DNA of 64,000 bases from assembly GCA_951406725.2 (NCBI GenBank), contig OX597820.1, positions 6,138,001-6,202,000 of the forward strand, in the 5' to 3' direction. Below are positions 1-64,000 of this stretch, piece by piece. This DNA comes from Octopus vulgaris (Eukaryota). The position numbers were made by a program, and so were the translations under genes. Within the stretch, counting starts at the first letter, position 1. Every line of letters begins with the position of its first letter. The notes under the pieces are model-generated. The model was not told the origin of the DNA. It ran no database searches and saw only the letters and a list, made by a program, of their open reading frames with translations.

Positions 1-515
1 GAAAGGTCTAGAGACAAATACTTTCCTCTCTGGTCAATCTCTCATCAACTTCTTCAAGTATCACTTGAAGAGGAAGGTGAGAGTAGAGAGGAAAGTTTTG
101 TCTCGTGAAAGTCTCAAAAGAAGATGAGTGAATGTAGCAAGGATGGCACGTGTGAATGACGAAGTCACCTTGAGCATAATCCTATGAACCAAAAAAAGAA
201 AAAGAAAAAAAAAAGAAAAAAGAAAATCACATACTGTAATGCGTTTTTTTTAGCATGATATTTATTGCTCGAGGTTACCGTAGTATTTTCCGTAGGCTTT
301 TCTTTCTACGGATAAACCTAATCTGTTTCCCCTCTTTACACTATGACATTTCTTTGATACAATATCCCCTATTGATCGTTTTTTTTGTTAACGATCCCTT
401 TTGATCGAATTTCTACCCCGCTTTCCTTTTTTTTCTTTTCCTTCTCTTTCCCCCAGAGAAAAGATCTACTTTGTATTTTGTCCCCTCTGTGTTCCGGCGT
501 TCCGTGGCCAATAAA
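1..515 (+). mobile_element. 3' end of Tx1/L1-like LINE (continues upstream of the window)
   Basis: Closely similar to 33213-33712 (TAGAGACAAA..TTCCTCTCTGG..CATCAACTTCTTCAAGTATCACTTGAAGAGGAAGG); ends at CCAATAAAG followed by CTAT-like repeat. Confidence 0.85.
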
Positions 516-1254
516 GACACACAACCTCTCTATCTATCTCTGTCTATTTAATTGTGAAGCTATTTTCCTCGACGGTGCAATCGAAAACATCTTGGCATAA
601 TAATAATTACCCTGCCCTGTCTTTCATCTTAAATATGATCGAATGCAGAAGAATAAAACATTAGTCCTCAATAAAAATCTTAAAATCTCAAAATAACAAG
701 TTTAAAACACAAAAAATATAATCAAGAAAGACAACTCTAAATTAGAAGAATAGAGTTATTCCCCTTGCAAATATATATTTTAACGTTTAATCGTGGATGT
801 GTTCGATATCATTGTGCTTGCAGTAGCTTGTTCGGTTTTTCAATTGTTTTGAATGCAGAGGGATAAATAATTGTGTCATACTTTCGTACTTCGGGGATCA
901 ATAGAATAACATCGATCTTGACCTACGTCTGGAATTGATTTAATTGATTTAAATTGATATGCCTCCAAAAAGACGTCTTTGAAGATCTCGATACGAGTTC
1001 GAAATCTGAGTACTTCGTAGTGATGTTAACTCTGTGAAAACGGATAAGAATAAAAGCCCCACCGGCCACGGGACTCGCATCAGGAGCAACATTCACCCCC
1101 GCCTTCAGCTGTTATTAAGTTCCAAAAGCATCATGTCTGCTGTTAGTTGAGCGCAGAAGACGTTGCATCGTAATGTGTGTGTGCGCGTGTGTGTGTGTGT
1201 GTGTTCCTTAAAATGATTCTCAGATAGAATTCATGTAAAACAGAGTTTGTAACA

Positions 1255-1432
1255 AAATCTCGACTGGAAATCATCCGTCTGGCTTCCCACCAGTTTCCGC
1301 CAAAACAATTCCCCTTCCCCAGATTTGAGTGACCTGAGACTATGTTAAAAGAAACTTTTCCTAAAATACCAAGTCGTGAGATCGAAACGATGACCTCACA
1401 ATCAAAAGCCAAGCTCATATTAAACGACTAGG
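1255..1432 (-). mobile_element. Old degenerate tRNA-derived SINE
   Basis: Minus strand has B-box-like GTTTCGATCTC and GGCGGAAACTG..GAAGCC, resembling the SINE at 4998-5421. Confidence 0.45.
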
Positions 1433-1672
1433 GGTTGACCAACTTGGTGCTTTAGGCTCGCCTATAGAGTATAGTACTGGTAGTAATAAAGTGTGGTACC
1501 TTACTACCGCTACGTAGACTGAGCCGTTGACAGTTATGGGCCTTTGTCATTGACGCGAATATTTACAACCAAGTGGACTACTGATAATTAACTGTATTTC
1601 TCCGATACAGAGTACATTGTCTATAGTTCGATATACCCCATTGTATTGAACCATGCTTCAATGTGGTACCTA

Positions 1673-1690
1673 GTGTCGCCCTCTGGTGCA
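1673..1690 (-). promoter_or_regulatory. CTCF-like motif
   Basis: Minus strand TGCACCAGAGGGCGACAC resembles the CCASYAGRKGGCRS consensus; motif match only. Confidence 0.25.
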
Positions 1691-1999
1691 ATAATGTTGA
1701 ATATCAAGCGTGATGGCTACCGTATCTACAGAGTTGAACGTATTCTACAGCCACGGAAATTGTGTTAAGAATTTCAATGATATCATGCGTTGCTACATTA
1801 CGATGTTGTAATAGAGACGAATTCCTGCCGGAACTAAAATTTGAAACCTCCCCCGTCTCGCTATTGTTACTCACCCATCTTTTGAGTCTACCATTTCTCG
1901 CTCTCGCTGCTAACAATAACACACTCCTCCACTCCATCTATCCACACTTATACTCCTATAAATTATACAAGTGACAAAATTTATATGTAGAAGCACTGA

Positions 2000-2049
<50 letters not shown>

Positions 2050-2125
2050 TATTTAATAAATAAAATATATGCATACATACATACATACATATATGTACGT
2101 ACCTACATCTACATGTGTATATACA

Positions 2126-2190
<65 letters not shown>

Positions 2191-2192
<2 letters not shown>

Positions 2193-2294
2193 TACAGGAC
2201 ACCACAAATAAACGTAGAACACAACGAGAAACGAAAACATAAAAAACAACTAGGAAACGGACTTTTTTTAACAAAGAAAAAACAGAGTACAAGA

Positions 2295-2300
<6 letters not shown>
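2191..2300 (-). mobile_element. Short interspersed repeat in microsatellite (probable Penelope-type terminal fragment)
   Basis: TACAGGACACCA..GAACACAA.GAGAAACGAAAACATA..AGAGTACA.GAC recurs inverted at ~49860-50000; related segments at ~48139 and ~57800. Confidence 0.5.
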
Positions 2301-2374
<74 letters not shown>

Positions 2375-3577
2375 TATTTATATAATAAATACAGACATAT
2401 ATGAATACAAGAAAACACACAGACACATACACACATACATCCACACATAGATGCATGCATACATGCGTAAAGACAGACAGACGGACAGACACATCAATAC
2501 CGAAATGTCATCAGCGGCAAAAAACACTGACATAGTATAAACAGTGACTTCAAAACATGTGAAGAGATATGAGTGGACAACCACACACACACACGCACCC
2601 TGCATATAAATACATACATACATACATACATACATACATACATACAAACACACACAAACACACATATATATGCATATATATACACATATATATATACATG
2701 TATATACATATATACATATACATATATAAATATATATACATATATACATATATACATATATAAATATATATACATATATATATACATATATATATATGTA
2801 TATATTTATGTATGTATGTTTGTATACTTACACACTATAGGGTGTGTAGATTAATGTATATCATTGTAAGTGAATATAACTACTATTTTCTGACTTTCTT
2901 TCTTTGACTTTCTGACTTTCTCTCTCTCTCTCCCTCCTCATATATATATACGATGCTTAACAGGTTGTCGTGTGATTATTTTCGAGTATGTAAGTCGTTA
3001 CCTGATTGCTGTGCTTTAAGTTCATAATATTCTATCCCATGGGGAGGAATACCGTCTGATTCTGAAGGGCAGATAACGCTGAAGTAAATAAATATGGAGA
3101 ATTCACCGTGCATTCGCTTAGGGAACCTCTGGAAAAGACAGAGAGAAAAGAGAGAAAGAAATGGAGAAATACAGAGACATACATGTGTTAGGTACGTGTT
3201 ATTGGTGTCATTAAACATTGTATAAGAAACAACATATCAGATTTGAGAAATGAAAACAAAGAGATTTTAGATGAAACGTTGGGGCAAGACGATGAAATTG
3301 GTGAGATGTAGATAGGGAGATGTGTTAGACATGGAATCAACAGGAGTTTATTGGCTGAAGAGTTCTTGGGTGGGATAAGAAGTGAAACAGAAAAATTGAG
3401 AGAAGTTTATACACATATTCACAAGCACACAAACACACATACATCCATACACATACGAATGTGTGAGTATGTCTGTATGGATCTACATATATGTACGTAC
3501 GTACGTATGAACATATGTATGTATGCATGTATGTAAAAATGTATGTATGTGTGTATGTGTGCCTATGTGTACGTAAG

Positions 3578-3940
3578 CTTCATTCTCAAGTTCGGCAAAA
3601 GTTCGGGTCCCCTCGTTCCCATCGAAGTCCCCGATATTCGTCTACGGTGCTGTTAATTAATAAAATGTTATTTTGAAAGATGAACCTTAATTCTTCTATG
3701 ATGAACCATTTTCTCAATTCGTTCAGGTATGTCACTTGGAAACTTGTATAGAATTGTATAGATTCTATTCCGTATTCCTGAAGAACTGAGGTGTGGACAC
3801 ATATTGCATTGAATGAGACAAAGAGAATCCTTGCTGGTTTTGCTCAGGAAATGGTTTAAAAAGTCCAAGTCATATCCTACGAACGAATGGGTTGAGAAGC
3901 ACTTCAGTGAAGCTACTAAGTCTATGTCTGACAAAAGTCA

Positions 3941-3941
<1 letters not shown>
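3578..3941 (-). pseudogene. Penelope-like element reverse transcriptase fragment (frameshifted)
   Basis: Frames join to RHRLSSFTEVLLNPF / YDLDFLNHF / KFPSDIPERIEK / FIIEELRFIFQNN / RRISGTSMGTRGP, matching PLE RT motifs (LS.F.D.LL.P, D..DFL, ..NN.F, GTAMGT). Confidence 0.75.
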
Positions 3942-3991
<50 letters not shown>

Positions 3992-4173
3992 AAATATTAG
4001 GGAATAAATCCAAATTTACAGGGAAAAATCAGATTTAGGATTGAATCCAATTTTATAGTAAAATATTATATAATATTAATTAGAGACAAAACCACTATTT
4101 TGCAAATCAAACAAAGAAAGACTTAATCCAATACATAAAAAAATTTAATATAAATTAAATAAAATTAAATTCG

Positions 4174-4219
4174 CCACTACAATTGTTTCGTGTCTCTTCT
4201 AAGGACATTCATCAGGTGG
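4174..4219 (-). ncRNA. Type I hammerhead ribozyme
   Basis: CCAC-CUGAUGA-aUGUC(cuuagaaga)GACAc-GAAAC-aauu-GUA^GUGG: canonical core, stem I CCAC/GUGG, stem II UGUC/GACA, palindromic stem III ACAAUUGU. Confidence 0.8.
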
Positions 4220-4261
4220 ATTTCAGATCTTCTATTCAATTTTAAGTTATGAAGTCTCTAA

Positions 4262-4312
<51 letters not shown>

Positions 4313-4435
4313 CTATAATGATAAGGGTTAAATTAATTAATAATTAATAATTTTGTCGAGTAGATCGGTATGTTAAAAGAACCATTATCGGTAACCTTAT
4401 AAAGAAATTCTATAATTTATATATATATATATATA

Positions 4436-4496
4436 ATGGCGGTGCCCCGGCATGTCCACAGCTCATGAGCTGAAACTAGAATCAATCAATCAATCA
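4436..4496 (+). mobile_element. Severely 5'-truncated CR1-like LINE 3' tail
   Basis: ATGGCGGTGCCCCGGCATGTCCACAGCTCATGAGCTGAAACTAG matches the 3' end of the LINE at 40460-43250; (AATC)n tail; inserted in (TA)n. Confidence 0.75.
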
Positions 4497-4529
4497 TATA
4501 TAATTAAATAATCAGTTCTGCTTAAAACA

Positions 4530-4725
4530 CAAGACCTGGAATGTGGGCGACGGGGTTAAGTCGATTACATCGAAACCAGTATCCGACTGGTACTTATTTT
4601 ATTGACTCCGAAAGGATGAAAGCCAAATTTTGACATCGGTAGAATTTGAACTGAGAACGTATGGACGGACGAAATGCCGCCAAGTGTCTCGTCCGGCATG
4701 CCAAAGACGCTGCCTGTTCGCTGCT
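4530..4725 (-). mobile_element. tRNA-derived SINE with Nin/Deu-like domain
   Basis: Reverse complement has B-box GTTCAAATTC and TTTCATCCTTTCGGAGTCAATAAAAATAAGTACCAGT. Confidence 0.75.
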
Positions 4726-4997
4726 TAGTACGCAACTAAAGAATGAAAAGAAACCAGATGGAAAATATAAGGGAGAAAACTCAAATGAATATTTTATTGA
4801 GTTATCTCCCTTGGACGTTCTTTTTTTTTTTTTTTTCAAAACTCAAATTTCTTTGACGTATTTATTTATATATTTACTCACTTTACTTTTGGTCCATTTT
4901 CCCCGTCATTAGACTGCGGTCATGCTGGTGCACCACCTTGACAATTTCTAATCGAACAAATCGTTCACATTACTATTTTAAAAAAAAATGTCTTATA

Positions 4998-5162
4998 GGC
5001 GCAGGAGTGGCTGTTTGGTAAGTAGCTTGCTAACCAACCACATGGTTCCGGGTTCAGTCCCACTGCGTGGCATCTTGGGCACGTGTCTTCTGCTATAGCC
5101 CCGGGCCGACCAATGCCTTGTGAGTGGATTTGGTAGACGGAAACTGAAAGAAGCCTGTCGTA

Positions 5163-5199
<37 letters not shown>

Positions 5200-5421
5200 A
5201 TGTGTGTGTGTGAATATGTTTGTGTGTCTGTGTTTGTTCCCCTAGCATTGCTTGACAACCGATGCTGGTGTGTTTACGTCCCCGTCACTTAGCGGTTCGG
5301 CAAAAGACACCGATAGAATAAGTACTGGGCTTACAAAGAATAAGTCCCGGGGTCGATTTGCTCGACTAAAGGTGGTGCTCCAGCATGGCCGCAGTCAAAT
5401 GACTGAAACAAGTGAAAAGAG
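4998..5421 (+). mobile_element. Full-length tRNA-derived SINE (CORE-like segment, internal microsatellite, CR1-type tail)
   Basis: A box TGGCTGTTTGGT, B box GGTTCAGTCCC, CTTGGGCAC core-like segment, internal (TA)n(TG)n, tail GGTGGTGCTCCAGCATGGCCGCAGTCAAATGACTGAAAC. Confidence 0.85.
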
Positions 5422-5580
5422 TTAAAAAAAGAGTAAGAGTATCCTTATGCTATCCTTCCCATCTCCCACCTTGGCTGGGAAATAAACTTCTTATCACGCA
5501 GTCTCGCCGCTATATTTTCATTTATCTATTTATCTATTATTAATTAATTAATTAATTAATTAATTTAGTTATTTATTTCC

Positions 5581-5725
5581 TCTTTTACTCTTTTACTTAT
5601 TTCAGTCATGCGGCCCCAGAGCATATTCTTTGTAAGCCTAGTACTTAATATATCAGTGCTCTTGTGCTGAACCGCTAAGTTACCGGGACGTAACCAGCGA
5701 TGTTGAAGGGTGGGGTGGGGGATAA

Positions 5726-5799
<74 letters not shown>

Positions 5800-5956
5800 G
5801 ACGGGCCTCTTTCAGTTTCCATCTACCAAATCCACACACAAGGTTTTGGTCGGCCCGGGACTATAGTAGAAGACACTTGCCCAAGGTGCCACGCAGTGAG
5901 ACTGAACCCGAAACCATGTGGTTGCTAAGCAAGCTTCTTACCACATAGCCACTCCT
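5581..5956 (-). mobile_element. SINE, same family as 4998-5421
   Basis: Reverse-complement similarity across head, internal microsatellite and tail. Confidence 0.8.
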
Positions 5957-6389
5957 TTATTTATCTTTTTATTTGTATATCTGTTAGTTAAACTCCTCAC
6001 CTGTAATACAAGAAAAGGGTTGAAGGAGTTATGCATTTCATTGGTTGGCCAACAGAGAGGATCGGCCAATCACTCCAGCCCCGAACCCCGACTACAAACT
6101 CACACGCCACCTACATCTTCAACCCTTAATATTATGGCTAATAGATCTTCGGTATGGTTGATCTTGCATCATTTCGATCGAGGCCACCCTACTCCTTCAC
6201 CTCTTCACCACCCGTATTACTCTCCTTCTCACAGCTGCGACAGCAATCCACATACCCGTCGTTCAAACCCAAATTGACAAATTTATAACAGAAACGATAA
6301 TCATAATAAAATAAATAAACAACTACGCAGTGTCTCATATTTTTGTTTGCCAACTCAGTTGTATCTATAAATTTATCTTTGTGTGTGTG

Positions 6390-6450
<61 letters not shown>

Positions 6451-6452
<2 letters not shown>

Positions 6453-6515
6453 TTCGTAGATAGGAACTGAAACAAATCAATCGTATATATATGTAAGTAT
6501 ATATGTAAGTGTATG
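6451..6515 (+). repeat. Left copy of ~65-bp target-site duplication of the RTE
   Basis: Matches 9213-9277 with 3 substitutions. Confidence 0.9.
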
Positions 6516-9206
6516 TGTTTTGGTATTGGCAACATGAATGACAATGGTCAGAGATTACTTGAATTTTGCACATACCATAACCTGTGCACCACTAACAAAT
6601 TCTTTGCCAACAAGACATTCCACAAGGCATCTTGGAGGAATCCAAGATCTCACCACTGGCATCAACTAGATCTCATCATTACACGAAGACCCTTTCTGAA
6701 TTCTGTTCAACTGTCTCGTAGTTACCACAGCGCGGATTGTGACACAGATCATTCACTAATAAGAAGCAGGGTGAGGATTCTGCCTAAAAAAGTCCATCAC
6801 TCCAAGAAAATGGGCCGACCACGCATTAACACTGCCAGAACTTCCGACCCTACACTGCGACAATGTTTTGCTGTTTCTATCAAAATTGCCCTCAGTAGCT
6901 GCCCAACCTCCTCTGCTGAAAGTAGGTGGAATTATATCAGGGAAGCTTTGTATACCACATCAATAGAAACTTTCGGCATGAGAGATAGGCAAAACCCAGA
7001 TTTTGTTCAGTGCTGGGCTCTCAGAGCTGGAAACAGTTATCGAAGCAAAGCGTGCAGCTCTGATGTAATACAAGAGTGATTCTTCTATAAAGTCACTCGA
7101 AGAACTCAGAAAGGCAAGAAATAAAACCCAACTGACTGCCAGACGCTGTGCAAATAGGTATTGGCAGGAAATCTGTCAGAGTATCCAGTCAGCTGCTGAC
7201 AGTGGCGACACCCGTGGGATGTATGCCGGTTTGAAGAAGGCCCTCGGTCCATCCGCAACCAAGTCAGCCCCTCTGAAATCAACAACTGGCGATCTCATGA
7301 AGGACCAAAGCAAGCAAATGGATAGATGGGTGGAGTACTACCAGGATCTCTACTCACGAGAGACCTCGGTAGCGGAGGCGGCAGTCGAGGGTGTCAAGAT
7401 CTTGCCAGTCGTGTGCGAACTTGACAGTCTGCCATCTATAACATAGCTCACCAAGACTATTGACTCTCTAGCAAGTAACAAGGCTCCGGGAAAAGACGGT
7501 ATCCCCTTAGAGATCATCAAAACCGGCAAAAACACCATCCTGCTTTGGCACATTCATGAACTTTTGTTTCAGTGCTGGGAAGAGGGTACAGTCCCTCAGA
7601 ATATGCGGAATGCTAACAGCATTACGCCTTACAAAAACAAAGGTGACCGTGGTGATTGTAACAATTACCGTGGAAAATCTCTTCTAAGCACTGTTGGAAA
7701 GACCTTTGCTCGCGTTATCCTGTCCAGGCTACAACTGCTTGCTTCTCGAATTTATCTAGAATCGCAGTGTGGCTTTAGAAGAAGCAAATCAAGTATTGAC
7801 ATGATATTCTCCATACGCCAACTTCAGGAGAAGTCCACAGAGCAGAAACTGCCATTATATATGGCCTTCATTGATCGGACAAAGTTGTTTGACTTGGTAA
7901 GTAGAAAAGGCTTCTTCATCCTGCTCCAAAAAATCGGATGTCCACCAAATCTGCTGAGGATCATCACATCTTTCCATGATGATATACAAGGCACCATACA
8001 GCACAATGGTTTAACATCAGCCGCCTTCCAAATAAAAAACGGGGTAAATCAAGGTTGTGTTCTTGCTCCTACATTATTTGGCATCTTATTCTCGCTGCTG
8101 CTGTCACATGCATTTGAGACATCAGATGATGGAGTGTTTCTGCACAGTAGAAGTGACGGGAAACTGTTCAATCTCTCGCGTCTGCGTGCCAAGACCAAAA
8201 TCAGGAGCGTCCTGATCAAGGAGATGCTATTTGCTGATGATGCCGCTCTGGTATCACACACAGAAGAAGCTCTACGAAGGTTCATCAACTGTTTTGAGCA
8301 AGCATGTAGCGACTTTGGCTTAGTTATCAGCCTCAAGAAGACTAACATCATGGGTCAGGCTACATCAGACATCCCAAACATACATATTGGAGACGACAGA
8401 CTACATGAGGTGGAGAAGTGTACCTATCTTGGCTCAATATACGCATTGGCAATGCGGCTGCTGTGATGGCCCAACTCTCCAAATGGGCATTGGACAAAAA
8501 TAAGCTGACCATGACCACAAAAATGAAGATTTACCAGGCATGTGTACTTAGCACTCTACCGTATGGAAGTGAGACTTGGACGCTATACACACGCCAGGAG
8601 CGTCGCCTAAATATCTTTCACCTGCGCTGCCTCCGGAAAATCCTTCGCTTCAAATGGCAGAATCATGTCCCCAACAAAGATGTCCTCAAGCAAGCAGGAA
8701 TACCAAGCATGTTTGCACTCCTCACACAAAGACGTATGAGATGGCTTGGACATGTTAGCCGTATGGAAGATGGCAGGATCCCCAAGGACATACTCTACGG
8801 AGAGCTTGCTAGGGGCACTAGGTCTGTGGGAAGAATGTTCTTACGATACAAGGATGTTTGCAAAAGGGACATGAATGCCTACAATATCAATATTACCAAC
8901 TGGGAAGCAGTTGCCAGCAACCGTGGAGATTGGCGACGTACCGTAAAAGAGGGAACACAACGAGTGACATAGAGAGAGAGGAGAAATGGAAAGACAAGAA
9001 AAGACGTCAACAAGAAACTATGATATTACAACCAGCCAGGCAAAGTCTTCGCTACATTTGCGGCACCTGCCAGAGGAAGTGTTTGTCTAGGATAGGACTA
9101 TACAGACACAGCAGGAGATGTATTAGGACATGAAATGTAAAAGCCGGACTAGATTATTTTACGCGCAACTCTATTGTCTCCCGAGACAAAAAGGATGCCA
9201 ACAACA
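6516..9206 (+). mobile_element. RTE-clade LINE, 5'-truncated, disrupted ORF (APE C-terminus, RT, C-terminal zinc finger)
   Basis: ORFs 6513-7079 (N.NG.RLL..C, HQLDLI, TDHSL), 7564-8466 (NYRG.SLL, QCGFR, QGCVLAPTLF, FADD), 8418-8972 (YGSETW, RWLGHV.RM), CGTC..SRIGLYRHSRRC; ends GGATGCCAACAACAA; flanked by a long direct repeat. Confidence 0.95.
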
Positions 9207-9212
9207 ATATAT

Positions 9213-9277
9213 ATTTCGTAGACAGGAACTGAATCAAATCAATCGTATATATATGTATGTATATATGTAAGTGTATG
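9213..9277 (+). repeat. Right copy of ~65-bp target-site duplication of the RTE
   Basis: ATTTCGTAGA.AGGAACTGAA.CAAATCAATCGTATATATATGTA.GTATATATGTAAGTGTATG. Confidence 0.9.
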
Positions 9278-9494
9278 GGTGTGTCTGTGTGTTTTACCCT
9301 CATCACTGCTTCACAACTGCTGTTCATTTATTTACATCCACATAACTTTCTGATTTCACAAAAACAAACTTATAGAATAAGTGCCAGGCTTATCAACATA
9401 AAAAATGCACTAGGCTGTGTCTCATATTTTTATTTGCCCACTCAGTTGTATCTATCAATTTATCTTTGTATGTGTGTGTATATATCTATATCTA

Positions 9495-9642
<148 letters not shown>

Positions 9643-9644
9643 CA

Positions 9645-10974
9645 TATATATATATAACACCCTAACGGGAGCCTTAACTCCCACATTTTAGTAATTTCTT
9701 TCGTGATCCAAAACTAGGTCAAAAGTACTGAATGGATTTTTAGGACATTTGGAAATTATATTCTATGCAAAAGGGCCATAATCCCCATGACAATTCATAT
9801 ATCTTTGCTGTTGATGAAATTTTAACCATAGATATTAGACACAAATGAAGTAATATTTATAAAATGTCATCTTCTTACAAGTTAGAAAGACCCCTCCATG
9901 GGGACTTAACACCCAAAATTTTGTCATTTTATGTAAGCAAAAACGAATACAGTTGTGCTCTTGGAAACTGTAGGGTTACCCGAGCATAAAAGTTGAGCAG
10001 TATTTGTAATTCAATGGTACAACAGTGTAAGAGTTTGCTTTGACATACACTTACATTGTGATTTCTGCAATGTGCTGCATAAATTGTCAAGTAAATGAGA
10101 AGCATCTTTGCCTCCACTGATTCAGTTGCAAAGTGTTGAGTAAAGTTATTTGATTGCAGACCTCCTTTTAGTCTTTTTAGTATCACTCAGTCACACATAG
10201 TCCCTATGGTAACATTTTTTTCAAGGCCTTCCCAGATGACTGACTGGTTATTCAGAGACATTTATAGATTGTAAATTTATTCTGTCCAGTTACGTATCAA
10301 TATAGTGGTCATTTGCAAACTCCAGAAGTGACACTTTCATTAATCATTAGCCCTCACGTCACACAGTTGTTAATGATGATTTCAGTTGGGTCACGCCCTT
10401 CCAATTGCTATAGATTCGTAATGAATCTTACGGCTGTGCCTGTCACCTGGACGGTGAGGAATCCTACATTGGGAGTGGTAACGACTAGGGTACTGTAGCA
10501 GAATGCTTATTGTGATCATTCGTCTTTTGGTTTCCTGTAGCTTTGCTCTCTTTTACAAACTCAGTGAACATATATTTCTTATTTCAAAGAAATTCAAACA
10601 ATAGATATAAGACCCAAGTTAAAAAGATTCCCAACAATTCAACTACTCTGGTTGACATTAAGATGCCCACCCTCAACAGGGGCCTTAACTCTAACATTTT
10701 AGAGCTCCATGACCTTCATTTTTCAGGAGCAAAATCTTTTTAACAGGTTCAATAAGACTGGAATTTTGGAATCTGCGCATAAAAATCAAAAGTATGGGAT
10801 ACATGTGGCACGATTACAATTTTTTGGTGGGTGGTGTAAAGAGGAAAATAACCCTCATCTGCAATTTTGATGACATTCGAAACATAGATATTCCAGTTCA
10901 TTACAGAAAATATAACATAAAAGCCTAATTCTTCAATTGTATGTAACTCGGGCAACGCCGGGTATCTCTGCTAG
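9645..10974 (+). mobile_element. Non-autonomous Helitron (3' end clear, 5' end uncertain)
   Basis: 3' CTCGGGCAACGCCGGG hairpin then CTAG^T; 5' TATATATAA..CTAAC..CTCCCACATTTT resembles the 5' part of 29533-29922. Confidence 0.6.
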
Positions 10975-11019
10975 TGATCGATAAAATGACTTAGCGGTTC
11001 GAGAAACACACACACACAA

Positions 11020-11081
<62 letters not shown>

Positions 11082-11082
<1 letters not shown>

Positions 11083-11389
11083 GAGGCGCAATGGCCTAGT
11101 GGTTAGGGCAGCGGCCTCGCGGTCGTAGGATCGCGGTTTCGATTCCCAGACCGAGCGTTGTGAGTGTTTATTGAGCGAAAACACCTAAAGCTCCACGAGG
11201 CTCCGGCAGGGGGTGGTGGCGATCCTTGCTGTACTCTTTCGCCACAACTTTCTCTCACTCTTTCTTCTGTTGGCCTGCTCGCTTAGCCAGCGGGGTCGCG
11301 TCATTTGAAGGCTAAAACAATGCCAAGCGCATTGTGACCAGCGATATGTAACAACATCTGATGACCTGGTCGGTGATCACGGTGATACG

Positions 11390-11394
<5 letters not shown>
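11082..11394 (+). mobile_element. tRNA-derived SINE (GGAGGCGCAATGG head), tail type A
   Basis: A box TGGCCTAGTGG, B box GGTTTCGATTCCC; ends in GGTGAT-type repeats; inserted in (TA)n. Confidence 0.85.
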
Positions 11395-11427
<33 letters not shown>

Positions 11428-11799
11428 TATATATATATACATGTATCGGTAACCAATAACATACTTTCCTTACAGTTTTATGAATACGGTGAAAGTATTG
11501 ACTTGTCTTTCCTTCATGACATATCGTTGAATGGAGGAGAGAGGGAATTGTTATCAGGCCTTGGCAATTGGTTCTACGAATGGCACAACAGGGATGGGTA
11601 AGTTACTGTATCTGAAATAGAGTCGACTAACAACGAAAGAACCCAACCAATATACAAAGACACGCACACACTCACACATACACACATACACGCACACAGA
11701 CACGCGCATAGATACTTATAAGTGTATATGTGCGTGGCTGAGCGTATGTGCATATGTTAGCGCATGCGTGCATGTGCGTGTTCATCGGTATTGTCTTTA

Positions 11800-12213
11800 T
11801 GAAGGCAGCGAGCTGGCAGAAACGTTAGCGCGACGGGCGAAATGCTGAGCGGTATTTCGTCTGCCGTTACGTTCTGAGTTCAAATTCCGCCGAGGTCGAC
11901 TTTGCCTTTCATCCTTTCGGGGTCGATAAATTAAGTACCAGTTAAGCACTTGGGTCGATGTAATCGACTTAATCCGTTTGTCTGTCCTTGTTTCTCCCCT
12001 CTATGTTTAGCCCCTTGTGGGTAGTAATGAAATAGGTATTTCGTCTGCCGCTACGTTTTGAGTTCAAATTCCGCCGAGGTCGACTTTGCCTTTCATCCTT
12101 TCGATAATTTAAGTACCAGTTACGCAATTGTGGTCGATGTAATCGACTTAATCCCTTTGTCTGTCCTTGTTTCTCCCCTCTATGTTTAGCCCCTTGTGGG
12201 TAGTAATGAAATA
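11800..12213 (+). mobile_element. Nin/Deu-like SINE with tandem ~180-bp body, 13-bp TSD
   Basis: Head GGCAGCGAGCTGGCAGAA; unit GGTATTTCGTCTGCC..GAAATA present twice; GGTATTGTCTTTA at 11787-11799 and 12214-12226. Confidence 0.9.
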
Positions 12214-12780
12214 GGTATTGTCTTTAGGTGAGTCGTTCCCTGCACTAACCATCAGACGGTCTCTTTTCTCCCCAGGGCATCACCCATCTGGAAAAGGTGA
12301 AAAGAAAAAGAAAACACCTTCGACCACTACCATTCCTCCAAACCATTAACAACAACAACAGTAGCAACAACAGCAACAGCAGCAGTAGCAACAGCATTAC
12401 CAGCAGTAATGTCAACCGTCACAACAACACTGGTTGATGTTTTTAGCTGCTCCATCGTATTCCGCTGACTTTAGAGTCCAGATGATGGATAAATATAAGC
12501 ATTCAGACATGCACGAATCTCTTCGAAATCTCATCTGGGGACGTCAGAGAAAGTTTGTCAGATTTTGAGACTTCAGGCACGATATCTTTCATATTGGATT
12601 TGCTTTTCAGTTTACTCCAAATCATTTCGGTATACTTTCCAGAAAAGACCTTCTACTTTATGTTTCATGTGGTCTAACACACATCATATATGTATATATA
12701 TATCAATACATACGTGTATGTGTATGTATAATTGCGCACATATATATATATATACACGCGCACACACACACATATTTTTT

Positions 12781-12997
12781 TTGTTCCAATCATTTGACTG
12801 CGGCCATGCTGGAGTACCGCCTTTAGTCGAGCAAATCGACCCCAGGACTTATTCTTTGTAAGCTTAGTACCTATTTTGTCGGTCCCTTTTGCCGAACCGC
12901 TAAGTTTACGGGGACGTAAGGTGCCAAGTAGTAGGACCAAATCAGGAACCATGTGGTTGGTAAGCAAGCTACTTACCACACAGCTACTTCTGCGCCT
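12781..12997 (-). mobile_element. Internally deleted SINE, family of 4998-5421
   Basis: Head and tail match; middle absent. Confidence 0.8.
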
Positions 12998-13027
12998 GTG
13001 TGTAAATATATATATGATATATGTGTG

Positions 13028-13070
<43 letters not shown>

Positions 13071-13320
13071 GTATATATACATATATATATACACATATAT
13101 ACGAGTACATAATCTTTGTCATACACGCAAACACAACTGCACACTACACATGCGCGTTGATGCACTCTCACACCTATTCACATCTTCAAGACGATATTAC
13201 GTTCAATATGAAATCAATCAAAACTGTACACCTTCCTTACTAGAATATTGTTAGAGATCGCAATAACAGATAAGTAGGTCTGCTTATACACACATGTATA
13301 CACATACAGACATGTGCGTG

Positions 13321-13352
<32 letters not shown>

Positions 13353-13487
13353 CGTGTAATGAATTGTTCATTGTGCAGTGTTTTTCTTGTGTGCCTATCG
13401 AATTTTAAGGATGTATGTATCTGTCTACCTATCTATGTACACACATATATTTACACATACATGAACATGCATACACATATATACATA

Positions 13488-13599
<112 letters not shown>

Positions 13600-15131
13600 C
13601 TCATTAACCATCCACGAAAACATCGTTTAAATAGCTACAAAATTTAGAGATGTTAACACTGTTGGACATACGAACTTACATATTAGAAACGTTCCTGGCA
13701 ACTGGTGCATCTACATCAATTGCTGGTAGGGAAAACTGATTTCGTTTGGCAACCGCAGTATAATGCCAAAGGTTTGTAGGTCAATGCTGTGTCCTCCTTT
13801 TCGTGTTATCAGAGCGATTCAATCACTTTTCAATTATCTTTACAATTCCATAGAAATTAGAGCCAACATTGAAAGTGGATATTTAAGCAATGTATTAAAT
13901 TAATGGGTTGGATGTGGTGCCAGAGAAAGAGCAATAACTCTTGAAATATGCATATACACCTATTTTTCTATATTCGATTGCATTATTTATAAAGACGTAT
14001 TCGTATACGAAATTCTTAACTTTCGCTGCAGGCTCTAAATTCAATACAACATCTATAGAGATCGCTTTAAAAATGATCGAATCGCACTGCTAACACAGCA
14101 TGAATCTACAGACCTTTAATATAGTTGACGGTGTTTTATGGCTGCAAGACGAAATACGGTGCCGGAACAACAACAACAACAACACACGAATGACAGGCAG
14201 GACACACACATGACGTGTATGCATATATATGTATATATGTACATACATATGTATTCATAAATATACATGAGTGTGTGTATACATATACACACATATATAC
14301 ACCCATACATACACACACACGCACACATACGCACTCACACACATTTTCCCTTCTTCAAGTACCGAATCTAAAGACATTTGTTACGAATTGTTATTTACAG
14401 AAAAGAACAACATAGAAATACATGAAACAACCAGAGCGCCATCTACACCAACAACAACAACGACAACAAAAATAACAAAAACGCCCATCAGAAAATATCA
14501 AAGTAAAGAAAGAAAGAAAGAAAGAATGAATGAAGGAAAGAAAGAAACTGTGAGAGAGGCGGAGATACAGAGTAATAGAGAGGGTGAGAGAGACGGAGAA
14601 ATCTAAATCAAATGCGAAAGGCGAAATGTCTGAGACAGATCTTGGAGGCATTATCAAACAATGAAAACGGTAAGAAATAATTTGACTTAAGCCACCTTGG
14701 TTCATAATTAAGTTAGTCCAATGTGGACAACCCATCATTTTATTGTCAGCTATTACTTATGGTGGTGGTCGTTCGGCGAGAAGATTGACGCAGCCATCTG
14801 ATTGGCTAAGCTCTAATTAATTTTGTTGTGGCACGTGTTTTCTCTTCCCAGCAAGCTTTGCAATTTTTTAAACCAATGTCTCAGCCTGTTTCCTTCGCTC
14901 TTTATTTCTCTCTCTCTCTCTCTGCCCCACCCCCAACTCTCTCCTCGCTTTTCTTTATAGCTCTCTAAATGTCTTTCTTCATACACCCTTCTCCTTCATC
15001 CCCCCTTCTCTGTGTTTCAGTTCATCTTCCTCTCTCTCTCTCTCTCTCTCTCTCTAATTATATATATATGCACAATCAAATATGTCCTGCTTTTACTCTC
15101 ATACATATATATATATACATATATATATATA

Positions 15132-15209
<78 letters not shown>

Positions 15210-16194
15210 CACACATATATATACACACATGCTTCTTGCATTCATCATGGCTTGATGTCTGAATAATTATCAATACACTTTTCTTTCACGTCACTCTCCC
15301 TCATTACACACACACACACACATGTCCAGCCAAGCCTCAAGCCTTTTCTCCTCCTTTTCCTTCCTTGGTTTGGTTGAAGGGTCAGTGCCCAGAGCGTTCG
15401 TAGACACTCCCTTCACCCCAAAGGCTCATGAGTTTGGTACATTTGATGTTCCACTTAAACCACCGCGAAAAGAGGATTACCGTAAGGACATGGGCAGGCA
15501 GGTCATTCCAGAGAGAGAGAGAGAGCAACGTTTTGGGGTGCGAAGGTCGGAGATAAGGATTACCACATGAAATGAGGTGTGGAAAAAAAATACGGGTGGG
15601 GAGAGGAAGAAAGACGAGTAGGTTAGGAGTGACTGGGTGGAAGAGATACGAATCTAGTTAAATCTAAAGAGCAGAGACAATTGTATTAGTGGCAGGAAAC
15701 ACAGAGAAAAGATACGACGCATCTGTAGAGCTGAATATGAAACCTGTCTGTCAGGGATTTCGCACCAATCCGCCGAAAGGATTTTCTTCAGATGTGCTCT
15801 ACGTTGAGCAGTGAGCAGTGCGACGAATGTAGGCCGAAACTTCGAAGGCACTGTCAACCGTCTTCTTCTAAAAGTTTTATAAATATTATAATTTGTCATT
15901 ATTTTGTTAAATTCATCGGTCAGGGTGTAAATGGCTGACGAGTCACATGTCGAAGCGCTACTGTCCCGGAATCTTTCACTCGTCGTAAAAAAGAGGTTTC
16001 CAATGAGGAATACTGCAACGATTAGCATATCCGCGTTCGAATCTTTCCGAACTTATTCAGAAGAAATAGGCAAGCCATCGTTAAAGAAATATGAACATTT
16101 CTTTAATCTAATGTTCAATAGTTTTTATTTTAACTTGACATTGAAAATAAACATTTATACATAAAATATATTGACGTGTGTGTATGTATGTTAT

Positions 16195-16297
16195 TGTTCA
16201 GTTTTATTTCAAGATTTCTTTCCAATAGAGAAAGAACCGGTTTCTAACCTAGATCCAAGGCTCCTTCATCGGAATTTCAACATCAACAAGAGGGTAT
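16195..16297 (-). mobile_element. ~100-bp repeat with hammerhead-like motif (CCGAUGA variant)
   Basis: Near-identical to 44719-44822; minus strand CCGAUGA..AGCCU(uggaucu)AGGUU-a-GAAACCGGUU. Confidence 0.6.
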
Positions 16298-16865
16298 TTT
16301 TGTATGTATATATGTATGCATGAATTCATGAATGTATGGATGTCTATTTATCATTCTACAAACACACACATACACATCAGTGAATGTGTGTGTGTGTGTG
16401 TGTGTGTGTGTTACACATACATAAAAACGGAAAATAAAGACAAAAGCAAGCTGCGAAAAATCCTTGACTCTTTAATTAATGAAGTCTATAAAATAATTAT
16501 AAAGATGGTGGAAAGGTTGGCGAGTTGGGGGGACGAGTGAGTATGCGGGTGTTGTGATGGTAGAGTAGGTGGTTGTGGTGGGGGTGATGTTGATGATGAT
16601 GGCTACAGGGGCGGAGAGAAGGGAGTCAGGCGACGTGAAGTTATACGTTAATGAAATTAATAGAATCAGAACGGAAATTGATTGGTTTGGTGATGGTGAC
16701 GGTCTTCATGAAAAAGAGATGCGATAGAGATGTTGGTGATGTTGATGATGGTAGTGGTGGTGGTGGTGGTACTGGCGGTGGCGCTGGTGGTGGTGGCCGC
16801 GGCGGTGGTTGTTGTATTTGTTTGTTTTAATGGTTAATTAGTGGTGTAGCGATATTTCTGAATGT

Positions 16866-17095
16866 TGGCGGCAAGTGGCAGAATCGTTAGAATGCCGGAC
16901 AAAATGCTTAGCTGTAATTTCTTTCGCTTTCATGTTCTGAGTTCAAATTCCACCGCGGTCGATTCTGTCCTTCATCTCTTTCGTGTTCGATAAAGCACGT
17001 ACCAGTGAACTACTGGGGTCGATGTAATCGACTTAATTTCCACCCCTTCAAAAACAATTCAAGTGTTTTGCCATATTGCCCTAAAGGGGAAACAA
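16866..17095 (+). mobile_element. Nin/Deu-like SINE
   Basis: GGCGGCAAGTGGCAGAATCGTTAG..GAGTTCAAATTCC..GGGGTCGATGTAATCGACT. Confidence 0.75.
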
Positions 17096-17304
17096 ATATT
17101 TCTGAATGTTGTTGCATGTTATTTAACCCCAGGTCAATCTTGAATGAGTTAAACCTATGATTAAAATCCATGGCCATCCAGTCTGTTTAGTCTGGGGCTA
17201 AATGGACCAGAAAACAATAAGGTCCGAATAGAATTGGCTGCTTTTTCTAGCAGATCCAGCTACCATGTAGGAGCTTCCTCGTTATTTGTTGTTGTTGTTG
17301 CTGC

Positions 17305-17689
17305 TGTTTGTTTGTTTGTTTATTGAGCAAAGCGGTCTTCGTCCCGTCTGTAGTGGGAGAAGTCCGAAACGTGGTTCTTTGCTATTCATAAGACCCGCTG
17401 AAGAGAAAGCAGGTCAACCACCCGACACCGAGAGCATCGACGGATGGATGAATGAATGCGCATCCAGGCTCAGCGGTTGCGTAGGAAGTCGGGGACAAGA
17501 AACAGGAAGAAAGAGTGAGAGAAAGTTGTAGCGGAAGAGTACAACAGGGGTCGCCACCACCCCCTGCCGGAGCCACGTGCGCTTTAGGTGTTTTCACTCA
17601 ATAAACACACACAACACCCGGTCTGGGAATCGAAACCGCAATCCTCCGACCGCGAGTCCGCTGCCCTAACTACTGGGCCATTGCGCCTC
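17305..17689 (-). mobile_element. tRNA-derived SINE (GGAGGCGCAATGG head), tail type B
   Basis: Head matches 11082-11267; tail matches the 27040-27392 copy; (AAAC)n end. Confidence 0.85.
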
Positions 17690-18477
17690 TTGTTGCTGCT
17701 GTAGTTGTTGTTGCTGTTACTATTGTCGTTTTATTTTTTAGTCACACTTGAGTGAATAGTTTCTCTAACACATAATTCAGGAAATCAACCAGGTGTGACG
17801 CACCGCCACCGCCACAATATGTCAACTATCCCACCGTGCCTCCCCAACAGTTGTGCACCAGATTGCACCTTGTAACTTACACACATTTATAATACAGACT
17901 GCAGTGTTGCAATCATACATTTCACCTATCCCCACCTCATACTCTTCCGTGACCACCACCACCAAAACTATATATTATATAAGTTTTATTAGGGACCGCA
18001 AAAAAATCTGAGTTGTTTTTGTTGCGTAAAACATGTTGGGGGCGGGGGTGACATCTTAGTACAATGTGTATGCATGCATGTCCATATGAGTGTGTGCATG
18101 TGTATATGTGCGTGTGTATGCGTTTATGTGGGTATATGTATAAGTGCATATATGCATGTGCGTGTGTGTATGTGTGTATTTGTTTATGTGTTTGTGATGT
18201 ATGATGCTTGTGTATGTTTGCCTGTTGCATGTTTCTATATAGGTGCATATTATACATATATATATATATGTATCATTGTATGGGTGTGTAAGTATGTATG
18301 TCTGTGCGTTGGTGCGTGTATGTGCGTATATGTATATGTAAGTATATGTATGTATGCGCTTGTATGTTTGTGGTTGTGTATGCGTATGCAAGTATGTGTG
18401 TATTAGTATGTGAGAGGTGTGTGTGATTGCATTTGTCTATGTATGTTTGTGTATGAATGTGTGTACTTTGGTTTACC

Positions 18478-18511
<34 letters not shown>

Positions 18512-19261
18512 TTTGTAATGAAGATATGGAGGCAGCTATTTCTGTGTGAATCTGGTTTTTCTGCATCGGCTGAAAATAATGACAGAAATCCTATTCTTCA
18601 AACGGTATCGTCGAAGTGTTTTGGGTGAGAGTTTAGCCCCAGGTCAGTCCCGTTCCACCAGTCCTGTAGCACACATAAACACGGAGGGCCGGCCAAACGA
18701 CGAAGAGAGCCCTATTGATCCGTGACTCACTGCAACACCGGAAGTACTAAAAAAAAACTATTGAAATGTTAACTCACCATACAATACTGTGGTTTCTGGC
18801 CGGAAGGTGCCGCCACTAGGTAAATATAGTCGCCTTCTTCCCATCCGCCCCAACAATCAAGTCGAACCGCTGCAATACACAAGAAATAGAAACAGATTTA
18901 AGCATTATTATTATTATCTTCGTTGTTGGCAAGCTGGCAGAATCGGTAGAGCGTCGGGAAAAAAAAATGCCTTGTGGTATTTTGTTTCGGTTATTTGCCT
19001 TCTCATCACTTCGGGGTCGTTAAAGTACAGAACCAGTGAAATACTGCTAGGTCTATTGTATGGACTCACAAAAATCGCTGAACAAAAACCATTAGATGAT
19101 GATGATGATGGTGATGATGGTGGTGGTGGTGGTGGTGACGATGACGATGATGATGACAACGACAATTCTGCTGAAACAACAGCAATAATAATTTTGTGCT
19201 CTGTTATAAGAACAATGCTGTAAATTAGTAGACTCATAATCCTAAATTAAAAGAAGTTACT

Positions 19262-20165
19262 ATTTAGGTGCCGGGAGATGTGGGCACCTGGCACCTAGAA
19301 TGTCGTAAGGCTCTCGCAGCCCCAGTCGGGCAATGGAATCGGTGGATGTTCCGATTTAGAAGTTTATAAAGGATTTAGTGGCGGGAAAGTGCAACGACAT
19401 TCTCTGGAAGACTCTGGGCGCCGACGAGAACGAACTGACAAGTCTGTTCCGGAGGACATTCCGGTCGGGAAATATCATGGATAATCTCCAGATGTCCTTG
19501 GCCTGGCAGTGCTACAAGGGTGGGGATGGCGCGCGACCGGTCTGAGATAAACTATATGGGCACGGATGTGCGGTTAGACGGACTTGTCCGAGGTGCACGC
19601 AGAGTGAGGGAACCGTTCTCATGCACTTGTTCACAGTCCAGGCCTTGCTCACTTGGCGAACAGCTGCTGTCATAAGCGGGACAGATCTGTCTATCGGCCG
19701 AGTCAATTAGTGATGATTGCCCCCACCACCCACCTTTAATCGGACAGGCAAGGCAGTTCTTTTCCTGATGGCTGTGGAGAAAGAGGTTGTCTAGCAGACA
19801 AGGCTGAATGGCATGAGGACAGTTACATTCTTGTTTTGTAGAATTCTCATTTACTTCTTGGAGTTTCATTTAAAAGGAAATTGAGAGTGGAGAGGGAAGT
19901 GCTGTCCTCGAGTGAGTTTATAGAAAGGTGGGTGAAAGTTGCAGAAATGGCAAGAGTGAATTGTATCTCCTTAAGTGTAGAACTCTGAATCGGAGAGGGC
20001 ACCTGCTCCAAGGGTTTCAGGAAAATCTCGGTGAGTGGAGTTCTTCGATTATCCCTTGAGGTCATCCTGTATCCGGAGGGCTGCATCTCTATCATCCTCT
20101 CCTCGCCTTCTTTCACTTTAAACCTTTGTATACTACGTACATTTCCCTTCCTTTATTTTGTATAC
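19262..20165 (+). mobile_element. Old diverged Tx1/L1-like LINE 3' fragment
   Basis: GCCTGGCAGTGCTAC..GATAAACTATATGGGCACGG..TGTCCGAGGTGC..ACCGTTCT homologous to the zinc-finger region at 32901-33030. Confidence 0.75.
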
Positions 20166-20187
20166 CGTGTATACATACATTTCGCTC

Positions 20188-20422
20188 TCAGGATCGTTAA
20201 CAGGCCGGGCGAAATACTTAGTGGTATTTCGTCTGCCGCTACGACCTGAGTTCAAATTCCACCGAGGTCGACTTTGCCTTCCATCCTTTCGGGGTCGATA
20301 TATTAAGTACCAGTTACGCACTGGGGTCGATATAATGGACTTAATCCATGTGCCTGTCCTTGTTCGTCTCTTCTGTGTTTAGCACCCTTGTGGATAGTAA
20401 AGAAATAGGTATTTCGTCTGCC
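20188..20422 (+). mobile_element. Nin/Deu-like SINE, ends by re-entering its internal unit start
   Basis: Same subfamily as 11800-12213; ends GAAATA-GGTATTTCGTCTGCC. Confidence 0.85.
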
Positions 20423-20429
20423 CTTTTCA

Positions 20430-20592
20430 GTTGTCTAATAATTTCCTGATTATTCTGGCCGTGCCAAGGAGGCAAACCTTTGTAACAGTTCTACTGGGCA
20501 CTCTTTTCCAATTTCCTTTATATTCCTCTTGATGCCTTCTGATTCTGTTCCCAAGGACCCAACAATAGTTGGTACTGTCTTCACCTTCTTCA
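20430..20592 (-). mobile_element. R4/Dong-like LINE C-terminal fragment
   Basis: MKKVKTVPTIVGSLGT..LLQ, then after a frameshift GTARIIRKLL; parallels IPIIVGALG..LLGTAHILRR at 37722-38075. Confidence 0.7.
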
Positions 20593-23404
20593 TTTTCCGT
20601 GGCAAGATGGCTGAATTGTTAGCGTTTCGGACAAAATGCTTAATGCCATACACATACACATACATACAAACATACATACATACACACACACATACATACA
20701 TACACACACATACATACACATAAATACACACACATATATACACACACATACATACATATATACACACACATACATACATACATACACACACTCATATACA
20801 CACATACATACATAAGTTAATAGATATTTAAGTTGATACTCTTAACGATATTTTGCCCAGTCTCTGACGATAATGACGAGAAGGAACACATTGTATAATG
20901 TAGTCCTGGATACACTGTGGCTGAATAAACCGATCGAATTGTCATAGCTAGAACATAGAAGATAATACGTCTTGTGGCTAAGGAGTGACTCAGGGCAAGA
21001 CAACTAGGAAAACATATTGAAGAATGTAGTTCTAGATAGACCGTGCCTGAAAGAATGATGAAATAATATAGGATGGGGTTCATTTTGATAAAATCAAATC
21101 CAAGTCGAATTACGGATATTCGACGACAGCAACAAGGAACTGAGTTTTAAAGGGGATAATTCCAATGAAGGAGAGTTATGTCATCGTTGCCAACCGTGCT
21201 TCAACTCTGATTAAAAGTTTAAACCGAACTCTCTAATAATTGCTGAAGAATCATATAAAATAAATGTTCAAAACTGTCTTAGTGTTCGTGATGTCTTTAA
21301 TTAGTTGTGACAACCCCAATTAGTTGTGACGTCCATAATTAACTGCGACGGGTCCTATTAAGCTCGTGCTTGATAAAGTTAAAATATGCAAGATTAAGTG
21401 AAAATTTTGATTATTTATTTATTAACATCAACAATTATTGTGAGGTTTGCACTTAAAATACCATTGGTGACCCTCGATGATGAATAATTTCACTTGGATT
21501 ATCAAAATTATTTGTATTTTCCTCGTGTTTGTGGTTAGAATCTCTGTTGGCGATTGATGAAGACCAACCTTCGTTTGGCTAACAGAATTGTTAATTGTAT
21601 ATTACTAATGCCCACACTTTTAAAATCTTTTGGACATTCTGCTCGGATGGAACGTTGTGACTCATACGCTATGGAAACCGGGTAACCGGACTTGTGAGTA
21701 TTCCCAGGACTTGAACCAGTAATATCCAGGGATTGATAATGGTGATGATTCCTGGAGACCAATGTTCTTTGGTCTATCAAAATTATTGTTGTATATTCCC
21801 CATGTCTTCATTTACAGTTATTAACAATTCCTGGCGATTAACCTTCCTTTAGTTACCAAAATTGCACCGCAAAATCAAAATTTCTGTTAATGAGAACCTA
21901 TTGAAATGCCCTGATAAAAATAGTAGTAGAAGTCCCTTTGAAATAAAAAAAAATACGAGGCGGCACCTTAGATAATGTAGTCCCAGGTCTTCACAAAAAT
22001 ACTGGGTTGTCACGGCGAGAATCCCTTTATGCATGCGTCTGCGAGCATCAGAATTGATCTGGTGTTTAACGTCAATGTTTACTGTATTCCTGGTTACGGT
22101 TTAACTCCACTTCCCAACCTCGCTCATCTCTAGTAGTCATCTGCTAGGCAAATGGTGTTGGTGTGGTTATGTCTCCATGACTTAGCGGTTCAGTTAAAGA
22201 AAGATCGACAGAATAAGTACCAGGCTCAAAAATAAAAATGAAAAAGCCCTGGGGTCGATTCATTGTTTAAGGTGGTGCCCCAGTATGGCCCAGTACGAAT
22301 GAAAGAAGTAAAGGATAAAAGATAAGACTGATATCGAAACTCGTCGTCTGTTCAATAATCTTTCGTTGATTGTTTGCTAAATATGAACATTTCTCATGAC
22401 CGATGCCTCGAGAGAATCTTGTGACCAGTTCTAACGGTCTTCGGAATATTGTGTGGTGAATATTCCTTGAATATTGCTTAAGGTAATCTGTAAAATGGTA
22501 CGAGTGACATTAACACGTATGTATATGTGTGTGTGTATGTATGTATGTATGTATGTATATATAGGTATGTACATATATATATGTGTGTATGTATATATAT
22601 GTATGTATGTATGTACATATAAATGTATGTATGTACGTACATAAATATGTACGAGTGTGTGTGTATGTAGATATGTATGTACGTATATATATATATATAT
22701 GTGTGTATGTATATATGTGTATGTATATACATATATATGTATGTATGTATGTACATAAATATGTACGAGTGTGTGTGTATGTAGATGTGGGTGTATGTAG
22801 ATATATGTGTATGCATATATATATATATATATAGATAGATAGATACACACATACATACACATATATATACATACACACACATACTCATACATAATTATCA
22901 TTATATATATACATACAAATCTATCTACATGTATTTATCTGTGTGTATCTGTGTGCGTATGTGTGCATTAGTGTGTATATGCGTATGTGTGTTCATGTGC
23001 TTCGTTATAAGTGTGTATATGTGGCCGTATATATTCCGTGTGTTCGTCTCTCTCTCTGCCTACGCATCTTTGTGTGTGCCAGGGGCCATGTGACTCAGAA
23101 AGACAATTATGGAGAATCACACAATAAATATTCAAAAGTTACCATTTGCTAAGAGAATCTGACAAGTTTAACAGAAGAAGGCGAAGTCTTCATCGTTGCA
23201 ATTCCATCAAAGCTACTACCATGTTATGGAAGCTATGAAAATGGTGACCTTACAGTTTGGTGGAATCTTCTCTATCATCATTGCTAATTCTAACCAAATA
23301 GCAAGACAACTGAAGAATACAAATAACCATAAAAGCATTAACACCGCAAAGAGAAGCATCAACACCCATAGACATCACTTTACCGTCAGCGCTATGAAGC
23401 ATGC

Positions 23405-24270
23405 TCGTCGTCGTCGTCGTCATCATCATCATCGACATCATTATCATCATCAACGACATCTTCACCACCACCACCATCACACACCACCACCGTTGTCTTC
23501 ACCATCATTATCATCATCATCATCAACGACATCATCATCGACATTTTCACCACCACCACTACCACCACCACCACCACCACCACCACCAAAACCACCACCA
23601 CCACCACCACCACCACAACCACCACCACAAACCACCACCACCACCACCACCACCACCACCACCACCACCACCACCACCACCACCACCACCACCACCACCA
23701 CCAACACCACCACCAAAACCACCAACACCACCACCAAAACCACCACAACCGTCTTCGCCGTCTTCCTCATCATGGTCATCATCATCATCATCATCATCAT
23801 CATCGACATCATCATCATCGACATCTTCACCACCACCACCACCACCACAACCCCCCACCACCACCGTCGTCGTCTTCGCTGTCTTCATCACCATGGTCGT
23901 CATCATTCCCATTTTCATCGTCGTCATCGTCGTGTACGTTATTATCACCCTCTTTGCTCTCCTTCTTCAACTCTTGTACTCCTCTCTTACTACTACTACT
24001 ACTACTACACAGTTGCACCCACGCCATCATCATCATCACCAGCCGCCGCAACAGCAGCAGTAGCAGCAGCAGCAACAGGAGCGGCAGCGTTACACCCAAC
24101 AACTTTAACAGCTAAACAACCACCCCCACCCCCACCACCATCACCACCCCCACCACCCCCACCATCACCACCATCACCACCACCACAACCACCGCCGCCA
24201 CCACCACCACCATCACCACCATCACCACCACCACCACCACCACCGCCACCACCACCACCACCACCACCAC
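23405..24270. repeat. Compound trinucleotide repeat (CCA/CAT/CGT/CTA/GCA)
   Basis: Direct inspection. Confidence 0.95.
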
Positions 24271-24299
24271 CTAACCACTGGGCCATTGCGCCTCCACAA

Positions 24300-24349
<50 letters not shown>

Positions 24350-24350
<1 letters not shown>

Positions 24351-24398
24351 CTTCTACAGGACTAGAACTGTTTCATTCAAGAGAAATCTTCAGGAAGC
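24350..24398 (-). ncRNA. Type I hammerhead ribozyme, solo in (TA)n
   Basis: GCUUC-CUGAAGA-uUUC(ucuu)GAAu-GAAACAG(uucuaguc)CUGUA^GAAGC: stem I GCUUC/GAAGC, stem III ACAG/CUGU. Confidence 0.8.
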
Positions 24399-24432
24399 AC
24401 ATATATATATATATATACTGTTGTGTCTTTTT

Positions 24433-24554
24433 GTGCCTTATAATTTAACACACTCACCGGTAAAATTTCCACTTATTTCATATTTTAATTTTTATTTTCC
24501 TAAATTAAGAAATAAGTGGAAATTTTACTGCTGATGTGTTACATTATAAGGCAC
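24433..24554. repeat. Imperfect ~46-bp inverted repeat within a (TA)n-flanked element
   Basis: GTGCCTTATAAT..GTAAAATTTCCACTTATTTC vs GAAATAAGTGGAAATTTTAC..ATTATAAGGCAC. Confidence 0.85.
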
Positions 24555-24643
24555 TAAAATAGAATGACTCTCCCCAGACACAACAAAATATACTTCAACA
24601 CACGAATTCACATAAAGAATCTTGGAAACCGAATCCATAAACG

Positions 24644-24702
<59 letters not shown>

Positions 24703-24703
<1 letters not shown>

Positions 24704-24849
24704 TTTATCTAAAGCAGCAGAAAATTCAACAAAACCTGTTACTCTGAGTTTCACGTTCCCGTTCGTCGGACAGTTGTGGCAGTGAACGGGAACGTGAAAC
24801 TCAGAGTAACAGGTTTTGTTGAATTTTCTGTCTGCTGCTTTAGATAAAG
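24703..24849. repeat. ~62-bp near-perfect inverted repeat (Penelope-type inverted terminus)
   Basis: Arms 24703-24764 and 24784-24849, identical except for a 4-nt insertion. Confidence 0.9.
24736..24773 (-). ncRNA. Minimal type I hammerhead ribozyme, U4C core variant
   Basis: CUGU-CCGACGA-ACG(ggaa)CGU-GAAACUC-a-GAGUA^ACAG; all three stems pair. Confidence 0.7.
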
Positions 24850-24917
24850 CATATTACTCTACCACTGGTATTTGAGTACTCTTTTACCACCTTGTTTCAC
24901 ATTTATGTGTTTATTCC

Positions 24918-24972
<55 letters not shown>

Positions 24973-25029
24973 CACATATAAAAAAGCAGCCATGCCAACA
25001 ATCCAACATATTTTCTCTATTTCGTTATA

Positions 25030-25390
25030 TTAGCACGCCGGACAAAAGGCTTAGCAGCATTCCGTCCGTCTTTAAGTCGACTCTTTAAGTTCCATTCTTT
25101 CAGGGTCGATGGAATAAGTATCAGTTGAGCACCGGGGTCGATGCAATCGACGAGATCCTTCCTTAGAAAATTTCAGGTCAGATGCCTATGATGTAAAAGA
25201 TTATTATCTTTATTAAAGACACTAGATTTGAAGGAACGGTGACTTGCAACTGACCTCCGGCTCTTAACGTTATAAGTTCAAATCCCGCCGAGGTTAATTT
25301 TGCTTTTTGTTCCCTCGAGTCAGAACAAATAAAGTACCAGTCATGTGCTGAGGTCGATGAAATTGCTAGCCTTGTGACTAAACTAGAAAC
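25030..25390 (+). mobile_element. Two degenerate Nin/Deu-like SINEs
   Basis: TAGCACGCCGGAC, GGGTCGAT..AATAAGTA.CAGT and GTTCAAATCCCGCCGAGG motifs. Confidence 0.65.
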
Positions 25391-25800
25391 AATTATATTT
25401 AATTATTGTAATTAAAATATTAATTAGCATAGTTTATATTTAAGGTATTAGCAAAGTTAGTGCCTTAGGAATTATCTACGATATTATTCAGAGTTTTGGA
25501 TGAGAGTGCACGATAAACGAATGGGTGCAAGGTGCAAAGAGAAGAAAATAATACAAATATTGTCTACCAACCTTCATCCGAAGCTGGCAACCCGGATTCT
25601 TGGAGGTCATTTACTTTTAAAATATCTATAAAAAAAAAATAAATAAAAAATATAAATACCAACTTTCATCTTATTAACATTAATATTACCGCTATCTATT
25701 ATTATTATTATCATTATTATTACTACTACTACCACTACTATTATTATTATTATAATTATTATCATTATTACTATTATTATTATTATTATTATTATTACTA

Positions 25801-26007
25801 AAGTGGCGAAGTGGCAGAATTGTTAGCACGCCGGATTAAATGCTGAGCCGCGTTTCGTGCGTCTTTACCTTCGGGCTTCAAATTCCACTGAGGTTGACCT
25901 TGCCTTTCATTCTTTCCGGCTTGATATAATAAGTACCAGTTGGACACTGGGGTCGATGTAATCGACTCACCCACTCCCTAAAATCTCAGGCCTATCGTAG
26001 AAAGGAT
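25801..26007 (+). mobile_element. Nin/Deu-like SINE in (TAT)n
   Basis: GTGGCAGAATTGTTAGCACGCCGG..GCCTTTCAT..AAGTACCAGTT..GGGGTCGATGTAATCGACT. Confidence 0.75.
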
Positions 26008-26029
26008 TATTATTATCATTATTATTATT

Positions 26030-26217
26030 ACTTTACTTCTCAGAACGCTCGGTCATGTTTGTTCTGGTAGATTCTGCGAGAGCGGACAGCAGCCTACCGT
26101 CAGAGGTCTCACAGGGTTTCTTCCTGCACATTATATTCTTTGATACCTGGTCGTTAATTATCGTAGGGGACATTCAACATCCAAGTACAAATCTCAAAAT
26201 CCTAGCCGTTCCCAGCA
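26030..26217 (-). mobile_element. R4/Dong-like LINE 3' end in (TAT)n
   Basis: Reverse complement matches 37003-37190 (LGTARILR, GTGAGACCTCT..GCTGTCCGCTCTC); TAT arrays on both sides. Confidence 0.75.
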
Positions 26218-27039
26218 TTATTATTATTATTATTGTTATTATTATTATTGCTATTATTATTATTATTATTAGTAGTAGTAGTATTAGTATTAGTATTATT
26301 ATTATTTGCGCAGTGATTAGAATTGGTAGAGGGCGGACTAAATGATTTGCAATATTTTCTTACAAGCCTTTGAAGATGATTGGTTGCCGAGTGGCGGGTA
26401 AGGTCACGTGGTTTGTATGGTCTGCCCTACGAATTCTATATTTATATGCCAGACTCTTTTGGTGACCTCTTGACAGATATCAGCTATAAACGGCAGCAGA
26501 ACGGGAGAATTCTTTGTCCTGAGACAGCTGGGTTTGATCTCAGAATAAAACACCAAGAGGCATTCGTTTTAGTCATTTACGTTTCGAATTCAAATCCATC
26601 GACATCAATGTCATCTTCTGTCCCTCAAAGGTCGATTAATAAAGTACTGGGCTGGATATATTTGAGTCACCCTCACCCAGATCTGTGACTTTGTGTTAGA
26701 AGTCATATCTAAACCAACGCGAAGCCACATATTTTTGTTACATTTGATTCACCTAAAACATACAGGTCACGCTGCTTTTATACCTGGCAATTTGTCAAAA
26801 TAGAAATATCGTAGAAACCCCCCACCCTGCCTACAAAAAACAACAACAACAAAAAAATAACGATAATTTAATTCAGCAATCAGCGGTAAAATTTGGCGCA
26901 AACATCCATGGATAAACCGCAGAGAGTAGCAGATGATGGACCGGTTGAATTGGATGTGTATAGAACGAAGAGTTCATAGTAGTACTCAATAACGGCGTTG
27001 ATAACTGCGAGGGATTTACTACTACTGATACTACTACTG

Positions 27040-27392
27040 TTGCTGTGCTGTCGCTGTGGGAGAAGTCCGAAACGTGGTCCTTTGCTATTCGTAAGATCCG
27101 CAGAAGAGAAAGCAGGTCAACCCCCGACACCGAGAGCATCGACGGATGGATGAATGCGCATCCAGGCTCAGCGGTTGCGTAGGAAGTCGGGGACAAGAAA
27201 CAGGAAGAAAGAGTGAGAGAAAGTTGGATCGAAAGATAACCACAGGGGTCGCCACCCCCATCCCCTGCCCGAGCCTCGTAGAGCTTTAGGTGTTTTCGCT
27301 CAATAAACACACACAACGCACGGTCTGGGAATCGAAACCGCGATCCTCCGACCGCGAGTCCGCTGCCCTAACCACTGGGCCATTGCGCCTCC
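27040..27392 (-). mobile_element. tRNA-derived SINE, tail type B
   Basis: Closely similar to 17350-17689. Confidence 0.85.
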
Positions 27393-28519
27393 ACTGTTGT
27401 TGTTGCTGAAAGCAAAACGAGCAATGGCTGTAAAAAGAGTAAAATAAAAGAAAAAAAGCGCTGAAAAAGATGGAAAGATAAAGATTCTGTGTGAATGTAG
27501 CGACAAAATGGAGATGAAAGAGTGTGAGAGAGATATCTGGCGTGTGATTAATTACAACGGAATTGGTATCAATTGCAACAACAACAAAAACAACAAATAT
27601 TTGACGATTCTTGAATGCCTGAAATCAAAGATGGTTTGAAGCGGACTTGAAGTATTGGAATCCTCAAAAGCGGGTTGTAATCTTGAAGAAGACCAGGCGG
27701 TTGTTTTAGCATTGAAAGAGACCATTTCTATATTGGCAAAATGGCGCTGCCAGAATACTTGTACGGTAAAAAGACACGGTTACACAATTTATAGTGATGT
27801 GGTGTATATGGAAGTAGAGTTTGGTGATAAAGCAAGTTGTTGTTAAATCGTCCAGAAATGTGGAAGGTTAGGCAAGTTACTTAACTATGTTTCCTCATGA
27901 TATGAGAAGAAGAAGCAACTTTATTCAAAAAGAAGGAAAGCTTTTGTGAGTTGCGTTCCTGGCTATTAATAGGCAATAAATATAAACAACAGGCTCTTCG
28001 AGAAAATAGACTACATTATCTAATGTAGCTTACTCGATTTTAAGATGGTAAGATGTAAGCTGAAGGAGATTTAGGTGTTATTTCTAGCATGTCAGTCGAC
28101 AAGTTAGAAGTTTCTTTCAATGTATTCGTTGTTGCTATGCTCATTGGAGGCGAATACAACAAAATAGAAGTGTAGTTTGGCAAGTTGAAGTACACCAGCG
28201 TGTCTTAGTAAGAGACGTCCATCGTGACACACATATCGATCGGGAGAGATGAGCGAGGCTAGATTAGGGTAAGTTGATACAGAGCTTATGCTCCAATATG
28301 CACCTATATGACTTCAAGAACAAAATACAAAGAACTCTTTAATTCATATTTACCGAAATTGGTATCACGGAATCGATAAAGAAAATTCATAGACACATAC
28401 ATACATACATACATACATACATACATACATACATACATACATACATACACTCACATACATACATACATACATACATACATACATACATACATACATACAT
28501 ACATACATACATACATACA

Positions 28520-28551
<32 letters not shown>

Positions 28552-28655
28552 CACACACATACATACATACATACATACATACATAAATACATACATACAT
28601 ACATACATACATACATACATACATACATAAATACATACATACATACATACATACA

Positions 28656-28687
<32 letters not shown>

Positions 28688-29532
28688 AACTTTTTCTTTC
28701 TTTATTTTTTGAACTGATGAAAAAGAAATTAAAGATAAGAATGTTTAGTAGTATTTTCCAAAGACATAGTATACTATAGCTGTATTCTTCAAATGTACCC
28801 ACTCACATTTACGCACGCACATACACGCACGCACACACACACACATACACACTTGTACACATATATATGTATAACTCAGACACATATGCACACATACACA
28901 CACCGTTAAACAGGTGCATAATCGTACGTACATCTCATATATGGATGAATGCTAAATATACATACATGAAGATGGTTATATTTCTGGTCTACCATTCATA
29001 TATGCACGTACATTTATACGCACTTACATAAATACAAACATACTCACACGCACACATGTTTGTATGTATGTATGTATGTATGTATGTATGTATGTATGTA
29101 TGTATGTATGTATGTATGCATGTATGTACGTATGTATGTGTATATGTATGTGTATATCTATGTGTGTGTGTATAGTGTGTGCTTATATTAAATTATTGGC
29201 GTGTTAACAGAAAGCTGTTTCATTACTTCATTACTTCTCCCCTATTATTCCAGCAGATTTTTATCCAAAACTTCGTGTACTGAGAAATTTAAACGTTTTC
29301 CTTTTGTATGAAATATCTTCGTAGGCAATAAAGAAATAACTGATTAAATAAAAAATAAATAAATAGCAACCGGAATTGTTTCAATCCTCTGCTGGGATTT
29401 CATCGGCAACTGAGTCTGTCTTTTTACTGATAGTTACAGTTCCTAGAGACACGGCTTATAAGCCTTATTTGTCAATTCATCAGGAAATTGAATACACCAG
29501 TTTGCATATATAGCGCGTTCCTTGCAGCTAGA

Positions 29533-29922
29533 TCTTTATATATAAAAGTAAGGTTGTGTGTCTGTCTCCTACGATTTAGATTCCTAACTACTCCCACATT
29601 TTGCTGTGCAGTTTAACCAAAACCGGGTATCTTATAGTCGTGATTCATATCGAGCCCTTCTGGGTATTAGCGCGCGTCTACGGTGAGTCTACGATTTAAA
29701 AAAAAAATTACCATTAATTTTTTCCATTTTTAATGCATTTTTGGCATATATAAGGGAAGTAACTCTCTAAAAATTTATTAAATCTCAGAAGGTAAAAAGC
29801 TACAGTAACCCCCCCTCTTTGTGTTTAGCCATATTGAGATGGCTATTATACTTTACATCTCTAAAAATGCTTATATAGTTATTTCCCTTACAAAACCGAG
29901 CAACGCCGGGCGATACTGCTAG
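29533..29922 (+). mobile_element. Non-autonomous Helitron
   Basis: A^TC start (TCTTTATATATAAAA), subterminal CCGAGCAACGCCGGG hairpin, CTAG^T end, no TSD. Confidence 0.85.
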
Positions 29923-30326
29923 TTGATTAATAAATTAGTTGCAAATCTGAGACAACGGATGTGAGAGAGGTTGTTAGAGCGGTGTCTGAAGTATAAGAGG
30001 AAAACAGATTAGTGGGAGAGGAGAGAAGGATTTTCTGGTAAACTTGGACGAAGCTGGTAAAGTAACTCACAAATCTAGTAATAGTAACCAGACCAGTCTA
30101 TTGAATTTATTTACCGATACGGTTGTACATAGGTTAAATGTGTTCGAAAGTTGTGCACCCTTTGGCTTGTTTGTTCTCAAACAACACTTATTTTAGTGCT
30201 GTTGACACCGCCGGATTGTACAAGTGCCGAAATCATAATGGTGTCCGTGGGGATGCTGATGATGGATGCATGTTGTATTATTGATATGGCTATTTTTGTA
30301 TATGTGGAATAGTATTATAAAACATC

Positions 30327-30421
<95 letters not shown>

Positions 30422-30449
30422 ATATATATATATATATTGTATATATAGT

Positions 30450-30732
30450 TCAATTAAAGGTTAAAAACCTTATTAAGGGATAATAAAATCCAATGAATTT
30501 ACTGGTGGTTTATTACCTATAACAAGAAGTATTGAATATTATAATTAATATTCAACTGTAAGGTAATTGGATAAAACCGGGGTTTATATATATTTAAGAA
30601 GAATAAGAAAATAGACATAAATTAATAATTATTTAATAATTACAAAATTGGACATCATCTCTGACAGCTGATTCGATTTAAAAATTTAGAAATTGATTAG
30701 TATAACTAAAAACATAATAAATCTGAATCTCG

Positions 30733-30736
<4 letters not shown>
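30450..30736 (-). mobile_element. AT-rich (TA)n-embedded element with degenerate hammerhead
   Basis: Minus strand UGACGA-GAUU..AAUC-GAAuC-AGCU-GUC; start resembles 3996-4020 (TATTA.GGGA..ATAAA.TCCAA). Confidence 0.45.
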
Positions 30737-30777
<41 letters not shown>

Positions 30778-31058
30778 CATACATACATATATATATATAT
30801 ATGTATATATATATATGTATGTATGTATACGTATATATATTTGTTGTAGTGTAGAATTTTGGACCATACATATATATATATATTTCGAAAACTGTACAAA
30901 ATACAAAAGGCAAAAGACGGACACCATTGAGGGAACAACATATAAACATACAAGATGTATTAGTTTTACGCTCAGGAAAATTGGAAGAAGTCATTGATGT
31001 TTCGAGCCTACGCTCGAAATGAGGAGAGAAAATATAGATTAACGGTTACCTCAAACCC

Positions 31059-31203
<145 letters not shown>

Positions 31204-31229
31204 CTACCTAATTATTACACCTCTATCTT

Positions 31230-31299
<70 letters not shown>

Positions 31300-32299
31300 A
31301 ATCTGTGCAGTGACTCCTTATAGAGATAGAAAGAGCCTGCGTGAGACACTATGCATCTAGTCTGTAAATTAGAGGCTGTTGGTGACTCAGTGACTCTTGG
31401 AGACTTCAGCTGATGGCATTAGAATCACTATATTATCCGTGCATTGTTGATCCCGTGACTCTGATCCCGGAGCTTTGATCCATCCCTCTGATAGCTCTGA
31501 TCCGCAGATCGATGATGAAACCACTCTTGTAAACTATCGCTATCACTTTACTTTCCCCGACATAGTGTATCTAGGACTACAACATATAAGAAGTTCTTTA
31601 TTTCTGAACACTATTTCTAACACAGAGAAAGCGACTGCTGGGTTAGATGTAACATCGTTTTCTATGAGATATTTTTGTTTATTCATTGAGTCTATTCTTT
31701 TATTGTATTTAAGACCGCCATTTTTATTCTTGTATTAATCTTTATGATTTTATTGCCGTTATTTCATCTTCCATTGCTCTTACATAACATTTATGATGTT
31801 ATAGTATCTATCTTATCCTCTACTTTTCTATTATATTTATGATAGTATAGTCGCCATTTTGTCCTCAGCTCTTGCATTATTGCTACGTTTTTATGATCGC
31901 CATCTTATATTCCACGTGACCCCTATATCGCCCGAAACATATTTTTGCGGTTTAAAGACGTTAAGATGACCTTCTTAGGTGGACATAGTATATATCATAT
32001 ATTCGCTATTTCTCAGCATGGCAATATGCTGACAATATGAGAGTGTGAGAAAGAGAGGGTGAGTCAGAGAGAGAGAGAAAGAGAAAGAGAGAGAAAGAGA
32101 GAGAGTCAGAGAGAGGAGAGAGTCAGAGAGAGGAGAGGAGAGAGAGAGAGAAAGAGAGACAGGAATAAGGAAAGCTAACGCAAGAGTCTAAACTTGTTAG
32201 AAACAGCAGCTAAATATGCTCCACAGAACATTTAATTGTCTTTAAAAAAGAAGGCTTTCATATCAACCCGGCGTCTGATTTTGTTCGGACCACCTAACG

Positions 32300-33712
32300 G
32301 AGAAAACTAGAACGAGATAAGCTGTCCCTAAAAGGTCGGGCGCAGGTGGCCAACACGTACATCGCGTCCGTAATCTACTACCGCCTGACCGTCGTACCTT
32401 GTCCCGAGCCTACCATCACCAAACTAGAACCCATTCTCTTCCGCTTCTTGTGGAAAGGATGCGTTCCAATGGTCAGGCGATCGGTCTGCTGTCAACACCC
32501 GTTAAAAGGAGGGCTGGGCATGCCGTGGTTGATGATACGCGGACATGCGCTGAAACAGCGACATCTCCGGTTCCACGTAGACGCAGTGAACAGGTGTGGT
32601 CACCGTTTGTGAAGTGCGCTTTTCCGTAGCTCGTCTCCATGACCGAACTACAGTTGTGGATCAAAAAGAGGCTGAGGAAGGGCGAATGGCACCGCAAGTG
32701 TCGCGTTGCTATGAAGCAACTATGCCGTCCCGGGTCGACCTTGAGTGACTTCAACACAACCAAAGCATTATATAGGGTTTAGTGGAAGGGAGGTACGGCG
32801 ATGATCTCGGAGCGAACCTGGGCGTCGTCGGGGAATACCTGACCCGCTTGTTCAAGACGACTTTCGGGCCGGGACCTATGGACAATTTCCAGAGATCCCT
32901 GGCCTGGCAGTGCTATCGAGAAGCGCTACCCGTTCGGGATAAGCTCTACAAGCATGGCTCGAGAAACACGGGGCCAACCTGCCCGAGATGCGCTCAGAGT
33001 GACGAATCCGTTCTGCACGCACTCGTACAGTGTCCAACGATTTCCGACCCGTGGGCCTATGTCGAACGACTGGTATCGAGTGTGGGACGAGTCGGTCAAT
33101 CAGCCGAGTCTATCGTCAATATTGTCGCGCCTCCTTTCTTGAAACGGGAAGGAAGAGACATTTCCATCGTACTTGTGGCTATGGCGAAATAATGTGTATG
33201 GTGGACGCGTCTGAAAGCTCTAGAGACAAACACTTTCCTCTCTGGTGAATCTCCCATCAACTTCTTCAAGTATCACTTGAAGAGGAAGGTGAGAGTAGAG
33301 AGGCAAGTTTTGTCTCGTGAAAGTCTCAAAAAAAGATGGGTGAATGTAGCAAGGACGGCACATGTGATTGACGAAGCCACCTTGAGCATAATACTATGAA
33401 CCAAAAAAAAAAAAGGAAAAAAGAAAGTCACTTACAGGAAAGCGTTTTTTTGCATGACATTATTGCCCGAGGTTACGGTGGTCTTTTCTGTAGGCTTTTC
33501 TTTCCACGGATAAATTTAATCTGTCTCCCTTTTTTACACTATAACATTTCTGTGATACACGATCCCTATTGAGCGGCTTTTTTTTAACGATCCCTTTTGA
33601 TCGAATTTCTATCCCCACCCTTTCCTATTTTCCTTTTCCTTCTCTTTCCCAAAAGAAAAGCTCTACTTTGTATTTTGTCCCCTCTGTGTTCAGCTCTGTG
33701 TGTCCAATAAAG
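32300..33712 (+). mobile_element. Tx1/L1-like LINE, 5'-truncated (RT C-terminus, zf-RVT, 3' UTR)
   Basis: KLSLKGRAQVANTYIASVIYY..FRFLWKG..KGGLGMP; CPRC..DESVLHALVQCP; AATAAA then (CTAT)n. Confidence 0.9.
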
Positions 33713-33735
33713 AAACCTACCTACCTACCTATTTG

Positions 33736-33847
<112 letters not shown>

Positions 33848-34339
33848 CAAAGAATGGGGGGTTTAGTTCACAGGTGATCTAAACGAATAGGTACGCTAGG
33901 TAAATGCTGTAACGTATCACTATCCATCTACTTATATATCTCTGTCTGTTTGACTGTCTCTCCATCTCTCCATCTCTCTCCGTCTGTCTCACTGTCTCTC
34001 TCTCTCTCTCTCCATCTCTCTTTCCCTCTACCTATCTCTCTATTTATCTCTGTAGTAGTTTTTAATACCAAATGTCGAAGATTAGCGGATACTACACGAG
34101 ATTCAACGCATCTTCACGCGTGATGGCGACTGAGTCAGTCCCACGAGGGACGTGAATTCTGACAGCTTCAGGTGAAAGAGACCTCTATAAATTCTAATTT
34201 GCCTCCTTTATCTAAATATTACATTTATCATTTAGATTTTAATTGCTGCAGCGTGACACCTGAGCTTTCTACATCCATAATACGCATACACTCGCACCTT
34301 TCAGCCGGCCTACCTGTAGGCCATCTGTTATAATCGAAC

Positions 34340-35196
34340 ACACACACACACAAACACATACATATACATATACAGGCGCACACGCACATAGATGCACAAA
34401 CGCATACACAGACACGCGCACACAACTATAGACATTAGATGTATATGCACACACGTGCATATACACACGTGCATACAGATGCACAAGCGCATGCACGCAC
34501 ATACAGACGCACACATGCATATATACATAGTGCATATACACATGCACACAGATGCACAAACGCATATGCACTCGCGCACACACATATAGACACACACGTG
34601 CATATACACAGGCGCATACAGATGCACAAACGCATACACACAAACACATGCACACACATACGCGCGCATAAAAGGTGCACATGCGCATATACACACCTAC
34701 ATACACACACATGCATTTACACACAAGTATATATACACAACCACACACATGCATGAACGCATATACACGCATATACAAACGCACATGCACGCATGCAAAT
34801 GCACACACGTGCATTTACACACTCGCATACAGATGCACAAACGCATGCACACACGCACTCATACAGACAAATATGCATATACACACACTTGCATATACAC
34901 ACCCTCACAGATTCACAAACACACACGTACAGGCACATACATTCACATACACACACGCACACACAAGTACAGACACACACATTCACATACACACACGTGC
35001 ATATACACACCCTCACATATTCACAAACGCACACACACGTACAGACACACACATTCACATACACACACGTGCATGTACACATCCTCACAGATTCCCAAAC
35101 GCACACACATACACGCACATACACGTACAGACACACACATTCACTCACACTTGCATATACACACGCGCACACATAAGCTCAAACACACACACACAT
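34340..35196. repeat. CA-rich degenerate minisatellite
   Basis: Recurring ATACAGATGCACAAACGCA and ACAGACACACACATTCACATAC units. Confidence 0.85.
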
Positions 35197-35609
35197 ATCC
35201 ATCAAACCAAATATCTTTAAATTGGCGGCCATGTTCGTGTGCTTGTAATGTTCTTCTGTAATAAATTTCGAGGAATCTAGGTGAGAATGACAGAGGCTGC
35301 GGCTGGATGATTCCAATTTGAATGTTCCTCTACGATTACACAGCGACTGCGTTTATATTGATTGGAATATTGCTAAATTGGTAAATGCCACAATGGATCC
35401 AAAGTGGTCGCGTCCACTCTCTAGGGACATTGTGGGTTTTAACTTGTATCGGTTTTTAAACAGAAGCCGTGTGATTTTGTGTGTGTGTGTTTGAATGTAT
35501 AGAGCTCCAGCTTGGCCGGAGCCCATGGCCTACGGCAGCTAAATTGCTGATATTTGACTGTGTGCTACCTGTAAATTTGTACATATAAAAACATAGCAAT
35601 AATAATAAT

Positions 35610-35785
35610 AATGATTTCAAATTTTAGCTTAAGGTCAGCAAGCTCATCGAACCCCAGTACTCGACTGGTACCTATTTTATCGACCCCGAAGGATGAAAGG
35701 CTAAGTCGACCTCGGCGGAACGCGAACTCAGAAAGCAAAGTCAGAAATCCTGCTAAGCATATTTTCCGATGTGCTAACAATTCTC
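35610..35785 (-). mobile_element. Nin/Deu-like SINE
   Basis: CTGGTAC..TATCGACCCCGAAGGATGAAAGG..GTCGACCTCGGCGGAA. Confidence 0.7.
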
Positions 35786-35844
<59 letters not shown>

Positions 35845-36403
35845 TAAATGCCCTGATGCATTGCCAGGCAGTGGTTTTCATGGCTTCTGATCTTAACTGA
35901 TTGGAAGTGTTATCATGTACATTGTTTTGTCTTGGTATAAAAGATGGGCTACAGCAAATATTCTGCTCAATACCACAGATTTTCTTCTCAGTTGTTTGAT
36001 CTTAACCAGTTGGGCATGTCCCTTAGTGGCTGACGATATGTGCATCTCTGATCACGAGCAGAAGTAGTGGGGGAGCATCATAGCCATGTGTTGAGAGGGA
36101 TTCTTTGGGGGTTTGAATAGTTCACCTCCGGAAACATGGTGGTTCTTTCAACATCCTTAAACAACCCTTATTCAGGGACATTTTGAGCGGGATGGGCTAC
36201 TCAACCTGAAGAAAATTCTAACTCGGCCCCACCTGCAAGGTCATGTGCTGTTTATCTTGTTATGAGATCACTATGTCGTGCGCATATGGTTGTGATGCAT
36301 GTGTCTGGTGTACCCTTATCAGACGGGTAGTCATGATGGGTATATTGGGCTTCGTATATTTTACCCCAGTGTCACTTTGATGGCATGAACTGCTCTCTCA
36401 CTC
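35845..36403. mobile_element. Unclassified ~560-bp insertion in (AAT)n
   Basis: Complex non-coding segment with sharp edges and AAT arrays on both sides; no ORF, TIR or Pol III boxes seen. Confidence 0.5.
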
Positions 36404-36427
36404 AATAATAATAATAATAATAATAAT

Positions 36428-36509
<82 letters not shown>

Positions 36510-36537
36510 TATTAATAATAATAATAATAATAATATT

Positions 36538-36601
<64 letters not shown>

Positions 36602-36604
<3 letters not shown>

Positions 36605-37190
36605 TGTTCACTTGAGAATGTTTGTTCACTGCAAACTGTGTGAAACGTACGATCTGGGCAGAGCATGGAAATGATGCAATCATGAACTAGAGGGCGTTAC
36701 TGAGAACAACGAATATAAGATCGTTAGGATTTTCCAATCCAATGTGGCTCTCTAATCGATAATAGGAGACCAGGCATTGTTGTGGTTGATAAAAGAAACA
36801 AGGAAACCAAGATCATACCTTAGCCACGCCTGGGAATGCAGGCGTAGAAGATAGCGATCTGGGAAAGATAGAGAAATAAAGATTATTAAAAGACGAGATT
36901 GCAAGAATGTGGGCCCTCGGACCACTAGCGACCAGGTTCGAGAAAAATATCGGAGAAATTGGAATGGACATGAGGGCAGAGTTGGCCCTAAAAGAACTGC
37001 TCTATTGGGGACGGGTAGGATTTTCAGATTGGTGCTTCTGTGTTGAGTGTCTCGCACGAGAAGTTAACATCCAAGTATCAAAGCTTGTAACTTGTGGAAA
37101 GAGACCTTGTGAGACCTCTAACAACAGGTTGCTGTCCGCTCTCACAGAATGAACCAGAGCAAGTAAGACCGAGAACTCCGAGCTGTAACA
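36602..37190 (+). mobile_element. Old R4/Dong-like LINE 3' fragment (restriction-like endonuclease)
   Basis: IDNRRPGIVVVDK..GKIEK*RLLKDEIARMW..TALLGTGRIFRLVL; flanked by (AAT)n. Confidence 0.8.
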
Positions 37191-37215
37191 TAATAACAAT
37201 AACAATAACAATAAC

Positions 37216-37264
<49 letters not shown>

Positions 37265-37276
37265 GTAGTAATAATA

Positions 37277-37634
37277 ATAGCAAGCGCACTGAGAGAGCGC
37301 AAACCTCCGCCAAAGCAACACCAATGTCCTCTCAATAATTAGCCAGAGAGGATTTTTAGAACGAGAATATCTGAAATAAACTCGATTGCTCTCACAAACG
37401 AGTTTACTAAAAATGAACCCGACTACTCTCAAAAATAAAGAAAAAACGGGAAAATAATCCAGAATCCTTGTCCGGTACCGGATCGATCCCGACATCTAAT
37501 TAGTTCGTACCAGTCACGAGGCCAAACATCCCTGAAAGTTTCTTCCCAATACATCCAGCAGTTCTTGAGATATCTTGTCCATGGACAAACACGACTGAAA
37601 ACAATAACGTCGCCGTCTCTAAAGCGGAGGCAAT
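37277..37634 (-). mobile_element. Helentron-associated non-autonomous element (HINE/DINE-1-like)
   Basis: Subterminal inverted repeats CCTCCGC / GCGGAGG, and 3' hairpin GCGC(tctctcagt)GCGC just inside the end. Confidence 0.7.
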
Positions 37635-37656
37635 AATAATGATAATAATAATAATG

Positions 37657-37719
<63 letters not shown>

Positions 37720-37722
<3 letters not shown>

Positions 37723-38176
37723 TGCCAATACACACAGATAGAGAAATTAAGACCAACAGGCCAGATATAGTTGTCAGAGATCATGAAGAAAAAAAATGCT
37801 TTCTAATTGATGTATCAATACCGGCAGATGACAACGTGTCTCTAAAAGAAATGGAGAAACTCTCAAAATGCAAAGACCTGGAAATAGAGGTAACTAGAAT
37901 GTGGAATCTGAAAACAGAAACAATTCCTATCATAGTAGGTGCATTAGGTATGATAAAAAAATATTCAGACAAATACATGACAAAAACACCAGGACTTACA
38001 AACACATATAACATACAGAAAATTGCACTACTAGGCACTGCACACATCCTACGCAGAACACTTTCCATACAATAACCATCAGAGCATCACAACAAATCAC
38101 AACACATACCCAAGGCACACAGAACTGCGCTCGGTAGTGAAGTGAAAGCACGCTATAAAAATAAAACTACTGAATG
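37720..38176 (+). mobile_element. R4/Dong-like LINE 3' fragment with open PD-(D/E)xK endonuclease domain
   Basis: ORF 37722-38075: NRPDIVV..LIDVSIP..KEMEKLSKCKDL..IPIIVGALG..LLGTAHILRR; TAA repeats on both sides. Confidence 0.9.
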
Positions 38177-38199
38177 ATAATAATAATACGATGACGACA

Positions 38200-38217
38200 A
38201 AGAAGAAGGAGAAGGAA

Positions 38218-38264
<47 letters not shown>

Positions 38265-38432
38265 AGAAGAAGAAGAAGAAGAAGAGGAGGGAGAGGAAGA
38301 GGAGAAGAAGAAGGAGGAGGAGGAGGAGAAGAAGAAGAAGAGGAGAAGAAGAAGAAGAAGAAGAAGGAGAAGAAGAAGAAGAAGAAGAAGAAGAAGAAGA
38401 AGAAGAAGAAGAAGAAGAAGAAGAAGAAGAAG
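38200..38432. repeat. (GAA)n/(GAG)n purine tract
   Basis: Direct inspection. Confidence 0.95.
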
Positions 38433-38737
38433 GTTATAGGTACAAAGCTTGAGAATTTTGTAGAAAGCAGAAGTCTATTAGATTAACCTAAGTGCACGAT
38501 GGGTATTTACGTGAGCGACCCTGTTGTGAGTTGAAATTCCTCGGCGGAATTTGAGACCAGAGAATAAAACTAGACGGAAATTTAAGCAATTTGTCTGGCG
38601 CGGTAACTTTTTGTGTTTGGTATAGCTAAATGATTAAGTGTCTGTCTCTGTGTGTACGTATGAACCTATGTGTATCCATGTGTTTATGAGTGTGCGTATA
38701 CACGCATGTTTTATATACGTATTAAGAAATATATGCG

Positions 38738-38837
<100 letters not shown>

Positions 38838-38946
38838 CAGACATAAATACACATATAAACACACACACCCATATATATATATATATAAACATTTACATAT
38901 ATAGATATATAACAATGTCAGTAATATATGTGTGTGTATGTGCATG

Positions 38947-39001
<55 letters not shown>

Positions 39002-39233
39002 GTGTAATGAGTGAGGGCGAGTGTATAAGAGTTAATGCTTCTCCTGTAATATTCTGTGGATGTGGATTGTCACAATATATTCTCTTTGATGATGGCATGG
39101 CGTGTGATGTCCAGGAACATCCAAAGACATATAATTACTCATAGAGACATGTACACACACACACACATACACACATATACACACACTCAGAAATACTCAC
39201 GTGAATCACAGATGCACATGCACAAATACATAA

Positions 39234-39297
<64 letters not shown>

Positions 39298-39415
39298 AAG
39301 GAAAGATAGGTACAAGCGCACTCAAACATTCCTCTATGTCTAGAATTTTCTGTCTGTTTGTCTGCCTGTATCTGTATGTATCAGTCTATCTATATAGAAG
39401 TGTGTGCATGTATGC

Positions 39416-39461
<46 letters not shown>

Positions 39462-39541
39462 GTATATATAAATCTTTTAAAATTGCATTTTCAAGCCTTT
39501 CATATATAATTCAACTCGTGCGGTACCTTACAACTTCACTT

Positions 39542-39546
<5 letters not shown>

Positions 39547-39582
<36 letters not shown>

Positions 39583-39752
39583 TATATATATGCATATATA
39601 TATGCATATATATATATATATGTATGCATATATATGCATATATGTATATATATATGCATATATATATATATATATATGCATATATGTATGCATATATATA
39701 TATATATGCATATATGTATGCATATATATATATATATATATGCATATATGTA

Positions 39753-39788
<36 letters not shown>

Positions 39789-39906
39789 CATATATATATA
39801 TATATATATGCATATATGTATGCATATATATATATATGAATGTATATATATATACATATATATATACATATATATATATATACATATATATATGTATATA
39901 TATACA

Positions 39907-39962
<56 letters not shown>

Positions 39963-40028
39963 CATATATTTATATATATGTATATAGATGTATATATATA
40001 TACGTATATTTATATATATGTATATATA

Positions 40029-40059
<31 letters not shown>

Positions 40060-40114
40060 AGCATATATATGCATATATATATATATATATGCATATATAT
40101 GTATATATGTATGC

Positions 40115-40148
<34 letters not shown>

Positions 40149-40330
40149 TATATATATACATATATATATGTATGCATACATATATACATATATATATGCA
40201 ATTATGCATATATATATGTGTGTGTGTGTGTGTATACATATATATATGTATATATCTATATATATGTATATATCCATATATATATGTATATATATATTGT
40301 ATATATATATAATTATGTATATATATATAC

Positions 40331-40363
<33 letters not shown>

Positions 40364-40445
40364 TACGTATATTTATATATATATATAATATATATACATA
40401 TATATACATATGTATATATAATATATATATATATATATGTACATA
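39547..40445. repeat. Long degenerate (TA)n array
   Basis: Direct inspection; representative of many (TA)n, (CA)n, (TATG)n and (CTAT)n arrays in the window. Confidence 0.95.
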
Positions 40446-40459
40446 TTTTTTTAATTTAA

Positions 40460-43250
40460 TTTTATTTTTTTATTTTATCTAGTTTCAACTCACGAGCTGT
40501 GGCCATGCTGGGGCACCGCCATTTGGGGTTGCTACATGATTTTACTTCACGAATGCTTTTTAGCAAATGCCATTTGGTGCATGAGAGAGTCCGATGTAGC
40601 TGCCCTCATCTGCACCTCCTGCCGTCAAGTTTGTTCATCTTGGATACCTGACAAGAAGAGATCCAGTTTCATTTTAAAGACATCTGCATCCACCTCATGC
40701 AGGTCTCTTAGGTTCTTCGGGAGGATATTGAAGAGCTGTGGGCCTCGGAAGCCCAGGCTCTCACAGTATCTTGTCCTACATCTTGATGGAAAATCTGGAG
40801 TCCTTGGCACCACGAAGTGGCGCCCAGGTCTGGCATTTGTGTAACTCTCGATCCCAAAGTTTGGGACAAGTCCTTCCAGGATCTTCCAGATGTATATTAT
40901 GGCATATCTTTCTCGCCTACGCTCCAAGGAATAGAGTTTTAATCTCTTGAGTCTTTCCCAGTAGCTTATATGCTGCACAGAGGCTATCTTCTTCGTGTAG
41001 CTTCGTTGGATCGCCTCAAGTTCTGTGATCAACTTGACACTGGATGGTGACCATAGCTAAGAGCAATAGTCAAAGTGGCTTAGGACAAGTGTCCTCCAGA
41101 GGACCATCATGGTTTCTTGTTCTCTTGTTCTAAAGGTTCTAAGAATCCATCCGGCCAGTCGTCTACATTTCATTACCAATTTAGCAACATGTACATGAAA
41201 GGTTGTGTCATCACTCATGTAAATACCCAGGTCACGCACTAATTGTGCCTCTGGGATTGCAATCCCTCCGGGTCTAGTGTATTCATTGGGTATTGCATTT
41301 ACTTTTGCATGCTGATAGCATTAAACTTGAAACTTTTCAGCATTGAACTGCATGCTATTCTTTTCAGCCCACTTGTATATTTTGTCCAGCTCACATTGCA
41401 GGTGTTTAGTGTCTTCAGGGTTCTGTATTGCCTGTGAAACTTTTGTATCATCTGCATAACTTGTGATCGTGGTTCTCTGCGTGGCTGAGGGCATGTCTGA
41501 GAGGGCCATTATGAACAGTAGTGGTCCCAAAACAGTGCCCTGCGGAACACCGCTCACTATTTGCGTGTTAATGGAAGTGGTCCCATTGGCTACTACCACC
41601 TGACTTCTATCCTTCAGAAAGTCATGAAGCCATTCTCCCAGTTTTCCAACTATGCTAAGATCACGCAGTTTGTGACATATCATTCCATGATCGACTTTAT
41701 CAAAGGCCTTTGCAAAGTCGAGATATATGACTTCCACATTTGAGTGGTTGAGCAGTCGTTTCAGCACCTAGTCATAGTGTTGTAGGAGCTGAGTTAAGCA
41801 GCTTCTTCCTGGTCGGAAACCATGTTGGGTGTCAGGCAGCAAATCATTTTCTTCAAGGAAGGTGATTAGTTTCCTTCTGACTATTCGTTCCATGACCTTG
41901 CTGATGTGTGAGGTCAGAGAGATAGGTCTGTAGTTCTTGGCCTCCGCTCTGCTACTTCCTTTATGAATAGGGCATATTTTACCTTCCTTCAGTTTTCTTG
42001 GAAGTTTGCCAGTTGCAAGGAGGCTCTGAAAGAGGGACTGCAGTGGTCTTGCTAGGACTCTCTTACATACCTTTAGAAGGATTGCCGGGAATCCATCGGG
42101 GCCAGTAGCTGAGTTTGTTTTCATTTCATCTATAACCTTTATTACATCGTCTTCCTTTATATTGATGTAATCAATCATCGCTACCTCTGATTTTATATCT
42201 GCAGTGGTAAAGAAGTCAGTTGGATTGGTGATTTGGAAATGCTCAAGGGGTGGAGTGAAAACACTCTTGAATTGCTCATTCAGTATTTCACTTACCCTCA
42301 TTGGATTTCCTGTGAGTGTGCCATCCTTTTCAAGGAGTGGCTCTATCCTACAGTGCACCGTAGCTGTTTCTTTGGCATACCTGTAGAAAGCTCTGGGGTT
42401 AGATTTTATGTTGTCTATAGCCCAGGCTTCTTTGTCTGCTCTTTCCTTTTCATGGGAGAGTTGCAGACATTTTTCAATTTTCAACAGTTTTATTTTCAGG
42501 CGGGAATTTTCACTGCTTTCAATTTGTTTGTTTAGGCGATTTGAAATTTTTGTACGCCGTCTCATTAAAATTTTCCTCTCTCTGGGGATTTTGTTCTTGT
42601 GTACAGTGGCCTTTCTCTTTGGGACACATTTGTAGCATATGGCTTGCATTACAGACATGAATTGTTAAAGTTTCACGTCGATGTCTGGCGAGGAGAGACA
42701 TTCAGGCCAGTTTTGTTTGAGGATCTCTTTCTCAATTTGTTTCCAGTTTGCCTTATGGAATTTCAAGCTGGAAAGATTCTGAGAGTTTCTTGTAGGCTGC
42801 ATGTCCATGCTTTCCTTTGGCCCGTACATGGTCAGCTCTACCATGTTGTGATCCGAGAGTAGTGTCGGTGTCACTTTCACATTATGGATGAGATCCATAT
42901 CATTTGTGAAGCAGAGATCCAGTGTGTTACCTGCCCTGGTTGGTTGGAGTATTACTTGTTCCATGTACAGGGTGTTGATGAGGTTCAGGAGGGACCTCGC
43001 TTGTCCTCGTTCACATCGTGTCATTCCTAGGAGAGAAAGGCCCTCAAGCCATCTGACATTGGGTAGATTGAAGTCTCCCATAACAAGTACACATATGTGT
43101 TGTTCTAATGTGACTAGAACTTCTTCTTTTATAAGGCAGTCTTCAAACTTGCCTACATGGCTTGGGGCATCTGGTGGGCGATATGTAGCACACACAACTA
43201 CACCAAGTTGCCTTATATGTACAATTAGTGTGTCACACACCGAGTTTGAG
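40460..43250 (-). mobile_element. CR1-like LINE, 5'-truncated, disrupted (APE + RT)
   Basis: [27 protein letters not shown]; GPDG, NYRPISLTS, QHGFRPGRSC, YLDFAKAFDKV, GVPQGTVLGPLLF, YADD, LYSLERRRER; stops and frameshifts; A-rich tail; TA arrays on both sides. Confidence 0.95.
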
Positions 43251-43269
43251 TATATATATATGTATATAT

Positions 43270-43303
<34 letters not shown>

Positions 43304-43374
43304 CATATATATATACATATATATGTATACATATACATATATACATATATATATGTATACATATACATATATAC

Positions 43375-43415
<41 letters not shown>

Positions 43416-44226
43416 TATATGTATACATATACATATATACATATATATACATATGTATATATACATACATATACATATGTATATATACACATATACATAT
43501 GTATGTATATATATATATATATATATATATACGCACGTATACACACACACACAGACTTATAAAGCAAGAGTATGGAATGAACTTGCTTAAATCACAACAA
43601 TTGTGTGCACTACTAACAATAATTAGTTTCTCAACAAGTAACAGTTATTAGCGATGCACAGAAACAAATGTTGTGATTTGTGATTTTTGTTTTATAAATT
43701 CTATATTCAAATTCTGCATATACTAACAGATTGCCGGATGTATACCCTAAGAGGTGAGTAATCCTGCTATATGGTGGCATACAGGATGATAAACGTAGCC
43801 TATGAAAGGGCGTATGAACTCAACAGAGTCAACGGCCATAGAAAAGCTGTCTTTGCTTAGACATCTCTTAAAGAGAGGGAAATTCTGATGTACCTCAAGC
43901 TTCATCTTGTTTTTTCTTTTTTCTAGATTATTTGGTTTTGAAGTTGAGAGTCTTGCGGTATTGTTCTTGATGTTATTGATGATAACTTTAAATTTAAGCT
44001 TGGACATTGCTGACAGCCACTGTCATTGATATCTAAGATTAGATAATAATTTAGTGATGGCCATACTCGCCTACGACTTGACCGTGTACGCATGTATGTA
44101 TGTATGTATGTATGTATGTATGTATGTATGTATGTATGTATGTATGTATGTATGTATGTATGTATGTATGTATGTATGTATGCATGTATGTATGTATGTA
44201 TGTATGTATGTATGTATGTATGTATG

Positions 44227-44271
<45 letters not shown>

Positions 44272-44564
44272 GCATATATGTATGTTTTTTTGTTGGTATG
44301 ATTTTTCTTTGAGTTTAATTTAAGTTTTTCTTGAGAAAGTTCAAGCCAGTTGCTAACAAAGCAACAAGGAGTTTTTGAGTTACGAGGGTTCCCCGTGTTT
44401 GTACAGATGTGGTTGTGTTGGTGTGTTTGTTGATCTGACGATGCGTACATCCAAGTGTGTGCCCCTATTCACATAAGAATCTCACATAGAGAAGTTTTGG
44501 AATGTCTTACAAATTCTCACCGTGCCATAAAAGCCTGGATTTAGAGATGCATGTATGTGTGTAA

Positions 44565-44595
<31 letters not shown>

Positions 44596-44671
44596 TGTAT
44601 GTATGTATGTATGTATGTATGTGTGTGTGTGTGCGTGTATGTATGTATGTATGTATGTGTATATGTATGTG

Positions 44672-44705
<34 letters not shown>

Positions 44706-44718
44706 TGTGTGTGTGTTC

Positions 44719-44822
44719 ATTGTTCAGTCTTATTTCAAGATTTCTTGCCAATAGAGAAAGAACCGGTTTCTAACCTAGATCCAAGGCTCCTTCATCGGAA
44801 TTTCAACATCAAAAACAGGGTA
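44719..44822 (-). mobile_element. ~100-bp repeat with hammerhead-like motif, second copy
   Basis: Near-identical to 16195-16297; embedded in (TATG)n. Confidence 0.6.
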
Positions 44823-44888
44823 TGTATGTATGTATGTATGTATGTATGCATGCATGTATGTATGTATGTATGTATGTATGTATGTATG

Positions 44889-44922
<34 letters not shown>

Positions 44923-46045
44923 TGTTTGTATGTATGTATGTATGTATGTATGTATGTATGTATGTATAGATGTATTGATGTATGTATGTTTGTGCAGATT
45001 TGTATGTTTTATGTATATATTCACATCCATATAGTTACATATCTAGACATGCTCATATATATATATTCAAATGATAAACTTCTGGAAGGTTTTAGAGATT
45101 TTTACAGCTCCAGTGATGGATTGGATGTGTAATCTTCGAATCAGGTTTCTCCTTTCATGTTTTCAGAAACCTAATTTCTCAACATTGATATTCAGGCAGT
45201 GTGTTACATACCCTAGGGGCCCCAATAATGTATGTATGTATGTATGTATGTATGTATGTATGTATGTATGTATGTATGTATGTATGTATGTATGTATGCA
45301 TGTGTGTGTCTATTTATGCATATATATGCACATGCATGTGTATGTATATGTATGTATATGTATATGCATATGTGTACGTATGTATGCGTATTATGTGAAT
45401 GTAAATGTTTATCTGAATGTAGTGCATTATTTCTATATAGAATCTTTAGCTTCTTTGGTAACTCTTAATCCACCCCGAATGACATTCCAGCTGTAATGCT
45501 CCTGTCTCCACCAGGCAAGGCTTATCTTATGCAATAACACATTATCTTCTTAAAAGATCTCGCCGAAGGAAAATTTGGTTGCTATTTCTAGCAGTCAGAA
45601 TGATCTCGATGAGGTACATTCACTGAGTGAGGGGAACATGTGACATTCAGACAACTGAAAAATTCTATAAATAACTTTAATAATAGAAAACCAACGTAAG
45701 CAGTCGCCATTGTTCGAGCCTCGTTCTAATGTTACATTTTGGCAATACATCATCTTTTTCACTTCGCAAATAAACAACACCGAATTCTTGCTGCAATGAA
45801 CTGTCACCAAGTTCAAAATACAGCCAACTCGTTAGTCTACATAGAATTATTCAAAGAGACAGTTCCGTTGTTTGCTGTATTCAATGTTTAATGCTATTCT
45901 ATAAAAGATGAAAATTATATTTCGAGGCGAGTCAATCTTACATTTTTATTGGACATTACTCATAGAAGCACAATGAAAACTTCGGTTGGATTTTGACGTT
46001 TTATAAATCGTATTTACATTCAGTTTTCCTGCATTTCCTCCACAT

Positions 46046-46089
<44 letters not shown>

Positions 46090-47143
46090 CATTCATTCAC
46101 TCACTCTCTCACTTTTCATCTATGGATCTACACTGTTATCTAGCTATCTTTCTCATTATATATCCATTTGTTTATCTATCTTACTATTTATCTACCTACT
46201 TATGTGTCTGGCTTGCCTTGACAAATAACAGAAACTGGACTCAATACAGATAGTAGAGAATGCATATAGGATTGTTAGGTGAAGAAGTATGGATACGCAA
46301 CGGCCTAGAGTTTCGTGCCACTCGAACAAACCTGATTAAGATGGCAAATATTCTAAACTATCTTTAGATATATCATTGCAGCATTATGATAAACATGTTT
46401 CAAAATCTTTATTGAGGGGAATCACACACATACACACACGCGCGCGCGCGGTCTCCTTCTCTCTCTTTCTCTCTCTCCCTTGCTCTATCATGTGTCAAAC
46501 ATTAACTTGATAATATCCACTCAAAACTTTCTCCGAAAATATTGTCATTGATACCCTATTGTAGAAATCAATACTACTCTATTAATGATGATGATGATGA
46601 TTATAATGCAGAACCGGAAAGATACCGGACTATCTGCATTGAAATTTTTGGTTGCAATCCTTTATGCTCTATGTTCAAATCTAACATTGTCTTTCATCCA
46701 CCCAGGATCCCTGCAAAAAGTGCTGCTTTGTCGCAGAAAACCCTAAAGGTGACAAACCCCTTCCTCTCAAATTCTCATATTCCCTTCCTTGTGCCTGTGA
46801 TAGAAATTTTGAGGATAATGGCGTTGGCGGTAGATTGACCACGAGGTATTTTCTTAGAATCCTATACGTTCTGGGTTGGAGTGGTGCTGGAGCGATCTTT
46901 ATTGTTCCATTCATTCCAAGCCCTATAGAATAAATACCAGTCATACACTAGGGTTACATTCCAGCAGACAAATACCATTCTTTTCCTCTGTACGTTTGTG
47001 GACGAGTGCCAGGGATTTGAGACAATTATTCTTGTATATTGTGTATTTGATACATGTCTGATTGACGGCATCTTCTACACACATACATATATACACCTCA
47101 AAATGTATACATCTATCCAGAAATGCATACATACATACATACA

Positions 47144-47175
<32 letters not shown>

Positions 47176-47686
47176 CAAATAAATACAAAACGTCTGTATG
47201 TGTTAAAATATATATATATATATATTTATATGTATACAAGAATGAGAGAGGAGAGAAAGAGAGAAGGGAAAAGAGTAGAGAAAAGAGAGAGAAGGGGGAG
47301 TGGATGCATCATAGATCGAGTGTATACCACCATGAATACGTCGACACCATTCTGGCGGCGTGAAGACAGCGAGGCACCATTCTAATAAGCTCGATTGTCT
47401 GTAAATTCTACGAAAGACACGAACAATGTGAAGATGCGACCATTTCTCATCTGATTTACGCCTTGTCTTTTATATTTTACATAACTCCGATACGATATGC
47501 TGCATTAATGAGAGAATATTAATTAGATTTTTTAATTATGGTAAGTAAATTTAATTTCACAGAGAGAATGCCAGCTCAGAAACTGACCACTCTATGAATA
47601 TTAATTAATAAATAAGAATTTACCAATTTACCAGTTTATGTATACGTTACATACATAGAACAATATAACACTGACACACTTGTATA

Positions 47687-47741
<55 letters not shown>

Positions 47742-47850
47742 TGAGAGAGATATGAATGAATGTCTATCTTTTACCCTTCTCTCTCTCTTTTCTTCTTTCT
47801 CCTCTTTCTTTGTCTCTCCCATATATTCATACAATCATACACAAACACAC

Positions 47851-47904
<54 letters not shown>

Positions 47905-47958
47905 GTGTGTGTGTGTGTGTGTGTGGGTACGTATATATATATGCAAGTATATATGTGT

Positions 47959-48023
<65 letters not shown>

Positions 48024-48024
48024 A

Positions 48025-48056
<32 letters not shown>

Positions 48057-48138
48057 AATATATATATATATAATATAATATATACATATATATAAACATA
48101 TAATATATATCATACACACACACATATGCATATTTGGG

Positions 48139-48302
48139 TACAGGACGTCACCAACTGTGTAAACAACATGAAATACGAAAACGAACGCGTTAAATACGCA
48201 AACAACGATAATAAAAATGGAAGACAGGACAAGTAAACACAATGAACGACCTTTCATCAGTTGTCGGCTGTCTATCTAATCTTTTCGAGCATTCAACGAC
48301 AA
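48139..48302 (-). mobile_element. (TA)n-embedded repeat related to 57800-57980
   Basis: Shared AGGACGTCAC and GACCTTTCATCAGTTGT.GGCTGT.TATCTA..TCGAGCATT. Confidence 0.6.
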
Positions 48303-48332
48303 TATATACATATATATATATATATATATACG

Positions 48333-48409
<77 letters not shown>

Positions 48410-49673
48410 CTTTGTAGCTCTCTCTCTATATATATACATACATATATCATTTTTGTATTTATGTGAATTTCTGTGTTGAAGCTTATTTTGTTATCTCTGG
48501 AGAGAACTTCTTCAGGCGGCAGCCATACCATCGGAGTTAAGGAGTATAAAAAACAATATTTCCTCTCTTTAGATGGAGTACTGTTTTTGTTGAATCTGGA
48601 CATACGGATCTCTTCATTATATATATATATAAATATAAAATACCAAAGAAGAAGAAGAAACCCAGAATAGCTTCCAAGAAGAAGAGCCTAAGAAATAAAT
48701 AACTAGGATGGCCCATACGCGAAAGTACAAATAATTAAAAAAAGAGGCAAGCACTGAGACAAAAGGAGCCCAGACCTTAGAAATGGAAAGACGAGAGAGC
48801 AAACGTGTGTGTGTAAATTCTAGCCGTGCGGTGTTTCTGTTGTTATGGAGACGACGATGCAAATTACTCTTTTCTACACCTCAAACCGTGCACAACTTCC
48901 ATGAAGCAGGACAAAATCTTCCCTACAAAGGGACCAAAAGATAAAACCCCAAAGGGTCACTAAAAGCTCATCACCTGTACGAAAACGAATATAAGGTGAT
49001 GTAATGCGCTCTATATCCAACGATCAGCCCTGTCCAGATGCCGTATTAATGGCTGAAGTTGAGCAAACTACAATTTCAGAGTCGGAGCCATCCCCAACAA
49101 TATATAAGACTATCACGCCCATTGGATCCAAGGTGGCCACCCCAGGCATCAGCGCAGATTTCGTACCGTTATTCTTACTAAACTTTAGAAGGCTGTTACA
49201 ACTCAGTAACAGAAACAAAATTCCCTCCCAGGGAGATTTTATGGAATGCAAGTTTTCGGTTTGAAAAGTGGATCTGTATAGAGTTGGTGAATCTCCGACT
49301 GATTTTATTTTGTGGTTGTTCCTGATTTCTCCGTCACACGATCCTTCAGGTTGGTGGTTTGGGTGGTGCAGGTGTTAAATATTCAGAGGAGCAGAGGTCA
49401 TATTACAATCGAAATAAGCAGTAGCGTGGTGAGGGGAGGAGTGGTGGCAGGTATTCCCGTCGTGTATATATATGTGTGTGTATGTGTTTGTGAGTGTGTA
49501 CACGTGCGCGTCCTTGTGCTTGTGACATCCACCATCGTTGGCGAAGCAAAAGATACCAATGGCATCAGAGCAAGCCTCAAAAAATCATTACTGGAGTAGA
49601 TTTGTTCCACTAAAATCTCTGCAAGACGGTTCCACAGCATAGCCACAGTCCAATGTCTGAAACAGATAATACA

Positions 49674-49707
<34 letters not shown>

Positions 49708-49765
49708 TGAATATATATATATATTTCGATACATATATACATATATCTATGTATATGTATACACA

Positions 49766-49854
<89 letters not shown>

Positions 49855-50116
49855 CCATAGTGACTGAAGAAGGGGTTTTTCTTTGTGTTAATTGTCCTGT
49901 ACTCTATTTTTGTTGTTGTTGAAAAAAATGTCCAGTTCCTTTGGTTTGTGTCTATGTTTTCGTTTCTCATTGTGTTCGACGTCCTTTTGGTGTCCTGTAC
50001 TCATATATGCGTGTATATGTACATGTAGAGGTAGGTACGTACATATATGTTTATATATATGCATATGTTTTATTTTATTTATTAATATATATATACATAC
50101 ACCCATATATATAAGT

Positions 50117-50150
<34 letters not shown>

Positions 50151-50636
50151 AGTATAAATATATATCTATATATATATATATATAAGTATAAATATATATC
50201 TATATATATATATATATAAGTATAAATATATATATATATAAGTAGATATATACATATAAATGTATATATATATAAACACACATACAAACGTACGTACGTA
50301 TATATGTATATGTGTTTCTATAATTTTATTATGTTTATGTATATATATACATATATATATATATATATACATATATACATATATATATATATTTATGTAT
50401 TTATGTACTTATATGCGTACCTCTCTCTATATACTCATATATATGTATTCACACAGACACACAGACACACACGCATATTATTTATTTATTTTTCTGCCAT
50501 GAAATAATGAAACGAGATCAATAAACTAGAAATGTCACTTTCACTAAAAGCTCATCTGTGGTGCAGTGAACATGTGACGTTAGCGAAATCGGTGTCACGA
50601 TACAACACGATAGAAATATCCATCATATATGTACGT

Positions 50637-50718
<82 letters not shown>

Positions 50719-51087
50719 GCACTAGCTTTCCATCTCTGAAACATTCATACGGATTTGTTTATATACACCGGGATACTTGATTTGTAAACGGGAGTGGACG
50801 GTTGGATGGTGTGAGAGAGTTAAGGTAGTGTATCACTGTGACAGATAGAAATGCTATCACATGGCCACACACGTAACGCGATTTTGTGCTTACTAAGTGG
50901 GCCTCTGTGATACGGTTCAAGTATTGATTCGACCGCAAGGAACACTAGACGGTTGTCTGTCTTCAACTAAAATCTAGTGAATCCCGTTCTGCATTGGCCG
51001 CCTGTACGTGGTATTTCATAGATGGAAACAGTGTTGAATCCCACCTTGTATACAAACCATAATCATTCTCACACACAGATATATATC

Positions 51088-53238
51088 TCCAATCTGCTTC
51101 CTTCGATTGGAAGAGAGCAGATTGGAACCTGTACCACACTGAACTACAGCACCCAAACTGGCGTGAATTCTACAACTCTGGAGATGTGAATACTATACTC
51201 CAGAGTATCCTGGACTCAATATGGGCAGCATGTGCAGCATCAGTGCCACGTAAACAAAAAAAGAAGAACCGCCCCAAAAGGGCAATTTGGGAAACTTCAG
51301 CGGTCCGACTTGCCAGGAGGGAACGTCGGACTGCTGAACGGGAATACAGGTTGCATAAATCAGACACCAACAGGAAGAAGCGGAATAAATCCTCCAACCA
51401 TCTCAAGCAAGTGACAAAAAAAGCAGTGCTTGAATTTGAACAGTGCATAGCAGCCAATCCTGACAGCAAGGTTTTCTGGAAATATGTGCACTCAAAGCAG
51501 AGACCTCACTCTCCAGTGGGCCCTCTTCGCAACCCTCACACAAACCAGATCACTGACGACCCCAAGGAATGCGCAGAACTCATTGCCGAGTGCTATGCAA
51601 ACATATTCACTGTTGAAAGTCAAAATGTACCATCTTCACCATCACTAACAGCAAACTCCATAACAACTATGGAATTTACACCTGCAATGCTGCGACGTCA
51701 CCTTCAAAATAAGCACAACTATGCCTCCCCTGGTCTCGATGGAGTTACATACCTGCTTCTCAAACGTGGCAGGCACTTCCTTTTACACCAGCTTTCTATT
51801 TTCTTCCAGTACTGTCTCAACAATGGTGCTACTCCGGAGCAGTGGAAAACTGCCAGTGTCATTCCTCTGTTCAAAAAGGGCGACCGCACATCACCTGTCA
51901 ACTATCGCCCAGTCAGTCTCACTAGCTGTATTGCAAAACTGATGGAATCGTGTGTCAGAGAAACACTCTGGAACTTCTGGAGCTCTCACAGTCTCATCCG
52001 ACCCTCACAATATGGATTTGTCCCTAACTCCAGCTGCAGTGACCAGCTTGTCGAGTTCCTTGAGGACATTACTCAGATTACTGACAGTGGCTCATGGGTG
52101 GATGTTGTCTACCTTGACTTTGCTAAGGCTTTCAACTCTGTGCCACACAAAAGGCTTATGGTGAAACTCTCTGCAATGGGTGTGGGGGATGACCTTTTTA
52201 ACTGGTTGAAATCCTTCATCCTCAGCCGAAAGGAGGTAGTCACAGTTCTAGGACAGCACTCTACACCATATGAGATGTCATCGGGTGTACCACAGGGATC
52301 TGTCCTTGGTCCCCTCTTGTTTGTGGCATACATTAACGACATAGATGCCAATTTAAAGAATGCCACAGTATTGAAATATGCAGACGACATCAAGCTGTAC
52401 CTTGAAATCAAGAGGACAGATCCTGATGTCTACAACTCTTTCCTGCAATCAGACCTAGACACAATGCAGCAATGGATCACAGACTGGCAACTGAAACTGG
52501 CTGTGGACAAGTGTACCACCATGCATTTTGGGAGAAAAAACCCTGCGTTCACATACTCCCTCCACAACACTGATATCAAGAAATCCTCTTGTGAGCGTGA
52601 CCTAGGCATCACTGTCAGCAGTGATTTGCGTTGGTCAAAGCATATCTCTAAGATTGTCAGGAAGGCCGAGGGTGTCTTGGCATCACTCAGCAGGTCTTTT
52701 GTTAGCCGCTCTCCAGCCATCTATTTAAAACTGTATACAGCTATGGTACGACCACACTTGGAATTCGCATCATCAGTTTGGAACCCCTATCTTGCACAGA
52801 ACATTGACCTCCTGGAATCTGTCCAGAGACGTGCAACCAAACGCATACCCTCCATCAGACACCTACCATATTCTGAGCGCCTTGTTTCCCTGGGCATGGA
52901 TTCACTGAAGCTCCGGCGTTTGGCGACGGACTTGGTAAACACCCACAAAGTTATCAACCACCTCACCAACAACAACACTGAACACCTTTTTGATCTCCAT
53001 GTGTCTAACACACGTGGACATGCCTACAAAGTCAGAAAACAATACAGCTCCCATGACTTTCGGAAACATTTTTTCACGCTCAGAATTGCTGAAGCATGGA
53101 ATAAACTGCCTGCGTCAGTTGTTGACTGCCATGACACTGCATCTTTTAAGGCCCTCATGCTTTCCGAAATCCGCCGAAACTACACCTGATTATATATACA
53201 CTTTAGATGAGTTGTAGTGCACCTGAGCACTGTACACA

Positions 53239-53270
<32 letters not shown>
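51088..53270 (+). mobile_element. CR1-like LINE, 5'-truncated, apparently young, (TTA)n tail
   Basis: Uninterrupted RT frame, short 3' UTR with GTGC..GCAC stem, TTA tail. Confidence 0.95.
51102..53189 (+). CDS. LINE ORF2 reverse transcriptase, open frame lacking endonuclease and true start
   Basis: ORF 51186-53189 extends in frame upstream (FDWKRADWNLYH); SPGLDG, NYRPVSLTS, QYGF, YLDFAKAF, GVPQGSVLGPLLF, YADD, ERDLGI, VRPHLEF. Confidence 0.9.
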   Translation, partial: FDWKRADWNLYHTELQHPNWREFYNSGDVNTILQSILDSIWAACAASVPRKQKKKNRPKRAIWETSAVRLARRERRTAEREYRLHKSDTNRKKRNKSSNHLKQVTKKAVLEFEQCIAANPDSKVFWKYVHSKQRPHSPVGPLRNPHTNQITDDPKECAELIAECYANIFTVESQNVPSSPSLTANSITTMEFTPAMLRRHLQNKHNYASPGLDGVTYLLLKRGRHFLLHQLSIFFQYCLNNGATPEQWKTASVIPLFKKGDRTSPVNYRPVSLTSCIAKLMESCVRETLWNFWSSHSLIRPSQYGFVPNSSCSDQLVEFLEDITQITDSGSWVDVVYLDFAKAFNSVPHKRLMVKLSAMGVGDDLFNWLKSFILSRKEVVTVLGQHSTPYEMSSGVPQGSVLGPLLFVAYINDIDANLKNATVLKYADDIKLYLEIKRTDPDVYNSFLQSDLDTMQQWITDWQLKLAVDKCTTMHFGRKNPAFTYSLHNTDIKKSSCERDLGITVSSDLRWSKHISKIVRKAEGVLASLSRSFVSRSPAIYLKLYTAMVRPHLEFASSVWNPYLAQNIDLLESVQRRATKRIPSIRHLPYSERLVSLGMDSLKLRRLATDLVNTHKVINHLTNNNTEHLFDLHVSNTRGHAYKVRKQYSSHDFRKHFFTLRIAEAWNKLPASVVDCHDTASFKALMLSEIRRNYT

Positions 53271-53277
<7 letters not shown>

Positions 53278-53393
53278 TATGTATGCGTGTGTATACACAT
53301 ACACACACGCACACGCACGCACATATGCACATATAGATATAGCTGGTGCTATTAAGTGGCTTAGGTCAAGTGTGGCTGTAACATATCTAAGTC

Positions 53394-53477
<84 letters not shown>

Positions 53478-55349
53478 AGTTGTCTCTCGACTTCGAGAAA
53501 AACTATTCCGAAATGTCTTATATACGGACACACACACATCACCACTAGGGGAGAGATATAGAAAGAAATATAATAGTGAGAGGGAGAAAGAGTGAGCGTT
53601 AGGGAGGTGTGGGTGAAAAAGATTTCGACTAAGATTGCTATAGTAAAAGCTTTCCAGGCGCAAAACGTTGATCGTTCAGACGCTTTAACACCGAGTGGCG
53701 AGGCGGTCACAGATTTTTGTGACTCGATGATTATACGTTTAATGACACAGAATTAGTTTTACTAACGGTGACCACCGTGGTATGGGAGATAACTCTGTCA
53801 CAATAGGTAGTATTCTCTATTGGTATGATAAAAATTGTAGCGAAATCATGAACTTGAATGTTCATGAAATTAATTATGGTATGTTAGTGGCGATAGTTAC
53901 CTATACAGGAAACTCTTCGACGATTCCTGTGAAGTTTTTGTAGAAATCTCTCCATGATGTGTCTTTTATATTGCTAAAAAAATTTGTATCTGTATCCAAT
54001 TGATTCGTTGGAGAGGCGCGGTTTTTGACGCACTTCGATGTCGTTTTTGGAATCGCTACAAGGAGGCTGATATTGCAGAGGTCAACTAAATTTTTATCCT
54101 AGAAAACCTCACAAATCTCCCCACCATACAAGTTTGAATAGTATGGCAGTCACATTCTGAATAGATTAAAGCATCTTGAAATTGTTTTATTTAAAGATAA
54201 TTAAGACTTCTAACCTGTCTACAATTTAGTTGTTAGACATTATGCCTCAAGATATGTATGAAAACTACAGAAAGTTTGATAAAGGGACTACTTATATTCA
54301 TAAAATTTTCAGTGGCCTCTAGCTATACTTTGAATCATAGTAATTATAAACGAAATACCTTCAAGAGATGTCATCGACTGCGTCACATTCTTTATAACAT
54401 GGCGTTAATGGGGAGTGGAATGACTGAGAAGGTGATGTATATGGAGGATCCCTCACACACTTGGATGTGTGTTAGGAAGAAGAAAATGACTGTTTCAGTT
54501 CTCCAGTCGACCTAGATTTCGTCACGAACATAACCGAGTCCTTTTATTTCCAATTAGGCAACAGTTTCAAAACATATATACCGAAAGGTTTTTAATGTGC
54601 ATAATCAAAATATTAGTTACTCTTGCCAAAACAAAATCCCTTTTAGTTCCTCCTGCTTCAAATCAGGCACACACTTTCTATTGTCAAAATAAATCCACCA
54701 GACTATTTAGCAAGATTTATAGGACAAATCGCATTCCGAGGCATTTCACAGAATTTACAGTTAAGGACTCAAAAGGAAGGTGTGACCAGATAATGAACTT
54801 CTTGGATACCTCTACGCCACTCCCTTGCATTATCTGGAGATTCTGAGACTAGAAAAACTGAAACATGAAATAATGGTAAAGCCTTTCTTTATTCGCTTGG
54901 AGCGTGCAACAACGTCGTTGTGTCTATGAGAAAATCCACATGCTCATATACACATATATGTACATGTATACACATACATACATACATACATACATACATA
55001 CATACATACATACATACATACATACATACATACATACATACAGCTTAATACTCACTCACAAATAGGTAGCAAGTGCAGTGCTTTTACTTTTGGTGCCTCA
55101 ATCGTCGCCAGGTGAAATAAATTTGACCTGCACCCCCTCCCCCGCACCAGACTTGTTCTAGCGAAACATCGAGAATGTGATTGATGGAGGAAGAGGGGTT
55201 TCTCTAGCAATCGGGTGGTCCTTATTTTCAGCTGAGTACACTAGAGCAACGTGAAAAGAAGCATCTTATTCAGGGAGACAATTTGTCCTCGGTCTGGCAG
55301 CAGTCGAACCGACAAACATATGGTCATCAGTTCAATATGCAATACACTA

Positions 55350-55380
<31 letters not shown>

Positions 55381-55859
55381 GTATATATATATATATATAT
55401 ATATCATGTTTCGTGTTTCACTATATATGTGTATGTGTGTGTGTTTAGAATCAACAGATGAGATCCAGAGATTCTCAATATAGAAAACATTTAGTAGCGC
55501 TCGAATGATTTTTATCCCTCTCCCCTGAAGACGGAGGCCAGATCTATCTAAAGTATATTTCCTTCCATTACTGTTTGCATATTCTGGTGAACTACATCTG
55601 CCAACATTATGAAGTAACTCCAAACCACCAGAAACAGCTGTTGGACTTGTAACACCATGCCATTCCTCCTGTAATTTCCGGTGTCCTTTGTATTCTGTGT
55701 AAGTTTGCCCTTTTAATATATATATATCTGTATATTTATACTTGAATATTCGTCTGAAAATTTTCAGTTTTTTTCTTTCTATTAACATGTAAACATGTTA
55801 TATACGGGACCCAACTGACTTTATTCGTTTATTTGCATCATTGTATCTATTTATGCATA

Positions 55860-55933
<74 letters not shown>

Positions 55934-55939
55934 CCTATC

Positions 55940-55978
<39 letters not shown>

Positions 55979-56059
55979 GTATATATATATATATATGTGT
56001 AGAGGGAGAGAGAGGGAGAGAGATGTATATATATAATATGTATGTATATATATATAAAG

Positions 56060-56272
56060 TTTATCCAAACATGAAAATATAAAGAGAAAACACAATAACG
56101 CGAGGACGTAACACAAGTATAATGTTATTGGACATCCAGGAAAGGAAACAAAGAAGGAGGATTTAACGTTTCGAGCGGAGCTCTTCGTCAGAAACATAGG
56201 AAAAGGAAAGATCCAAGGAAGGGAAAACGGAGGAAAAACAATCGCCAACGGTACACACGCGATCACATATTG
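56060..56272 (-). mobile_element. Short hammerhead-bearing element (Penelope pLTR/retrozyme-like)
   Basis: Homologous to 59660-59852; adjoins microsatellite. Confidence 0.75.
56161..56195 (-). ncRNA. Minimal hammerhead ribozyme with palindromic stem III
   Basis: GUUU-CUGACGA-a-GAGC(ucc)GCUC-GAAACGUU^AAAU; AACGUU palindrome. Confidence 0.7.
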
Positions 56273-56276
56273 AATG

Positions 56277-56364
56277 GATTAAAGAGAGATGGTAGCCCCG
56301 TGTTACAGTTACCCTCGTTATTGTTAAAGTCACAGAAATGTGTGACTACCATCTCCCTTTAATC
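56277..56364. mobile_element. 88-bp MITE-like inverted repeat with TTAA at both ends
   Basis: GATTAAAGAGAGATGGTAG / CTACCATCTCCCTTTAATC, 18 of 19 complementary. Confidence 0.55.
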
Positions 56365-56542
56365 TAGTGTACACCCAGCACTGAGTTCATTTTCTATAAT
56401 CAACAAAAAGTTTCAATGTTGTAACAATTTACAATAACAGGAAGATAATAAATTCCGCCAGCGCCCTCTTCCACGACACCAATTCAGACACAAATTCAAC
56501 ACCATTCAAAGACTTGGTTTTGTGAAAGATACACTCAACGTC

Positions 56543-56665
56543 TTTGGTTTATTATTGTAAAACTATAACGAAATTGCCTTGGAGTCGTGTTCCATAGAAA
56601 TATTTTGGTTATTATTATAAAACTAATGCATAATTGTCTTGGAGTTGTGTTTCTAAGAAATATTT
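56543..56665. repeat. Two-copy ~60-bp tandem duplication
   Basis: TTTGGTT.TTATT.TAAAACTA..AATTG.CTTGGAGT.GTGTT..AGAAATATT twice. Confidence 0.75.
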
Positions 56666-57492
56666 AACCTAATACGATGGTCAAACCATAAAGTTAGCTT
56701 GAATTTTCAGTAAATTATGTAAATAAACGTTGAATATTCACTCGGGAGAAGACATCTCATTTCTGGCCAAGCATTGGATTATGTTTATATGATGTTGTTC
56801 AAGTTTTTATCTTTTGTATTTTGTTACCGTTTCTCTTATTTTAATCTGTTTTCAAAAGTATAATCTGGAGTTCATTTAAATTTTTTTCTGAATTATAAAA
56901 GAAAGTAATAAGGATGGAAGAGGTTACTGAAAATAAAATTAAACTGAAATGTATTTACAGCGAGGCTTTTGAAACTCGGACAAATTTAATTTGAAAAACT
57001 CATATATTTCAAGAATGCGTGTTGGTAAAATTACTGCCGTATTGATTTTTACAAATACGGTTAGAACCATGTAGAGCATGATAAATATTGTGTTTTCTTC
57101 ACAAGATCTTAATCTAGGTAAAAACGCTCCTTATATTTTGTAAAGAAAAATTAGGTATTTAGAAGGAAGGTCAAAATTAATGTTTGGGATATGTGTGGCA
57201 TAGGACGGTGCCATGAAGAATTTCTCATTGTAATCACATGATCGTGGTTCGAAAGAACAAAGAAAGAAAGAAAGGAGAGGCTTGGCCGAATACGGGTCAC
57301 GTGGAGAGAGAAGTGAGAGAGGTAGAGAAAGTGGGATGGAAGAATTAGGGAGGGACGAGAAAAAAGAAAGGGGACAGAGTGAAGTGAAAGAGGAGGGAAG
57401 ATGAGAATTAAGGGAAAGCCAGGAAATGTGAGGGAGGGGGAACGAAAGAAAGAAAAGTGGGAAGAACGAATTAAGTGTGAAGGGGCTGATAG

Positions 57493-57527
<35 letters not shown>

Positions 57528-57623
57528 TATATATGTATGTATGTATACAGACACATACATGTGTGTATATATATATATATATATATAATATATATATATA
57601 TATGTATGTATACAGACACATAC

Positions 57624-57664
<41 letters not shown>

Positions 57665-57704
57665 TATATTCATACGTATATGTACATACTTACATCTGTA
57701 TGTG

Positions 57705-57790
<86 letters not shown>

Positions 57791-57799
57791 ATGCATATG

Positions 57800-58600
57800 T
57801 GGGCAGAGGACGTCACGAAACATGTACAACAAAAACGTACGAAGCACGAGTACATGGAACATGAACAATTCTTTCGAACGACGAAAGACAAATGGAAAAC
57901 AAAACAAACAACATAAAGAATGACCTTTCATCAGTTGTTGGCTGTTTATCTAGTCTCGTATGTCGAGCATTTAACAACAAAATACGCTTTCGATAAAACA
58001 GTTATTTCCGCAAAGCAAATATAGAACTTATTTTCAAATACAAATTCGGTGTGCTGCGTTCCATTACATGATAAATGGAAAAATATATAAACAAACAACA
58101 TAACGTATGCTGAATGTAAAAACGAACGGGAAACAAACACAGAAGGTCCGTAATTCTTCATCAGTTATCGACCAATAGGTAATGTTCAGTCTCGCACCTT
58201 TAACGATAAGACTTAGTTCTTCCCAATTGATGGTGCCCGCAGAAAAAAAAAAAAGTGCAGAGTGTGACTTAGGACGGTGGACGAAGACAAACAGTCGAAT
58301 AAAATACGGCATTGGGGCCAAGGAGACGAGAATAGCAGGTAACGTTTAGAAATTGTCTTGAACGATGGGGAACGGAGAGAGAGAAACTTTGCGACTGATC
58401 AGCTATGGGACCTGCGTAAGAAAGTAAGGAAAAGGGGAACTGGCCGCTGGTCACGGGACAGCAGCAGGCAGAGGAGAAAGACAGCAGGGAGAAGGAGCGA
58501 CTGAGAAAAAAGGAAAGAGATGAAGGGGCAGGAGAAAGGCTGGGAATACAAAAGGGAGAAAGAGAAAAGGAGTAAGTTTCCCGTTCGTTTTTACATTCAA
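57800..58600 (-). mobile_element. Probable Penelope-like 3' UTR/pLTR fragment with short inverted copy
   Basis: Pyrimidine-rich minus strand, two CUGAUGA motifs, perfect 24-bp inverted repeat 58111-58134 / 58576-58599. Confidence 0.5.
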
Positions 58601-58624
58601 TGAACGATATCTTGAATGCCTCCA

Positions 58625-59022
58625 TCTTTTATCTTGTACTTGTTTCAGTCATTTGACTACGGCCATGTTGGGGCACCGCCTTGAAAAATGAATAGTTGAA
58701 GGAATAGACGTCAGTTCGTTTTGCTTTAATGGCTGATACTTGTTCTATTTTATCCGTCAGTTTGTCGAACCGCTATGTTATAGGAACGTAATCACACACC
58801 AGGTGTCAAGTGACAGTGGGGAACAAACACTAATACATAGTCACACACGAACGCACACATATAGGAAGGGCTTTCAGCTTCCGTCTACCAAATCCACTTA
58901 CAAGGACTTGGTTGGCGCCAGGCGATAGTGGAAGACACCTGCCCAACGTGCCACGCAGTAGGACTGAACCCAGAACCATGTGGTTGGGAAGCAAGCTTCT
59001 TACCACACAGCCACGCCTGCGC
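58625..59022 (-). mobile_element. SINE, family of 4998-5421
   Basis: Head GCGCAGGCGTGGCTGTGTGGTAAG; tail GGCGGTGCCCCAACATGGCCGTAGTC. Confidence 0.8.
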
Positions 59023-59623
59023 AATTGATAAAATGGGAATTACATTTTTTTCACAGAATCTCCCTCAGTTAAAATACCAGAATATGAGCAAATTGACGGA
59101 ATTCCCAGTTGATTTATGTTTAGGGTTGCTTATGTCGCCTACATGAGAAGGGGTGGAAAATCTAGAGGGAAGGAAAAAGAGTAGAGAAGGGTAAGCAGAA
59201 AGAAGGGAGAGAAGAGAGGGGGAGGGAGGGAGAGAAAAAAAGGGAAGACACACAGTAGAAAGACACCCATTTCATTCTCGCGATAAGGGTGATGAAATTT
59301 TTCAGGCTTCAATTCAAGGTAAGTACTCCTGGTCGATGTTGCTGTGCTCTTTAAAGATGCACTCAGCTATTGCCTTTCCATATTGAGGTTTCTCTGGACA
59401 TGCGTAAGGTTTACTCGCCAAAATGGTGGCTGTTTCAAGTTAAGCTAACGTGCATCGCTTCGAAGTTTTACACGAAATACATACATACACACATATACAT
59501 GTATCTGTGTGCGTGTATCTATGTATGTATGTATGTATGTATGTATGTATGTATGTATGTATGTATGTATGTATGTATGTATGTATGTATGTATGTATGT
59601 ATGTATGTATGTATGTATGTATG

Positions 59624-59661
<38 letters not shown>

Positions 59662-59740
59662 ATGCAAACATGAAAACACAACGCGAGGACGTGGAACAAG
59701 TACAATGTTATTTGACTCTCAGGAAAGGAAAGAAAGCAGG

Positions 59741-59775
59741 ATTTAATGTTTCGAGCGGAGCTCTTCATCAGAAAC
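59741..59775 (-). ncRNA. Minimal hammerhead motif with mutated stem III palindrome
   Basis: GUUU-CUGAUGA-a-GAGC(ucc)GCUC-GAAACAUU-AAAU, within repeat 59660-59852. Confidence 0.55.
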
Positions 59776-59890
59776 ATAGAAAAAGGAAAGATCCAAGGAA
59801 GGGAAGAAGGAGAAAGAAAATCGCCAACGATACACACGCGGTCACATATTGAATGTGCATGTACCTATACATATGCATATGTGTATTTAC

Positions 59891-59930
<40 letters not shown>

Positions 59931-59989
59931 GGGGAGAGAGAGAGAAAATGAGAGAGAGAGAGAGTCAAAGACTAAGAATGGTCAGTAGC

Positions 59990-61380
59990 GACATTGTCTG
60001 GGGAAGTGGTGTGGGCATCTTTTCTCTAAATTTGGCAGAAGACCAGGAATTCTGAGGGGAGGAGTAATCGAATATATTAACCCCAGTGCATGACTGGTAT
60101 TTGATTTTATGAAACCGAGAGGGTAAAAGCAAGATTGACTTCAGCGATATTTGAAAGAGCGGGAAAAAATGGTGCCAAGTATTTTTTTCCCGAAGCACTA
60201 ACGATTCTGCTAGCTCGACGCTTTACCATTATTATAATTCTTTCTACTGTTGGCACAACGCCAGTAATCTTGAGGGTTGAGGGATAGTCGAGTACAAGGA
60301 CCCCTGTGCTCAACTGGGCTCTATTTCATCGACCCCAAATGAATGCAAGGCAAAGTTAACCTCTGCAGAATTTGAACGTAGAATGTGAAAAGCCGGAAGA
60401 AATGGGGTTTAGCATTTTGTCCGACGCACTAGATTCTACCAGCTCACCATTATTTCTTTAATAATCGTAAAAGTAATGTACGTGTTTGTTATCTACTCAC
60501 CGCGGTTGTTGACAAAATGTGTTGTGGCTTCTGACTCTTCTTCTGAGATTTTCGATGCAGATGTGTCCAAGAAAGGAGATCTTTTCTTTCGCCTCCTCCT
60601 TGAATATCGGTTTTTGACAAACTTTTTCCGTGAATATATAGAATTGTCCAACTCTGGTACAGAGAAAGAAAATATATTTGTTAATCAGAAGCAAAATAGC
60701 CAAGAAATAATGAACTGTTTTGTCATCTTCATAAACTATATATGGGTTTCAAATTTTGGCACAAAACCAGCAATTTCGGAGGAGTTGGGGCTAAGTCGAT
60801 TACACTGAACCAAGTGATCAACTAGTACTTATTTCATAGACCCCTGAAGGAGATGAAAGTTAAGTTGACTTCGGCGGAGTTTGAACTCTGAACATTAGGA
60901 TACGAAATGCTGATAAGCATTTTCCCTCGGGGTGCTAACCATTCTTCCACCATTCTAATCACCACCTTTCATAAACTAGAAATTCATGTATGTTTCTAAG
61001 ACACAGGGTTTTTTGCGGAGGGGTGAGCTTAGTTGGAACAATCTACCCAATATTTGACAGGTCTCTTATTCGCCCAATTCTAAAAAGATCAGGGCGAAAT
61101 GAGGGAGCAGACCATTCTGCTGGAAGCTGAACTCAGAACATGGGAAAACATAACTAAATACAGCAGGACTTCGTCCCTGTCTGCACTCGGCCGATATATT
61201 TTCCCATAAAATATATATATTAGTTTCTCACATTAGCAGAAGGTAAGAAGTTTTGATAAGTAAAAGCATTATAAAGGATCAGTTCGACCCATTATATTAC
61301 TGGTATTTCTTTATAAAAATGTCCCTGTTCTTTAAGTATCAAAAGCTGAGTCGGATTCGGTGAGATTTGAACTCACGATA
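59990..61380 (-). mobile_element. Cluster of about five degenerate Nin/Deu-like SINEs in the same orientation
   Basis: Repeated CTGGTA..GACCCC..GATGAAAG..GGAATTTGAACTC-like motifs at ~60090, ~60320, ~60830, ~61050 and ~61300. Confidence 0.6.
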
Positions 61381-61495
61381 CAGCGTGTTAAGCCCTCTGT
61401 TTATATACCCATATCAAAGATATCCACCCAAAACAAAGCCATCTGTTCAAATTTCCCTTAGCCATAGTTTAACGTGGGCTGTACCATATAACATT

Positions 61496-62404
61496 TACGA
61501 TGCTTGATCAATAAGTATCTGGACTGTTGCCATAGTAACAAAGCTAAAGCCCGCAGAGTTAAGCCGTTTGGCACAGATTGACTTTGGAGTCTATTGTCTA
61601 TGTGCACTAAGTTGTAGCGTTCTAGCTCACTTTCACTGTTTACAGCAGTGCTTGGAAGGAAGGTGCGTAGCGTGTGATCGTCACATTGACCACGACAGAA
61701 AGTTGTCATGGCGATACCTGGTCAGAGGCCTACACAAAGTTGCAGAAAGCGTATGGAGAGGAATGTATGAGCCGCTCATATGGGTACGAGTGGTTCAAAC
61801 GTTTCCAAGTTAGCACCTTACCCCCAAAAAGGAAAAAAGATGTCGATATTGACCAACGTTCTGGGAGACCCGCAGCCAGCAGAACTGAGAGAAATATCGC
61901 AGATGTGCGTGAACCTGTGAGGGTAAATCGTCGAATCAGTGAGTTATGAGAGGATGTGCAGATTAGTTACGGTTCAGTTCAGTCCATTATCACTGACGAT
62001 TTGGGTATGAGACGCATGTCTGCCAAGTTTGTCCCAAAACTGCTTTCAGCTGACCCAAAAGACACTCGGTTTTCAATTGCACAAGATATCCTTGATTGTG
62101 TCGAGAACGATGAAAACCCTTTGAAAACTTTGTGTAAGCCTCTGAGCGGGTATCAATAAGCTTTTGGCAAAATTTGATACAGATTCTCTGCTCAGCTTTC
62201 TCTGTCATGGTCAATGCAACGATCACACGCTACACACCTTCCTTCCAAGCATTGCTGTAAACAGTGGAAGTGAGCTAGAACGCTAAAACTTAATGCACTT
62301 ATACAATAGAGTTCAAGGTCAATCTCTGCCAACCGACTTTACTCTGAGTGCTTTAGCTTCGTTATTATGGCAACAGTGCGGATACTTATTGATCAGAGCA
62401 CATG
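61496..62404. mobile_element. Fold-back mariner derivative with two 5' ends
   Basis: TA-CGATGCTTGATCAATAAGTATC terminus mirrored at ~62400; + strand SEAYTKLQKAYGEECMSRSYGYEWFKRF..RSGRP..KFVPKLL; - strand MTEKAEQRICIKFCQKL. Confidence 0.9.
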
Positions 62405-62569
62405 TTAAGACAGAAACTTATTTCAAGGTTTGCTGTTGAGATTCGCTGATCCAGAGACCACATCAAGGTTTTTGTATTTGAGTTGTGAAACAATATATAG
62501 ATTACAGTGATGTTTTATATACATTGTTATAATTTGTTGCTGTTTCAAATGCATTTATGCATTCAGAAA

Positions 62570-63090
62570 GCATCTGTAGCATTTGAGAAGCAAATTGCAG
62601 TGTAACAAAGACCAAGCCGAGCATTTACATAGCTTGCGTTACTAACGGTTCGATTGTACTCTTCTGAAACGAGGACAAGACGGCGTAGGCATCTCAAGTT
62701 GCTTGAGCGCTTTCATCTAAACTCTTTGTGACACATACTCAGCATCAAGTGGCTAAGTAACAGATCTGGCACATAAGTCCTTGCAATGGCAGGATGCACA
62801 AGCATCCAGTCCTTAATTATATCTGCTTAGATGCATCGGGCAGGCCATGTTGTGCATATGGAAGATAAAAGGATACCAAAGCAGCTGTTCTACAGTGAAC
62901 TGTGCACTGGAAAGCGTCCTCAGCAAAAGGACTTGAAAAATACACGTAGACTGCATAAAAGGTCCCCTAAAAGAACTGCAGATCAATGTAAAGAACTAGT
63001 TTTGGAAAGAGCTAAGAGCTAAATGGAGGGAGCGTATACAGGAAGATTGCAAACCTCCTTTTGAAGGGGGTTGCATTGAACACAAAATCC
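62570..63090 (+). mobile_element. Old RTE-clade LINE 3' fragment
   Basis: TKPSIYIACV, LYSSET, LLERFHL..ILSIKW, AGHVVHMEDKRIPKQLFYSEL. Confidence 0.8.
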
Positions 63091-63149
63091 TAAATTGCTG
63101 GTTTTGGAGGCGCTTTCCTCAGAACTTCAACAAGAACAGAAAATGTTCT

Positions 63150-63348
63150 TTTCTACTCTAGGCATGACATTTTGAGGGTGGGGCCCAGTCGATTAGATCG
63201 GCCCCAGTGCACAAACGGTACTTAATTTATCGACCCCGAAAGGATGAAAGGAAATTTCGACCTCGGCGGAATTTGAACTCAGTGCGACGGGCGAAATCTC
63301 TCTAATCACTTCGTCTGGCGTGCTAACGTTTCTGCCAGCTCGCCGCCT
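63150..63348 (-). mobile_element. Nin/Deu-like SINE
   Basis: Reverse complement GGCGGCGAGCTGGCAGAAACGTTAGCACGCC..GAGTTCAAATTCCGCCGAGGTCG. Confidence 0.8.
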
Positions 63349-63719
63349 GGGGACATAAACTGTTAGAGGTGGGAAGTATGTTGCCATGAAATCATTTCCA
63401 AGGCTGGGTATGTCAACCATCTGAAGTCCTACGAAAGATCAAATGTATACAACGTCCTTCCTCTTAGACAGGGTGATTCGACGTGTGGAGTATGTGAAAG
63501 GGCTTGCAAGTTGGTTTCGTGCTGGAAGACACACGTGGCCGTTCACAGGAACATATCTCACAGAGTAATCCTATCAGTCCAGTGAAAGTAACAAGCTTCT
63601 TCTATCACCTATGCTTCAAATAGTGCAGATCTGCAGTGGGCCTAAACAGTCACCTGAGAGGTCAAGGACGGAAGGCCGGAAATGTATGTATGCATGCACG
63701 AAGGCAAAAACATCACCAA

Positions 63720-63908
63720 AGCTGCTGGCAGAATCTTTAGTATTCTTAAAGGTATTTCGTTCGTCTTCATGCTCTGAGTTCAAATTCCACCAAGGTCGAC
63801 ATTGCTTTTCCAGTTCAGGTTCCACAAAATAATTATGAGTAAAGTACGTGTACTCTCAAAATGACTGCACACCGTAGAAATTGCTGGCCTTGTGCCAAAA
63901 CTTGAAAA
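63720..63908 (+). mobile_element. Degenerate Nin/Deu-like SINE
   Basis: GCTGGCAGAATC..GGTATTTCG..GAGTTCAAATTCCACCAAGGTCGAC. Confidence 0.65.
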
Positions 63909-64000
63909 ATATATATAGATCAATGCCTTAGATTTAATCATGTGGTGAGCAGCTGTCCGAAAATGTCAGTAAAGTAGGCCCTTCCTATGTGCTGTGGTGC

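What the first reader, a model, noticed from the sequence alone, without database searches (positions are those of the whole stretch)
11787..12226. SINE whose 3' end rejoins the loop of its own head hairpin: candidate circular-RNA, rolling-circle retroposition
Seen: head plus two ~180-bp units, with the second unit restarting at GGTATTTCGTCTGCC. That point is the loop edge of the hairpin GGGCGAAATGC/GTATTTCGTCT between the A and B boxes, where an anticodon arm would lie. One 13-bp TSD (GGTATTGTCTTTA) encloses the whole array, and its first 6 nt equal the unit start. The two units share variants absent from the copy at 20188. Inference: the RNA is cut in the anticodon-like loop and ligated to its 3' end (tRNA-splicing/RtcB-like), or RT re-primes through GAAATA/TATTTC complementarity, giving multimers in one insertion.
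Basis: partly seen in the sequence, partly recalled or inferred. Interest (0 to 1): 0.7.

Follow-up and report, generated by a model that had tools for sequence, protein, structure and literature searches.

The report
SINE that rejoins its own family
A short jumping repeat forms thousands of seamless head-less tandem units, likely because the last letters of its RNA pair with the same letters inside copies of its own family and start copying there, and the circular-RNA idea is unlikely.

Summary
The structure is real: TSD, head, two ~184-bp units restarting at GGTATTTCG, TSD. It is a family trait: 18,932 of 59,934 exact tails continue this way. The circle reading is not supported. (i) A sister tail variant restarts mainly at another site, inside the A box (odds ratio 329), so the restart follows the RNA's last letters, not the loop. 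(ii) Many arrays end in an older subfamily's tail, almost only in last place. (iii) Roughly 40% of first/second unit pairs come from different templates. (iv) Copies inserted into resident SINEs at this site with a true TSD exist (53 versus 4 control hits). The tail is shared with an RT/zf-RVT LINE. Best reading: RNA-end pairing primes insertion into resident family members, the 5' end joins through the shared head, and arrays later grow by local DNA exchange (0.5). A reverse-transcriptase template jump within one insertion remains live (0.27). The architecture is already published for a clam; the tail-dependent site choice is the new part.

The parts
11787..11799 (+). left copy of the 13-bp target-site duplication; starts GGTATT like the unit
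   Evidence: sequence
11800..11803 (+). 4 filler bases before the head; a short run ending in AA precedes many heads of this family
11804..11850 (+). tRNA-like head with A-box-like motif (about 11814-11828); position 11818 is the restart site used by the sister tail variant A2
   Evidence: sequence; box names from recalled consensus
11834..11863 (+). predicted 13-bp stem with 4-nt loop (11847-11850); unit restart at the first base after the loop
   Evidence: prediction
11851..12034 (+). unit 1: core 11851-11970 with B-box-like motif (about 11876-11888) plus tail A 11971-12034
11992..12034 (+). part of tail A shared with the 3' end of an RT/zf-RVT (L1/Tx1-type) LINE
12035..12213 (+). unit 2, head-less, 6-bp deletion and 1-bp insertion; 5' haplotype differs from unit 1, 3' haplotype shared and private
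12214..12226 (+). right copy of the TSD
20189..20422 (+). second tail-A copy in the window: 5'-truncated head, unit 20223-20407, then 15 nt of a second unit, then LINE sequence

Best explanation
This is one copy of a very abundant tRNA-headed SINE that shares its tail with a LINE, and its head-less tandem units likely arise when the letters just past the RNA's tail (GGUAU) pair with the same letters inside a resident family copy and prime reverse transcription there, the new copy's 5' end then likely fusing through the shared head so that no second head or inner TSD is left. Shown: precise junction, tail-dependent restart site, foreign tails only in last place, nested insertions with true TSDs at this base, LINE-derived tail. 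Inferred: that the seamless class forms by the same DNA-level route as the nested class; that the RNA end comes from read-through of already compound copies, which would make the process self-reinforcing; that longer arrays, and probably the shared 3' part of this dimer, come from later local DNA exchange.
For: Tail-by-site table from whole-genome exact counts: A1 18,932 loop site versus 150 head-15 site of 59,934; A2 460 versus 1,199 of 14,132; odds ratio 329. Outside SINEs the letters after the tail also depend on the tail (A1 GG 31, AG 4 of 68; A2 GG 6, AG 13 of 40; p 3e-5), and target information lies at +1..+5 with little upstream (45 A1, 20 A2, 69 B sites). Nested head+TSD+head at this site 53 hits versus 4 at a control site; of 26 distinct nested loci 18 have a downstream tail|GGTAT junction and 6 repeat the resident's non-consensus letters on both sides (further cases L002, L026, L069, L197). 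In 41 chimeras the last (tail-B) core has twice the non-CpG changes of the first core (5.44 versus 2.71, p 2e-6); in 44 A-only arrays there is no such gap. A B tail is followed by a core start in 1 of 238 cases. No re-pasted chimera clades: 2 of 820 pairs share 2 rare alleles. Chimera heads are more diverged than solo-A heads at positions 31-47 (0.082 versus 0.045, p 0.014, one of four windows). Internal units of long arrays are near-identical (13 of 36 pairs under 2%) while first and last never are (0 of 22), the mark of later duplication. Precedent for precise 5' joins through upstream homology: R2, over 80% precise (PMC3774820, passages).
Against: Nested copies are rare against seamless junctions (53 versus 18,932 exact hits); my rough estimate is that 5-nt pairing alone could yield that many nested copies, so they do not prove that the seamless class is DNA-level. 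CpG decay of the last core is not twice that of the first core as an older resident predicts (1.47 versus 1.09 of 8 sites, n 55; solo B1 2.86; paired 1.2 versus 1.0, p 0.32). Chimera heads carry an A-type allele at the full A rate (14 of 41; solo A 19 of 51; solo B 2 of 38) and unit 1 does not share the resident's letter at position 14. TSD age is inconclusive: older when anchored on the right (0.166 versus about 0.10, p 0.002), not when anchored on the left (p 0.16-0.31). None of 61 tail-A-like LINE ends (18 of 30 and 43 of 60 loci) lands at either SINE site. 34 of 43 first/second unit pairs share the 78/81 haplotype (chance about 51%), more than random pairing of templates gives.
Confidence: 0.5

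Rival explanations
1. Template jump inside one insertion: the reverse transcriptase starts on one SINE RNA (tail A or B), and on reaching GGUAUUU (or AGAA at head position 15) its cDNA end pairs with the 3' end of a second tail-A RNA and continues; repeated jumps, sometimes back to the same RNA, give n-mers.
For: Explains the tail-by-site table, B only last, A-type heads, equal CpG decay of first and last core, no resident letter at position 14, and the excess of same-haplotype dimers. Inter-SINE template switching is the usual proposal for hybrid SINEs (PMC4824008, PMC4758252, passages).
Against: Does not produce the nested TSD class. Needs old tail-B RNAs to be primed and then handed to a tail-A RNA very often (34 chimeras versus 26 solos among 60 classifiable of 84 B1 tails). 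No clear pile-up of 5'-truncated copies at the site (74 head-less starts, most near position 1 keep head remnants). Slightly older heads and TSDs in chimeras.
Confidence: 0.27
2. A few compound source copies (head, A units, last unit) are read through by Pol III and pasted whole or cut short after an A tail; no new junctions are formed.
For: One locus has a 22-bp TSD around head+unit+29 nt of unit 2 (L072, 1 of 13 partial ends). The GGTAT end of A1 RNA is most simply read-through.
Against: No fixed unit-1 versus unit-2 differences at sites 17, 78, 110 (p 0.8, 0.18, 0.47); no linkage between upstream unit and B unit at six sites (46 pairs); several B subtypes in last place; 2 of 820 terminal pairs share 2 rare alleles; last core twice as diverged privately.
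Confidence: 0.1
3. One reading: the RNA is cut in the hairpin loop, ligated to its 3' end (RtcB-like) and copied as a rolling circle.
For: Exact restart at the loop edge. This dimer's pattern (shared private 3' part, different 5' part) fits one and a half turns on a circle followed by a switch to a head-bearing RNA. Up to about 55-60% of dimers exceed chance haplotype sharing.
Against: Second restart site set by tail variant; foreign last units; heads nearly always present; last unit differs from internal units; nested TSD class; no hammerhead core motif CTGANGA on either strand, no ribozyme or tRNA match in Rfam; stem-loop unlike an anticodon arm.
Confidence: 0.06
4. A SINE-targeting LINE endonuclease (one subfamily per site) picks the sites by protein-DNA recognition, with ordinary nested insertion and later loss of the 65-bp head+TSD repeat.
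For: The LINE relatives show recurring targets (9, 5 and 3 ends with the same next five letters). Head+TSD repeats are unstable: up to 21 copies (L336). Precedent SINEU/Tx1-Mar (PMC4494074, passages).
Against: 0 of 61 sampled LINE ends at the SINE sites (only the best zf-RVT hits were sampled, 90 of 150 listed); little upstream target information; contraction would have to be about 99% complete while expansions persist.
Confidence: 0.07

Closest known systems
TSD1-(SINE)n-TSD1 arrays of the blood clam Scapharca broughtonii (PMC11481361; section 15 and passages)
   Same: One TSD pair around a first unit with full tRNA head and further units with the same head truncation; mixed-family arrays occur.
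   Different: There inner units have truncated tails and about 3% of SINEs are in arrays; here tails are complete, 32% of exact tails continue, and the restart depends on the tail variant. The passages read offer unequal recombination between TSDs as mechanism.
SINE-derived satellites (sSat) of squamates (PMC10702118; part 1 of 5 and passages)
   Same: Tandem units shorter than the SINE, leading and trailing units distinct, longer arrays more uniform.
   Different: Described as satellite nuclei with varied unit borders; no fixed retroposition junction or TSD analysis in the passages seen.
SINEU with Tx1-Mar LINEs of crocodilians (PMC4494074; passages)
   Same: SINE mobilised by a Tx1-type LINE, inserted at fixed sites in another repeat, stacking in tandem.
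   Different: Target is a DNA transposon, tandem copies are separated by a TSD, and the LINE shares the target; here the target is the SINE's own family, joins are mostly seamless, and sampled LINE ends do not share the site.
R2 elements with upstream 28S sequence on their RNA (PMC3774820; passages)
   Same: Homology between cDNA end and upstream target gives precise 5' junctions, with a minority carrying direct duplications.
   Different: Autonomous, restriction-like endonuclease, rDNA target.
Metazoan non-LTR retrozymes (PMC7761336; passages)
   Different: Circles are made by hammerhead self-cleavage; no such motif here, and the element has a Pol III-type head and LINE tail.

Membership tests
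tRNA-derived SINE | A- and B-box-like motifs in a short non-coding head | tested here: met
   Motifs at about 11814-11828 and 11876-11888 (sequence; consensus recalled); no intact tRNA by ARAGORN
tRNA-derived SINE | TSDs and high dispersed copy number | tested here: met
   13-bp TSD; 59,934 and 14,132 exact tails
tRNA-derived SINE | 3' tail shared with a partner LINE | tested here: met
   About 43 nt shared with ends of RT+zf-RVT LINEs
tRNA-derived SINE | Pol III transcription | not testable with these tools
   RNA runs were unstranded and collapse paralogues
MetaSINE superfamily | 66-bp Meta-domain after the head | not testable with these tools
   Resemblance recalled only; the domain is in a figure not held; supplement PDF gave no hit and one file was not searched
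Tx1 clade (partner LINE) | RT phylogeny with Tx1; AP endonuclease | not tested
   Only RVT_1 and zf-RVT domains and recurring targets seen; no tree built
non-LTR retrozyme | tandem hammerhead ribozymes | tested here: not met
   No CTGANGA on either strand; no ribozyme among 6 weak Rfam matches
non-LTR retrozyme | abundant circular RNA | not testable with these tools
   Junction is genomic; no RNase R data
tRNA-splicing-type circle | anticodon arm geometry and a single cut site | tested here: not met
   13-bp stem, 4-nt loop; second restart site at head 15
TSD-(SINE)n-TSD arrays (clam type) | one TSD pair, full first head, identically head-truncated later units | tested here: met
SINEU/Tx1-Mar type targeting | partner LINE inserts at the same site as the SINE | tested here: inconclusive
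   0 of 61 sampled LINE ends at the sites; sample limited to top zf-RVT hits

The most novel reading that the evidence does not exclude
The SINE's RNA carries its own guide: read-through letters past the tail pair with a site inside the family, steer the LINE enzyme into resident copies and create compound copies whose RNA carries a longer guide, a self-reinforcing loop in which two tail variants have each locked onto their own site. This would be RNA-programmed target choice by a non-autonomous retroposon and a direct route from SINE to satellite.
Probability: 0.4. Interest if true: 0.7.

Novelty: new variant of a known kind. Interest (0 to 1): 0.45.

Why it matters
How LINE enzymes choose a site and finish the 5' junction is still open; here a natural experiment with tens of thousands of events couples a few RNA-end letters to a site, and gives both seamless and TSD-bearing outcomes at one base. 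It also shows a concrete path from dispersed SINE to tandem repeat and a way for SINE subfamilies to swap tails. Practically, junction-spanning reads from this family would be miscalled as circular RNA.

Tried and rejected
RNA evidence: no run on record as RNA was listed as holder; three raw RNA runs and one contig set showed the family in both orientations, joints 12213 to 11818 (the A2 junction, which is genomic) and no start or end peaks: no evidence either way on circles. Allele or orthologue test with four contig sets was swamped by paralogues; no flank-to-flank joint was shown, so empty or monomer alleles remain untested. Test for RNA-templated letters at the TSD start: weak (12 differing positions, right copy matches GGTAT in 6, left in 3). 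Idea of a hidden long TSD (shared 5' part of units 1 and 2): rejected, similarity is even along the unit in 19 pure dimers. A-to-I editing trace: no A>G excess. Position-specific alleles 24T and 172C were partly artefacts of query choice; loci L001-L030 were dropped for those tests. The 15-nt end at 20422 is uninformative, since the flanks are non-contiguous LINE pieces. Meta-domain check failed for lack of the figure. Literature searches found no paper on this octopus-type family's arrays or on circular SINE RNA; most subscription papers, including the original octopus SINE papers (recalled, not seen), are outside the library.

Full report
Observation. The window holds a 13-bp TSD at 11787 and 12214 around a 47-nt tRNA-like head and two units of 184 and 179 bp that both begin GGTATTTCGTCTGCC. 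Folding places the restart at the first base after a 4-nt loop on a 13-bp stem. The units share a private 3' haplotype (2 of 445 units) but unit 2 begins with a different, recurrent 5' haplotype. The window lies in G000 (2.8 Gb, 227 contigs), an octopus-type genome by inference.

Family-wide picture. I split the element into head H, core C (120 nt) and tail A (64 nt); other subfamilies have the same head and core with a different tail B. Exact counts: 59,934 A1 tails, 18,932 continuing GGTATTTCG. In a junction-blind sample of 64 elements, 20 were plain monomers, 13 ended in a B tail, 14 ran on into a further core and 17 were A-only arrays of 2-5 units (longer arrays are over-sampled). The grammar is H(CA)n with an optional last CB; a B tail is followed by a core start in 1 of 238 cases. 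Of 378 tail-to-SINE joins, 303 are exact at core position 1 and 42 at head position 15 (many loci were fetched by these junctions, so precision is inflated).

The restart follows the tail, not the loop. A sister tail, A2 (14,132 exact copies), restarts 1,199 times at head position 15 inside the A box and 460 times at the loop site; A1 does so 150 and 18,932 times; odds ratio 329. The same coupling holds at non-SINE targets: after A1 tails GG 31 and AG 4 of 68, after A2 tails GG 6 and AG 13 of 40. Rebuilt empty sites carry information at +1 to +5 and little upstream. I infer that the RNA's last letters pair with the primer strand. Direct proof that these letters are RNA-templated is weak.

DNA-level insertion at this base happens. 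Old head + GGTATTTCGTCT + up to 12 nt + new head gives 53 hits against 4 for a control site. Of 26 distinct loci among the 30 fetched, 18 have a downstream tail|GGTAT junction and 6 repeat the resident's non-consensus letters on both sides, that is a true TSD; outer TSDs of the resident survive in several. This class is small beside the seamless one, and by my rough estimate chance 5-nt pairing could account for it.

Are array units clones? They are closer than random (0.078 versus 0.097; 0.073 versus about 0.10 in 19 pure dimers), but 9 of 43 first/second pairs differ at a two-site haplotype where chance gives 49%, so about 40% come from different templates and the rest are compatible with one template, later conversion, or same-age sources. 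In arrays of three or more, 13 of 36 inner pairs differ by under 2% while 0 of 22 first-last pairs do: inner identity is younger than the insertion, which points to later local duplication. There are no fixed unit-1 versus unit-2 differences at the main sites, no linkage to the B unit, and no clades of re-pasted chimeras, so a few dimeric masters do not explain it either.

Seamless chimeras: resident hit or template jump? Among 84 B1 tails, 34 were chimeras, 26 solos and 24 unclassified, mostly 5'-truncated. The last core has twice the non-CpG changes of the first (n 41, p 2e-6) and chimera heads are somewhat older near the junction, which favours a resident. Against this, CpG decay is similar in first and last core, heads carry an A-type allele at the full rate, position 14 of the resident is not shared, and TSD age depends on the method. 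I could not settle it: 0.5 versus 0.27.

Partner LINE. A zf-RVT search gave LINE ends that share the last 43 or so nt with tail A in 18 of 30 and 43 of 60 loci; one ORF has RVT_1 and zf-RVT. None of the 61 is followed by either SINE site; several share other recurring targets. Other agents of this scan report a LINE at a SINE-head site; I did not reproduce that in 90 of 150 listed hits.

This locus. Its TSD begins GGTATT, as expected for priming by an A1 RNA end. The shared private 3' part with a foreign 5' part fits a dimer later homogenised or rearranged by local exchange; a same-template re-priming cannot be excluded for this one copy.

Comparison. The architecture is published for the blood clam (PMC11481361, section 15) and resembles squamate SINE satellites (PMC10702118, part 1 and passages). 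Fixed-site stacking is known for SINEU/Tx1-Mar (PMC4494074, passages) and homology-guided precise 5' joins for R2 (PMC3774820, passages). Retrozyme membership fails (no hammerhead; PMC7761336, passages). A 2026 repeat annotation of Octopus vulgaris does not mention SINE arrays in the passages seen (PMC13282606). Ten searches found no description of tail-dependent self-joining; supplements and subscription papers I could not see may hold one.

Verdict. Real, abundant and mechanistically informative, but not a circular-RNA retroposon on present evidence: a new variant of a known kind, already noted at other loci by this scan. Interest 0.45.

Noticed in passing
L336, L345, L330, L348, L338 (G000 C5, C10, C4, C11, C6): The 65-69-bp head+TSD repeat left by nested insertion has expanded into mini-satellites of 3 to at least 21 copies.
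   Followed up: partly
L189 (G000:C1:15779642-15780176): 101-bp tandem of core end + tail B + TSD, six extra copies, behind a five-unit array.
   Followed up: no
L392-L451, L351-L380: Tail-A-like LINE subfamilies have recurring targets (9, 5 and 3 ends with the same next letters), and a tandem array of about 5.4-kb LINEs lies at G000:C2:73.04-73.07 Mb.
   Followed up: partly
L151 (G000:C1:4674500-4680000): Head + ten or more nearly identical A units + one B unit; the recent expansion shares its 5' variant with the B unit.
   Followed up: partly
B1-tail loci L171-L200, L261-L320: Solo B1 copies have lost 2.9 of 8 core CpGs, B1 units at array ends only 1.5, near the unmethylated baseline: joining is tied to low-methylation copies.
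   Followed up: partly
window 19364-20620: Two non-contiguous minus-strand LINE fragments flank the 20189 copy; the right one reads like a restriction-type endonuclease end of Dong/R4 (recalled motif).
   Followed up: no
window 4553-4724, 16850-17037, 25806-25967, 35645-35784, 60286-60445, 60792-60949, 63187-63348, 63751-63850: Older copies of the family with B-type tails, 74-83% identical; two sit in (ATT)n runs.
   Followed up: partly
L015: Array ends in core position 64 joined to an inverted head fragment.
   Followed up: no
L155 and L160: Trimer and dimer with the same flanks and head variant 2.6 Mb apart: a duplicated locus that differs in unit number.
   Followed up: no
L047, L096, L138, L170: Full-length copies stacked right behind B tails, a second kind of tandem (whole head kept, short spacer).
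   Followed up: no
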